A stretch of DNA of 62,150 nucleotides, filler included, from Globobulimina sp. (lineage: Eukaryota), in assembly GCA_003354225.1 (NCBI GenBank). It is 15 parts of 15 records of this genome, joined end to end, with 100 filler letters (N's around TTAATTAATTAA, not from the genome) between each part and the next. Parts side by side here need not be neighbours in the genome. Positions count along the whole stretch, not along the records: positions 29,069 to 33,120 come from PIVH01001684.1; 14 more parts are not named here. One strand, given 5' to 3'. Made by a program: the position numbers and the translations under genes. Below the pieces are notes generated by a model. The model searched no databases, had not been told where the DNA came from, and was given only the letters and a program-made list of their open reading frames with translations. Shown here piece after piece: positions 1 to 62,150 of this stretch; within the stretch, counting starts at the first letter, position 1; each line of letters opens with the position of its first letter.

Positions 1-629
1 AAATTTCATCTTGATTTGACGTTTCACAAAGAATGAGCCTAACACGCGATAAAGCATCGGATAGGCACTGTGAAGAAATCGAGAGTCTGGGTATGGCTTT
101 TGAAGTTGGGTAAGGGGAGAACTAGGAAAGTTTAGTTGTACTATTTGTGATTTTTCAGTGATATATCGATATCTGATATAGTTTTTTCAGAAACAAAAAG
201 CTTTGCAGAATGGACTGACCTCTTTTTGATGACAAATAATATGCACACTACGATATGGCACTCTGCTTTCGGTTTGACCATATATTTGAACACACTATTA
301 TACCAAAGTAAATGTATCGATATCTAGTGCATATGGAATATACCAAAGTAAAAGTATGAATGTCATATACCTCATAATTATTGATATACATACAAAACAC
401 AGAAACGCTCTCCACTAATTACAGAACTACCTTAAAAGTCTAAATGAAAAGTTCGAGTCGAGTTCGAGCAGACTCAGCTCCGACTTACTCGCAACTCCAA
501 TTGGAAAGTCGAGTTGTTTGACAGCTCTGATTCGAGTATTATCAATAACAAAATTATCATCGTTTGAGAGAATTGAGACGCTGACATTATAAATATCTTT
601 TTTCTTGTATTTCAAGTATAAATATCACA

Positions 630-1999
630 ATGGCTGCACAAAACCGTAAACGTAATCGAGAAGAACTGGACGAGAATTATGCACATCTGAATAATCCAAA
701 CGAACCATCAACTAAAGCAATGCGATTGAACAATAATTCAAGATTAGAATGCAAAGTATGTTTGATGCAATGAATACAAATTATTAAAAACCTAAAAAAA
801 TAAAAAAGGAATGGAATTGTACCGTTTGTACGTATCTTAATCCGCAATCATCATTAAAATGCGCAATGTGTGAACAACCAAACATTCTTCAAACAGATAA
901 TACAAATTGCAATGATGACATATCGTCATTTTTGTGTATTGTTTGTCATACGACAGAAGGATATGATATATCCTGCAGCAAATCACACAAACTTTGCATT
1001 AAATGTACAAAACAATATATTTTAAATGGTATTAAAAGCAATTTATTCGAGAAACAATCCGTACAATGTCCGTCACCAAATAATGACTGTTGTAATGGGG
1101 TTATTCCATATTGGTTAATAAATCAATGCCAATTAAACGAAGAAGAAACATCATCCTTTGAGGACCAACAAAATAAATATAATATATTTACAATCCGAAT
1201 GTGTAACGTCTGTCGCGATGATATTGGAATTGATTTGCAATGCGATCATAATTTATGTATTAAATGCGGCAAAAAATATATTTTGTCAGGAATAGTAACT
1301 GAGAAATGGAAAAAAGAAAAATTATCCTGTCCAATAAAAGAATGCTGCCAAACACACTCAACATTATCAATATCGATATTAAAACAGTTTAATTTGTCTC
1401 AAAATGTTGAAAATGCATTGGAAGAAATGCAAAATGAATATATTAAATCATCCATGCATAATATTACTGAATGTCCAAAATGCAAAGAAACATATTCCAC
1501 CGAAACCGGAGACATCAACATTGAAAAAGAAAATCTCTCCGCAAAACATAAAAAACATAAAACCAAATTTCGTTTCAGATGCTTGAAACCGGTTTGCGGC
1601 GCCATATTTTGCAGCGGCTGTAAAAGCATCCCGTACCACGTCGGTTATTCCTGTGTTGAATATAAACAATACCAACAATCCAAAAAATGTCGATTTTGCG
1701 ACAACGTCATCCATGCTCCCACTGCAAAGACAGTATGTAATTCAAATGAATGTCTCTCTAAAAAACAGATGTGCTGCGATCAAATCTATGAATGTGGTCA
1801 TCATTGCATCGGAGTAAAAGGCCATGAATGTTTTGGTTGTTTAAACAAAAAATGTTTAGCAAAAACTGCAGATATCAACGAAGAGGACTTTTGTAACATT
1901 TGTTGGGTGGACTCACTGCGATCTTCGCCAAGTATTAAGTTAGAATGTGGTCATTATTTTCATTTTGAATGCGTGAAACAAAAAGTATCAAAGAAGTGA
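630..1999 (+). CDS. E3 ubiquitin ligase: NZF zinc finger + two RING1-like domains + IBR + MYCBP2/PHR-type C-terminal RING; 3'-truncated
   Basis: ATG at 630; GT-AG intron 756-808 joins in frame to EWNCTVCTYLNPQSSLKCAMC (RanBP2/NZF). IBR-like CPKC...FCSGCKSIPYH. CRFC, CGHHCIGVK and EDFCNICWVDSLRSSPSIKLECGHYFHFEC match the MYCBP2 RING region. ORF stops mid-RING. Confidence 0.8.
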
Positions 2000-3513
2000 A
2001 ACAAAAAGTATAGATGCAACAGTATAAATTTTTCAGTGAGTCTAATATTCAAAGCACAATCATTCACGGCAACACTGTCAAGATATACTAAATCTTGAAT
2101 GATTGTCGTTTCATATTTCATCATTGTATCTTGCAAAAAGTCCATTAAATTCCTATACGAAATATGCATTATTCCTTCCTCAACCAAACTGCCGTTTTTA
2201 TTTGGAATTAGCGAATCAAACACTTTCTTATACACTCTTGCATTGATTCCATTATTTATTTCATTCAATGCATTCCTTAGTTCATTGCCGTATGATTGCA
2301 ATGCATCCTTTGTTGATGACAAAATGAATGATAATAAATACAAAGAATACACATTTGTGTCCTTTTGATTTATTCCAATATAAATTTGTTGAGCATCAAT
2401 GGACTGAATCATATGTCCGATCATTTGCTTATATTTAAGCTCCAAATTATTTATATTCCCACCATAAATCTGTTGGTTTTTCGCTTCAACCATATCTTTG
2501 ACAGATATCCAAATTCCATGCAATGGATTTAAAATTATTTCATTATTTTCATTGTTTTTTATTTTTAAACATATTCCATAATCCAATAACAATGAATATA
2601 AATTATTTATAACATTTGGCGTATACTGTGCATATATTTGTGTTTCTCCATTTATTGTTGATAATGGTTTAAATATTAAAAATCCCGCATTCTTCTCCTG
2701 AGATACTGCACTTTCAACATCATACAGCATCAAATCGAGAGCATTCACATTTATATTTTGAATATTTTCAACATTTAAATTATTATTAAAATTAAAAAAA
2801 TCACCAAACGGAACCAAACATTTTGTTTTTTCCCCATTTATTGTCACATGAAATGATCGCGTCCAAACAATGGATAATGACCAAATCCAGTCATTTAATG
2901 TGAAATTGTTAAGATAGAAATAAATTTGTTTATAATTATTTACTATGTTTAAATAAGAATTTTGTACAAATTCTTTTCTGCCTTCGATGAGTTGAATTAT
3001 TTTTGAATTTTGAAACGTTGAAACTATTTTTTGTTTCGGCCATGCTATCAATAAATTATTAACATAATTTTTATCGTTTTTGTGTGGTAAACAATTGAAA
3101 TATGGTTTCCATTTTGTTAAATTATTATTTTCTTCAATAAGAAGGCCTAAACTCAATAAAATGTCTTTTGATTTTTTACAAACTGAAACTTTTATTTTTT
3201 TTCTACTCATTTCCCGATTAAATATTCTTTGTTGTAATAAATCCATTGAATGTCCGCTTGTTATTAACAATGTTAATGGAATTGATGCAATATGCTCATT
3301 TTTATGAATTATGGTTGATTTTGAAGAATATATACCATATCCACTCAATGGCTCATGATCTATCTTAATTTTATTCGAAATCTTACCATTATGATTCTTG
3401 AACCATATCGAAAAATTATCAATGCAATCATTGCAATTCACTGTTGAACTAAATATTGTCATTAAAACGCACAACAGAAAAAGGACGTTGTTAAGGTTTG
3501 CAACAATGGCCAT
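1960..3513 (-). CDS. SET-domain protein of the Rubisco-LSMT/SETD3 type with N-terminal signal peptide
   Basis: GYGIYS, IPLTLLIT, WKPYFNCLP, WSLSIVWTRSF, LVPFGDFFNF and LLLDYG motifs. Hydrophobic leader from ATG 3513. The 3' end overlaps a probable chimeric junction. Confidence 0.75.
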   Translation of the reverse strand: MAIVANLNNVLFLLCVLMTIFSSTVNCNDCIDNFSIWFKNHNGKISNKIKIDHEPLSGYGIYSSKSTIIHKNEHIASIPLTLLITSGHSMDLLQQRIFNREMSRKKIKVSVCKKSKDILLSLGLLIEENNNLTKWKPYFNCLPHKNDKNYVNNLLIAWPKQKIVSTFQNSKIIQLIEGRKEFVQNSYLNIVNNYKQIYFYLNNFTLNDWIWSLSIVWTRSFHVTINGEKTKCLVPFGDFFNFNNNLNVENIQNINVNALDLMLYDVESAVSQEKNAGFLIFKPLSTINGETQIYAQYTPNVINNLYSLLLDYGICLKIKNNENNEIILNPLHGIWISVKDMVEAKNQQIYGGNINNLELKYKQMIGHMIQSIDAQQIYIGINQKDTNVYSLYLLSFILSSTKDALQSYGNELRNALNEINNGINARVYKKVFDSLIPNKNGSLVEEGIMHISYRNLMDFLQDTMMKYETTIIQDLVYLDSVAVNDCALNIRLTEKFILLHLYFLFHFFDTFCFTHSK

Positions 3514-3649
3514 CACTGCAAAAGTTTTCCAACAAGTATCTGAATTCGAAGTGACACAAAAACTCATTTTTGTTTGGATACAAATTAACTTTACAACAAT
3601 TTGAAAACAGAAATGGTTAAGTTTTGTTATGCATTGTTTTATGATTAAT

Positions 3650-4054
3650 TCAATAATAACCCCCATCACCTTCACCCATTGTATTCACATTTTTGTCGTC
3701 ATTCGTTTCATTCATATTACTCTTAATATCATTTCCTTCATTTGTCAAAATCCCATTGCTGGCAATATTATCCTCATCCAACTGTATTGCATCCACATCT
3801 ATTGATTTACGAATTTGTTTGAGTTCATTCTCCGTGTACTTGTACACTATATCCACCATACCATCGTCTACAAAGCACAGACAGTGTACCAACAGACAGT
3901 ATATCCATTAACAGTAAGTGAGTAAGACAGACCTGTAATTTTGTCGACATTCGCATTAATATTAATATTTACAATGTCAGTTATATCATTAGAATAAATA
4001 ATATTAATTTGTTTTTCTGGCTCCTTAACATATTCATTCAAATCCGAGCTTGAG
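3650..4054 (-). CDS. Hypothetical protein, 3' fragment
   Basis: Short ORF with acidic tail, running towards the contig edge with an apparent frame change. Confidence 0.3.
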
Positions 4055-4154
4055 NNNNNNNNNNNNNNNNNNNNNNNNNNNNNNNNNNNNNNNNNNNNTT
4101 AATTAATTAANNNNNNNNNNNNNNNNNNNNNNNNNNNNNNNNNNNNNNNNNNNN
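4055..4154. other. Artificial contig spacer (N44-TTAATTAATTAA-N44), first of 14
   Basis: Identical 100-bp spacers start at 4055, 8208, 12361, 16513, 20665, 24817, 28969, 33121, 37271, 41419, 45567, 49714, 53860 and 58006. The 12-mer gives stops in all six frames. Contigs are size-sorted. Confidence 0.99.
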
Positions 4155-4756
4155 AAAATAACTTTTGCGTTGTTTTCTAAACATAAATGCAATTCGTTAC
4201 TGGTATCATCCATTGCTTCCAAAGCAGTTTGTAAATCATCAGCATCTTCAATAAAAATTTCTTTTTCGTCCTTTTCATAAAGCCGTCCCATTTCTGAATG
4301 TATTTCAAATTTCTGCTGAATAAAATTTATTAATTCATTAAAGTCATCATCGTTGATTGGATTTGAATCGATATCTTTTGTTATTTTGAACACACATTTT
4401 TGCTCCGTATTTTGCAATATCATTATTTTGATAGCTTCAGTTTTATTATCTTTTTTTTCTTCAATCAATGCATGTCCAGGTTCAAAATGATCCATTTTAT
4501 TATCAATTTTCCCTTCAATTTCTTGCCATTTATGCGTATATTTATTGCCGTCGTTCAATGTGTTAGTTGCTGATTTTTGTTCTGTGATGGATATCGATGT
4601 TGTGTGTTTTTGTAAATAATCAAGAATTTGATTAATATCATTTGAATCAACAACGCATTCCATTGCTTTCATTATTTTCGATTTCGGTCCAAAACCAAAT
4701 GTGATTAATTGATTAATGATATCAATGTCATATGGCGATGTATTATAAAAAGCCAT
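4155..4756 (-). CDS. UBA-like + PB1-like protein, partial
   Basis: IINQLITFGFG...ILDYL is UBA-like. EIFIEDADDLQTALE resembles the PB1 acidic motif. Runs into the spacer. Confidence 0.5.
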
Positions 4757-4863
4757 TGCAACGATTATTAAAAAAGGCAACAAATTACGATTGTAAAAAC
4801 ATTTCGGGATATTGCACTTTCAAAATGAATGCTCCAAAGGAGTCAATGGTATAATTGTCAGGC

Positions 4864-5517
4864 TTAGAAGTGATAATAGTAGTAATAGCACAGCACACTC
4901 ACCACCAATGTGCCTACAATATATGTGGTTTTATCGCCTTGCATGATCTCAAGAGGTTGGAATCCGCGGCAACCAGTCCCTGTTTCACAATTTCCATGAT
5001 TTGATGGATTTGCATCTCCGGATAATTCACCATTTCGCCACGCCCAAATCACATTTGTGGCCCCCATTTTTAAAGACACCGCCGATGCATCAAAGGCAGG
5101 GAACATTTCCCTTTCAAAACGTAAATATGTCATTGTAACATCACCAATTTTTTCCTTCCATCCTGCTATTTTTTTAATATGCGTTTGATCTGCAAATGGT
5201 TCTGGAGCTGAGAAGCCTGAACCAATTCTATTGCTCAATATATATTGACCATCATTTGTGATCCAACCAAGAACAATATCACTGTTTTCCATTCCTTTTC
5301 CATACTCAGACAATCCAAACCCAACCCAGCCATCAGTTGCTACTGCAAGGCCAAATTCCAATGTGTTATCAAATTGGGTGACTGCGTTCCAATATACTTC
5401 ATATCGACCATAGGAACCAATCATTGAGGTATGATGATCGAATTCATCCAACCATTTATCCAAACTGTAAGCTATGGAGAGGATGCAAACAAGAAACACG
5501 ATGTTGATGTGTGACAT
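4864..5517 (-). CDS. Secreted DOMON-domain protein
   Basis: Signal peptide; GWVGFGLS...GMENSDIVLGW with the Met ligand; NVIWAW...NHG with the His ligand. Confidence 0.85.
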   Translation of the reverse strand: MSHINIVFLVCILSIAYSLDKWLDEFDHHTSMIGSYGRYEVYWNAVTQFDNTLEFGLAVATDGWVGFGLSEYGKGMENSDIVLGWITNDGQYILSNRIGSGFSAPEPFADQTHIKKIAGWKEKIGDVTMTYLRFEREMFPAFDASAVSLKMGATNVIWAWRNGELSGDANPSNHGNCETGTGCRGFQPLEIMQGDKTTYIVGTLVVSVLCYYYYYHF

Positions 5518-6142
5518 GGTTATAAAGTCAGTTACTCAATAAAAAAACATCTGAACATCTGATATAAGTCGGACAGTATACAGAAATTATATACAGTCTC
5601 CATTATATAACAAAAATTATGAAACACATAAAAATATAAAACACGCAAAAAAAAGTAAATGTACACAGAAAAAATAATGATCAATCGATTGGACACAATA
5701 TATGAATGCTACAAATTAATTTATTATTTATACGATTATAAATCTTCAGAGATAATTTTTTTAGTTAAAATAATTAATTAAAGATTGCAAATTATTGTTC
5801 ACGCTAAAACTGGCTATCGGAAAAAAACGAAAAACAGAAACAAAAAAAAAAGAAAGTGTCTAAAAACTAGAAACAAAAATCATTTGTTCCAGATTGACAG
5901 ATTCAGAAATTTGTATTTTGAAAGTTCAAAAATTATTAGCACCAAAATATTATGAGAGAGAGAGACGAAACATATTAAAAAAAGAAAAATGATCGAATTC
6001 GAATATAAATAAATAAATAAAATTACAAAAAAAACAAAGGCTCGGAACACAGGTTAAAAAAAAATTAAATTACACAAACAAAAAAAAAGGAAACATTGAA
6101 GAACAGCACAAAAAGTAAAGTTTGATATATAGCTCGCAATAT

Positions 6143-7171
6143 TTATGTATTTAACCACGAATTTTTAAGTATTTGCGTGATTGAAAAACGTTTTTGCACA
6201 TCAAATAGCAGCATATTCTTCAAAAGTCGGTACATTTGATGTGTAATAATATAATCTGCTTTTAATTGAAATAGATAATTTTGCAGATATTTATCCCCAT
6301 CTCCATTCCGCAATAATTTGTCAAAATAAACCTTATCCCTCCTCCATTTATGCGATGCCACCAACTCTTTGCAATGCACATTTGCAAAGTCTTCGTGTTG
6401 CAACAAATACGGTTGGAAGCCATAATCGACCACGTACAAAATGAGCAAACCAAAGGAAAAAATATCAGCCTTACAACTAATGAACGAAGGATTGTCCGTA
6501 CTGGCTCTGGTCGACATTTCTGGCGCTGTCCAACTTTGTGTACCACGGTAATGTGTCACGCGAAGCGTACCACCATTTTCAATGTTGTCTGTGCTAATTT
6601 TCTTCATTAAGTCATAGTCGATTATGCACCATCTATTTGCTTGATGGTTGAACATAATATTCGAAGGTTTTAGGTCAAAATGTACGCAGTGATGGGAATG
6701 GATTGTATTTAATTGCGTCGCTATTTGGAGTATGAACTTTTTGATCGAAGGCTGGTGATTAATGTAAATGTATCCAGGTCGGGAAAAGCGCAAATTCATA
6801 GTGGCTTTGTTGGGAATTAAATATTTGGATTTCAGCTCGTGCGATAAACGCTGCATTACAATCAATAAACGTTTGTTTTGTAGGTCGTGGTAAAGGCCGT
6901 AGATGTTTAACAGTTTGTGTTGCTGCACAAATAAATAATATTTTACAATGCGTTGTATTGCTCTTGTTTGGCTGCTTAGAGCGATGATCTTCGTCACGAA
7001 CAGGGATTGGTTTTGGGCGCCGGTGTTTGCAGTGTAATGTTTGTTGTTGGTTTGGGGGAAAGTCGTATAAACTTCACCTTGTCCGCCGTCACCAATTTGC
7101 GATGCTAAGTGCCATAATGAGACGAAATCTTGGAATCGTGGCAATAGTCCGGGAGGTGGTGGGCATGACAT
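6143..7171 (-). CDS. Ser/Thr protein kinase (divergent)
   Basis: IGDGGQGEVY, VTK, HFDLKPSNIM, DYD in place of DFG, GTQSWTAPEM, DIFSFG. Confidence 0.9.
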   Translation of the reverse strand: MSCPPPPGLLPRFQDFVSLWHLASQIGDGGQGEVYTTFPQTNNKHYTANTGAQNQSLFVTKIIALSSQTRAIQRIVKYYLFVQQHKLLNIYGLYHDLQNKRLLIVMQRLSHELKSKYLIPNKATMNLRFSRPGYIYINHQPSIKKFILQIATQLNTIHSHHCVHFDLKPSNIMFNHQANRWCIIDYDLMKKISTDNIENGGTLRVTHYRGTQSWTAPEMSTRASTDNPSFISCKADIFSFGLLILYVVDYGFQPYLLQHEDFANVHCKELVASHKWRRDKVYFDKLLRNGDGDKYLQNYLFQLKADYIITHQMYRLLKNMLLFDVQKRFSITQILKNSWLNT

Positions 7172-7412
7172 ATTGTTTAGTGGTACAACGTCGAAACAAT
7201 GGTGGGAGGAGGTGCTAGTCTGCTAAGATAAAAAACGTCCACCTAAAAAACATTATTGTGTAAATGTGGTTAATGCTATGCAATTCAGCAGTTTATGAAA
7301 ATGTACGGTATTTTTTAGTTGTAGGTGCAGTTTTATATTGAAACAGATAAAAAATTATGTAATTTGAAACATCATCAGAAATTACAAAGACCATCTTTTC
7401 AGGGAGGATTCA

Positions 7413-7979
7413 ATGGGAGAGAACTTTCTTAGGCATTTATCCAAATTTATTTACGGCGTTTTTTACCCTGCCTTTTTGGGATCCATGATGTATGGGTTTA
7501 TGAAAGGACTTTCTTTGACCCCTAAGACTTTTGGCTTGCTTGCTATCATCTTAATCTATTCAATTGATTATATTCACGTAAATGGCATTATTAGAAGATG
7601 GGATGACAATGAGTTTTCGACTCGCACAAGAGATATTGATCTTCGGATTTACTATGTTTTTGATACTCTAATTCCGTTCTTTTTTGCGTTATCATATATA
7701 AAACTATCACAATATGATGATCCTTGCTGTTCACTGATTCTAATGAGTATTGCATTCTTCATTATATTTTTATATGATAAAATCCTTCCAGACAGGATTT
7801 CCGACACAAATAGATGCTATTACTTTTTTCTAACTGGCGCCATAGTATCTACTTCCTTAATACCGTCTTTTTTCTATTTATTCGCAGATATGGAACTTCT
7901 GCACGGCTTTTGGTTCATGTTAATTTATTTGCCGGTAGTATTATATTCAGCCGCCGTTTGGTTTAAGCCTTCCAATTAA
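7413..7979 (+). CDS. Bacterial-type multi-pass membrane hypothetical protein
   Basis: AGGGAGG Shine-Dalgarno just upstream of the ATG; several hydrophobic segments; followed by a terminator. Confidence 0.65.
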   Translation: MGENFLRHLSKFIYGVFYPAFLGSMMYGFMKGLSLTPKTFGLLAIILIYSIDYIHVNGIIRRWDDNEFSTRTRDIDLRIYYVFDTLIPFFFALSYIKLSQYDDPCCSLILMSIAFFIIFLYDKILPDRISDTNRCYYFFLTGAIVSTSLIPSFFYLFADMELLHGFWFMLIYLPVVLYSAAVWFKPSN

Positions 7980-7987
7980 CTTGATTT

Positions 7988-8020
7988 AAAAAAAACGGGA
8001 ACTATTAAAGTTCCCGTTTT
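7988..8020. terminator. Bidirectional rho-independent terminator
   Basis: AAAACGGGAACT-ATTAA-AGTTCCCGTTTT perfect 12-bp stem with A/T tails, lying between convergent genes. Confidence 0.85.
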
Positions 8021-8038
8021 AATATATCAAAGATTATA

Positions 8039-8207
8039 TTATTCAGCCGGTGGATTATAGATATTGCTGTAATCCAATTCAGATAATTGCTTGTAAAGAT
8101 TGTAGCGCTTGTAGGAATCAGCCTGAGCATGCTTCAGAAGCATCGCGGCTCTTTCCGGATCAGCTGCTTTAAGGGTTTTAAAGCGGGCTTCTTTATAAGC
8201 ATAATCT
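8039..8207 (-). CDS. nifJ: Pyruvate:ferredoxin (flavodoxin) oxidoreductase, C-terminal fragment (bacterial)
   Basis: Translates as DYAYKEARFKTLKAADPERAAMLLKHAQADSYKRYNLYKQLSELDY..., the typical PFOR C-terminus. Confidence 0.8.
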
Positions 8208-8307
8208 NNNNNNNNNNNNNNNNNNNNNNNNNNNNNNNNNNNNNNNNNNNNTTAATTAATTAANNNNNNNNNNNNNNNNNNNNNNNNNNNNNNNNNNNNN
8301 NNNNNNN

Positions 8308-8904
8308 GAGTTGATCCACACAACAAATATCGTATTCGAAGCAACTAAATCCTGCCTTTTTCCTTCTTATCAAATGTTTATATTTTTTGTCGAATGTTTG
8401 TTGTGTATTCCATTCCTGGATTGTTCGCCAAGTGGCTCCCAAACACATATCTACTTTGCAAATAGCATACACTTTATAGTTCGAATTATTGTCGGTGCAA
8501 TGTTGAACATTGAATGGCTCGTTTTTAACTATTTTCACATCTTTTTGCAAATTAACTATGTGTTTTCCTTGATCTTGGTATGGATCTTTTTTCATTGTAA
8601 TATCGATATATCTTTCTTTTGCTTCTTCTGCCTCGTCGAGTGTGCAAAATATACCTAACAATAAATCAGAATCACGGTATCCTGCGGTATAACGTTCGCG
8701 AAGTAAATAGTGCGAACCATATGGATAATATGAAATAATTATATTTTGCACATCTGATGAAACCATTGCTGACGTTGGTTGAATATTACTTGTGTTTTTT
8801 GCCAAATAATAATGACGAAACCAGTATGATATAATTTTGTCAACTTCTATTTTATTGCTTGACAGAGATGGTGGAAGTGGCTGATTCATAGTGCAACAGC
8901 CCAT
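8308..8904 (-). CDS. Hypothetical protein with MGCC N-terminus (possible acylation), partial
   Basis: About 200-aa ORF running into the spacer. Confidence 0.5.
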
Positions 8905-9054
8905 TACAAAAATGCTTCTCTTTGTAAATGGTTTTCAAAAAAGTTGTTCCTTACAATAGCTTTATATCAATGTTAGAATGACAATAATCAAACACATTCA
9001 TATGATATCAAAGATAAGTAAAACAACAGAAAAAAAAAGAAAACAAAATTAATT

Positions 9055-12000
9055 TTATTCTTGTAATTGAAATTCATCCAAGTCAATTCTCTCTCGTTTA
9101 TAATCCCTTAATATCATAACAGATGCTTTTCCAGCATACAATGGCTCGCTCATCATTTCATATTCATCCTTCATATATCCATATTTGTTTAGTATGCTGT
9201 CCAATAACATCCATTTATTCTTATTTTTCATAGCATAAAAAGCATGCGATGCCACTCTCAATTCGCGACAAATAAACTCTGTCAATTTTGTCATTTGATT
9301 TCAATCCATTTACAAACATATTTTTTGATTCAATTTGATCTCTCATGTTTTGAGCACGCGCATATCGATGGAATAATCGATGTGGAACATAAAACAATTT
9401 ATTATCATTTAAATCCATTTCAAATTCCAATAAAAACAAAGCATCGCTGGGTGCTAATTTTTTAAAATTATTCTTATTCAATGCTTCCACCATATTTTCG
9501 ACATTGCACATTGTATATAACTCCCAGTAACCATTTAAATCTTCATTCTCTTCCACTTTGCTGCTTTCCTCAACTAAATCTTTGGCTGTTGGCACTTTTG
9601 CATTGCCATAAAATGAATAATTACTGTTCAACTTCTTCAATTGCATAATTTCCTCCTTGTATTTCATTAACTGGCCACAATAAACTTTCTTAAAACTATC
9701 ATTTGTTACATACTCCCGTTGAAAATACATATTCAAAGCATGCTGGAAACAGGTATCTGTTCCAAGAGCTTGTGCTTCATAGTAAATGCCATCGTTATTA
9801 TCGACGCCAAAAGAATTATAAACACTTCTTTTCATTCCAGCATTCCTCAGAAAGTGTAATATTTGCAACTGTCGATATAATGTTTTATCATTAATAGCAA
9901 TCATCTCTTCCTTATAATGTTCAATAAATCGGTCAAATAACATCGCAAACTTAATACCTACCAAAGGAGCCTCAAATGTTGCAATAAAGCCAGCTGATTT
10001 GGATAGCAATTCTCTTAATTTGTGTCTGTTTTGTTTAATATATTGAATAAGTTTGGCTTTCTCGAAGCACTTTGTTTGATCAATAGCCATTAAAACAATT
10101 TCAAAATCGACTCCTTTGTACATTACCTCTCCAATCAAACAATACTGCGAATGCGTAAACTGTGAAAGCGGAATGTCTTCAACTTTTTGCTCTTTCCCCT
10201 CCATAATATCCGCGTCCTTGCCATTGATTCTTGACTGTATCCAATCTTTGCACAATTTCACATATTTGGATAACAAAATTGCTTTTCTTATGCCGGTATT
10301 ATCAAAGAAATCGCAGTTTTCATCATTTCCAAACTGAACATATCTTTCATTCAGAAAGGTTTTGCCCTTTGTATCTTGATAACTTATCTTCATTTTAAGA
10401 TTAATGTTTTCATTCACTTTCATCTCATTGTCGTTTGCTGTGTTTTTTAATTTCAAAATGATAATACCGCCCTTTGTTTCATTGTCTTCATTGACGGGAC
10501 TTGGAAATAAAGAGCTTACATTCATAATATTTGCAGATGTATTATCAGTTTGCTTTGCGTTCATATCTTCATTGGATCCATAAATTGCATCAATGATAAA
10601 CTCGTTCCCTTCTGTGCTTACATCCAATTTCAAATCAAATACCAACGGACTGACCATATATTTAAATTCCTCATTCATTTTCTGTTTAAATGCTTTGTTG
10701 GAATGAACAGAATAATAGTTAGCACCGCGCACTTTCGTTATTTGTTCGATTAAATCTGTATTGAAATCGATACCAACTCCAATAATGGAAGTATATATTT
10801 TATATTTTGCTCTTTCCCCATAAAACTTAGTCAGTCCCAGCAACGATTTCGAATCTGTGACACCAACATTTGGCACTGCATCCGTTAAAAATATAATTCT
10901 ATTTTCAAATCCATTCTCCTCCGATTCTTCGTCACTTTCATATAATTCAATAGCTTTTCTATATCCAGCCGCTTTTTAAAATATATTCAAAAAAAAATGA
11001 AAAAAGTTTTTCTATAAATTAAAACATACCGAAATTGGTGCCACCGCTTGCTTTGATAGCATTGATTGTTTTGGTTAGTTCTTTTTGATTGATACTGCCA
11101 AACCTTTCCATTTCTTGCTTGACATAGCCATCATTGTCAAATAAAACCAAACCAAATCTGTCTCTCTCTGTCAATCGATGCAACAAATCCAATAAACATT
11201 CTTTTGATACTTCAATTTTGGATAACTTTTCTTGACTGGAAAACGGTGAGTTCATTGAACCAGAAATATCTAAAACGATCACCATATTTAATGCTGGCCG
11301 TTTGAACTCATTCATTGAAATATTTGAATTCAATCCAACCGAAATATAATGCTCAAATTTCTTATTCAAATCCAATGCCTTTCCATAACAATATGTGGCA
11401 TAAAACAAGTCATTGAGATTTTTATCAGCTTCTTTTTTATCAGTGTCAAAATAATATTCATTAAATACGCCGTTATATGTAATACTTGACAGTTTGGGAA
11501 CTTTATGTGATTTCAGTATGCAATCTCTAAAGTTATTTATATTCAAAGCACCGCCCACCGTAAAGCCCAAGGTGGGGCCCGTTGGACCGCCGCGAAGTCT
11601 CAATACTAAATGCAATGTGTACTCTTTTTGTATGTTGTAATCGCTTAAAGTTCGACCAGTTTCCAACATTCTTCCAGCAAATATAAGGCGTTGCTGTTCG
11701 GGAGGGATCCCTTCCTTATCCTGAATCTTTGCTTTCACACTTTCGATTGTTTCGTTTGGTTCCACGTCGATTGTAATCGTTTTCCCCGTCAACGTTTTCA
11801 CAAATCTGTAGTTTGTATATTTTCAGAGAATTAAACTGTAGATTGGTCAGAGTCATACGTAACATTTGCATAGCACCACCACGTAAATGGAATAGTAAAT
11901 GTATGGTTGATTCTGGCGAAACATTACAATCTGTTAAGCTTTTATGATCCTGCAATTGTTTGCCACCAAATATTAATCGTTGCTCATTGGGGAGAATTCC

Positions 12001-12102
12001 TGTGGTATCCTGAATGTTTGTTTTTACGCATTGGATGATATCTGTTGGTGCAGCATCCAGTATAATTGTCTTGGAATGTGCGGTTTTAATAAAAATTTGC
12101 AT
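9055..12102 (-). CDS. Ubl-ubiquitin-VWA-(UBA-like)-Josephin-like deubiquitinase fusion; two introns and one frameshift
   Basis: Exons 12102-11864, 11805-11030 and 10971 onwards (two 58-nt GT-AG introns). Ub units end FHLRGG and LRLRGG. VWA MIDAS motifs DISGS/GGTN/LTDA. Josephin-like IYYEAQ...[11 protein letters not shown] and [17 protein letters not shown]. Frame change between about 9300 and 9247. Confidence 0.8.
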
Positions 12103-12460
12103 TCTGCTTAATCTGGTTCTGGTTTGAAGATTGTTTGCTATTTTGTTCACTTCAGTAAAACTTTTAACATCACTGAAATTTATTTACCTGATGCATTTAA
12201 AGTGAAAGGAAGGAAAATAGGTTAATAATAAAATGTTAATTGTTCCCGATGAAACACAACCTTTAAGAATTCAATTTTGACTTTCAATGTTTTTATTTTG
12301 AATAATCTGTAAAAAACTGTAAATTCAAAGAGTTTACAGTAAAAACAGTAATTTCAAACTNNNNNNNNNNNNNNNNNNNNNNNNNNNNNNNNNNNNNNNN
12401 NNNNTTAATTAATTAANNNNNNNNNNNNNNNNNNNNNNNNNNNNNNNNNNNNNNNNNNNN

Positions 12461-15070
12461 CTTTAACAGAAAATGATTCTCCGACCATTTATCCTTTTGA
12501 TATAAATAATGTTTGGCAGATTTCAATAACGTACTTATAACATTTTCATCCCATTCCAATTCCACATTAATTGAATGTGCACAAATTGCAGAACAAAGTC
12601 CGAGCGTATAATCCAACATTAAACAATGCGTTGCCGTGCACACTTTATTCCGTCCTCTTTTCTCTTTATTTTTATTCATTTGGCACTTAATAATCAAATT
12701 ACACAAAAAATTCAACACCGCATGTTTATTATCAGTCAACTGTTCATTGTACGGAATGCGGCTCAATGTACAACAAATAGAAAAGGCGCATTCCTGCGGA
12801 ATATCCACCCGCAATTCCTGCAAATACTGCAGCATTTTATTGATTTGCTTCACCATTTGTACCGGTATAACATTACCAACGTCCAACTTATTCGCATTAT
12901 TTTTCAACTCAACCACATGTTTCCTGAATTCCGCAGCAATGTGCAACAAAAAATCGATAATATTCGGGTCCTCCTTCATATATTTTTGTCCCTGCTGCGA
13001 AATATTAAACTGATTCAAAACATGAATCACAAATTCAATCACTTTATCCCTGACACACTGATTCTTGTTTTTATTCCGATGCTGCCCATCCATGCAATCA
13101 CTGTCTTCGTCCTCCTCCACTTCCATATCATCCTCAATATCAATCAACATTTTATTCTTATTATACGCATTATGTTTGTCGTCCGCTAACAGCTCGTCTT
13201 TGTACGTTAACATCGCACTCAATATATTCATATAAAACTGCGGCTCTCCGGCCAATTCACAGTCGACTACCTCCCAGATATTGGACACAATGTAATCGAA
13301 TAACTTTATATAATGTTTGAGAGCGCGGTCGTTGTAATTATTTTCAATTTGGGTGCCAGGTTTGCCGCAAATCGAGATGCTCCAACAAAGAGTGGATAGC
13401 TGTTCCAGCGTGAATATAGAAGTCAAGTTATTGTGTTGCTGTTTGCTGATTAAGTCGCAGCTATTTTTGACGCACCATATCATAGGGCCGTGGATCAAAG
13501 TATCTTTTTTGTATTTGGATAAATACGCTTTGACCCTAGCTATGCTCCACGCAAATTTGGTGATGATGTCGCTGGAGATCTCGTTGTAAGTCAATTTCTT
13601 CACTTTGCCGTATAAGTCCTTCCAGAAGTTATCGTTGCGATATTTGGCGAAACCAAAACACCAAATTAATTTCTCGAATTCACGTTTATCGAAAATGCTC
13701 GTTTTTTTCAGATTTTTGCTCTTTTCATCGAATTTTATCATCGATTTCGCACAAACCGACAATAAAACTGTCGATTCATGCGTTTGCGTGGTATATTCCT
13801 TTGCAATTTGGACAGTTATGGACACGAACGCTTTTTTTATGCCAATGAATTGTGTGTCGCTTAATACATTGTCAATGTTATGACACTTTGAAATGAGCGA
13901 ATGGAGGATATTTATACCGGATTTTTTAATGATTTCCTTATCGAATATTTTGGTCACATTTTCCACTTTGTCGTCGGCGATAAACTTAATGAATTTGCTC
14001 AAATACTTTAATTTGTGCAACGCAGTGAATATTTTGCTCAATAAAATAATATTTAATTTGCTTTTGGGCGATTTGAATAAAGCACAACATTTATTATACA
14101 ATAACTGCACATAATTACTATTCAATTTACTTTTATATTTATCCAACACACATAACATAACACAAATAAACTCTGCATTCATATCCTTAAAATATACATT
14201 CATGGCATAATTGGTCAGGTTAATAATGAAAATGTCGACACTTTCTGGCTTGTGATTGATGCAAATGATTTGTTTCAAAATGTAATAAATTATCTTACTG
14301 TCAAATAAATGATTATATGTCTGCCCGTTTTGTATCCTATGCGTTATATTTTTCTTTTCGAAGTGAATGTTTTCATTGGTTTTGGCGAAAAACTGTTCAA
14401 ATATTTTCTTTTCATTGAACTGTTTTCGATGAAAAATGACAGAATCGAATAAACGCATAAAATGCGTGCCGTTCATAGGGAAACGGGTCAAATATGTCGG
14501 CAAATATGATTTTAACAGCGACCTGAAAAAACCATCAGATTTGGAGGACAAACTCGATATAAAATGACACGAAATTATCAGTGATAATACATCCAATGAC
14601 AATGCATTTAATTTTAATTTTTGTCGTACGAAATTGTTTAATTTATCGAATATTTTCTTGCGAAAATTTTCATTTTTTTCGTTTTTTTTTTCGTTTATTT
14701 TTGTGTCTGCTTTGTAATGATCCACTGCGTAATGTGCATATTCAATTAAATAACAAACGATTGTGGTTTCTGCGAGATTGGATGAGGAATTTATTACATT
14801 CCAGCCACGGACGGTAATGGTATCGGCTTTGTTGGTGCTGTTTTTAGTGCCATTTTGTAAATGTTTGGCCAATATTTGGCGATCTGTGATGGATAATGGA
14901 TTTAGACATTTTATCATTGGACAAAATGCGTCCTGACATTTGTTATTGGTGGTGATGCTGTAGACAAATGAGCGTATTGATTGATCGTAATTTGAGCATT
15001 CGTTGATTTCAAAGACATCTTTGTTTGCTAATTGTTGTGTGTCGGTTTTTGATTCATGGCTCTGTTCCAT
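12461..15070 (-). CDS. Large alpha-helical repeat protein (OPR/FASTK-like repeats), partial
   Basis: About 870-aa ORF with repeats FEKLIWCFG, ITKFAWSIARV, LSTLCWSISIC. Confidence 0.55.
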
Positions 15071-15275
15071 GCAAATGGTTTGATGCTCATATTCTGTGCA
15101 AAAAGGGTGGTGTTCAGAGGTGATATTTTATGTGTGAATGAATGAATGGTCATACCCAAAGGAGGCATCGACTCCATCACTAAAAAGTTTTTTTTTTAAT
15201 AGGTTTTTGACTTCTTAGCTATGATATCTTCAATGGATCATAGCAAAGCAACAACAAAGAACAACAAATCACTCA

Positions 15276-15908
15276 TTAATTAGAGATAACTTCTATCGCA
15301 TCATTGGCATTGAATGCAATTGCCACTCTGTATCCATTTCGTATGATAATATTTTGAATGGTTTTTAAAACGATTCTATTTTTAGAAAATGTAACAGTTT
15401 TGGCTTCCAAATTAACATCACAACCATAAACGTCTCCAATTTGTACATTCCAATCATTTTTATCCATTAAAATATATTCTCCAGCATTGAATATAAAACT
15501 CATTCCAGTCCACAACAAAATAGATTTATTTTTTGATTTTTGAAACCATGCACCCAAATGTTTGCATGCTTCGTTCTCCTGAGTTATACCTAAAACTCCC
15601 CAACAATTAGATCTTCCGCATTCAACCACTTTGAACTTCCAGTTTACCCTCGATTCAGTGAATCGAACACTGAAAGCATTGTACCAACCATTCACATTTC
15701 CCAAATCCACAGTAAATTGCTTCTTTTTCACCAACGTGTTTTGTATAATCATTAAATCATCAGTTATTGAAGAATCCCAAAATGAATAAAATCCATAAAT
15801 AATCATCTTAATATCCTCGGTCATAAACAGTGTACGTCCAATGTATCCATAAACAATCAAATGTTGATTGTTTCCATCATGGTCAATGAAGTGTTCATAT
15901 CTGTCCAT
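15276..15908 (-). CDS. SPRY/B30.2-like domain protein
   Basis: WKFKV, VLGI and GDVYGCDVNLEAKTVTFSKN patterns. Confidence 0.65.
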   Translation of the reverse strand: MDRYEHFIDHDGNNQHLIVYGYIGRTLFMTEDIKMIIYGFYSFWDSSITDDLMIIQNTLVKKKQFTVDLGNVNGWYNAFSVRFTESRVNWKFKVVECGRSNCWGVLGITQENEACKHLGAWFQKSKNKSILLWTGMSFIFNAGEYILMDKNDWNVQIGDVYGCDVNLEAKTVTFSKNRIVLKTIQNIIIRNGYRVAIAFNANDAIEVISN

Positions 15909-16037
15909 TATTTAGTAGTAAAAACTGCCACTTCAAGAAAAACGTTTGCATTTAAAGATCGGAAATAGTCAAATAGTTGCTAACATTTTATGGAAATTCT
16001 ATGATAAAATATTTAGATTGATTGGTGTCATTATCCT

Positions 16038-16512
16038 TCATACAATATCCAATGTACTTATTCTCCAATGTTCTTTTCCTTTATTTCCTAACAAATACAC
16101 AAACTCATTCAAATAAAATCTCTGCATAAGTTTCAATAAATAATAAGGAAAATAATGATCTTTCCTCACATATCCAAATACAATTTTTTCATCTTTATTT
16201 TCATCATTGACGGTTGTTGCACTGCCCCATATTGTTGTTGTTGTTGGACATTTAATGTTTGAAACTCTCAAAGTTTTATGAGCCAATGAATAAATTAATA
16301 TGTCATTATATATAATTCTATTATCACAACCTCCGAATATTAGTACATAACTATCACGTATTGCTTTGGTGCATACACACCTCCACATTGCCTGTGGCAA
16401 TGACACAGCCAGTTTATGCCATTTCTTTTGTTTAATATTGTATTCCAAAATAAAGTCTTGGAATTTCCCGGCACCATAATTATATCCACCAAATGCTAAA
16501 CAATTTGATTTA
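16038..16512 (-). CDS. Kelch-repeat protein, C-terminal fragment
   Basis: LAFGG...EYNIKQKKW and YVLIFGG...NDILIYSL repeats. Confidence 0.7.
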
Positions 16513-16612
16513 NNNNNNNNNNNNNNNNNNNNNNNNNNNNNNNNNNNNNNNNNNNNTTAATTAATTAANNNNNNNNNNNNNNNNNNNNNNNNNNNNNNNN
16601 NNNNNNNNNNNN

Positions 16613-17221
16613 GATTATTCCAGCTACGATTTTCCTGCAGATTATGCAACACCGCGAATTATTGTTGATTCAGACAATACCGTGGTCAATCACTATGTTC
16701 AGACATACAAGATTCTTTTTAAAAGTGCAGATGATACGGAAGGTAGTGTACTTATCGACAAAAAAACAAAAAAAATATCATCTGGTGACCAAATCCAATT
16801 CTGGACATACGGCTTTAATTTAACAGACGCAACAGCTGATGACTGGTTTGAAACAAGTGATGTCATCACATTTGCTCAGGCTCCTGAATTTGCTGTTGAA
16901 GAGCTCGAATTTGAAGATGAGGATGGCACCGCGTTGGTATATAAATATGCCATGTGGGCGGAAGATATAGCTAAAAATGGAACGTTGACCACACCAGCAG
17001 CAGCTTCGACATCAGACTCAACTGATGATGATGACGATACAAATGATGACGTAAATGATGATGATAATAATGATGAAGATAATGATGAAGACGACGATGA
17101 TGATCTTTGCTTTATATCTGCTGCAGGTAGCGGATCTGTGGGATATATAATAACATTATGTAGCTTTATATCTTTATTCTCAGCGGTTTTTATTTTGTTA
17201 AACCTGAAAAAAAAGAAATAG
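16613..17221 (+). CDS. Bacterial surface protein C-terminus with a CFI-box-CTERM-like sorting signal, partial
   Basis: Acidic D-rich linker, CFISAAG, TM helix, KKKK stop. Frame is open from the contig edge. Confidence 0.7.
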   Translation, partial: DYSSYDFPADYATPRIIVDSDNTVVNHYVQTYKILFKSADDTEGSVLIDKKTKKISSGDQIQFWTYGFNLTDATADDWFETSDVITFAQAPEFAVEELEFEDEDGTALVYKYAMWAEDIAKNGTLTTPAAASTSDSTDDDDDTNDDVNDDDNNDEDNDEDDDDDLCFISAAGSGSVGYIITLCSFISLFSAVFILLNLKKKK

Positions 17222-17259
17222 ATTAATTATTCAGTCTAACCGAACAAACAAATCATTTT

Positions 17260-17300
17260 AAACTCGTTCCCTATCAACAATTGGGAACGAGCTTTTTTTT
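17260..17300 (+). terminator. Rho-independent terminator
   Basis: CTCGTTCCC / GGGAACGAG stem followed by T8. Confidence 0.85.
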
Positions 17301-17368
17301 CCTTCCTCAATCAATACCCACTCAATTATATTTTTTTTAATCTTGTCACATTTTTAATATTGGTTTAT

Positions 17369-18052
17369 CTACAGTATCAACAGTGGTTGTTTTAATTTAA
17401 ACTGTTTCAAAACAGATTCTTTATAGGTTCGACAAGTAATGGATATCCGACGGCCATTGACAGCAACAACACCATGTTTCCATTTATATCGCGCTTCGCC
17501 ATTCATCTTAAATATTGTTCCAACATTTTCCTTTAATGTATAATTTAGAGTGTATTTACCATCACCTTTTCTGTAGGTAATACCATTTTGGTTTTTATTT
17601 TCGTTTAATACAACAATCCCAAATACATCTTGCTTGCAGTCCATATGATCGATGTGGAATGGAATCCCTTCGCCAATATTGTATTCACGAACAATTATGT
17701 TTGTTGATTCCAATATTTTGGGATCAAAATTGAATCGATTTAATGTCGCGTGCAATATTTTAGCAATGTTGCAAAGTTTGTTATTATTAAGTTCAAAGAC
17801 TGGCGTTAACGCTTCGCGATCACCATTTAACGGGAATGGATTTGAAATAAAAAAATGTTTATGAAGTGCTATTTGATTATTACATTCTGATGCGAATATT
17901 GCTTCTATTTCTGATAATGCATTCTTTAATAAATCGTAGCAATCCAAGGAATCCACTGTTAAACCATTTGGTGCTTTATTTACATTCTTTAATTTCAATT
18001 TGGTGCTCATCCGCAAGTGTAAAGTTTTTATAACAAAAGTCATGCTTGTCAT
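17369..18052 (-). CDS. AlkB-like 2OG-Fe(II) oxygenase
   Basis: NIIVREYNIGEGIPFHID (HxD), GEARYKWKHGV, RRISITCR. Confidence 0.85.
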   Translation of the reverse strand: MTSMTFVIKTLHLRMSTKLKLKNVNKAPNGLTVDSLDCYDLLKNALSEIEAIFASECNNQIALHKHFFISNPFPLNGDREALTPVFELNNNKLCNIAKILHATLNRFNFDPKILESTNIIVREYNIGEGIPFHIDHMDCKQDVFGIVVLNENKNQNGITYRKGDGKYTLNYTLKENVGTIFKMNGEARYKWKHGVVAVNGRRISITCRTYKESVLKQFKLKQPLLIL

Positions 18053-18128
18053 TAGTCATGCTTGCCATGGTCAGAGGAATCAAAGGAATCATACATCCGC
18101 CTCAAGTAGGTTTTTGACCGCATAAAAT

Positions 18129-18641
18129 TTACGTTTGTGATAATTTATTAGGTAATTCACATAATAAATCAACAGAAATATGTGGATTATTTCTGTAATA
18201 TGAAATAATTTCTTTTTGTTTCTCCTTATTTTCCAATAATATTTTTCCAACTTTTTCTGCATTTTTTAATCCACATTCATCACAGCAATAATATTTTGCT
18301 TCTGTTTTATCATAAATATCTGGTTCATATTGTTTATCATAATAATAACAACTTTGACAAAACAATTTTGTATCCATTCCACATTGATTACATTTTTTTA
18401 TTCCACGACTATTCAATGAATGTCCTTTTATACATATCTTCTTTTGATTAATATCCGTTAATAATGATATTTTAATTTTTTTATTTTCTTTTTTTTCATC
18501 ATCATTATATGTATTTTTCTTTGGTTTATATCTTTGTTTTAATTCATCGATATAATCATTAACTGGTAACATCATTCTTTCTAATCTGTCTAACGATGTT
18601 TCAATTACTTTTTTTATTTTTATAACTTGCTGCTCTGTCAT
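18129..18641 (-). CDS. Zn-finger protein paralogous to the 40138 Zn-finger/GGDEF protein, truncated at the start of the GGDEF domain
   Basis: Shared CxxGH...CxxC...CxxC...YxCxxC pattern. RNNPHISVDLLCELPN aligns with RNPSLALDNLCGIPT. Confidence 0.55.
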   Translation of the reverse strand: MTEQQVIKIKKVIETSLDRLERMMLPVNDYIDELKQRYKPKKNTYNDDEKKENKKIKISLLTDINQKKICIKGHSLNSRGIKKCNQCGMDTKLFCQSCYYYDKQYEPDIYDKTEAKYYCCDECGLKNAEKVGKILLENKEKQKEIISYYRNNPHISVDLLCELPNKLSQT

Positions 18642-19112
18642 ATTTCCTCATTTATAAATTATAATTTGGGACTTGCTGTTAAGGCAATGATGATTGAGTG
18701 ATATATACTGGAAAGCATGAAAGGAGTACAGTCGATGCAAACCGTTTCTGCAAACCGTTTTATTGGGGTAAGGTAGATGCAAACCGTTTCTGGTGACTGA
18801 CAAAGGCAAAAATTATATAGGTTTGCCTTCGTTTCTCAGAAACAATAATAATCTGACGTTGAAAACCGGATGCTCATCGTTATCATTGGAGTTGGCTTAA
18901 GTGGACTTTATTAAGGATGGCCTAGGTCCCAATTTATATTTTTGCAATATAAGAACCTCTAATTAGTACAAAGAAGCACAACAGTTGGGGAAATTCGAAA
19001 TCCGATCACCAAAAAACACGTCAGGAAGTGGCCATTGATATGTTATTAATATACAGAAAAAAAAGGAAATTTTGAATAAAATAATTCAAACAAAACATCG
19101 TTAAAATAATTC

Positions 19113-20664
19113 TCAGTATGCGTTAAAATATTTAGCATAGCCCAATTTTTGCAAATCTTTGGTTTCATTAAAATATAAAACATCATTTGCATCTTTCTCA
19201 GTCGCTATTATTTTATGAGACATTATTTTTGAATCAGTTTTTAATAATTTTTTAATTTTCTCTTTATTCTCTTTATCCTGTTTATATAATTGTATTGCTA
19301 TCGATTTTGATTGCTTTCCTAATATTTTATGTTTATAAAATTGTATAATATCATTAAGACTCAATTTGTTTAATATTTGTATATATTTTTGTTTCCATTT
19401 GAAAAAATATGTATGCCCAATAATTTCATCCCAAATAAGTGATGTTTCTTGCGATAATCGCAAATATTTCTGTTTTAAATCATTGACAGTTGCATTGACA
19501 TATAATTTAAATTTTTTCTTGCTCAACTTTAATAATATATTTTTATAATAATGTTGTTCAACAAAATGTTTTATTCGAAAATTTAAATAATTTGCAGATT
19601 TATAACCAGACACAACCATAATTACTAAATAATTTATATTATTTGTAGCGCCAACGGATGATTTACTAAAAGTTGTGGCCACATAACCCAATGATTCCTC
19701 TGTTCGCAGCACCTGAAAACATTCAGATTTCATCATCCGCGCCAATAACAATACTTTGCACGTCTCGATATAGTTATTTTCTACAAACGAATTACCACCA
19801 AATTGATACCAAATTTGGGCCACATCATTTGTATCTTTCTCATTTGTATTATATCCCTGATATATAAATCTATGATATCTCTGTCCTTCGATATTCATCT
19901 CCAATTTCATATGTTCCATTTTGAATAAATTATTTACAAAAACATTTTTATCTTTTGCCTGTTTTATATTTATGCCGCTGCCACGTATCTTTGCCACCAA
20001 ATTAATAACATGTTGCTTATATATATTGCCATGAAATAAGCCTTCAATCAAGAAACCGCTCGATAACACCTCATTTATATAGGACATAATATCGCCGATA
20101 ATGGCATGTTTCGGTGATGATAATAAACCATTTACAATGTCTAACATTAAATTCCTATCATAATGAGGTATTTTAACAATATCATACATAGAAAAATAGC
20201 CTTGGGTCCAGACATGATCATAATTTAAATTCTTATATGTTTTCTGCAATGAAATCAATATATTATGCAATACCTTGTATCTACGCTCAGCTTTATCTCT
20301 ATAAATATGCTGTTTTATATTTACTAAATACACATTGATGAACTCTTCAAACAAAGTGGTTAAATGTTTTTTATTCAACCCCGTAAAGGATAGTACAATG
20401 CCTTGGTGATTTAATGATAACTCAAATGAATATGAGGCGGCAGATACAAATGCGTACCATTCCGAGGAATAAAAATCTATAAATTGCAGCCATATCTCTG
20501 CATAGATTCCATTAATGGGTTTATCGTATATTAATGGAGAGAGTAACAAGAGATTTATATTTATTCGCGGACTGCCAAACTTATTGTCTCCTTTGTACCA
20601 AATATTCATCGATGGCTCTTTGATTAATAATATTGCTGAAATTGCAAATTTATCTCCTTTGTTT
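19113..20664 (-). CDS. Insulysin/pitrilysin-like M16 metallopeptidase, C-terminal half
   Basis: IWYKGDNKFGSPR and FQVLRTEESLGYV motifs. Confidence 0.85.
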
Positions 20665-20764
20665 NNNNNNNNNNNNNNNNNNNNNNNNNNNNNNNNNNNN
20701 NNNNNNNNTTAATTAATTAANNNNNNNNNNNNNNNNNNNNNNNNNNNNNNNNNNNNNNNNNNNN

Positions 20765-21153
20765 CCTGGAAATTGGGAACAGTCGACGTGCACCAAAAGG
20801 TTATGACATCCGCGATGCCTCCGCTATTATCTAAATGTAAAAAAGATGCCCAAGCCACGGTGCAAGTTTCTGAAATCGAGCCGCCTTTGGCATATAAAAC
20901 GGCGGGGGAAAATTTTGAGAAATTTTTAGGAGAAATTATGGATCGATGGCGAGTTCATGCAATGGGAATGGTTAAGGAAGGAATGGAAAAGAATTGCATT
21001 GATCATAACAAACGAATTGGAGCAGGCGATATGTGCAAAGTGGTTAAATGTTTGCATGATCACATGAAGTCCATCGAAGCTACGAAGGAATTTGATCAAT
21101 CATTTAAAGCCATGAGAGGGCATAAAATTGATCGAGTGTATACTTTAGAATAG
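20765..21153 (+). CDS. Hypothetical protein fragment whose stop codon lies inside a MITE TIR
   Basis: ORF runs from the contig edge; TAG 21151-21153 is within the inverted repeat. Confidence 0.4.
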
Positions 21154-21356
21154 GACCTGTTTGAAACACATTGTTTTTAAAATTACAGTTTGAATTCGAA
21201 ACATTTCGTTTTTGAAACACTGCCTGTTTATAGCCTATGGGCGAATGAATGTAATATTCTATGCATCACGAATTTAAAACATGGTGAGTTTAAAATAAGC
21301 TCTTTAAATCAAATTTCCAAAAAGCAATATTCTAAACACGTCCTATTCTAAAGTAT
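21140..21356. mobile_element. MITE with TA-flanked CTTTAGAATAGGAC TIRs
   Basis: 21140-21162 ATACTTTAGAATAGGACCTGTTT versus 21334-21356 AAACACGTCCTATTCTAAAGTAT: 22/23 inverted match. Confidence 0.75.
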
Positions 21357-21495
21357 TTGGTGATCTAATACAACTTTTTAGTGTGATTCATGTGGTAAAC
21401 TTTATTTTGTCAAATTCCTCAAGCATGTGGAGATACACGTGTGGAGATACAAAGTTTTTCAGTGTGAACGAGGCTGATACTTTTCAACAACAAAA

Positions 21496-22580
21496 TTAAA
21501 TTTGAATGACAGTATTGTCCCCCGCTATATTGAGAACATTGGTGCGTCTCCCTTTAGCATTGCCATATAATCCATTAATTCGCACATTCGAATTCTGTGT
21601 TACTTGATTATTTTTATACATTCTATAAATTTTATTAATAACAAAAGTTTGCTTTGCTCTTCTTTCAGCCATTAACCTCAAATGTTTGTTGGATGTAAAG
21701 CGACTTTCTCGCCTCATCGCATATTTTGTATCATAACTGGTCATGTTTTGAACCACCGCCATCAACGATTCATCAATCTTGGTTTTGCTATGATGTTTTT
21801 TCCCTTTTCTCTTCTTATTTTTTTTATTTATTTTATCCATTGCTTTCAAATGAAGAGTACCAAACATTTCAGGCCTTAAAGTTTTTGCTTTTCTTTGCAT
21901 TTTAGCATCAAACTTTGGATTCTTCCGTTCGACTAACAATTTATCATTGGCTCTCCCAGTAAATTGCAATATATTTTGCATACTCAACGATTTATTCATC
22001 GTCTTATGATTCATATTCTTAATCCGCTGCAAATACTGCACTTTAAACGCATCCTTTGCATCTTTGATTTTTGTATAAAAGTCGACATATTTTTTCCGAA
22101 TTTCCATTTCAAATTCTTTCGGAAATAAATATAACTGCTTGCGAGGGATGGATAAAATCGTAGCATTGTGACTGATACACGACGCAGTGCACAAATTCAT
22201 AGCACATTCGCCGTCAATCGATTCCAATGCAAACCAAGCGCCGCGCGACAATGTGGAGATTAATAAGTGGAACGAGCGGGTAATCTCTTTGCATTCCCAT
22301 ATTGTCCCATGATTTATCGGATACTCATTGCATAATTGCAGCACAATTTCGTTGTTTAATATAATTTCACCATCCACCACTAAATAGATATGGTTCGCCG
22401 ACGTATCTTGAAAGTATAAGCATTCACCATTTGTAATCTTGTGATACTTCAATATGCGGATTATTTGTTGTTGCGAGGTTGCTGATAAAGTCTTGAAATA
22501 TTCCCTATGATTTAACAAAAATTGAGCATTCCGTTTTTTTTCTTGATCTAATAAACGATTTACAAACCACCAATGTTGAA
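21496..22580 (-). CDS. Cyclic-nucleotide-binding domain protein (eukaryotic), 5'-truncated
   Basis: GECLYFQDTSANHIYLVVDGEI and LSRGAWF cNMP motifs. The ORF-track N-terminus is merely antisense to the phage gene. Confidence 0.7.
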
Positions 22581-22594
22581 AAGGTATACATAAC

Positions 22595-23095
22595 ATGAAA
22601 CCAAACATAACCGAAATTATCGGCCAACACGTAAACCTGAAAAAAAACGGGCACAACCATTTTGGCCTATGCCCTTTTCATGTGGAAAAAACCCCGTCCT
22701 TTTCAGTATCGACCAGTAAACAAAAATTCAAGTGCTTTGGGTGTGGAATCGGTGGAGATGTTATTGATTTTATCCAGAAATATTTCAACCTGACATTTCC
22801 CGAAGCCAAACGACATTTGCAAATGGAACCGGACAAAAAAAGCCGGGAACAGATAGCGCGTGAAAAAGTGCAAGCGGAATTAGTGGCAGATTTCCGCGAT
22901 TGGGTTGCAAAATACAGCACAGATATAGGCCGACAGATTCGAAACGCACATATATGGCTTTCAAGGGCAACCCCAGAAGAGATTGAACAGTTCGGGTCTA
23001 TTTACCACGGGTTGACTATGTGGGAACACCGGCTTGATGTGATTATTAATGGAACGGATGTGGACCGCTTTAAACTATATCAGGAGATCCGATAA
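22595..23095 (+). CDS. CHC2 zinc-finger (DnaG-type Zn-binding domain) protein without TOPRIM, phage/prophage
   Basis: GLCPFHVEKTPSFSV...FKCFGCGIGGDVIDF. AAAGG upstream of the start. Confidence 0.9.
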   Translation: MKPNITEIIGQHVNLKKNGHNHFGLCPFHVEKTPSFSVSTSKQKFKCFGCGIGGDVIDFIQKYFNLTFPEAKRHLQMEPDKKSREQIAREKVQAELVADFRDWVAKYSTDIGRQIRNAHIWLSRATPEEIEQFGSIYHGLTMWEHRLDVIINGTDVDRFKLYQEIR

Positions 23096-24033
23096 TGGAC
23101 GATTTTAATTTAGGGGCAGCTTTAGAAACCGAAAAGAAAGCACTGGATGCCGAAACGTTCCGTGAAAGAATCGAAAATTGGCTTTTATTAGCACCCGGTG
23201 AGTTTTCAGTATCCGACATAGACAGAGACTTAGGCTTTCAATCGTCACAGCAAAAAACAGAACGCACGATTGCATTAGAATATTTCGTTACAAACGGGAC
23301 GCTTGAAAGGGTCGGTTCACGCCGGGGGTTGTATCGGCCATCTCAAAAAGACCTAAAGCGAATCGATTTTTTGGATTCAGACGACCGAGCCGTGAAAATT
23401 TGGTTGCCATTTGGGTTGAGCAGCATGGTTGAGATAATGCCAGGCAATATCATCATCCTGGCAGGGCAAGAGAACTCCGGTAAAACAGCTTTACTCCTGA
23501 ACATCATCCGATGGAACTTTAAAAAATGGGGGGTCCACTATTTCAACAGCGAAATGGGCGGTGGTGAGATGAAAAAGCGCTTGAAGCTGTTTGACAATAT
23601 CTCTTTGGCTGATTGGAAATTCAATGCATATGAGCGGGATTCCGAGTTTGCTGATGTGATTGTGCCGGGTGAAGGCAATTTGAACATAGTTGATTTTTTA
23701 GAGTGCCACGATGAGTTTTACAGGATGGGTGCCTATATCAAAGACATTCACGCGAAATTGGACGGCGCAATCTGTATCATAGCAATACAGAAAAACCCCG
23801 GCAGTGATGACGGCATTGGTGGCAAACGGACAATGGAAAAAGCGCGGCTTGCTCTGGCTCTTTCTCCCGGTGAATGCAAAATAACGAAAGCTAAGAACTT
23901 CAAAACAGAGAACAACCCCAACCAGGCGGTGTACAAATTTTTATTAGTAAATGGGTGCAAACTTGTAGAATCGGAACCCTGGCACAAACAAACCATAACT
24001 AAACTAAAAAAAAGCAAGGGGCAAACTCAATGA
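23095..24033 (+). CDS. RecA/DnaB-like P-loop ATPase (putative replicative helicase), phage/prophage
   Basis: Walker A ILAGQENSGKT, YFNSEMG, Walker B NIVDFLE. TAATG overlap with the upstream gene. Confidence 0.85.
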   Translation: MDDFNLGAALETEKKALDAETFRERIENWLLLAPGEFSVSDIDRDLGFQSSQQKTERTIALEYFVTNGTLERVGSRRGLYRPSQKDLKRIDFLDSDDRAVKIWLPFGLSSMVEIMPGNIIILAGQENSGKTALLLNIIRWNFKKWGVHYFNSEMGGGEMKKRLKLFDNISLADWKFNAYERDSEFADVIVPGEGNLNIVDFLECHDEFYRMGAYIKDIHAKLDGAICIIAIQKNPGSDDGIGGKRTMEKARLALALSPGECKITKAKNFKTENNPNQAVYKFLLVNGCKLVESEPWHKQTITKLKKSKGQTQ

Positions 24034-24466
24034 AACAAAAGTTATATGAACTCTCGGGAAAAAACATGGTGCTGATGGTTCGTGAAATTGAGCGGAAGGT
24101 GGCCGAGGTAAAGAATGACAGTCGAAGATAGGCAAATGCAAAAACTCAGGCAAGAGATTAAAATGCTCCGCCGCCATCGCGACGTGGCAAACACAATGTA
24201 CCGCCATGCTGTCGAAAAATTTAACGTGCTACAGCGGCAGAGGCTGGTGGAGTACCAGAACCAGTTACAGGAAATGAGGAGGGGAGCAAATGTATCTTGA
24301 ATGGTTGGTATGGCAATCACTCGCAGCCGAAAACATGGGTAAATACACGAAGTCCGTGGTGTTTCGGTTGTTTGTCGATGATGGGCACATTTGGAATGCT
24401 CGGTTGGCGCGGATCGCAAAGAAATATAATTTGAAATGCAAATGTGGAGGTAAATGTGAAATTTGA
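24030..24466 (+). CDS. Run of small overlapping phage-like ORFs (24030-24131, 24115-24300, 24290-24466)
   Basis: Co-oriented ORFs with overlapping starts and stops and GAGG/GGAG SD-like sites. Confidence 0.5.
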
Positions 24467-24627
24467 TTTAACAGTTACACTATTAACCGCCAGAATCAAT
24501 GAATACGAAATGTTATCGAAACACATGCAAAAATAGCAGAACTCCAAGCAGCTATCCAAATTTTACGAGATGGGAAAGGGTACTTGACAAAAGACAAACC
24601 CAAAAAAATTAAATTCTATAATGAGTT

Positions 24628-24760
24628 ATGATGATAATGCCGTCAAATAACACGGGTGGTATAATTCATTATTTCGCTGGAGTATGCCGCGAAAACCCGC
24701 GCAAGTATCCATACCAAATTGGGTTGTTAATTTCTCCCCAGGGGTGGCGTAACCCACCAG
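24628..24760 (+). CDS. Phage hypothetical protein, N-terminal fragment
   Basis: MMIMPSNNTG...YFAG...IGLLISPQGWRNP. Sequence turns abruptly GC-rich after about 24760. Confidence 0.4.
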
Positions 24761-24916
24761 GGAATCACGACACCACTTCCGACGCGCGTCGTCGCACTGC
24801 CGGCGCCGACGGGTGCNNNNNNNNNNNNNNNNNNNNNNNNNNNNNNNNNNNNNNNNNNNNTTAATTAATTAANNNNNNNNNNNNNNNNNNNNNNNNNNNN
24901 NNNNNNNNNNNNNNNN

Positions 24917-27634
24917 AATTGTATCAATTATGTCAAATCCAAAGTAAATGACCAATGCGCAGCCACCAATACCAAAGATACGACTTTTCGGATCACTGGA
25001 ATATGTATATAATGAGCCATCCGGTACAAAATATAACTTATTTGCTTCCATCATACTGTCTTTCCACATATTTGCATATTCAATGCACTTAATTGAGTCC
25101 GGTAACGTATGCGGAATATATTTGTATACAAAACGGTTCACAAAGTTACCACAAACATAGGTCTTTGTGTCCATTGTATTCAATTCCAATGAATCTATGT
25201 ACCATTTCCAAAGTATATTCTTTTTCTTTTTGTCGTTTGGGATACACTTTATTTTCTCCTTGAAATCGTGGGCCATATTTATTTTGTAATAATACGGTTT
25301 TATCTGCCTAATAAAATCACATTTTTTTTGATAAAGGCCATTGTTCTTATTACATCTCAATAATTTTGAGAAAGACTTCGCATTTAAGCGCTTCATGAAC
25401 GCATCGAAAGTATTGAATCCATTGAAATTATTTCTTTCTAATGTCGACAGTGTATATAATTTATTATTGAAAATACGAATCAATTTGTTATATTCAACTC
25501 TAATCTGGTTACTATCGATCAAATTAATATATGTAGGTCCTGCATAATTTAGTAGTGATATCGCAGTTGCCTCAACATAATATTTCGCGACACCTACACT
25601 GATCCGACTATGTTTATCATCCAATAACTTGTAGCAGCTTCTTCTAATAACCCCCATATCTTTCAATATCTTCTTTGTGTGCAAATTAAACGTCCATTGA
25701 TTATCCAATTCCATCCCTAATATTACAAAACTATCGGAATGCTTGTGATTGGTTGCTCCGTCCATTGAGAATTTATATTTTCTATATTTCCGCAACCAAT
25801 CATACAATTTACTTTTGATAACTTTTTGATGAGTAATAAATTGTTCATATTCATATTTTTCCAATATCAAAATGCATTTATCATTGACTTCGTTGGTGCA
25901 GTAAAACCATATACTTTCCCTTATTGCATATTTTATGACATTATCAGCCAAATCAATATCCATTTGATTACGGTTCAAACATTTTTTCATTTGATTGACT
26001 GTAAATACATAATATGGTTTCTTGCGCTTTTGGGTTAATTTTTGGTTTCTGGCGATTATTATTCTTTGTAAACGTTGTATTATCGGAATGCATTTGGTAT
26101 ATTCTTGTTGAAATTGTGTTAGTTTTTGAAAATAATGATCTTGAAACACAACAATATGCGATTTATCATCATTTGTGGGGATGTTATTAACATTGAAATA
26201 TTCTCTCATAAAATCCATTGCATTCTGCATTTTCGGATACATTTTATTTAATATATTATAATACTTTTTGTTTGGCAGCAAATTGACAAAATCATTGATG
26301 GATATCGTACTGTTCATTGTCACCCTTTTATATTCCAAATTTAAGGCGTTTATTGTGGTGTTATTTTTATTTAATAGATGAATATAAAAATTCACGTCAT
26401 CCATTAATATTTTTGGTTGGATTTTAGCGATTTTAAAGCCACTTTTCTCATCATACAAATTATAGCTTTCATCCAAATGTTTACATCCAGGGTTTACGTA
26501 GACGCACCACGCAAAACCCGCAGGTTTAAATCCTTGCGAAAATAACGAATTTACAGGGACCAACATATCGGACTTTTGGTTATTTACTTTACAAATCAAC
26601 CTAACATTGCTTGTGAGTGACCTAAACATCGTAATTGCGGCCTCACTAAACCCACAATGATACTTCATTTTATCTTCAATGATTTCAGGGAACATAGAGT
26701 TGTAAGCACTGCTCGAGTCGTTCGACGTGAGTACAGTCGGAAAGCCACAACAAACCATATCATCAATGTCCGTAATCATATCAGCGAGGCAGTCCTCAGA
26801 ACCGCACGCCATTTTGGAGGCATATTGATGTATGGATAGCAGTTTATATTTCTCTGCATACTCTGTCATACGGTTATAAATCATATTTGTATATACTTTA
26901 AAAATATTTATTCCATATTCTAATGGGCGGAAGGAACCAATTAACCGCTTATCTTTACCAGCTTTGAGCAGCGGATTCATTAATCTCTCGTTCATATTAT
27001 TTGTAATTATTCCATTGTCTTTCCACCAATTAAAAACTAATAAAAACGGCTTTGATATTTGGTGCTCAGCGTGTTTGAGTATCATTAAATGTACAATGCC
27101 ATGATATGCTTTATTCGGATTACATTGATTCAGAGAATAATGGAATTCTGACTTTGTAAACGAACCAACTAATTTCTGCGAAGCTAATTTCCATTTTGCG
27201 ACCTCATCCAATTGGCATTGATTTAATTCATTGATATCCATTTCAGCCCATATTCTTGGTTTAAAATCGTATGGTTTATCCATTTCACGCGCTCTTTTTC
27301 TTGATTTTTTCACCGAAATATCATACATCGGATTCGATTCGTGTCCAATGGTATTCATATATTTTGAGATAATATTTGCTTTTGCTTTGTCATCAAATAT
27401 AAAATCGTCATATTTCAAATTCAGATTTTGATCATCCGAGATTTTTTTAATTGCAATTGAAGGCTTAATTAATTTCCCAATATTTCTATCATTGTTTTTA
27501 TCATCGATTCCATTCAATTTCTTTACCAAATTATACCAAGATTTTGTTTTAAACTCATTTATTGTTTTTAAGTCCTGTTTTGATTTATTTCTACGTTTAA
27601 TGTTACGTATAGTTCTACTCTTTAATCTATCCAT
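24917..27634 (-). CDS. Reverse transcriptase + RNase H portion of the LINE, partial
   Basis: About 905-aa uninterrupted ORF with non-LTR RT motifs. Confidence 0.88.
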
Positions 27635-28968
27635 TTATTTCCAGTTTTGGTATATGTTCCATCGCTTATGTCCAATTCTGTTAATTATCATTGTTTTCGG
27701 GCAATTTCTTGTGTTTATTCCACGTTTTTCATCCCATTTTTTTTTTATATTTACCACTGCTTTTATTACGGACTTATACTTTTTATAATATTTACGCGTA
27801 GATTCAATGATTTTTTTTGTTTCTTTGTTAAGTACCAATACTTTGCCCACTCGTTTTGTTATTTGCCCAAAATGGTATTTTGCCGAATTAATTATTAATT
27901 TTCTTGAGTGTTTCATTATCATTGAAGCCATTTTCTCATTAATCTGCTTATTCTGATTGGTTTCGTGGTGTTTATCAATTATATTCATCATTGACTCCAT
28001 TTTAATTTCTAAATCATTCTGAAATTTGATAATATTTTGATTTGTCATATTTTCAAGTTTCCAAAGCGTTTTTGTAAACCATTTCTTCTGTCTCACCATA
28101 TTTACATTTATTAGGTACATATGATTGGGATAATGGTCCGACAGCGTTGACGGCACATAATTGTTAATCGTTTTTATTCTGCCATTTTTATTAAAATTAG
28201 ACCAAACTGTATCGATTATAGACTCTTCAACTACGCCATATTTATTTGTTTTAAATCTGGTTTTCTGACCATACACATTTATGTTTTGAATGCCAATTTT
28301 CTTCATCGCACTAAACAGATGGTCTCCGTCAACGTATTTTTTAAGTATATTGTGTCTTATTTCATCATTTCTATCAATGGCACCAATTTGTTCAGATCTA
28401 ATGTTATAATCACCACCATTAAGGATTGTAGGAGCCATATCGTCCATATATTTAGTGATAAAATTATAGATAGTACGGATTTTAGATAGGTTGATTGCAT
28501 TCGGATTTGGTGATCTATAACAATTCCATAATACAATTTTATCTCTGTTTCGGTACAATTTATTCAATTTTAATACCACAGCACACGAATATATATTGTT
28601 CTGCGGCTCCGTTTCTATCAAATCATACGGAATATCAATGGAACTGATACTGTTTAGCAGAATATCGCTCACATAAATCGATGTAATACCAATAATATCG
28701 TTGGTGATGCGAGTCATACCACTCAGTTCTGCGAATTCCTTTTCTCTGGCAATTTTGTATCCTCTGTAGTTTTTAAAGCCGACCGTCTCTTGAAACATAC
28801 AAATATGCGGTCGGACTTCATTAATATATGTAATAATCTCCGCGTTTTTAATTGAATTCGCATTCATACCGCCATCCACATTCCATATTACTATATTTAA
28901 TTTACTGACTTTGTTTTTTTTTGAATTTTTACTGTGTTTATTTTTTATTTTTTTGTTTTTTATTTTAC
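27635..28968 (-). CDS. APE (EEP-family) endonuclease portion of the LINE
   Basis: Catalytic motifs intact. Ends at a TAA in frame with the RT ORF. Confidence 0.88.
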
Positions 28969-29195
28969 NNNNNNNNNNNNNNNNNNNNNNNNNNNNNNNN
29001 NNNNNNNNNNNNTTAATTAATTAANNNNNNNNNNNNNNNNNNNNNNNNNNNNNNNNNNNNNNNNNNNNCCTCACTCAAACTCCATGACTTCGTCATGTTG
29101 AGTTTTATTATAGCGACTAGATCACAGTCGATCACATTTATTACGTGGCAGTACCTCTTGTTAATTTTGGATTCGTTTATTAGTGGTGTGAAGGC

Positions 29196-31024
29196 TTGAA
29201 TCACTTATTTGATTTTAATACGGTTCACGAGACCCCCATCAATATTATTTTTGATGAATATGATTTTCAGCTCGGTCGTCATAGAAAAGACGTGTCAAAT
29301 ATTCAGTTCACGTCAGATATCCACAAAAGTGATCCGTCGCGTATCCAGATTTTGGAAGTTCAAGTCATATATCATCCAACCCTCAAGAAGTTGGTAAGCA
29401 AAGTCTCACCAAAAAAGACAGATCCCCACGCTTATCTGGATACACATTCCTGTCATCCGGGTTCAACGTTTACTGGCACAATCAATGGGGTCGCACTCCG
29501 TATTCGTTCAACCACTGATGATTGCTATTTAGACGCAGAAATGTATAAATATAAATGTTATTTGATAGCCCGGCATTACGACCCTTTATTAGTTAACACC
29601 ATTTTTAATATGTATGCATCATTGACAAAATTGGAGGCACTTCGTCGATGGAACCCGATGAAGAATGACATTTTACGTTTTAATCATAAGAATATTCGGA
29701 AAACGAACGTTGTTGTCAATAACGATCAGAGCGACAACACCGACGACTCAAAAGATGATGATGCTGCACCTGAATATACGCCGTGTGCACGTTTTATACA
29801 TAAGTTCCATCCGTTGCTTGAAGGTTTGTTTATCACTCTTTTAAAACAGAACTGGTCGAAGTATATTGCTGGAGATGCCATATTGACGACGCTGTTTCCA
29901 TTGTCTTTCTTCGCAGAAACGTGGCAAAGAGCTGGCTTGAATTTGAAAGAAAGACTGACTCCGAATCGATTTTATGACTCTAATCATAAATTAGCTATTT
30001 CGATGGAGCTTTCTCATTTCAGCCGGATGAAACTGACTATGATTGATCATCAATTATTTAATTGTAAGGATTTTATTTCTGATTTACGTCTCCGTGAAGA
30101 TGTTTATATTACCATTGACCACAAGCAATGTCGCCGCGACCTACTGAATGATTGGAAAGGATTCGTTCCGTGCTCTATCTTGAAACAGCGAGGCATCGTC
30201 AGGAATGTCAATGGTTTGTGCAATTGCAATACCACCACTCATTACGCAACCGTTCGAAAGTGGAATTGCCGAAACACCAATGAACTATTTAAGGTATCCC
30301 AGAAGTTATCATGTTTCTCAATGAACATTGTATACATTATTTATTGTGATCGCTGTGCGGATTTCTATGTTGGCAAAGCCGGAGCTGGTATAAATAATAC
30401 CCGCTGTTTACGTGATCGTAATAACGAGCACACGAAGAATATCTTGGATGTTTATAAAACATTGAATTCGCGCTCATTCTATGATGAAAATGGCATTATT
30501 CAGCAGCACAACTCATTAATTTTGAAGGGGATTATTAATACGATAATCGCGCAGAGCTATACCCGTGAAATCTTACATTTACTGGGTTGGATGGCACAAA
30601 TTGTTATAAGTTCAATATGAAAGATCCTTTGAAATTTTATAGGATATTCGCATTACGGCAATTTAATGAATTGACTCGCTCCCAATGTGAGGCAAAATTA
30701 TGTGAAAACGAAAAGTATTATCAAGGACAAATGTGCTCAGTTATTAAGGGCTTAAATGGATTAACGGATTTCAAGAAAATTGATACTTTTACGTCGGACT
30801 TTAAGAACAAAGTCAATCAAACTATGATCGACATGGAATCAAAATCGTTATTTAATTTTAAGAAAAATACTATGCGATTGCAACAGTATTTGATCGATAA
30901 TAATATTATATTTTCAGATATTTTTAAGGAATCTTTCGATGATTTGACGAATAAATTAGTTGACGACGAACGTGTCCCCATTCTGGACACTCTGCCTATC
31001 GAAATCCCCCATTCTCATCGATAA
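29196..31024 (+). pseudogene. PLE RT-GIY-YIG ORF with a frameshift near 30578
   Basis: Adding one T in CATTTACT restores ILHFTGLDG and joins ORF 29196-30620 to ORF 30587-31024. In-frame TAG at 29181. No catalytic DD motif recognisable. Confidence 0.75.
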
Positions 31025-33090
31025 TTCGCATATATCCATTAACTCATTCGACCCATTTAATACTACTATGAATATTGATTCAGATTTTGTTTCCAATCCA
31101 GTATCTTTGCTGAACATCAATTCGGACATTGATAATATTGACCTTTTAATGGATATGGATTTGGATTTGAGCTCTGTCTCCGATCTCAATCAACTACACA
31201 ATCCTTCCAATTCTGTGGATAATTTCATGGCACATTTTCAATATCAACGTGAGATGTGGTTGAAAATGGTGGACCGTAATCAAATGCCTATCCATCAGAT
31301 TGATACCTATGATCCAAATACATTACCCATTCTCCCGTCGCGTGTCTCTGATTATATTCATCCTTTTACCCAATCCCCACAGAAAGATATTGGCCTTTTT
31401 CAAGAAGAATTATCATTTAGAGAATAAAAATAGAATAATCTGTGATACGCTGCATAACGATGATCTTTCTCATTTAAACGACCATCAATTACGCGAAAAT
31501 ATTAATGTTCAGTTACTGAACAATGATTTGTCGCCAATTATATCTCCTTCCACGAGAGAGAAACGTGTATTGATGGACTTATTTCTCTGCCACAATAATT
31601 CTGATCTCACTGATTCTTTATTTGACGCATTAAATCCACCCAAGACTCCACCATCAGAGCTGTTTGATGACAATGTCTCTGACAACCTCAACCTGTATCT
31701 ATCCAACGCTCTGTCACCACTCACACGATCACAAGATGTCGCTATACATCAACGTGTGCCCGCTGCGGATATGCATATCAATATTGGAGACAGTCTTGTC
31801 AATGTCAATGAAGTTAGTAACATACGCACCGCATCCCGTCCTCTTCGGTTTATACCTTCCACGAATACGGCTCCTTTGTACTTGGAATCCATTGCCGAAG
31901 CTCCGATTATTTCCCAACAGTTCGCCAACAATTCGCAGTCTATTCAAGCCCCAAAGCAGTCAATACCAACACATCTATTATCTATTAATCGTATTAGTAA
32001 TACAAACATCCATCGTAATGTTACATTATCGCCATCGCGGTTAACTCGATTACAGCCACAACCACATATTCCTACATCAGTCGCTTTGCAACAAAATACA
32101 TCCACCCAACTACGTAATGCGTTTCGTCAGTTCCGTGCTGACATTTTGAGTGATAATATTTCACCCACTGATGATTTACGACCGACGCAGTCCATATCTA
32201 TTGACGCTCAGCCTGTAATTTCATTGTCTCAAAACTCTGATTTCATTCGGTTTCATGACGATATTTGCGATGGCGCTGTCACACAAAGTCGGCCGTGGAT
32301 GGTAACTTCGATAATGTTCAATTCACAGCATTTAAGGACCGATGGCTTCTTCATGACCAACCAGAGCGAGCTAGACGTTTATTTCATGATTTTTATGACT
32401 CTGGCATTGATGTTCATGATTTAGAAGAATTAGTGGAATAACACCCAATTAAATTAGATTTGCATCTATTTATTTTATTTGCAATTTGAGTTTTTGATTT
32501 GTAGACAATACAATTATTATTATTTTTAGTTTTGTTCATATTACAATTAATTGTCTGTCTATGTGTTTATTAGTATGTCATTGTATCAATTCTTTATCAT
32601 TACTTCCTTATCTTTTATTTTTATTTGTATAATTTAGTTTTGTTTTGTAAACCTATCTTGAATAATCTTTTGATGTTATCTTTATTATGATTTTTTTCTT
32701 TGATGGTTTATCATATCCAATACTGATTTATCTGTGGCATACTGTTTTATTATATGTAGTGTTGATTTTGTGTATTAACTTATGGTTTTTGTGTCTTTCT
32801 AATATATTTTTGTTTTTCCACAGTCTTATTTGATTATTGTTTTTATTTATTTTTGTGATATCCACTTTATTTATAATCTTTTTGATTGTGTGACTTTTGA
32901 TGTTTGTCCAAACTCCATATTTGATATATGTTTATTATTCACATTGCATTCTCCATCATTTATATGTTATTATTTTTTACATCTATTCATCTATTCCTTT
33001 ATTCCTTTCTTTTTATAACTTTCTACACATTGATAAAACTTTTTAGTTTATGTTTTTCTTTCAGAAAACATTTTAACTTTAATTTCAACT

Positions 33091-33120
33091 TTGTCCTGAC
33101 GAAGGCAGCATTTGCCGAAA
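33091..33120 (+). ncRNA. Hammerhead ribozyme core (type I, PLE-associated), truncated by the contig end
   Basis: CTGACGA (33096-33102), A, stem II GGCA/TGCC with loop GCATT, then GAAA (33117-33120). Confidence 0.8.
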
Positions 33121-33617
33121 NNNNNNNNNNNNNNNNNNNNNNNNNNNNNNNNNNNNNNNNNNNNTTAATTAATTAANNNNNNNNNNNNNNNNNNNNNNNN
33201 NNNNNNNNNNNNNNNNNNNNATGTGTTTTTTTATTTTTTCTTTGGTCAAGACCCATATTTAGCTTTTTTTTTTATATTGCACAGTAAGTAAAGTGCCACT
33301 TTAATACTATATAATTATTTTTCACAACAAATGGGTTAAATCCTTAATTTGAAAAATATTTCACAAAGGAGAATATTTTTCAAATTAAACATTCCACCCA
33401 ACTTCTGTGTATGTCTTGATTTATAAAGTAGCAGTTTTAATTGAAATGTAATGTTTTTTTGAATGGAATGAATACACTTCCACAATGCGATACAGTAGTG
33501 ATGTACCATTGAACTGCGGTTGGGTGTTTCCCTTTCTTTTCGAACTAATCGGAGCTGTTTGAAAAGTTTTTTCTAAAACCCGAGAGTCCCGACGTACTCA
33601 AAAGGGATCAGAGACTG

Positions 33618-35161
33618 ATGTTTGGTTCAGTGAAATTGTTAATAATATGCAGTATGTACTCATTGAATATTAATTAATGAACAAAACTAACATCATAAAC
33701 ATTATTAGGCATACTATTAACTGGAAAGTCAACACAATATTCATTGCACTCCATTACTCCAAATGCGAATAACAATGTAACTTCAATACATATGGAAAAT
33801 CAGATGCTATTGACAATGGATATTATGATCAATTCTGTTCCATCTAACTGGGTATCAGTGCTTCATGTTGGCACTGACGATATTATTCGATTCCCAGCAA
33901 TATTTATTTATAACAATTTCCAACAGACAGGCATTTATGTTTTTTTTTCAAATGATAATAGTTATGTTACTATCGGGGCTGGTATTTTGTCATTACGTAC
34001 AATGTATAACATACAATTACAAGTTACACAATCTACATTTAAAATTATTATTGATGGCGATATAGTTTATTATAGTAATTCATATGCGGCGCATGTGACA
34101 GGTATTTATATATAAAAAAAGTGCACTTAATAATTGTTTACAAGAAAACACTAAAAAACAGGAACAACATATCCGTTATATATCAGTGATCCATGGTACC
34201 CCGCAGCAGATGCGTTGATACAAAACTTTAGCATTATCACTGATGCACATGGTATGCATTAAACTTCGTTTATTCATAGATCTTTAATATATGTTATCTC
34301 ACTAAATTTAAATAACCATTGGTACATTGACCATTAATATATTGGAATGAATCTGCAGTGTGCCAATGGCAATGCGTCAATGATGTCTTAATTCCGTGTT
34401 GTTTGTAAACTTTGTATATAGGATTAGTAGAGCCAATGAAGTGTTATGGTGCGAGTGCGACTGAACAATGTATATTTCCATTTTATTATGAGGGTGGTAC
34501 ATACTATGAATGTACTGATGTCGAGTACACTCAATTATGGTGTTGTACAGAAGCTGTCTGTAGTAAGGTGGCTGGTACCTGGGTTGTCTGTAATTGTTCG
34601 ACATATGAACCGACATATTACCCCACTGATTCACCGACAAATTTGCCCACTTATTTGCCAACTTATCTACCCACTAATCAACCCACTAATTATCCGACTT
34701 ATTTGCCAACAAACAATCCATCAGAAGCAAATAATGGAGAAAATATAGGTTCTACACAGTTATTAACCACAGTAATTTCTGCAGACACAAATAAATCACA
34801 TAAGTTGATGAATACAGCTGTTATTCTTATATTGTTATTAAGTATCATGGTTTTGATTTGTTTCATTGTTGTTATGTTTCAAAAATATAAAATCAACAGA
34901 ATGAGAAAAGATTACAATGATAACAATTATATACAATTAAGTGATGTGGATAATGGTAAAAAACAAAAGTTAACATATTCTCAAGCTGAAGGAAGTATTA
35001 GTAATAATTTACAAAGTTCAGTAACAGCGTCAATTATTACGAGTGTTTGTGGTGAATCTATGACGAATACCAAACGAAATAATGACAATGTATATGAAGA
35101 TAATAACAGTGATGATGATATTTATCATGATATTATTCAAGACATGGAAACTGACAAATAA
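33618..35161 (+). CDS. Type I membrane protein: signal peptide, ConA/LamG-like domain, fibronectin type II domain, PT repeats, TM helix
   Basis: Introns 33652-33708, 34102-34161 and 34252-34421 restore one frame. YISDPWYPAA; CIFPFYYEGGTYYECT...LWC...WVVC; PTxx repeats. Confidence 0.75.
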
Positions 35162-35197
35162 ATTGCTTTTGTACAAATTAAATTTCAATAAATTGTA

Positions 35198-35330
35198 TAC
35201 TTTAGAATAGACTTGTTTGTATACTATAGGATTTTGAAAGTGCATTAATTATCCTTGCACTGCATGTAAATCTCCATATGATTTTGAATTGAAAAACACG
35301 TTGTGTTTCCAAAAGGTATTATTCTAAAGT
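35198..35330. mobile_element. Second, more degenerate copy of the CTTTAGAATAG MITE family
   Basis: TACTTTAGAATAGACTTGTTT at 35198 and TATTCTAAAGT at 35320-35330. Confidence 0.55.
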
Positions 35331-35396
35331 CCGTTAATTATAAAACATTTAACACTTTGACTAGGTATTAAACGTTTAATTATTTTAAAGTCTTTA

Positions 35397-36914
35397 ATGA
35401 GTGCATACAACAGTTTGAGAGTCAATGGAAGTGAATCATTTGAGTCAGAAAATGATTTGTTATCAACGAAGTATGTATCATTCGGACATGTAGTTAGAGC
35501 CCAACATCCACATAAAAAAGTCAGTAATGCATCAACATATTCAGTAACAAATACACCAGCATTTAGCAAAGAATTATCATTATTCCCAGTGTTTGATAAA
35601 TTTATCCTATATACACCGACTTATGTCATTAAAAATAGGAATAAAAAAATTCATATTCCAATTTTAATTCTTATTATATTTATATTTATTTTACGAACAT
35701 TCAATCATTTAATTTATTATATTTCTATTGACGACAAACATGACAATCAATATGCAACTGAAATATTTGTAGCGTTGATGTTTTTATTACCTTTTATGCA
35801 TAATATCATTCGAATACATTATTTTTTAAAACATTTCAATTTTAAATTGTGGCATTATCCATCATATATTCCTCAACAATCTGGAATCAACACTATAAAT
35901 ACGCAAATTTTAAATAAATTATCATTTTTATTGCAAAGGCCTTCATATTTAAAAAAACAAATTAGCAAAAACTTTCGAATCGGTTGGTTTTGTATTATGA
36001 CACTTATATTTACATCAATTATATTTAGAATACTTGTATGGATCCAACAGTCTCAATCGTCAGTAATTGATTATTTTGGAATAAGTGTATTTACTGCGTC
36101 GATATACGGCTTTATATGGTGTTTTATCTATGCGTTTGTCTTTGATATACCTGATTTGTTATGTTTGTTAGTGGCAAGAATACATTTTACTGAATGCCAA
36201 TTATATATTACACATTTTACGCAAGAATTAATTACAATGAGTTTGAAAGAAGTGGTTGAATTGAATGTATTTGACAAATATATAACAATGCAGAAGGATA
36301 TAAAGAATTTGATCAAACACTTTTATTACTTTATTATTGTTATGTCATTGGAAGTATTGTTTGGAATTTGGTACGGGATTAATTATATATTATCAATTAA
36401 AACATGGAGTAATAGTATTTCATTATGGATCATCTTTTGGATCTTATCAACTTTGATAATTTTATTAGAATTAATGTTTGCGTTATGGCCCGCCATCAAT
36501 ATGAGTGAATTAAATAATGTGTTGTTGGAAAATGTAAATCTTAAAATTGATGATATTATGAGCAGCGGCGTAACATTTCATGATGAAGATTTCTTAAATA
36601 ATTTCATGGATATTGTCTGTAAACAAAGCAGAATAAAACACAAAAAAAACAACAAATATTCATACACAGGGAATCTATCTCGATATAATACGATGAAATT
36701 TAATGATAAAACAATGGAATTAAAGGATAAATTAAGTCAATATTCCATACAAAAGGAGAGTTTGGTAATATTGAATCAATTGTTGCATGAAATTGAAGTC
36801 AATCCATGCTCATATAAACTAATTGGTGTTACGATCGATAAATATTCTCTCAGAGACATTATCATCGCGCTCATTGTTGCTCAAATATTTTCAGTCATGT
36901 GGACGTCTGTGTAA
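35397..36914 (+). CDS. Seven-TM protein resembling gustatory-receptor-like (7TMIC/DUF3537-type) channels
   Basis: Seven hydrophobic segments, long loops after TM4 and TM6, C-terminal YKLIGVTIDKYSLRDIIIALIVAQIF. Confidence 0.55.
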   Translation: MSAYNSLRVNGSESFESENDLLSTKYVSFGHVVRAQHPHKKVSNASTYSVTNTPAFSKELSLFPVFDKFILYTPTYVIKNRNKKIHIPILILIIFIFILRTFNHLIYYISIDDKHDNQYATEIFVALMFLLPFMHNIIRIHYFLKHFNFKLWHYPSYIPQQSGINTINTQILNKLSFLLQRPSYLKKQISKNFRIGWFCIMTLIFTSIIFRILVWIQQSQSSVIDYFGISVFTASIYGFIWCFIYAFVFDIPDLLCLLVARIHFTECQLYITHFTQELITMSLKEVVELNVFDKYITMQKDIKNLIKHFYYFIIVMSLEVLFGIWYGINYILSIKTWSNSISLWIIFWILSTLIILLELMFALWPAINMSELNNVLLENVNLKIDDIMSSGVTFHDEDFLNNFMDIVCKQSRIKHKKNNKYSYTGNLSRYNTMKFNDKTMELKDKLSQYSIQKESLVILNQLLHEIEVNPCSYKLIGVTIDKYSLRDIIIALIVAQIFSVMWTSV

Positions 36915-37070
36915 TTAATGATGCTGTATTTTGTTTGTGTGTATGTGTTCTTTCTTAATTAAATCGCGTGACAGCAAAAAAAGCTAACAGGCAAATGATG
37001 CAACAATTCGGATTGTTTAAAAAGTGATTTTTGTGCAAGGTGTTCACTGTAAAGACTAAATCTGTAATCA

Positions 37071-37270
37071 ATGTCAACTTTTGCAGTTGAAGAGCCACCA
37101 CAGAAAAAACAGAAACTCACACCAAATAAAAGTATTACACGAAATTGCGAAGAAGAAAAAGACGAACGGAAAACATCAGAGGAGCCATATTATTACAATT
37201 TACACATAAACCCAGACGTAATTTTAGTGTCAACCGACCCAGACATTCCATGCAACACTAATTTTGATAT
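37071..37270 (+). CDS. Hypothetical protein, N-terminal fragment (NLS-like PPQKKQKL)
   Basis: ORF runs into the spacer. Confidence 0.4.
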
Positions 37271-37902
37271 NNNNNNNNNNNNNNNNNNNNNNNNNNNNNN
37301 NNNNNNNNNNNNNNTTAATTAATTAANNNNNNNNNNNNNNNNNNNNNNNNNNNNNNNNNNNNNNNNNNNNGTGACCGTCTTTTCCTTGTAAAGAGGGCAT
37401 AGGTTGACATGGTCATTCACAAAAAAAATTTATCAGTCACAAAAAATCGGGTAGCTTGAAATACTTTGAAGAGTTGAGATATCTCAGAAACATGTCACTT
37501 ATATTCACCCACAAAATATATGTACTATTTGGGCTTGTAATCAAAAGATGAGAACATGTGGATATCGATAATCAAAAGATATTTTCCTGTCGATGCACCT
37601 CTCCATATCACCATATTTGATTTTTGATTCGATCCATTCTCTATCATTCGATCTCACTCTTTTTAGTAGCCCCAATGACGCTTCGACATTAATGATTAAT
37701 ATTTTGGAGCCATCATTGATTACTCGAACTTTAGAGAATAAAGGAGCTGCAGTCACTGAATCAAATGGGCCATCACCACGGCAGATTTATCAATATTTTT
37801 CATTGAATGCCTCGTATTTTATGGGTACAAAAAGAAAGCTAGAATGGTGAAGCAAGCCGTTTTTATTTTATGCATAGAAAGATTCAAATCATTCAGTTCA
37901 AT

Positions 37903-38745
37903 TTAAATGGAATGTGTTGCAGCTAAGAAAACCTTCTGGACAAAGAATCCATCATTTTCTCTGTCTACAACACCATTATACACAAAATGTTCACCTTCGA
38001 TAAGTTTGTCAATTTGAATTACTTTTCGCTGGTTTTTGTAAAATGTGATTATATTTTTATTCAAATCAACACAAAATGAAATCCAATCATATCGATCATA
38101 ATCATATTTTTTATCAATTGTTTTGTATCGTCGCTCACCAAATGCATGAATTCTATGTCTATAATAATAAAATAGAGATTCTTTTTTGTTTTCAACATAA
38201 GCATATTCGCCGTATATTGATTTATCAATTATACCAATCCACATTTCTGAGCTTCTTCCTGTGACATATGTATCAATCCGAATATTCCCATTACATTCAA
38301 AAGTTAATAAATTCTCGTTATTTATCACATTTATAAAATCATTACTTGCATTGTCGAAGATGACTGTATTCAATTTCTCATTGAATGATAACTGTTTAAG
38401 TGCTGATTCTGATAACACTGTTTTATCAAATTGAAATGGAGAATAATTTGCATATTTTGCAATTTCATAAATTATATGCGATAAATTCTGAGTATATAAA
38501 AATGCGAATGATTTATTGTTATAAATTGCAACTTCAATTATTTTGCGTAAATTTGTTAAATTCTTTTCTGTTTCACCGAAATATGGACATGATAATTCAA
38601 ATAAAACTTTATGAAAATGATGGTGATCTTGTGGATAAATACAGTAATTATTGTCATCGTATAATTTAGGAATTAACTGATATTTAAAATGCAATATATC
38701 ATAAAATACAAAATACAGATCTCGAGCACATGGGATGAAATCCAT
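37903..38745 (-). CDS. SPRY-like domain protein
   Basis: MWIGII and DWISFCVDLNKNIITFYKN. Confidence 0.6.
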   Translation of the reverse strand: MDFIPCARDLYFVFYDILHFKYQLIPKLYDDNNYCIYPQDHHHFHKVLFELSCPYFGETEKNLTNLRKIIEVAIYNNKSFAFLYTQNLSHIIYEIAKYANYSPFQFDKTVLSESALKQLSFNEKLNTVIFDNASNDFINVINNENLLTFECNGNIRIDTYVTGRSSEMWIGIIDKSIYGEYAYVENKKESLFYYYRHRIHAFGERRYKTIDKKYDYDRYDWISFCVDLNKNIITFYKNQRKVIQIDKLIEGEHFVYNGVVDRENDGFFVQKVFLAATHSI

Positions 38746-38806
38746 TCCTCTGTTAATCCGCCTACTTAGTTATTACAACACATTACGCATTCAACAAGTA
38801 AGTTTT

Positions 38807-40084
38807 TTACAGTCTGAACACTTCATAAGAGACAACTTTCAGCAGTTGAACAAAATCATCATCAATAGCAGCTTTGTCAGAGAAATCCAATGCTGCCATA
38901 TTCTGTGCTATTTCTGGAAACATTCCTTCCGCTAACTCTGATATTTCACACAATTGCAAGTCTGCCACAAAATCACTTGCAAAATGCAACAATAATTCGG
39001 TTGGATCGATATAATATTTATCTACAAAACGTTTAACCTTTCCACCATGTGATATCTGTGTATAATTACTTTGCAACAAAATAGACCATGAAGCGTATGG
39101 TTTGTGTATTTCATTAATTATAACATCCCCATTTATATTCGAATTCCTTTCTGATTTAACTGAACATTCAAAACAATCGAATGAAACCGATGACAGTGTC
39201 ACTAATATATGATTATAATTGGTATATATGACAGTCAATGTATTTGTTATATCATTACATTTCTCATCAAATGCTTGTGCACTGTCACTGTTTGAAGCAA
39301 ATATCTTTTCTGCATAGAAATGCTTCACATCTCCGGATGCATTAAACATGAATCTCGAAATTTGCATTAAAACTAAAAAAATAAAATTTATTTGTCTCAT
39401 ATTCAATATATTCGAATCCATAATAAAGTCCCCATAAAAGTGGCAGCATAAAACTTTCATCGAATCTGGTATTATCATATTGTATTTATCCTCAATTTGC
39501 TCTCGAATATAACCAAAAAGCAATCCATAAATCATATGTTTTTTATCCGTAAATGGTGGAATGTTGTCATCATTTCTTAATTTATTCTTTTTATTTGATA
39601 TGGATTCACTTTCAAAGTGTTTATCCAATATAACATGATATTTCTCTTCGAGTTGCGGAAGATAGCGGCCTTCGATGGGATGCAATATTCCCAAAACACT
39701 ATGGATGGTATTCTGCCGCGTTGAGATGGATCGTAACTGATCTTGGATCGTTTGAAACTTTTCTCGCAGTTTGTCCTCGTCTTTCGAGAATATGTCTGCT
39801 TGCTGCTGTGCGTCTGCTATATTCTCATAATCATCTAACGATGCTCGTAAATTGCGCATTGCTTTGCTATATGCCTCCATATCTTTCAATACATTTTGTT
39901 CTTGGACTTGTATTTTATAACAAGATTGCCTCAATGAACTGTATAAGGCTGCTACTAAACGCACACACATTAATGTAATTTGCCATGGCTCCTCATGTGA
40001 TGCGTCTGTCTCAGTCTCTACACAAATGGTGTTGCTAGTGTTCAAATCTTGCTGTGTTGTCCGTTTTAGCTGATTTGATGCCAT
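38807..40084 (-). CDS. Coiled-coil + TLDc-like domain protein
   Basis: IFASNSDSAQAFDEKCNDITNTLTVIYTNYNHIL and terminal YEVF. Confidence 0.6.
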   Translation of the reverse strand: MASNQLKRTTQQDLNTSNTICVETETDASHEEPWQITLMCVRLVAALYSSLRQSCYKIQVQEQNVLKDMEAYSKAMRNLRASLDDYENIADAQQQADIFSKDEDKLREKFQTIQDQLRSISTRQNTIHSVLGILHPIEGRYLPQLEEKYHVILDKHFESESISNKKNKLRNDDNIPPFTDKKHMIYGLLFGYIREQIEDKYNMIIPDSMKVLCCHFYGDFIMDSNILNMRQINFIFLVLMQISRFMFNASGDVKHFYAEKIFASNSDSAQAFDEKCNDITNTLTVIYTNYNHILVTLSSVSFDCFECSVKSERNSNINGDVIINEIHKPYASWSILLQSNYTQISHGGKVKRFVDKYYIDPTELLLHFASDFVADLQLCEISELAEGMFPEIAQNMAALDFSDKAAIDDDFVQLLKVVSYEVFRL

Positions 40085-40137
40085 TATTATATGGATATTT
40101 AGAGGCAAACTGTAAATTTAGTCCAGTAAATTTAGTC

Positions 40138-41418
40138 ATGTCAACAGTGAATGAATTGATGAAGTCATTAGAAATAACATTAGCAGCATTAAAGAACAAA
40201 GGCAAATCCATCAAAGATATATTATGGGATCTAATCATAAAATATGATGATGACAGATACAAAAATGAAGAAGAAAAAGAAACTATTAACTGTAGAAAAA
40301 ATCAGTGTGAAATCTCGAAACTCGTTGATTTTAAAAATGTGAATAGTATGTGCGACAAAGGCCATTCTATGATGACCCGCAGATCCGGCGGACACCGGGA
40401 TGTCTGCAATGATTGTCGCAGCACTGAGGATGTCAAAGGATGTTTGCTGTGCTGTATCCACGATGTATATAATTCAGGTGGCGGCAAACAATATTTATGG
40501 TGCAAGAAATGTAGAACACACAACGTTTATCAGTTAAATATCAAATGCCAAAGAGATGAAGACAAAAGAAAGATTATTAGGAGCATATTATTCAGAAATC
40601 CCTCATTAGCTCTTGATAATTTGTGTGGTATCCCCACAGCACTCCATTTCTGTCAAACTGTGAATGAAATTGTAAATTTGGATACGTTGCAGCGAAGCAC
40701 GTATACGCTGTATCTGATCAGTTTGGATAATTTGAAAGGCATTGGCAGTGCCATTGGAACAGATGGCGCTGACAAACTGGTGGCTGATATGGCGGAAATA
40801 TTCAAGAAGCGGCAAATGGAAATCAATGATAACATTTGGAACAATGACAGAGAGGGATGGATGCATCGAATGTTTATATTTAGGTTTGCCATTTACTGTC
40901 AATGTTTTTTTTGTAATTTAATACATAGATTTTATACTTAAGACAAAGTGAGAATGAATTTTCTTTAATTGTGCAAAGTGGGAATGCTTATGGTGGATAT
41001 CAAGAAAAACAAGGGAGATTTTATAAATCGTGGAATAAAGATATGTTTGCAGTTTGCGACAAATATTTATCCGACATTTCAGTAGAAACTGCAGAAAAGT
41101 CCTCAGCTGAACTTCGAGAAAGAACCAGACGGAATATATTGTCGTCAATGGAGGGATTGAGCATAGCAAACGATATAAAATATAAATTGAATGAAGCAAT
41201 AAACAAAAAAACATTTAATTTATCATTGGGTAAGATATCGGTTGGAATGTATTGTATTAAGTTTCCTTTCCCCAAACAACAGAGCAATGACGATTGGATC
41301 AAAGGCGCGCAGAGAGCCCAGGGGATAGTAAAAACATTGAGGGGTAAAACGGACATAAAAATATTTACGCAGTATAATGATAAATATGAAGTTGTGGACG
41401 GCAATTCGTTTTGGAATA
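40138..41418 (+). CDS. Zn-finger + degenerate GGDEF-domain protein with a spliceosomal intron, partial
   Basis: DNLCGIPT, ISLDNLKGIGSAIGTDGADKLV; intron 40884-40942 gives FRQSENEF; then ISVG and AQRAQGIVKTLRGK. Confidence 0.7.
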
Positions 41419-41518
41419 NNNNNNNNNNNNNNNNNNNNNNNNNNNNNNNNNNNNNNNNNNNNTTAATTAATTAANNNNNNNNNNNNNNNNNNNNNNNNNN
41501 NNNNNNNNNNNNNNNNNN

Positions 41519-42315
41519 CGCCATCGGCCTGGCGGACTTGTACTCGAGGTTGCCGTTTTTGTAATGTCAAAACTGGCCATCCTAATGGTCAGTTGCAAAA
41601 TGATGAACCAGAAAAAATTGCCACAGCCTCCGCTGATTTAGGATTACGGTATGTTGTCGTAACTTCTGTGGATCGTGATGATTTACCGGATGGTGGTGCG
41701 AAACATATCGGTGATACAGTTTCAGCAATAAAAGTTATATCCTACTCCAACGCATAAACATGCAATTGATTGCATTGAATTGTTTGATTGTAGGCAGGTG
41801 ATAAGGCTCCATATGTGGAAGTATTGACCCCTGACTTTGATGGGAATGAAGCCAGTATCGAATATGTGGTTAGCTCTGGATTGGATGTTTTTGCTCACAA
41901 TGTGGAAACTGTCAGGCAATTAACAGGGAAAGTACGTGATAGGCGAGCTGATTACGAACAGAGTTTGAATGTATTGAAATATGCGAAACAATATGCTGCG
42001 AGACTTGATAGGACATTGGTGACCAAAACGAGCGTCATGTTGGGTTGTGGTGAAAGTGATGATGAAGTGCAACAGACTATGCATGATTTAAGGGAGTATG
42101 GTGTTGATGTTGTGACTTTTGGACAGTATTTGCAACCGTCGCGGGGACATATGAAAGTGGAGGAATATGTGCATCCGAATAAATTTGAATATTGGAAGCA
42201 AGTTGCTGATGAGCTGGGTTTCTTATACTGTGCTAGTGGACCATTGGTTAGATCTAGTTACAAGGCTGGCGAGTTTTTCTTGAGAGATTACTTGCAAAAA
42301 CAAAGTGACAAATGA
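41519..42315 (+). CDS. LIAS: Lipoyl synthase (radical SAM), 5'-partial, eukaryotic
   Basis: [51 protein letters not shown]. Intron 41734-41793. Confidence 0.95.
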
Positions 42316-42392
42316 GTGCGCAACAGCGGATTCTTACGGACTTGTTATAGCAAAGACATTAAACTCAACACATTGTTAAAATCTCAGAATGC

Positions 42393-42830
42393 CTATTTCT
42401 TGATATTATTGACTTCAATGCCTGTCTCGAGCGTATTCAATGTTATTTCTAGTTTATTGGTTATGTAATTGATAGTGTCCATATTGACTGTTTTTAAACA
42501 AATTAACGTCATGATTAATGTTGATTTATTGGATAAAATATGAATTAAAATGCAATTATCATAATAGGATACCAATGATGTACATGGTCCAAAATCTAAT
42601 TTTGATGCTTGTTGAATGGCATATTGAATTGATGACAATTCTGGATCATCAGTTTTGTCCATTAATTCTGACACAAATGCTTTTGAAACAGTCACTCCAT
42701 CCACATCGGTTATTATAATCCCTTGTAAATCCTCTACTTTCTCCACAACTTGTGTCAATAATTGATGTATATTCAATTTCTTTTTGTCTCTTTGGTTCAC
42801 TCCTGATATTGTCACATTTTCCTGTGCCAT
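42393..42830 (-). CDS. LAMTOR3: Ragulator subunit LAMTOR3/MP1-like (roadblock fold)
   Basis: VEDLQGIIITDVDGV...QQASKLDFG...SLVSYY. Confidence 0.8.
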   Translation of the reverse strand: MAQENVTISGVNQRDKKKLNIHQLLTQVVEKVEDLQGIIITDVDGVTVSKAFVSELMDKTDDPELSSIQYAIQQASKLDFGPCTSLVSYYDNCILIHILSNKSTLIMTLICLKTVNMDTINYITNKLEITLNTLETGIEVNNIKK

Positions 42831-42884
42831 TATTATTAGTAACCTTTAGAAAAAAACTTTGGTCTTCATCAAATTCGTCAAACC

Positions 42885-45227
42885 ATGGAAGATATCAACC
42901 AACATTTTGAACAATTGCGTCGATTGTTGGTGAAATTGGGTTATCCTCACTCTGTGGACAAAGACCGGTAAATAAATGTACTTAACAATTTTACAACAAC
43001 CAAAGTTATATACAGTGCATGCTTTTTACTAAATACATAGAATTTGTGCAGGAATCACAACGGAATTATTGCCATTACTCCATTATGGTTTATTATCACA
43101 TAGTCAATCATTAGCATCCTTTGTGTTGGACGCAGGCTATGATTTATATAAAAAAAATGACTTGAGATTCACCGAAGGGATTTACAAATTGTTACGCAAT
43201 GAATTTAAATACAATCCGGTATTGCAATGTTCTCAGTTTCTAACCGATAAAGGTTTCGCAAAGCGAAAAATTCAATTTGTTGTCAAATGTCTGGAGTTAG
43301 GTATTTCTAAACACAATCAATTGATTAAAAAAAAAAAATTAGAAAGCCAATCTAAAATATCATGGAATAAAACTAAATTAGCGAAAAAAGTTGAAAATAT
43401 CATTAAAAGCAACAACAACAACCATAATAATAAAAATAAAAAAGTAACACACACCAAAATTGTTAAAAAAATACCAAATAAACCAAAACAAATAATTGCA
43501 ACACAAACTATAACACAGCAACAACAGCAAGACCCTGACAATGATGATAATGATAATAATTATAGCTTGAACGATTCGTCTTTGTGTGTGGATGAAATAA
43601 GGAATGATTTGCCGCAACCTATTATCATTCACAATAAATCCACGGAAATTAACAACGATAATCAAACACAAAAGGAATACAAACAAAACGAAAATGAAAA
43701 CGACAGTGAAAGTGAAGAGAAAGCGGTGGAGATCAGCCATCAACAATTATATGCAGAGCAACAGCAACAAGAACAAGAACAGGAAGAAGAGCAACAGGAA
43801 GAAGAGGAGGAAGAGGAGGAAGAAGACGAAGTGGATCAAAGTATACAAATTCCGCAACATACATACGAGTTAAGATGAGATTACATATTTCATTTAACAG
43901 TTTGTTTACATTTTGTTTGTTTGTGGAAAGTATGAATTTAATTCCAGAATATGACCCAAATAAATATATGCATGTAATTAATGGCAAAAGCAACCGCGAT
44001 GAGATAGGTAATAATAATGACGATGATGGTGATGATGAGGAGAGTGATGAGATGGATATAGGTCAAACCAATGAGCATTACAGCGGTTCCTATCTGGAGA
44101 CTTATAGCACTTTGATGGATATACCACACAATTTATTGCAAAATGAGAATGATAAACATGGCAATTATTCCGAACAGAAACAAAATATACAAACTGTAAT
44201 TATCGGCCATCAACAAAACACGCAAACTATGCAAAGTGAAGAAAATCTGCAAAGTGAAGATGTAAATGATGATAATAACAATATTCATAATGACCGTGAC
44301 AGTGATTCTGATGATGATGGCAACGATGAACGGGAGGAGAACAACAATAACAACAACAATGATAATATGAACAATGCCATTGCACAAATAATGAGTCGGT
44401 TGGATGGAATGGAGAATAAAATGGATAAACAATTTGAAACTATCAATGCCCGCTTAACACTCTTAGAAGGAAAGATAAAATTTATCGAAAGTTCACAAAC
44501 ATCAAACAACAACAATGTCTCATCCACGTCGAATGGAAGAGCAATAAAATCGAGTTTAAGTTCAATGTATAAACCAATCTCAATAAAATCATCCGTTTCA
44601 TCCAAAGCCGAACCTAAAGAGTATAAACAATACGAGAATAATAATAATAATAACACGTTTAGTCAGAGCACAATTGGTTCGTCGTCGTTGCCTGTCTCAT
44701 TGACGCCAAATGTCAACACAAAATTCAATAAAAATGGGCCAAATATGCATAGCACAGTGGCCAAAACCATTGGAATACAAAATAATAATCAATATCCAAA
44801 GCATATTCATGCGCCCATTACACCGTCTCCTTTTATTACGAACCATAATCATAATAATAACAATAAGTATAATTATAATTATAATGTCCGTCCATTTGGA
44901 TATGGATCACAAATATCGAGTTCTTACAACGGACAGAATGGCAATAATCATAATGTTGCTTTCATGCGGTATCCAGTGAGCAGTTCGGCATCGGATAGAA
45001 ATGAAATGAAATCAAACGGAAGCAGTGGAGTAATGAGTGTAGCAACAAATAGTGCAAGTTTATATGTGCCGAAAATAGAATCTGTTCAAGCATTATCATC
45101 AACAAATGGTGCTAGTAATGATCCAGATAATACGTTGAATTTTATTAACGAATTGAAAGAAATGTTAAAAAATACGGATGAATTATTAAAAGCGAAACCA
45201 ATCAGCTTATATCAATCAAATATTTGA
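42885..45227 (+). CDS. CEP44: Centrosomal protein CEP44-like
   Basis: Intron 42968-43040. LLPLLHYGL...YDLYKKNDLRFTEGIYKLLRNEFKYNP...QF...GFAKRK. Second intron near 43869-43930. ARLTLLE coiled coil; N/Q/E low-complexity tracts. Confidence 0.85.
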
Positions 45228-45408
45228 CAAACATATATTTGTTTATTTATTGTTTTATGATTCATTCTTGTCTTTAAATTGTTTGTGGTTATTTAATATT
45301 CATTTACTTATTCTAAAAATTTATCGTTGTTTACAATGTACACACACATAAAGAATAAACGCACCCACTATATGCACGCATTTTTAGAGCAGTTAAGGGC
45401 TGAGGTAG

Positions 45409-45566
45409 GTGAATAGTATGAGTAACAAAACAATCCCTTTTTTGTCAGGAATTGACCATTGCCATATTAATGTAGATAACTTGCCCAGCGCAGTAGTGTG
45501 GTTTGAGCGAGTTCTTGGCTTTAAGGTTATAGAAGAACTTGCCTTTTGGGATGAAACCGGAAAAGG
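45409..45566 (+). CDS. VOC/glyoxalase family protein, N-terminal fragment (bacterial-like)
   Basis: IDHCHINVDNLPSAVVWFERVLGF with GAGGT upstream. Confidence 0.75.
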
Positions 45567-45677
45567 NNNNNNNNNNNNNNNNNNNNNNNNNNNNNNNNNN
45601 NNNNNNNNNNTTAATTAATTAANNNNNNNNNNNNNNNNNNNNNNNNNNNNNNNNNNNNNNNNNNNNACTTTTTCTTT

Positions 45678-46622
45678 TTAAATAGAAACAGAGCAAATCG
45701 ATGCATCTTTCAATGAAATAACTAATTTAAGTCGTTTAACTTGTTCAGGAATAATGATGGTTTTTTCTGTAATGGATTCCATTTTTTCGTTTTTTAATGT
45801 TATTACATTATTAATTAACACTAAAACAATAAAATCATAAATTGTTTTTGTTGTGATAGTTAACGCAGTTTTCGCGTGGTGGTTAATTAATAACTGTGTT
45901 GTTGTAAGTTTCATGCCATATGATTTAGTATAATCATTATAATCATTGGATGCAAAAAATTCAAAATCTATGTAACCATAATCAGCCAAACTAACAATTT
46001 GCGTCGCAAATACATAAATATAATCACTGAAAATTATTTTGTCGTCATAAATTGTACCAAAATCCGGTTGCTTAGGTGAACAGAATAACAAACTGCCATC
46101 AAAATCACAGGTATCAGGTTCAGGAAATAAGTGATAGGCATCATTTGTTTCTACGTCCTGTAAAGTACAATCTGTTATATTTCCATTGTTAACGATATAG
46201 GACATTATGATTTTAAATATGGATATTGGCGCATTTGGTTGAGCTTGCTCAAGCACATCATGATATTGAGGTGTTATTGCAAATATTGTAGATAGTGATA
46301 TTGTTGTTGGAGGTAATTTGTTTATCGGAGTCTCACAAACATCACTTGAATTAGGTGAAGTTAATTCTGTTCTTTGTTTTTTATGTGGTAAATCATCCAC
46401 AAAATTTGATTTTCTTTTTGCTAATGTTTGGAAATGTCCAAATTGACAAGATTCGCCATGCCTACAATTTCCTCGTTTGAAATATATGCATTGTTTTGAT
46501 TTTAATAAGTGTGCTTGTTGCTGTACACTAAGCTCTTTATGACGGTAATTACAACTGTCACCACGCTTGCAACCACCTGCTTGATTGAAATATTGGCATA
46601 CCTTATTAGCTGAATTTGACAT
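45678..46622 (-). CDS. Tandem CCCH zinc-finger protein
   Basis: CQYFNQAGGCKRGDSCNYRH and CIYFKRGNCRHGESCQFGH. Confidence 0.8.
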   Translation of the reverse strand: MSNSANKVCQYFNQAGGCKRGDSCNYRHKELSVQQQAHLLKSKQCIYFKRGNCRHGESCQFGHFQTLAKRKSNFVDDLPHKKQRTELTSPNSSDVCETPINKLPPTTISLSTIFAITPQYHDVLEQAQPNAPISIFKIIMSYIVNNGNITDCTLQDVETNDAYHLFPEPDTCDFDGSLLFCSPKQPDFGTIYDDKIIFSDYIYVFATQIVSLADYGYIDFEFFASNDYNDYTKSYGMKLTTTQLLINHHAKTALTITTKTIYDFIVLVLINNVITLKNEKMESITEKTIIIPEQVKRLKLVISLKDASICSVSI

Positions 46623-46705
46623 TGACTCAACGCAAACTGTCGCAAAGTGAATACAAAATACAAACAATACAATTAACTTTCCGGCCCTTTGAAGATAAAT
46701 AAAAC

Positions 46706-48197
46706 ATGTCAAACCTGATCCGCACGTATATGCTCATTATATTCTTCTTAGTGGTATTCATGTTCATCATGCTATACCACGACAGCCAACAACAACACCT
46801 CTACATCGGAGAAGACAATCGGAAACTCATACAACTTGAATTTGACCACAATGATCAATATCGCGATGCACACGGTCACGATGAACGCCACGAGCACAAA
46901 GACGTTGCACACGACATACAAGACGATGACGACAGTCATGAATTTGTAAATCCACCGCCATTAATCAAAGATAAACAGTGGGGCGAAAAATATGCCACAC
47001 CACGTCTGATATGTCTTGTGCCAACATTATGGCCAAAAAAGAAGTTTGTCATGGAAGTTGAGTCAATAATATACAAATTAAATTACCTTTGGCTGTTTGA
47101 TAAGTTATCTTTGTTTCTATTTTTGTATAATGAGATGAGGCGATTGCTCGAACGTGGGGTGCTCGCTGCGATAAACTATTCTTTGTGATTGATGATGAAG
47201 TAGCAGCTCCAGATACATTATTCAACGCAACCATATTACGGCTCACTTTCGATCATAAACAATCTACAAAAGGTTTAATTTGCAAAAACATCTTACAAAT
47301 ACTGTTGTAACTTTTGTTTAATATCAGATCGAAACATCTGGGAGAAAGTGTGGAAAATGTGGCTTCATATTGGTAGGCACCATTTGAACGATGGGGACTT
47401 TTTCTTCAAAATCGATGATGATTCTTTTTTTTCCGCAGTCAATTTCCGAGGCTTTGGTCAATATTATAATCCGGACCGTGAGTGGTATTTTGGTCATACT
47501 TTGATGCATTCGTGGCATTATAAAAATATTGCCTTTAATTCTGGAACTTGCTATGGGATTTCACGCGGTTCGCTGCGTAAAGTACACGCTGTGTTTGAGA
47601 CTGAGGAGTTTCTGAATGACCCACAAAGATCAAGAAGTTTAGCAATCAATTATATATTTTGTGTGCAAGGATATTACAGTGATGTGTTGAAAATGCAAAG
47701 GTTTCAATTATTGTGTGCATCGAAGTGGTGATCAGGAAGACCCAACGTTTGCAATATGTTTGCATTCATTTGGAATTAGCGCCACAAATACATTGGATAA
47801 TGAGTTCAGAGAACGATTTTTGACTTTCAGGCCTTCGGATCATGCTAAAATACCAAGGGAACGCACTTGGTTCTGGAAACATAAACACCCAAAGGTTGGA
47901 GCTCAGGATATGTGCTGCAGTCCAAATCCAATCTCGTTTCATAATTTTAAGAAGGATGCATATCTGCAGTTTGATGCAATGGATAAGAAATATAATATTG
48001 CGGAAGGTGTCGATGGAAAGGAATTCGAAGTGCCTATGAACAACAATAATGGAACTTTTTTGTTTGATAAAGATACAGTGCCAGCTCATGATGAGTGGTT
48101 TAATTTACTTAATAGCCCGGTGTCAGGACAGAGAATATATCAAGGAGTTGGAAACGAGAGATTCTGTTATAAATGCGACAGATATGACATCAAATGA
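46706..48197 (+). CDS. GT31 glycosyltransferase (C1GALT1/fringe-like), multi-exon
   Basis: Type II TM anchor; RLICLV, TWGARCD, FFKIDDDSF (DxD), YFGH, QEDPT..CL, CCSPNPISFH. Confidence 0.85.
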
Positions 48198-48268
48198 CCT
48201 TTTTGTATAAATTTATATCTGATGCTTTGAACAAGTTGGTTATACGATACAAGTAGTGTTTCTTATGG

Positions 48269-49366
48269 CTATTGAACACGTTTCATTAGTTTCACAAAAC
48301 AAATATTGTTTTCTATTGAATTTTGTTCATATTGATCAGTATATTCTACCTCGAAATCACCATAACCTCTGACAGTCAGATCAGCAATGCACTCAAAACC
48401 ATGTTCAGACCATTTATCTGACAAAATATCCTCAAACATACAGGAAAGTTTATACGTAGACACTGTTTGTAACGTATTAACGATCAAGAAATATCCATTT
48501 GGTTTTACCAATTCCATCAAACACTGCACTGCTTTAGATCCTGGTGAATAATCATTGCCATATGTCATTTGTAAGCAATCTGACGATACAATAATGTCAT
48601 ATAATTCATCTCGTTGTATACGATTAATATCAGATTCATTGCATAAATCAATATCCATTTTATACCGATATGAATCATCCATTTTAATCCTACCTAAACT
48701 AGTCCGTGATCTATCAATTCCATCAACGTTGATTTTAGTGCAATCCATCATTATGTCAGTTAATTTCCCTCCAAACTCACCAACACCACATCCAACATCT
48801 AATATGTTAATTGTGTTAACGTTTCCGTTCTTGATATGTTCAATTATTTCTTTTGCAATCAATGCGGTAAAAATAGGAGTCCAAGGATGCGTTATATATG
48901 GCCCAATGTTTAAAGTATCCACAAATGTAAACCAAGAGTTACCATCACAAACACCATAATTGATTGAATTATTTCTCTCGTTTTGTGCGTTGAACCATAT
49001 GTCTGTATTCCATGTTGGCGTTGATGCTGCTTTTTGAAATTTGTGTTGTAACCATTGTATTGTGCATTCAGTTTGGATTTCTACTAAATTATTCCACCGA
49101 TGTAGTGTTTTATCCATTTCTGGCAAATCATAATAGGCAGCTTTTATATGTTCTGCTTTTGTGAACTGACCAGGTATGCAGTGTTGTATTGCGTCGATTT
49201 GTTGGATAGATTTGTTGGATAAATCTAGAATTATCTCATTAGAGTTACATGCTGATTCAAATGATATTGGTGCTTTGATTTGTTGTCTATGTTCCATGTT
49301 ACATGAATTAAAATCTATGTGTTGGGTTGCTGACAGTTTGGAGAGGATGTGATGCCACAACGTCAT
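48269..49366 (-). CDS. Class I SAM-dependent methyltransferase
   Basis: ILDVGCGVG, GIDRS, YDIIVS, LVKPNG. Confidence 0.85.
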   Translation of the reverse strand: MTLWHHILSKLSATQHIDFNSCNMEHRQQIKAPISFESACNSNEIILDLSNKSIQQIDAIQHCIPGQFTKAEHIKAAYYDLPEMDKTLHRWNNLVEIQTECTIQWLQHKFQKAASTPTWNTDIWFNAQNERNNSINYGVCDGNSWFTFVDTLNIGPYITHPWTPIFTALIAKEIIEHIKNGNVNTINILDVGCGVGEFGGKLTDIMMDCTKINVDGIDRSRTSLGRIKMDDSYRYKMDIDLCNESDINRIQRDELYDIIVSSDCLQMTYGNDYSPGSKAVQCLMELVKPNGYFLIVNTLQTVSTYKLSCMFEDILSDKWSEHGFECIADLTVRGYGDFEVEYTDQYEQNSIENNICFVKLMKRVQ

Positions 49367-49813
49367 TGTCGCAATAATGAAACGTATAGTCGTATATACT
49401 GTGATGCTATTTGCACTTTGACTACAAAAAAAATTTAATCAAAAACTACAAGGTTGCAATGGGCAATGAAGAATCCCACCCATCATCAGTTATGGATGAC
49501 GCTGCACGCGCGCGTCTACAGCAATTACAAGAACTCCAAGATATATCCTCCAATTACCTCGACAACCTTGAATTTCTTATCGATTCACGCAATACAATGG
49601 ACGATCCACGTGATGTGATAATGATTTTAAAATCTAATCTAAAAACCGCTCGACAAGCCATTGGAAAAACATCAGCCAACTCAATGTTCATAAACAACAA
49701 TAACAGCAACCCANNNNNNNNNNNNNNNNNNNNNNNNNNNNNNNNNNNNNNNNNNNNTTAATTAATTAANNNNNNNNNNNNNNNNNNNNNNNNNNNNNNN
49801 NNNNNNNNNNNNN

Positions 49814-50306
49814 TATCTTGGACCACATTCTTTATATCTTTCTTAGTGCTGCAACCTGCAAATTACGAGTATTTATATTAATTATTAGTGCATAGTGCAT
49901 ATATTTTGTTACCTGATTTAGCAAAACCATCACAAAATTCTTTTTTCTCATAAATACCCATTTCATCGCAATGTAGATGATAAGCGATGATTAACGTGTC
50001 GTGGGACTCGGGATTGACAGAACAGTCTTTGAAAAACTTTAGCATCCCCTCTTCGGACATGATGTCGGGATCTTCTTTGTCGCCATAGGATTTCTTGAAA
50101 ATTGTGCCTAATTTCGATGTTGAACCCTTTTTGGATTGTTTTGATGCTTTGTTAGTATAACAAGAACGACATAAGTCATAATTACATGTACGACAGCCCC
50201 ACATTTCTTGATATAAACTCATTTTTTTGCGACATAAATCACAAGTGTATCCACGATGCGTTGTACTAAATCTTTTTAGACCATGCCATCCTGGACATTG
50301 CGCCAT
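49814..50306 (-). CDS. DCN1-like neddylation co-factor with N-terminal Zn finger, partial
   Basis: EGMLKFFKDCSVNPE...LIIAYHLHCDEMG...EFCDG (PONY domain). CDLC...GCRTCNYDLCRSC. Intron near 49856-49912. Confidence 0.8.
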
Positions 50307-50760
50307 TTAATTTAGTCTAGTATTTGTATTTCGACCTATAATTCAATATGCCCTTTTTCACAAAGAATAGGGTGAACTGATTGAGGCTCTGATGGTTCGG
50401 TTTTTTTTCGGTTTTGGTTCGGTTTTTTTTTGGTGCATACAACTTTACATTATTTGAAATCATGGCAACTGTTTCTGTATTGGAGAAAGTCAGAATTTAA
50501 GTACATTGTACATAATAATTGGTATAAAAGTTGATTTTTACTCAATTTCTTAAGTAGTTCCAATTCAGATTTAATGCAGATATGACGATATTTAATACCA
50601 CATCCGATATAATATCAGTGTATTGCGAAATAACTACATCCGCTAGCCATTTTTTCAAAAAAAATAACATTACATATTTGTAATATGCACCTAATCCACT
50701 GATTTGTGTCAACAAACAGTATTCAAGTAAACAAATATTCAAGTAAACAAACAGTATTTG

Positions 50761-51020
50761 GCCTTTGTCATTATAATGTTGGTACCAAACGTTATTGGCT
50801 GACGACGCAAGTCCATTTCTTTATAACTCCTTGTCATGATTCATGATTAATGCTTTGCGTCGATACACGGCTTTAGATTGGGATTCTTGTACAATTAATA
50901 AAAATCCAAAGTAGAAACTATTCCAAGCAAAATGTTAGAATGTTCTGCAAAGATATAGTATTAATATTTATGTGATTGACTACATATTTTATGGGACATA
51001 AACCCAATACTGCTTTTTTG
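50761..51020 (+). repeat. Dispersed repeat, copy 1
   Basis: Shares GGTACCAAACGTTATTGG, TTAGAATGTTCTGCAAAGATATAGTATTAATATT and ATGTGATTGACTACATATTTTATGGGACA with 53330-53632. Confidence 0.85.
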
Positions 51021-51136
51021 CCACATGTAAAACGTTGCCACATGTATACAAATTATCGACCAGTGGTGCCTAGCGTTTTCTTTTGAACTGTACAACCCCC
51101 AAAAAAACCCTACCAAACTCGAAAACCACACAAACA

Positions 51137-53022
51137 ATGGAACTCACAGACATTTTAAATCAAGGTTGGGGTCCAACCGAAGAGACAATCCCATCATTCT
51201 CAGGATTACCATTCACTCCATTCAGCAAACACGATCAGATTAATTTCATCGCAAATTGGGAACCCACCTACAACCGAAGACAGCGCCGCATCCGTACTAA
51301 ATTTGGCGACGATGAAAACGCCGCAGGACTGGGCGTATTTGAAGACAGTGACTTTGAAGATGCCTTCGAAGGCGGCATCACTGTCAAAAAAAGAACATAT
51401 GAAACCATCGCCAAATATAAAAGTTTTGTTTTTTATTATTCATCAAACCCCAACCAACGCATCCTTGCACTCATCGAAACCTCTCAGGAGACCGCACCAA
51501 AGAACAAAACAAGTTGAATTTCAGCCAGCATCGCAACAAAATCAAAGAGCAGCAACGCATTCAAAACGCGCCCATCTCCCGTCGTGGCACTCGGCGCCAA
51601 GTCCAAAACAAACGGCGCCGTAAGAAATATATCGAAAACCAACGGCCCATCGTGCCCTCCATCAAAAAAATCGATGATTGGATCGATTTATCCGACATTT
51701 GGTTCCGGGAGACCTTCGAAGAAGGCTACGGCAACAACAGTGGCCAGAAATATATCTTCAAAATCAACGGCGAAGACTCCATCGGTTTCATCCCAACGCC
51801 ACAGCGCAAACAATTGATATTAGCCGGCACTTTGCATGGCGTCCTGACCAAATACGACATGCTGAACGGCAATACCTACAAACCCGAGCTCTTAGATTAC
51901 GAACGTTTCAGTGACTTCAAATTGTTACATTTCAACTATAAGTCCGCCAGCCAGGACCCCTATATCTTGGAAATAGCGCGCAAAAAGAAAACCGCCGCCA
52001 AGAAAACTGCCGTTTACACCACGGACAACGTGCTCAGTACCATAATGTGCTGCAATCGCAGCAAATATTCGTTCGACATCGTGATCAATAAAATCGGTGG
52101 CAAGATATTCTTAGATGAACGGAACAAGGTTCTATCCAATTATTCGGTGGATGAAACCTCTCAGAATCGACCCACCAGAAAGGGATCGAGCAAAATCAAC
52201 CAATATACCTCGTTGGCGCAGGAGGCCACGTATATTAACCACGTGTTTATGGAGCAGATGGTGTATCATTCCAAGTTGGAGCATACGCAGAGATTACGCA
52301 AAATGCATCCCTTTATTAAGGAGATTGGCGGCCAGAGCAAAGGCGGCAAGAACAAAAAGAAGAATCGCGGCAATAAGTACGGTAAAAACAAGCAGGAACC
52401 GGCGTCGGCTGCGTTTAGTTATAATTCGTACGCAGTGAGTGACAATATTTCGGTGGTCTGTAGGTGCTCCATTGATGGATATGTGGCGCAAAAGAGTGGG
52501 GAGAAAGGGGAGAAGGACTGGGTGAAGATCTATGCATTGAATCAGTATGATTCTAATCGGTCCAAGACGCAGAATTGGATGAAGTATCTGGATACGCGCG
52601 ATTCCACCATATTGTCGCAGGAGATCACGAATAATAATTTTAAATGTGCGCGGTGGGGAATGTGTGCGCATTTATGTGGCGCCAAGCACATTAAGTTGGG
52701 ATTTGTGGCGCGGAACAATGTGCATTCGACGGAGAAACACGTTATTTGTGGCGTGAAGACGTATGATACGACGGATTTTATTCGGAATAAGTTGAGGATA
52801 CGGTCGACCAATGAGCCTTGGACTATATTTGGGAAATTTATCCGTTGTATACAGAATTTGGAGCATGATGGGAGGTATATTGCGGTGCGTGACCCGTTAA
52901 AACAAGTGATTAGAATGTTTAAGGTGTCTCCCGACTCGTTTTCGGAATTGCCGTCTTATGGGTCGCTTATGAAAACATTGGGGATCACTAAGACTAATAC
53001 GGCTAATAAAGAAAAGGAATAA
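51137..53022 (+). CDS. EIF3D: Eukaryotic translation initiation factor 3 subunit D
   Basis: GWGP...PFSK; intron 51423-51487; RSKYSFDIVI, SLAQEATYIN, NNFKCARW, KLGFVAR, RDPLK. Confidence 0.93.
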
Positions 53023-53329
53023 TAATATGACTATTGTATGGTTACTTGTATTAAGACCACGATTTTTTAATTTAATTTGTTTAGTGATTGCTCCCTTTTT
53101 TATTTTAATTCATTATTCACTTTGTTTCAATAGCTCATTCTATAGCTAATTCTTTGGTTAGAAATTAATTAACAATTTCCCTTTGTTTGGAAATGGCGAT
53201 AACGAGCAAAAATTAAAGTTGTCAGGGATGACGAAAGGGGTTATTTCCCAAGAGAGCGCGCTTCCAACTCTTCAGGAAAACTTTTTAGGACGACGATGTA
53301 ACGCACTTATCCTAATTAATTAACAATTG

Positions 53330-53632
53330 CGCTTTGTCGGTACCAAACGTTATTGGGGGACGGCGCAAGTCGGCTATAAGTAATGACAACTCCATTTCTT
53401 TATACACTGCAGACACAACTATTGCTGGATGTTTAACCTATTTTCCTTCCCAAAATTAGCTCAATAGTTGTGATTGGGACAATTTTTCTTTTTTAAAAAT
53501 CCAAAAGAGAAATTATTCCAGGCAAAAAGTTAGAATGTTCTGCAAAGATATAGTATTAATATTCATGTGATTGACTACATATTTTATGGGACAAGAACAG
53601 TTGGCAGCGTCCATAAACCCAATACTGCTTCT
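53330..53632 (+). repeat. Dispersed repeat, copy 2 (same orientation)
   Basis: Matches copy 1 with additional internal segments. Confidence 0.85.
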
Positions 53633-53959
53633 TTATATCTAAATTAATCTTCCAGGTGGTGGCGGGTGGCGTTATCTTTTGAAATACATCGTACAAATAT
53701 GGCAATTTTTTCCATTATGTTTTCCTGTCCAAAAATGTTGTTGACGAAATTTTGTTTATCAAAAACACAAAAAAAAACCTACACTAATTATTAATTGCAA
53801 TGCCTGAAAATAAACACTGATTAACTGTATATGTCCTTCAAGTTAGACACGAAATATCANNNNNNNNNNNNNNNNNNNNNNNNNNNNNNNNNNNNNNNNN
53901 NNNTTAATTAATTAANNNNNNNNNNNNNNNNNNNNNNNNNNNNNNNNNNNNNNNNNNNN

Positions 53960-54289
53960 AATCGTGTGCAATGGTTTGAAATGTATGGTGAAAAGAATAT
54001 GATTGATATGCTGTGTCCGGACTTATGTTTAAATGCATGGTTGGATAAAAATGCTAAGTTTAAAGAAAATTGTGATTCAATGGCATTTCTAAGAGGTCGA
54101 AGAGACTGTGTTGGGAAAACTTTTGCAAGAAAGCAGGTCTATGCTGCATTTGGATTATTAATCATGAAATATCAATTTATGGCACCAGGTAATGATCCCA
54201 ATAATGTTGACTTAACGCAAAAATTTGAACCCGTCTCAAATTATCTTGCAAATCCTTCCGGTGTTCAATTAATTGCAAGATCGGTATGA
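53960..54289 (+). CDS. Cytochrome P450, C-terminal fragment
   Basis: Heme-binding motif FLRGRRDCVG. Confidence 0.8.
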   Translation, partial: NRVQWFEMYGEKNMIDMLCPDLCLNAWLDKNAKFKENCDSMAFLRGRRDCVGKTFARKQVYAAFGLLIMKYQFMAPGNDPNNVDLTQKFEPVSNYLANPSGVQLIARSV

Positions 54290-54472
54290 TTTTATTATAT
54301 GCATTGGACATTTGTATACGTAACTCGATCATTTTTGAATGACTCAATAACATTTATTTTGAATGACTTTGTGATTTTTTTTTTGATTGGTTATTTATTA
54401 TACATGTCATATGACAACAGTTCTAGGGCCGTTATGTACTCTGCGATCACTCGACTATGTTCTGCTCAGTGC

Positions 54473-54718
54473 TCAGTTGGAGTTGAAATTGGAGCTGGAT
54501 TGGGTGTAATGGTGGCAGTTAACGTTACTACACTCGTTTCCTGTGGATTCATAATTTGGATAACACGTTAATTCCCATTTAACACCATCTGCTGTTTCAT
54601 ACGTTGGACTAATGAACCATTCTGATGCTGCGTTTTTAAATTTTTCCAATAAATCACCATCAATACGCCAAACGAATTGTTCATCAGTGACAACAGACTT
54701 TTCTTCTGCCTCTGCCAT
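54473..54718 (-). CDS. MATH-domain-like fragment
   Basis: FVWRIDG...FISPTY...WELTCYPN; truncated. Confidence 0.55.
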   Translation of the reverse strand: MAEAEEKSVVTDEQFVWRIDGDLLEKFKNAASEWFISPTYETADGVKWELTCYPNYESTGNECSNVNCHHYTQSSSNFNSN

Positions 54719-54965
54719 GCTTTTTGAATGACAACACGTGTTTTTGCTGATCGGATTTCGACTTTTGCAGTTTGGGTTATCTCTAGTTAAGCAAATTTAA
54801 AAAAGCAAACGTTTTTGTGTTTTCAAGCGTGTGTTTTTCTTAAGCAAATTTCATTCAAAATAGCATTATTCATCATATCTCTGACAACTGGACTTCTCTT
54901 GACACCGTCTCTTTGTTCGCCACTTCCATAATGCAGTCCATTTCCATAGTACATATGTCGGTCCT

Positions 54966-55900
54966 TTACTCATTGACGATGTATCTACAAATATCAAATG
55001 TTGCATCATTTATTGCTTCAATCATCCCATTCAAATACACATCATAATAAGCATTAAACCATTCGAAATATCCTTTGTGGCCAAGCAAAAACACCAAACC
55101 TTTCTTATCTCCTTCGTTTCCGGGATGTGTAGAGGGCCAAATGTATAATCCATAATCATCATCATCCAAATCAATATTCTCCTTTGCTTTTATTGCAATC
55201 CGCTCCAACAAACCGATGTATATTTTCACCAATCTTTGCTTGTATTGTTCAACGTGCTCACTCAACGAAACATTCCTATGATTGGTTTGCTGTTCGTACA
55301 CCGTTCGATGCGTTATATCATGAAACAATGAATGGAATATAATATGTGTGATATTGCCAAAGTGTAAGAATCTTTTATCAATATTGCCAAAGATTGAGAG
55401 AATTCATATTCGCGTAGAATATGCTCTTCATCTTCGAATATGGACACATTTAATAAGTGATTTAGAAGTGAATAATATACCATATACTCCATTGTTGAAT
55501 CACCCAGAAACAATATTGCTTTGTTTGATAGAAATTGCAGCAGTTTTTCATCCAGGATATCGTAGATATGATACACACACTGTTTGTTATACCGATAAAT
55601 GACATAGTTGTCAGTATACGAATCGTATAATGTCGATAAGCTACTGTTTATGCATGATTTATGTGTTAGATTTGTCCAATATCCATTGCTACCAATGTTC
55701 ATGGATAACAGTGACTTGTTTAGACTGTTGTTTGTATCGTACAGGCATAGTTTTATGTGCGTTGATGGCTCTGTGGTTATATCCAAATTAGGTATTGTAT
55801 TTATGGTGGATTCATAATTGAATTGAAATTCAAATTCATGGTATATTTGTATGAAGATAATGCATATACTTTCCCTGTAGATTGGTTCGAAAGGATTACG
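54966..55900 (-). pseudogene. SGNH/PC-esterase-like fragment with a frameshift
   Basis: FLSNKAILFLGDST (GDS motif). Frame changes near 55330-55400. Confidence 0.45.
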
Positions 55901-56045
55901 TTTTAGTTTTAGCGACGCAGAATTTAGTTGGAGTTTGAATATCATTTCTTTCTGCTTTTGGAATTTGAGTGGGAAGCATTGTAAGAAAGTTTTTTGTTCA
56001 CTGTCTAAATCTTTTTTCTTATCACCACTACATTTTTGTTTCATA

Positions 56046-57188
56046 ATGTCTTCTTTAATCGTCTCTACATCAACCTCTGTAAATAAGCAACAACTAGTTG
56101 ATACATGCGAATTATGTGCGCTTTTCTTGGACAAAAACATAATGATAAGGTCGTTTTGCACAAACAAATGCACATATTGCTTCAAAAACGTTTGTGCACA
56201 ATGTTGTGCATCAATTGCTGAATTACCATTTAAATCACAACATTCATTACAAGATAACGAACAACCAACAAAGCCATATATCTGTTTGCAATGTATCGTT
56301 AAAGATCGACACAAAATAATCCTCAAATCTATATACAAAGCAATTGGTAACAACATAGATGTAAATATAATAAATATCATCGCATTATTTGCTATCCAAG
56401 AATGCGTTGATTGTAATAAAACGTATCCAAAATCATGGACAATCATTCAACCAGATATGATGTCAAAAATAGTGAATAATTTCGGCCCAAAATGTATTCA
56501 TATACAATCATTGTGGCATGAGAATAATAATCGTAATAAATATCAACTAAGATACTGCAAAGAATGCAATGTCGAGCAAGAAAGAGATGTTATATTCGAT
56601 GCAATTTACAATAGTTATGTATGTTGGCGCATATCTGATGATTTTGAGATATTAAAAATTATTGATATTATTACATTATATTCGATTGGACGCATTTTTA
56701 GTTGCTCCAATTTTAATAACTGTAATAACGATATAATTATTGATAATAATTTTGATGGCTTAATACGAAGAAAAGATATCAACAACAAAAGTATTACAAG
56801 ATCAGACACATTGGATAGAATCTTTTGTTCGCAATGTACATTTGAAGAGAATCGATGTGATCGAATCAATGAAAAATGTTCGTTTTGCTGTAGATATATA
56901 ACTTTTGGGCACAATATTACCTGCAATGGATGTTTGAAGAGATTTTGTGATCAATGTGTAGAAAATGACGATAATTATTGTTATTTGGAGAAAAAATATT
57001 ATTTCAGTGCTGATGGTAAAATGAAATATTATCAGTATTGTGATGAATGTGCATATTGGATTTATGATGATATTGATATCATAGATGATGATATATCATC
57101 AATTTCAAATGATCCATACCAACAATTAATAGATGATAATGATTATACAGAATATCAATCAATTGATCAATTGTATTTTTCTATGTGA
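56046..57188 (+). CDS. Cys-rich zinc-finger hypothetical protein
   Basis: Many CxxC pairs and an acidic tail. Confidence 0.6.
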   Translation: MSSLIVSTSTSVNKQQLVDTCELCALFLDKNIMIRSFCTNKCTYCFKNVCAQCCASIAELPFKSQHSLQDNEQPTKPYICLQCIVKDRHKIILKSIYKAIGNNIDVNIINIIALFAIQECVDCNKTYPKSWTIIQPDMMSKIVNNFGPKCIHIQSLWHENNNRNKYQLRYCKECNVEQERDVIFDAIYNSYVCWRISDDFEILKIIDIITLYSIGRIFSCSNFNNCNNDIIIDNNFDGLIRRKDINNKSITRSDTLDRIFCSQCTFEENRCDRINEKCSFCCRYITFGHNITCNGCLKRFCDQCVENDDNYCYLEKKYYFSADGKMKYYQYCDECAYWIYDDIDIIDDDISSISNDPYQQLIDDNDYTEYQSIDQLYFSM

Positions 57189-57923
57189 AAATAGTGAAAT
57201 ATAATATTCCTTTTTTTTTTGATTGTTTGAGAATCCTTTGAGTTTTTTTTGTGTGTTGTTTAAAAATAAATAAAAAATTGAAAAGTGTTTCTTCAATTAA
57301 TGTTTAAGCATTCACCAAATCTATTCTTGCGGGCTCAACAATACTTGGGATTCTTATTTGACCATAGAAGCAAGGCGTTCATATGAAAAAAATTCTAAAC
57401 ATTTGTGTTGACTCATTGTCTGATTATCGTATTTGAGTTTGAGAAAATAATAAGATGCTCACATTCTTTGCATGATAAACCAGCTAAAAACTGTCTGCTT
57501 TGGTCAATTTAATTCAACCATGGAGCAGCGTACAGCATGGTACATCAACAAATCATATGATCTATGATCGTTTCCATGATTTGTACAGTAGTATTTAGAA
57601 TTCATTTTTATTGTTGGTGTTCTTTCGTAAAGTGTTTCTAATGGATTGGTGTACGTATTTTAGACAAAATGTATGGTACGAAAGTATACGAAGCGTTAGA
57701 TCAAAATGTAAATACTACAAATCATGCATTTGGTTTATACGACGACGACACATACTTTTATTATTGCTGCAAACTGTCGTATCATCCATAAAACTGACCA
57801 AGCAAATAAACAACAAACATTATGGTATACACATGCAACACCAAAACATAGAAACAAATACATTTGACTTTTTAGGCTTAAACTTCTAAACACTTCTTTT
57901 GTGATTGGCAAGGTTTTTGTGTT

Positions 57924-58005
57924 AGCTAGAGTGGTTTTCAACTTTGAATACTAGGATTCGAAACCTAGGTCAACTTCGAATACTAGGTTGAAAACCACTC
58001 TAGCT
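57924..58005. mobile_element. 82-bp miniature inverted-repeat element
   Basis: Perfect 19-bp IR AGCTAGAGTGGTTTTCAAC (57924-57942 / 57987-58005) with internal direct repeat CAACTT(T/C)GAATACTAGG. Confidence 0.65.
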
Positions 58006-58105
58006 NNNNNNNNNNNNNNNNNNNNNNNNNNNNNNNNNNNNNNNNNNNNTTAATTAATTAANNNNNNNNNNNNNNNNNNNNNNNNNNNNNNNNNNNNNNN
58101 NNNNN

Positions 58106-59027
58106 CAATGGGCACCGGCTGAGATTCACTCGATTTCATTGATGGCGGCTGCTTTCGTTGAAAATATACAGTTTGTTTTTCAACTTCGTACGACGTGAAA
58201 GTGCCATTGGACTGTGACTCGTCGATAAGTTGTTTGGAATACATAATATCGGAACGAACACAATATTTAAACATATTTGCAAAAGCATTGTCTGTCACAA
58301 CTGAGCCTTGATGGAACACTTCTTTTTGTTCGAACAGCAAAACCATTCCAGTTTGCGGCTGGATCCAATATGTTTTATTTTCATTGGTTGGATGCAAAAA
58401 TGTGATTTCACCGCCTTGGTAATTGTCATTTAAATATATTAATATTGTAATTAAGGATCGTTGCCCATTGTTTCTATAACAATGTATGTGCTGAGAGTGA
58501 ATATTTGTAATTTATATACGTACCGTACCTCATATACATGCCATCATAATGCGGACCGAAATACTCTCCACGAGAATAGCGCAGAAATCTTAATCTTTCA
58601 TTAATGCCAACAATGCTTCGATTGTCGAATTCGTTGGGTATGACTGGCTGTATCCGATTAAATACATAATCCGCAATAGCTGCATTATCGACAGTCACTT
58701 TTTTATGGTTTCTGAATTTTTTAATGGTCTCAGTATGACCGAAGCCTAAATTTACCAAAGCGTCTTTGTAGCCAAGCGTTTGGCTGAAACTTATCAATTC
58801 TTTGCATTCTGCTTCACTGTGTGTATGATGAGGTTTTGCATTGTGTCATATGATAAATACAGAGTTTTCAACCTGAATGCATTGGGTATTACCGCGACAA
58901 ATTTATCTTTTAAACATGGTATGGGTATTTTCACTCTGTTTGCTGTCAATTTGAACTTGTAGCTGTGGCAATCCTTTTGTTGCATGAAAGAAGGAATTGG
59001 ACAGTCAGAAGTTGAGAGTTCAGCCAT
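58106..59027 (-). CDS. Prolyl-4-hydroxylase-like 2OG-Fe(II) oxygenase, multi-exon, partial
   Basis: INERLRFLRY..GEYFGPHYDG, IYLNDNYQGGE, HQGSVV, KYCVRSDIMY. Confidence 0.85.
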
Positions 59028-59182
59028 TATTCGTTAAGTTTTTTTTAGTTTTAAGTGCTTTTTTTTAAGCTTCTAGATTAAGGAAAATACATTCTACTTA
59101 TTTTACACTTTCAAAGTTTGAAACCTTAAAACGCAACATTTTTGCACCGTCTATTTAGCATTTGAATTACAAAGCAAGCACC

Positions 59183-61069
59183 ATGCCAACGTTTCGGAAT
59201 AAATTAATCAATAAATTAGCATATCAACACGCCAAACATTTATCCGTAATGAAACCACTGAACATAATCAATACAATACACCAATAAATACAACAATGCA
59301 TGTTATCTCAGCATGCAACATTTCGTAATATTTTGTTCGTCGATCGTGCGCACTGAAATCGTAATATATACCACATATAAATAAATATTGTGTAACCAAA
59401 GCGGTAAATCTTCAAAAGCAAACATAATCTTTCAAAAGCAATTTTTTTTGTCATCCATAAAAGGCAGTGATGAATACAAAAATGATGAAGGCGTTGATGA
59501 TTTTTATGGATTCACAACAAATTATATTAAGTTAATTCTTTCAAAAAATGATGAAAATCTGGAAATTGATTCGTTGATAAAACATGTTGCATTGGGTGTT
59601 TTTGCAATTTTTTTTTTTTGTTTATTGTTTAAATTTAGTTTTCTAACCATTTTTGATATTTTCAATTTGTGGGACGCACCGGGTGTGACATTGTGAATTT
59701 ACTGTTAATGGCAATTTTCAAATTGTGAATGGTTTTCATTCTCAGTCCATTCTCAATTTTAACATTTTCATCATGAATGGCACTAAGAGAGTCTGCGCAC
59801 AGAAGGCATTGCACCGGATCGCAGAAATTGAAGATAATAATTTATTCGACGCTATATTGCATTATGGCAGACATTATTACAAAGGCACCGCTGCATTCAA
59901 CTCAAGAAATGAATTAAATCAGTATTCGCAACCAGATATCCATCCAATTAAATATTTTTGGTTACCACGTATTGTATATGAATTAAATGGCGATATTATA
60001 TATATTGTACCTATTATATGGGATGGATTAGATGATTATTGTTACGAGGAGTCATTAGTTAATATTTTGGAAAGTCATTGTGATTTTATACTGGACGAAT
60101 TAAAGAAACACGGAATTATAAAGACATACAACGAAAAGGATTATCGATCGATTATAAAAGAAATAAAAAAATGGAAAAAATTAAAAAAAGAGAAAGTATG
60201 TTTTTTTTATGTTGTTAATATATATATAATATGTTTGTATACAGGAAAGGCATTTTGAGAAAGGCCAATATGTTTTATTGGACAAAATCTCTATACCCTT
60301 CGCAGCCGAAGCACCGATTGGTCGAATACGATTAATTGAAAGATGTAACGCAAATAAAAACATAAATATCATCCATATGAAACAAACAAAGAAAAGAAAA
60401 ATCACACATATTAGAAATACATCGGGTTTTATTGACAGCACAGATATAATTAGAATAATTTCAGAGACAGAGGATATTTATGCTTTGGCCGCACCGCAAC
60501 GCGAATGTTCTATTAATAATAATACAAGCAATGAATATAAAATTGAGAATGATAATAATGAGAAAACCAATGAGAATAATACAACCAATGAGAATAATAC
60601 AACAATAAATAACAATGAGAGGATATCGGAACAACAAATACGTATCGCTGCGTATAAAGAATTTGCCATCAAAAATATACACCAAGTTTTAATATATATT
60701 GCACAGAGAATGTGGGGGAATTTGAGAGAAATTATTAATAAACGTCATGCAAAAAAATCACATTTCGAGAAATATTCATCGGATTTATTTGCCATCGGAG
60801 GATGCGAAGAGTTACAAAGAATATCTCAACAATGTAAACTGGTAAACGGTGTCAATTGGTATCTAAATATCAGTTTGAAATATTTATTACAAATTGTCGG
60901 CGCTGAATTATTAAAACGGAAACAAGGACATAACACATATATGGCTGCTCAAATTGATGCTAAATACGACAAACGATCTCATAAATTAACGATATTTTAT
61001 TTAGTTGCACGAATGGATAATAATGGTATTCCTTGGTGTAATATGCCAATCACATATGAAATTTGGTAA
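59183..61069 (+). CDS. Hypothetical multi-exon protein
   Basis: Intron 60196-60244 joins ORFs 59725 and 60278 in frame. Upstream exons are uncertain. Confidence 0.45.
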
Positions 61070-61389
61070 ATATATATATTAATTAAATGAAATAATGTAT
61101 TCTATTTAAATTAATGTTTGCTGTCACCAACTTGCACATTACTGTCCGGGAATTGTATAAACATATTCTATGGATATAGACGCATAGATTTTTGCTTAAA
61201 ATAACCAATTCTACCGAAGCAAACCAAAGAAAAACAGTTTACAGTGCGAGGATAATATATTTGTTTTCTCGCTTAAATAAGTGGATTAAACGCCATCCGA
61301 CAATGACGATAACGCACATCCTTGCAAAGCACTAACTATTTAATTGAATGTAATGGGATAGCCAATGGTTGTAGTGCATGACAAATAAA

Positions 61390-61857
61390 TTATTGATCAT
61401 AATGGAGTTTATATAACACTTCAAGCAAACAAAGTTCATATTGGAATCGTTGCCAATTATATTCAACTTTTAAATCAATACTATCTTTGTTCAATTTGTT
61501 TAATTGTTTTTGAATTAGCAAATGTGAATTTATAGCAGATTGCAATCTTGTTTGTTCAGATTTTCGTAATGCTCTTCTTTCTTTCCGTTTTCCAACTAAT
61601 TTTATTTGTAATTGATATATTTTATCATTGTCTTGTATTTGTTGTTGTTTGATTATATTATTGTCGATTTTATTCGCAATTGATTCAGTTTTATGTATAC
61701 GTGATTTGAGATAACTGTACACAAACAATTCATCTGACATGTCAAGTGTACTTGGTAAACTAATTACAGTTTTCTTTTCTAAATCTCCGTTTGACATCAT
61801 TTGGCTTTGGCTACAAATTAAAAACAATGTTTGACAACGTACTAGTGACGTAAACAA
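61390..61857 (-). CDS. Hypothetical coiled-coil protein
   Basis: 155-aa ORF only. Confidence 0.35.
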   Translation of the reverse strand: MFTSLVRCQTLFLICSQSQMMSNGDLEKKTVISLPSTLDMSDELFVYSYLKSRIHKTESIANKIDNNIIKQQQIQDNDKIYQLQIKLVGKRKERRALRKSEQTRLQSAINSHLLIQKQLNKLNKDSIDLKVEYNWQRFQYELCLLEVLYKLHYDQ

Positions 61858-62150
61858 GAGAGAGAGAAAGATCTAGATATTGTTTGGATTACAATATATA
61901 ATATAAATATTGGATTACAATATGAAATTTATTATGTTGGTTTTTTCTGTCTGAAATTGCGCGACGACTGAAATCTTTTTCTTTTTACTCTTTTCTTTTT
62001 CAACACCTTAAGCCCGCATCCGTAGTTTGCAATAATTTCTTGCTTTTTTTGACTTGCTGTTGGTCCTTGACAACAAGTCCCGGCTGACTTCCAACTGCTA
62101 ACAGTACTTGCATTTCCAGCTTTAAATTCAGCAAAAGGTGGGTCCGGATA

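Follow-up and report, generated by a model that had tools for sequence, protein, structure and literature searches.

The last 25 bases of one contig from Globobulimina sp. resemble the core of a hammerhead ribozyme at the 3' end of a Penelope-like element (PLE). This raises the question of whether they are the remains of a ribozyme in the terminal repeat of the element and, if so, what kind of element carried it. The window, meaning the whole stretch of DNA analysed here (62,150 nt), consists of 15 contigs of about 4 kb with N spacers between them, and the contig in question (C1684) occupies positions 29069-33120.

The motif at the contig end and the element upstream

The last 25 bases of the contig read CTGACGA, A, GGCA, GCATT, TGCC and GAAA on the plus strand, exactly the letters and the strand given in a first-pass annotation. 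The features of the contig are listed below.

29069-29187, no strand: 5' flank, an unrelated repeat hosting the insertion; no PLE homology before about 29188
29188-30587, plus: ORF piece 1, the C-terminal part of the reverse transcriptase (RT) with thumb, the linker and the first half of the endonuclease (by homology)
30324-30377, plus: GIY-YIG-equivalent motif with CxxC between the halves (by translation and by alignment to the Pfam GIY-YIG region in homologues)
30572-30958, plus: ORF piece 2, after a frame break, the second endonuclease half, in which H, C, E and N are conserved (by tblastn and alignment)
31008-32441, plus: ORF pieces 3-5, a long, poorly conserved C-terminal tail (by tblastn against the C2939, C1612 and C5610 tails, and by translation)
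32442-33090, plus: T-rich 3' UTR, the last ~90 nt of which are conserved among family copies (pseudo-LTR start)
33091-33095, plus: TTGTC, 5' strand of stem I by its place in the family alignment; the partner side lies past the contig end
33096-33102, plus: CTGACGA box (CUGACGA, C3-G8 type), read directly
33103, plus: extra base A between positions 9 and 10.1, read directly
33104-33116, plus: stem II, GGCA/UGCC (33104-33107/33113-33116), with the 5-nt loop GCATT (33108-33112); G10.1-C11.1 pair, family covariation
33117-33120, plus: GAAA box, the last bases of the contig (read directly; family covariance model)

The CUGANGA and GAAA boxes flank a stem II with a G10.1-C11.1 pair, as in a minimal type I hammerhead, and in the hammerhead of C20244 the sequence TGTC pairs with GACA in stem I. 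A pattern of CUGANGA, an optional base, a 4-bp Watson-Crick stem and GAAA matched once in the window, while first-order Markov resamples gave a mean of 0.023 matches each and at least one match in 7 of 300. A covariance model derived from 35 copies of the family, the window copy excluded, matched the motif with 27.5 bits (E 1.7e-5) as a 3'-truncated match reaching model position 36 of 46. When the N-padded window was searched, the motif reached only 14 bits (E 0.58) and ranked fourth of 35 matches. A 16-bit match at 29245-29302, inside the ORF, was without stem II and was rejected as a chance match.

Curated models behaved differently from the family-built one: Rfam, whose models may miss minimal hammerheads, gave no hammerhead in the window (E ≤ 1) and none in 14 loci with complete family copies (E ≤ 10). 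Folding of single copies showed no excess stability over shuffled sequences (z of -0.66 to -1.42), and the minimum-energy folds were not hammerheads. The lack of an Rfam match and the few resampled windows with such a motif are what would be expected if the motif were a chance match at the contig end. Since the motif occupies the corresponding place in a family of more than 100 covarying copies, this explanation can practically be dismissed.

ORF homology upstream of the motif extends over five pieces separated by four frame breaks. Piece 1, which shares 59-67% identity with C342 (aa 1018-1465) and C2939 (aa 261-727), begins downstream of the YRDD catalytic motif, located at aa 1003 of C342. 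The tail is broken near 30960-31008, 31340-31351 and 32286-32316 and ends with a stop codon at 32439-32441; the hammerhead starts 654 nt after this stop, on the ORF strand. Contigs from a public sequencing run, which may derive from the same reads, showed no indel at the four frame breaks. Because of the 5' truncation past the RT catalytic motif and the four frame breaks, the window copy cannot encode a working RT. The RT/GIY-YIG ORF that had been annotated upstream contains no more than the C-terminal part of the RT and half of the endonuclease, and the element is broken.

The repeat in the 5' flank is 95% identical over 81 nt to C13023, and contig depth was 68 in the first bin as against 5-11 further along. 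This repeat (29069-29187) is non-coding, and its other copy (L207:662-742) precedes a tandem array.

Complete hammerheads in the genome and the sequence past the contig end

Searches of the same genome with five patterns gave overlapping sets of matches, with 23, 55, 10, 51 and 101 matches against 0, 6, 0, 0 and 0 for the reversed-pattern controls, respectively. When no downstream constraint was imposed, 17 of the 23 matches proved to be complete minimal hammerheads, 16 with an ACGT and one with an AATT palindrome; the remaining six were the window copy, C5206 and four misfits. Hammerheads were found downstream of PLE ORF homology and on the same strand in twelve contigs (C1612, C5610, C924, C1482, C5357, C21084, C385, C2093, C343, C1098, C3881 and C862), which confirms the association of the motif with other PLE copies. 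The sister elements have the complete motif at the same place, in agreement with the annotation of the window motif as the front half of a minimal type I PLE hammerhead.

To evaluate pairing, motifs with 3 bp or more in stem II and with CG or GC at the centre were taken from 83 loci, which gave 67 different sequences. Of these 67 motifs, 65, 65, 54 and 37 kept pairs 1, 2, 3 and 4 of stem I, respectively. A longer stem I was rejected, since pairs 5 and 6 (21 and 28 of 67) were not above shuffles. Among 35 motifs picked by hand from the 67, 91.7% of cells were paired, compared with 62.5% after shuffling and 19-45% with slid partners, although the shuffle controls overstate covariation because the copies are related; eight of nine pairs changed on both sides in these 35 motifs. 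When positions 3 and 8 were left free, a hand count of 100 listed matches gave 60 U-A, 39 C-G, one U-G and no C-A. Stem II had 4-6 bp in most copies and stem I 3-4 bp, and the palindromes downstream were ACGT, AGCT and, in one copy, AATT.

The hammerheads differ by subclade. Those of subclade A, the window type, have the ACGT palindrome with C3-G8 or U3-A8; those of subclade B (C924) have a longer stem II; and those of subclade C (C1377) combine U3-A8 with AGCT. A C at position 4 occurred in two motif sequences of the 67-motif set. Cores with U3-A8 and this C, with intact stems, were seen in C2093, C13724 and C34802. Further minimal hammerheads with unrelated stems and flanks, one of them with AATT, probably belong to other PLE families of this genome.

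These results support the view that the window motif represents the 5' half of a type I hammerhead, minimal and of the dimer type, in a PLE terminal repeat, as far as can be judged from sequence. By analogy, hammerheads of this family are predicted to cleave after UH as dimers or with the assistance of a protein. The motif is real, the ribozyme type is already known, and the window copy is dead.

The annotation had further expected stem III, an NUH site and the partner strand of a 5-7 bp stem I just past the contig end. A continuation of this kind is present in sister copies, in which the family has only the 4-nt palindrome in place of a stem III and a stem I of 3-4 bp, shorter than predicted. 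The only other genomic copy of the exact 25-mer, C5206, does not continue in this way: GAAA is joined straight to the terminal motif, and neither a palindrome nor a UH site follows it, so that a refuting case named in the annotation applies to this copy. The C5206 motif scored 19.7 bits with the family covariance model, and its loss looks like a deletion of ~30 nt between two A-runs. A 13-bp inverted repeat was seen in C5206 (L003:1810-1900) right after the short PLE insertion and upstream of a host ORF.

The window copy may likewise have had its hammerhead destroyed before the contig end cut it. Besides C5206, the decay of the window element itself and the existence of further broken hammerheads (C5596) speak for this. 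Two observations with the public sequencing run speak against it. A contig from this run covers 31557-33120 and extends 59 nt past 33120, and a second, C5206-type contig extends 168 nt past 33120; these two have exactly 30 bases in common. If each 31-mer is unique, the base following 33120 in the window copy would differ from that in C5206. In addition, in 19 copies with the palindrome retained, the distance from GAAA to the end of the terminal motif was 35-65 nt (median 51), a spacing into which the 59-nt extension fits, whereas the deleted form of the C5206 type would need fewer than 30 nt. We regard a hammerhead already lost in the window copy as unlikely, and the reading as a family hammerhead cut by the contig end is preferred.

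Why the contig ends here is a separate matter. The claim that the assembly broke inside a repeated pseudo-LTR is unproven: the last 221 nt of the contig have no near-identical copy elsewhere in the assembly (best 91%), and depth is about 7, which makes a coverage drop-out as likely as a repeat break. A search of the assembly yielded no contig that carries the window copy further.

Architecture, protein and mechanism of the family

The window protein had 85 matches in the genome (89 scored). In the open frames of the family, which are 1,083-1,593 aa long, RT motifs are followed by a linker, a GIY-YIG-like domain and a tail, and the motifs DK, D, GxGxG and Y/F-RDD were recognised in the family alignment. 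A PLE-type RT, with a DKG-like motif and the RT core motifs, is therefore present in the family, while the catalytic core is absent from the window copy. RT is followed by GIY-YIG in one continuous frame in C342, C2939, C1377, C2149 and C924, and in C2939 one frame runs from RT through the endonuclease into the tail. No single contig carried an intact whole element; tiling of C342, C2939 and C1612 gives, by arithmetic, a subclade A ORF of about 2,100 aa or more, with ~700 aa past the endonuclease.

Pfam found neither RT nor GIY-YIG in the proteins of the family itself. A profile search collected 3,042 proteins at E ≤ 1e-10, and when 26 of its matches were scanned with Pfam, RVT_1 was found in 11 and GIY-YIG in 13 (E ≤ 0.01), the latter near the C-terminus. 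A word-indexed protein search with the RT-endonuclease region of C342 gave one match from 3,824 candidates, and PDB sequence searches gave none. A structure model of the endonuclease (pLDDT 79.9) matched I-TevI with Z 8.9 and rmsd 1.9 over 90 of 92 residues, followed by T4 EndoII and UvrC, which are GIY-YIG enzymes. Foldseek with the same model returned nothing at E ≤ 0.001, with I-TevI at rank 2. A model of the combined RT-endonuclease region was discarded as evidence (pLDDT 43; weak RT/polymerase matches only, none at E ≤ 0.001). On its motifs and domain order, the family is a PLE with a C-terminal GIY-YIG endonuclease.

Three details of the protein set the core clade apart. In the zinc finger, with ligands assigned by alignment, CxxC and a His as the third ligand are kept and Cys replaces the expected last His in all seven core-clade rows. 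The linker finger is C-x(about 15)-CxC and not CX2-5CxxC, and the endonuclease has an insert of ~40 aa between the EH and HF motifs. Subclade A ORFs also contain, in their N-terminal part, two Cys/His-rich repeats (CxxC..HxxC..WCxxC), seen at C342 (L059:1419-2200), L064 and L154, which look PHD-like by eye and have no Pfam match. Subclade B has a ZZ-like zinc finger behind the endonuclease (aa 1112-1136 of the C924 ORF; also in P0002 and P0007), which at a Pfam E of 0.011 misses the cut-off.

As for the organisation of the element, head-to-tail junctions were found in C2344, C5041 and C2093, with 100-200 nt between the hammerhead and the start of the next ORF, and C7963 contains the part of a tandem junction from the hammerhead to the ORF start. 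C862 has a unit that is complete apart from an internal deletion, with two 131-nt repeats, identical at 129 positions, and an exact 16-bp flanking duplication in TA-rich tandem repeat DNA. The family thus has the PLE hallmarks of pseudo-LTRs, tandems, 5' truncation and target-site duplication, the last at one locus. The 3' end of subclade A is marked by an AC-rich motif (41 matches against one in the control), and several copies consist of little beyond it. At the 3' end of C5357 this motif is repeated three to four times and shortens stepwise, as repeated RT priming would give.

Layout, covariation, common 3' ends, ragged 5' ends and one target duplication can be seen in the sequences, and the features found are those by which a PLE is recognised; the element probably works like a canonical endonuclease-bearing PLE. 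On the model of animal PLEs, a multimeric RNA would be transcribed through head-to-tail units, two hammerheads would pair via their ACGU or AGCU palindromes or be helped by the element protein, and cleavage would follow GUC, GUU, CUC or CUU. The endonuclease would then nick AT-rich DNA, and reverse transcription would begin at an internal site, the AC-rich motif that follows the hammerhead by about 50-65 nt, as in the PAc element of Anolis. We propose that this internal start would give rise to the common 3' ends, the ragged 5' ends and the target duplications.

Cleavage by the PAc hammerhead is dispensable for insertion in vitro in the experiments reported (PMC11167929). The hammerheads could be passengers, kept by self-cleavage and serving short non-autonomous units or nothing that the element needs. 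C28738 (800 nt) and C33772 (663 nt) are units of this sort, running from hammerhead to hammerhead and made of element ends only, and besides the insertion of PAc hammerhead mutants, Naiads are described as lacking hammerheads (PMC8557442). The three subclades, however, all have their hammerhead in the same position and compensate for base changes in different ways, which suggests long selection in autonomous lineages. The passenger explanation is accordingly rather unlikely, and we favour hammerheads that belong to the working element.

The two short units appear to be retrozyme-like. They keep a decayed piece of the ORF start. Their ends are the 5' and 3' ends of subclade C, and the contig ends are an identical 119 nt, as in a collapsed tandem array or a circle.

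Host, relationships and comparison with known elements

The guess that the host is a foraminifer was supported by a flanking gene and by clade members from related species. A carboxypeptidase gene on C1482, adjoining a subclade A copy, had 34 matches; the five EukProt matches that were named comprise four from Bolivina argentea and one from Diplonema, a 97%-identical match lies outside these five, and the best named relatives among those looked up are from Bolivina argentea. Among the PLE matches, P0003 and P0009 come from Bolivina and P0013 and P0022 from Nonionella stella. Support for the host thus consists of one flanking gene and two transcriptome-type datasets, and the assembly could include other eukaryotes. 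The subclade B protein P0007 (NRA57988.1) is listed under a Phycisphaerales MAG and is probably eukaryotic contamination of this bacterial bin.

An RT tree was calculated from 49 hand-chosen rows, five of them less than half filled, with IQ-TREE in quick mode (LG+G4, midpoint root); it was built without named Neptune, Nematis, Hydra or Penelope/Poseidon references. The elements of this genome together with P0003 and P0022 formed a 15-row clade (SH-aLRT 99), which with P0013 and two unnamed rows formed an 18-row clade (SH-aLRT 99). A FastTree of 142 rows, from which the Nonionella rows were absent, also recovered the core clade. Three deep subclades, about 29-34% identical to one another, coexist in the one genome. 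P0013/P0159 (Nonionella stella), P0034 and P0039 represent a second lineage, sister to the core clade, with the canonical CX4CxxC linker and no endonuclease insert; this lineage is possibly a link to animal-type elements.

Alternatively, a Neptune-like animal element might have given rise to the family by horizontal transfer, as in conifers, or a co-sequenced animal might be the source of the contigs. The hammerheads are of the animal minimal type and not of the type with a long helix III described for protist PLEs (PMC4209133), the start of the endonuclease resembles, by eye, the Neptune and Naiad rows in Fig. S2 of Craig et al. (PMC8557442), and the outgroup proteins have the canonical layout. 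The coexistence of three deep subclades, with Bolivina and Nonionella proteins inside or beside them, points to long residence, and the flanking gene is foraminifer-like. An animal source is doubtful, although an ancient transfer may have taken place; a recent transfer or contamination is unlikely. Taken together, the window most probably contains a dead PLE copy whose 3' pseudo-LTR is cut in the middle of its hammerhead, from an old, diversified lineage that is resident in Foraminifera and has a PLE-like mechanism; we hold this combined reading with considerable confidence.

The hammerheads were compared with the minimal hammerheads of metazoan PLEs, including the U3-A8 variant of Schistosoma Cercyon, as described by Cervera and de la Pena 2014 (PMC4209133). 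Both have type I topology, the extra base between 9 and 10.1 (a described trait of the PLE type), G10.1-C11.1, a palindromic 15.2-16.2, a short stem I, a location in pseudo-LTRs, many dispersed single copies and U3-A8 covariation (PMC4209133). Unlike them, the present family has a protist host, a majority of U3-A8 (60 of the 100 listed matches), three palindromes, two motifs with C at position 4, and a stem II of 4-6 bp in most copies where metazoan ones have 7-8 (PMC4209133). The protist PLE hammerheads covered in that source work as monomers.

With the PLEs that have a C-terminal endonuclease, namely Neptune, Nematis, Penelope/Poseidon and Hydra (Craig et al. 2021; PMC8557442), the family shares a single ORF with RT followed by GIY-YIG, CxxC between the GIY and YIG halves, pseudo-LTRs, tandems, 5' truncation and the hammerhead. 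It differs from them in its foraminiferan host, its very long ORF and the extra residues between EH and HF. The CCHH finger of Neptune, Nematis and Penelope/Poseidon is altered, the last His being Cys, and the CX2-5CxxC linker of Neptune and Nematis is absent from the core clade, although Nonionella P0013, outside it, has CX4CxxC (PMC8557442). Because these two features are absent, we did not file the family under Neptune or Nematis. The Nematis rows labelled C4, Pp and Cr are presumably from nematodes. These labels are those of Fig. S2 of Craig et al., in which the Neptune and Naiad rows are, by eye, nearest to the stretch leading into the endonuclease (PMC8557442). The family is distinct from Naiad and Chlamys, whose GIY-YIG is N-terminal, while its own endonuclease follows the RT, and from the telomeric, endonuclease-lacking Coprina and Athena, since it has an endonuclease and its copies adjoin ordinary genes.

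PAc, the Poseidon-type element of Anolis (Frangieh et al. 2024; PMC11167929), likewise has a pseudo-LTR hammerhead followed by an AC-rich site that ends the copies. The PAc ORF begins within the hammerhead and includes the copy end, unlike that of the present family, in which the ORF starts after the hammerhead and the copy end comes before the ORF. The non-LTR retrozymes reported as PLE derivatives by Li et al. (bioRxiv 10.64898/2026.07.22.740005) resemble C28738 and C33772 in being short hammerhead-to-hammerhead units from PLE ends; the latter differ in their protist host and in the retained, decayed ORF start.

The unusual part is therefore the element clade and not the ribozyme, and the window copy alone is of little interest; what looks unexpected is the layout of the element in a probable foraminifer. 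According to Craig et al. 2021, PLEs with a C-terminal endonuclease are confined to animals except for a single transfer to conifers, a restriction on which these authors base their scenarios of origin (PMC8557442). A search of their supplement for five foraminifer or Rhizaria terms gave no match. In the available text of a 2025 Ectocarpus paper, only Chlamys-type PLEs are new to the TSAR group (PMC12477816); PMC13159263 deals with endonuclease-lacking Coprina, and in PMC13421374 PLEs appear solely in a reference. No report of a foraminiferan or rhizarian PLE was found in the literature searched, to which subscription journals, Repbase and preprint supplements did not belong.

We tentatively suggest, as a proposal that falls slightly short of an even balance, that Foraminifera own an ancient, hammerhead-bearing clade of C-terminal GIY-YIG PLEs distinct from all named ones in its CCHC finger, linker, insert, ORF, U3-A8 hammerheads and retrozyme-like derivatives. 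If this is true, the fusion of RT and endonuclease with dimer-type hammerheads would not be an animal invention, and would predate the split of animals and Rhizaria or have arisen or moved very early. A diversified foraminiferan clade would be a direct test of the origin scenarios of Craig et al. Because neither Pfam nor Rfam recognises the family, elements like it may go unnoticed in other protists. The one genome also offers a natural series of hammerheads (C3-G8 and U3-A8; ACGT, AGCT and AATT), with which it could be tested whether palindromes prevent pairing between subfamilies and whether the element protein is required by minimal hammerheads.

Other contigs of the window carry genes for a RING/RanBP zinc-finger protein (788-1999), a protein kinase (6143-7222), an M16 peptidase (19113-20708), a methyltransferase (48269-49438) and eIF3d (51421-53022).

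Follow-up and report, generated by a model that had tools for sequence, protein, structure and literature searches.

A spliced GGDEF gene with a degenerate active site in the foraminifer Globobulimina and a family of relatives that mostly look active

Does a foraminifer carry a GGDEF gene of its own, and what could become of a copy whose active site has degenerated? GGDEF domains were called entirely absent from eukaryotes in 2010 (PMC2904730), and cyclic dinucleotides are described as only occasionally introduced into eukaryotes (PMC13375341). The characterized eukaryotic exception is DgcA of Dictyostelium, which makes c-di-GMP as a stalk signal (PMC5055082). The question is raised by a gene (the focal gene) in the assembly of Globobulimina sp. 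(GCA_003354225.1; 70 Mb, 48,370 contigs). The stretch of DNA analyzed here, referred to as the window, has 62,150 nucleotides and consists of contigs of about 4.1 kb strung together by N linkers. The focal gene lies at 40138..41418 on the plus strand, at the end of contig G000:C1686 (window 37371-41418).

We analyzed the structure and splicing of the focal gene. Exon 1 (40138..40883, plus strand), delimited by its open reading frame and by contigs from related sequencing runs, encodes residues 1-248 and two bases of the Arg249 codon. The related-run contigs start at 40126 (X3) and 40136 (X6), that is, 2-12 bases 5' of the ATG, which fits transcripts. The exon is followed by a GT..AG intron of 59 nt (40884..40942, plus strand; 22% GC) in phase 2 within the Arg249 codon. 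Seventeen GT..AG pairs restore an open frame, this one among them; exactly the stretch 40884-40942 is absent from the contigs of all four public runs (three samples, three studies), and the 16 remaining frame-restoring choices were dropped because the runs show only this one. Read depth in the intron-containing bin and the next bin was 41.9 and 74.4, 9.03 and 16, 5.93 and 10.5, and 6.51 and 11.6 in the four runs, amounting each time to 56% of the adjacent bin, as expected with 59 of 135 bases uncovered. The intron is very likely removed from spliced mRNA, the type of these runs being unrecorded or guessed and none being on record as RNA. The same intron had been predicted, and a failure to splice it named as grounds for refutation, in an earlier reading of the DNA alone (the sequence-only reading), and it is the one skipped in the contigs of all four runs.

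Exon 2 (40943..41418, plus strand), supported by homology and by runs X6 and X8, encodes residues 249-407 and is 46% identical to residues 260-418 of a related protein, P0002 (E 4e-36). The contig end cuts it one codon before the stop: with the window made of contigs that linkers hold together, the frame meets no stop in it and stays open as far as the linker of N's at 41419. In runs X6 and X8 (~97% alike) a single further Lys codon precedes the stop, which gives the focal protein about 408 amino acids, with no further domain and no EAL. A fused C-terminal EAL domain past the contig end was ruled out, since the frame in X6 and X8 ends after that one codon, and a lipoyl-synthase-like gene after 41518 was rejected as a neighbor because it lies on another contig. 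The focal gene is a nuclear, spliced, eukaryotic gene. This agrees with the sequence-only reading, which had preferred a nuclear gene to contamination: splicing is seen in all four runs, and the named relatives are all foraminiferal.

Elsewhere in the window, positions 22580-24033 (plus strand) hold open reading frames for a CHC2 zinc finger of the primase type (E 2e-29) and a DnaB-like helicase, with higher GC, which appear to be bacterial or phage DNA within a eukaryote-looking contig. Long open reading frames at 24869-29020 (minus strand) and 29184-30620 (plus strand) resemble, by eye, retroelement endonuclease/reverse-transcriptase genes, with no Pfam match at E up to 0.01.

The focal protein is laid out, from N to C terminus, as a helical hairpin, a Cys/His module with eight ligands, a stalk helix and a GGDEF domain. 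Against an HMM made from 98 bacterial-type GGDEF domains, the spliced protein reaches 33.8 bits, compared with 4.4 bits for the best shuffle control (200 shuffles, 136 scored), and splicing lengthens the HMM match from position 76 to 131. With exon 1 alone, Pfam GGDEF (PF00990) gives E 0.0071 and 16.6 bits, against a gathering cut-off of 23.8 bits that 17 of 18 scanned relatives pass. Motifs start at residues 160 (DNLCG), 194 (ISLDNLK), 200 (KGIGSAIGTDGAD), 249 (RQSENEF) and 379 (KTLRGK), and every GGDEF motif quoted in the sequence-only reading was recovered in its place. The N-terminal half of the domain (40615..40883, plus strand), assigned from PF00990 and column counts, has changed residues at S195, G203 and T208 and keeps K200 and D212. 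At 40947..40961 (plus strand), SENEF stands instead of GGDEF and, judged from the relatives' columns, the second metal ligand is gone. A two-helix insertion follows at 41067..41225 (plus strand), with approximate boundaries taken from the alignment and the P0002 model, and the domain closes with a C-terminal strand (ISVG) and the last helix (41235..41351, plus strand), where phosphate-binding K379 and K384 are kept. The insertion, modelled in P0002 as helices 302-323 and 331-343, is common to one subclade containing P0002, P0019, P0020, P0025 and others.

Structural comparison points the same way. P0002 is 43% identical to the focal protein over 398 columns, and its model (pLDDT 79.7) contains the palm (RRM-like) fold and matches the GGDEF structures of DgcB, WspR and SadC with a best E of 6.8e-10; among the matches listed for this model there are only GGDEF structures. 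The homology proposed from the sequence alone is thus upheld by the HMM score against shuffles, by the relatives passing the Pfam cut-off and by the fold of P0002, and descent of the focal family from a bacterial-type diguanylate cyclase is the best explanation.

To examine the distribution of the family, a profile made from five of the assembly's own paralogues was searched against 1.84 billion representatives. The top of the best 150 in this search is taken up by some 50 proteins that share the N-terminal architecture; among the closest are P0002 and P0001 (44% over 291 columns). An HMM built from the family detected the Cys/His module in 52 of 162 retrieved proteins, in none of 98 bacterial-type proteins and in none of 124 metagenome or viral loci. 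Among 28 family proteins that were looked up, 14 have a named source, and all of these are foraminifera (11 from Bolivina argentea, two from Nonionella stella and one from Elphidium margaritaceum); the other 14 are metagenome-type. The sequence-only reading had spoken of a rhizarian system, of which the foraminiferal part stands, but the wider term exceeds the data, since every named relative is foraminiferal. A word-index homologue search with exon 1 yielded none among 227 candidates, and a search of the ESM Atlas with the relative P0007 returned bacterial GGDEF clusters only. In scans of metagenomes (best 80 of 254) and viruses (44 loci), the matches were to ordinary GGDEF domains, 23-40% identical, and DNA of the family was not among them.

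Some relatives are predicted to carry ankyrin, PH, SPRY or E2 domains, and some of these fusions may be assembly artefacts. Specifically, P0008, P0010, P0014, P0015 and P0028 show PH plus SPRY domains, an ankyrin region inside the Cys/His module, or an E2 domain, and some of them may be transcript chimeras.

A quick tree of 98 rows was built, for which 60 of the 98 bacterial-type domains were drawn at random and the label "bacterial" was assumed from motif and architecture. In this tree, 32 family rows fall on one side of a branch (SH-aLRT 91), and the focal protein groups with P0001 and P0002 (SH-aLRT 99) on a branch of 0.71, compared with 0.19 and 0.23 for these two. Four other eukaryote-type GGDEF rows have long branches and an unsure place. 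The tree names no donor and allows a single origin of the family. The relatives also carry a trace of the intron: 44 reach the signature site, of which 27 read GG[DE]E, 14 appear to read into an intron and three read otherwise. These 14 continue with Arg followed by Phe, Cys or Leu and then diverge; an Arg with a codon starting in T after it would result if gene calling ran on past an AG|GT donor located as in the focal gene. Judged from the relatives' proteins, the position of the focal intron is apparently common to the family and old.

We next compared the active site of the focal copy with that of its relatives. According to PMC7288161, the Mg ligands of PleD are D327 and E370, its guanine contacts are N335 and D344, and K442 and R446 hold the phosphates; D327, N335 and D344 are there termed essential and E370 a metal ligand. 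The focal protein shows the changes D195S, N203G, H208T and GGD to SEN (S251-E252-N253), and it retains K200, D212, R249, E254, K379 and K384. Its Mg-ligand positions are S195 and N253, where Asp stands in 45 of 47 and in 28 of 28 relatives, and the guanine-binding Asn, present in 45 of 46 relatives, is G203. At the guanine-reading Asp (the PleD D344 column) the focal protein keeps Asp, and the family has D in 39, N in six, E in one and S in none. Ser at this position is the Hypr criterion, according to PMC7288161, and this mark of cGAMP synthases was found neither in the focal protein nor in the family column. The RxxD I-site, five residues before the signature, is absent from the focal protein and from 27 of 27 relatives, while three of five bacterial controls have it.

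With both Mg ligands, the guanine Asn and the GG of GGDEF lost, the focal protein is almost surely not a cyclase, and the degenerate active site that the sequence-only reading had recognized is real. From these residues, the focal copy is very probably a pseudo-enzyme, unable to bind catalytic Mg or to read guanine properly. The relatives are otherwise: GG[DE]E is present in 27 of the 28 with readable sequence at the signature, and the full catalytic set (Asp, Lys/Arg, Asn, Asp, GG[DE]E) in 25 of the 27 that reach it.

The N-terminal half begins with a two-helix hairpin at about residues 4-40 (40147..40257, plus strand), a predicted dimerization element that forms the core of the P0007 dimer interface. 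It corresponds to helices 8-24 and 29-52 of the P0002 model, and the hydrophobic pattern of the core positions of the dimer interface is kept in the focal protein. Next comes the Cys/His module (40351..40524, plus strand), defined by its conserved ligands as C72-x2-G-H76...C90xxC93...C102xxC105...C122xxC125 with N129. The putative Zn ligands C72, H76, C90, C93, C102, C105, C122 and C125 are 87-100% conserved among relatives covering them, and the ligand pattern suggests that the module probably binds two Zn ions. The N-terminal Zn finger of the sequence-only reading needs correcting in that the module starts at residue 72, behind the helical hairpin, and has eight putative ligands. The module model has a pLDDT of 81.6. 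Fold searches with it gave at best Z 3.5 (ZAD, rmsd 2.8, 56 aligned) and C1-type rows at Z 2.2-2.9, with nothing above background, a result that argues neither for a new fold nor for the absence of a known one; Foldseek returned no match at E up to 0.001, the ESM Atlas no usable match, and a Pfam scan of exon 1 no zinc-finger match. Elsewhere in the window, at 49878-50306 (minus strand), a CxxxH...CxxC...CxxC...CxxC module matches ZZ and C1_2 at E about 1e-4; its ligand order is like that of the family's Cys/His module, without the long loop.

From the module, a long stalk helix and linker (40525..40614, plus strand; P0002 and P0007 models) lead into the D-x-L-x-G turn of the GGDEF domain. The stalk is helix 132-162 in the P0002 model, and its residues 137-156 touch across a dimer model of P0007. 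This model was built for P0007, an intact relative, as a homodimer with GTP and Mg alongside three controls; P0007 belongs to another subclade, without the insert, and is 28% identical to the focal protein. The homodimer scored 0.61, compared with 0.02 for the best control, and its runs share at least 92% of contacts with a pLDDT of at least 79. The predicted interface comprises residues 5-42, 55-59, 137-156, and 161-179 and 244-245 of the GGDEF domain, with contacts tightest in the N-terminal helices and next in the stalk and GGDEF faces. In a microbial calibration, 20 of 30 solved pairs attained this score mark, as did 1 of 23 monomers; among eukaryotes, 17 of 29 pairs attained it, but only 1 of 7 pairs without an older solved relative, and 0 of 30 monomers. 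Because GGDEF dimers have already been solved, P0007 may owe its pass partly to those known structures. The model supports, short of showing it, dimerization of this intact relative via its N-terminal helices.

Within the Globobulimina assembly, family matches occur on 10 contigs. Three copies are degenerate (the focal gene, L011 and L022, the latter two apparently intronless), and five are fragments or broken copies (C1681, L008, L009, L018 and L028). L014, whose first half is intact, is the closest partner of the focal protein in the assembly (38% identical) and is cut by its contig end before its signature. L010 (G000:C20767), with its 5' end missing, has a complete motif set and is spliced, with a 209-nt GT..AG intron at a site different from that of the focal intron; by its motifs it is the best candidate for an active cyclase in the assembly. 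The paralogues with an intact GGDEF for which the sequence-only reading had suggested a survey thus exist, both in the foraminiferal family (the 25 with the full set) and, as L010, in the same assembly. A second family member lies in the window at 18129..18641 (minus strand), found with P0007 at E 1.8e-34: it comprises the hairpin, the Cys/His module with all ligands and the stalk, and stops just after a DLLC motif at the start of the GGDEF domain. This copy, on another contig, appears to be either a truncated duplicate or the product of a chimeric contig.

Several further loci in the assembly deserve mention. L008 and L009 are near-identical and have a common frameshift just before RQGG, being broken duplicates or amplification chimeras. 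L006 and L011 each have one in-frame TAG in an otherwise continuous GGDEF frame, which may mark a pseudogene, a sequencing error or read-through or, as was also considered, a variant genetic code. At least six more eukaryote-looking degenerate GGDEF genes (L004, L005, L006, L012, L013 and L015) have other architectures, namely membrane, ankyrin, SAM-like (by eye) and glycine-rich; L004 has a EukProt relative that is 59% identical. At L001, L020, L032 and L036, bacterial-looking reading frames (GGDEF, EAL, PilZ, HD) are joined to eukaryote-looking genes, probably through chimeric assembly.

Compared with known systems, the family stands nearest to the stalked bacterial GGDEF cyclases (WspR, PleD, DgcB, SadC, SiaD, DosC; PF00990, TIGR00254). 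It shares with them the palm fold and motif order, the stalk helix running into the D-x-L-x-G turn, a predicted dimer (in P0007) with GGDEF halves touching and, in most relatives, the full catalytic set. Unlike them, the focal gene is nuclear with an intron and has an unclassified Cys/His input behind a hairpin; in addition, a strand-forming insert replaces the RxxD region, a two-helix insert occurs in one subclade, and the focal copy lacks catalytic residues. Dictyostelium DgcA is likewise a eukaryotic GGDEF protein, but it belongs to a different eukaryotic supergroup, and the focal family is multigene with dead copies. Degenerate bacterial GGDEF proteins (CC3396/PdeA, PelD, FimX, LapD, YybT/GdpP) similarly keep the fold and have lost catalysis (PMC7288161). 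Whereas these act via EAL, DHH or an I-site, the focal protein has neither RxxD nor a downstream domain, and it belongs with paralogues that share its architecture and are catalytically complete. C1/DC1, ZZ and treble-clef fingers also have four Cys/His ligand pairs, and C1 and ZAD appear in the weak fold rows (Z 2.2-3.5). The order of ligand pairs in the focal module, which we take to resemble that of DC1, is combined with a long, helical loop separating the third pair from the fourth, which distinguishes the module from C1/DC1 and ZZ.

Searching the fragmented assembly exon by exon, we found no eukaryote-looking EAL, HD-GYP or PilZ gene. Matches in the assembly number one for EAL, two for HD_5 and five for PilZ, and by eye every one of them looks bacterial, so the EAL and HD-GYP partners for which the sequence-only reading had suggested a survey were not found there in eukaryotic form. 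A full system of the c-di-GMP-related kind that it considered possible is so far unsupported, the turnover and receptor matches being bacterial-looking. A literature search, with most subscription papers and supplements outside its reach, found nothing on GGDEF, diguanylate or c-di-GMP in foraminifera and nothing related on GGDEF in Rhizaria; foraminiferal genome and transcriptome papers may tabulate GGDEF domains. Within that search, a GGDEF domain in this architecture and lineage was not found described, and the family mostly looks active.

Taken together, these observations suggest the following function. Intact members would dimerize through the N-terminal helices and stalk, bringing two GTP-loaded GGDEF halves together to form c-di-GMP, and the Cys/His module would be sited to pass input to the stalk. 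We infer that intact members are likely to be dimeric c-di-GMP synthases with Cys/His input via the stalk. The focal pseudo-enzyme might have been kept as a protein because it could still pair via hairpin and stalk. Its likeliest job would be that of an inactive subunit which, as a partner of active paralogues, damps or positions them, since ring closure fails in a cyclase dimer of which one half is dead. The reading as a whole, a spliced family member with active relatives whose dead focal copy acts as a damping or positioning partner, is tentative, with a chance that we place just short of even.

The main rival to this reading is that the focal gene is a redundant duplicate under relaxed selection that has lost catalysis and is decaying although still transcribed and spliced, which we consider possible at a rather low probability. 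It would account for the long focal branch in the quick tree and for the paralogues that are truncated, frameshifted or interrupted by stops (18129-18641, L008, L009, L011, L018). Among the codon differences between related strains listed for the focal gene, seven are non-synonymous and three synonymous (12 and eight in the neighbor gene); with seven of 10 non-synonymous, strong constraint on the focal gene is not evident. Yet the focal protein differs at 55 of 150 sites common to P0001 and P0002, and despite these at least 55 lineage-specific replacements its frame has no stop, where about 4.3 would be expected under neutral decay (P about 0.013). The coding pieces listed for the four runs contain no indel, while the flanks have several, and all eight Cys/His ligands are kept. 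Other conserved sites are kept in 25 of 30 non-catalytic cases, compared with seven of 13 at the active site (Fisher p 0.06), so that active-site losses are not significantly enriched.

Alternatively, the dead GGDEF domain might act as a nucleotide sensor that binds GTP or c-di-GMP and signals via the stalk and Cys/His module. The retention of K200, D212, R249, E254, K379 and K384 would suit this, and PMC7288161 offers precedents in the GTP-binding degenerate GGDEF of Caulobacter CC3396 and the I-site receptor PelD. However, RxxD is missing from the focal protein and 27 relatives, although three of five bacterial controls have it, the protein has lost its guanine-binding Asn along with both ligands of the metal, and no output domain follows the focal GGDEF, which makes a sensor unlikely. 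The focal protein might instead be a scaffold unrelated to c-di-GMP, with its module and helices binding protein or lipid and its intact relatives making another nucleotide or nothing. In keeping with this are the ankyrin, PH, SPRY or E2 domains predicted in some relatives (some of these fusions may be artefacts of assembly), the roughly 14 among 50 weak fold rows that we take, from their entry titles, to be C1-type, and the failure to find eukaryote-looking c-di-GMP turnover genes in the assembly. Against it, the guanine-reading residues are conserved (Asn 45/46, Asp 39/46) with no Hypr Ser, and the full catalytic set stands in 25 of 27 relatives; we regard it as about as unlikely as the sensor. 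The sequence-only reading had offered "nucleotide sensor or scaffold", of which the sensor is weakly supported, given the lost ligands and the lack of RxxD, and the better fit is a scaffold or partner. Contamination by bacteria, or chimerism of the contig, had to be excluded because the assembly contains bacterial-looking GGDEF, EAL and PilZ fragments and apparently chimeric contigs. It is refuted in substance and scarcely credible: a spliceosomal-type intron is removed in all four runs, the named relatives are foraminiferal only, none of the prokaryotic and viral sequences examined has the module, and contigs from other samples also span the SPRY-like neighbor gene.

Returning to the reading of a dead partner among active paralogues, a broader and more doubtful scenario is that foraminifera run their own c-di-GMP signaling, separate from that of Dictyostelium. 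An early uptake of one bacterial GGDEF gene would have been followed by an intron in the active-site motif, a new Cys/His input and expansion into active dimeric cyclases without product inhibition, together with dead dominant-negative paralogues; the messenger would be cleared and read by proteins other than EAL, HD-GYP and PilZ, or be aimed at associated bacteria. Since the focal gene is a dead copy, its interest lies mostly in the family that it exposes. With an expanded, intron-bearing family whose catalytic motifs are complete, represented by three or more named genera, foraminifera would be the second lineage of eukaryotes to use a GGDEF enzyme. The intact relatives hint that foraminifera may produce a messenger regarded as almost exclusively bacterial. 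What the focal gene contributes is a pairing of enzyme and pseudo-enzyme with identical architecture, a possible mode of regulation, along with an unclassified Cys/His module.
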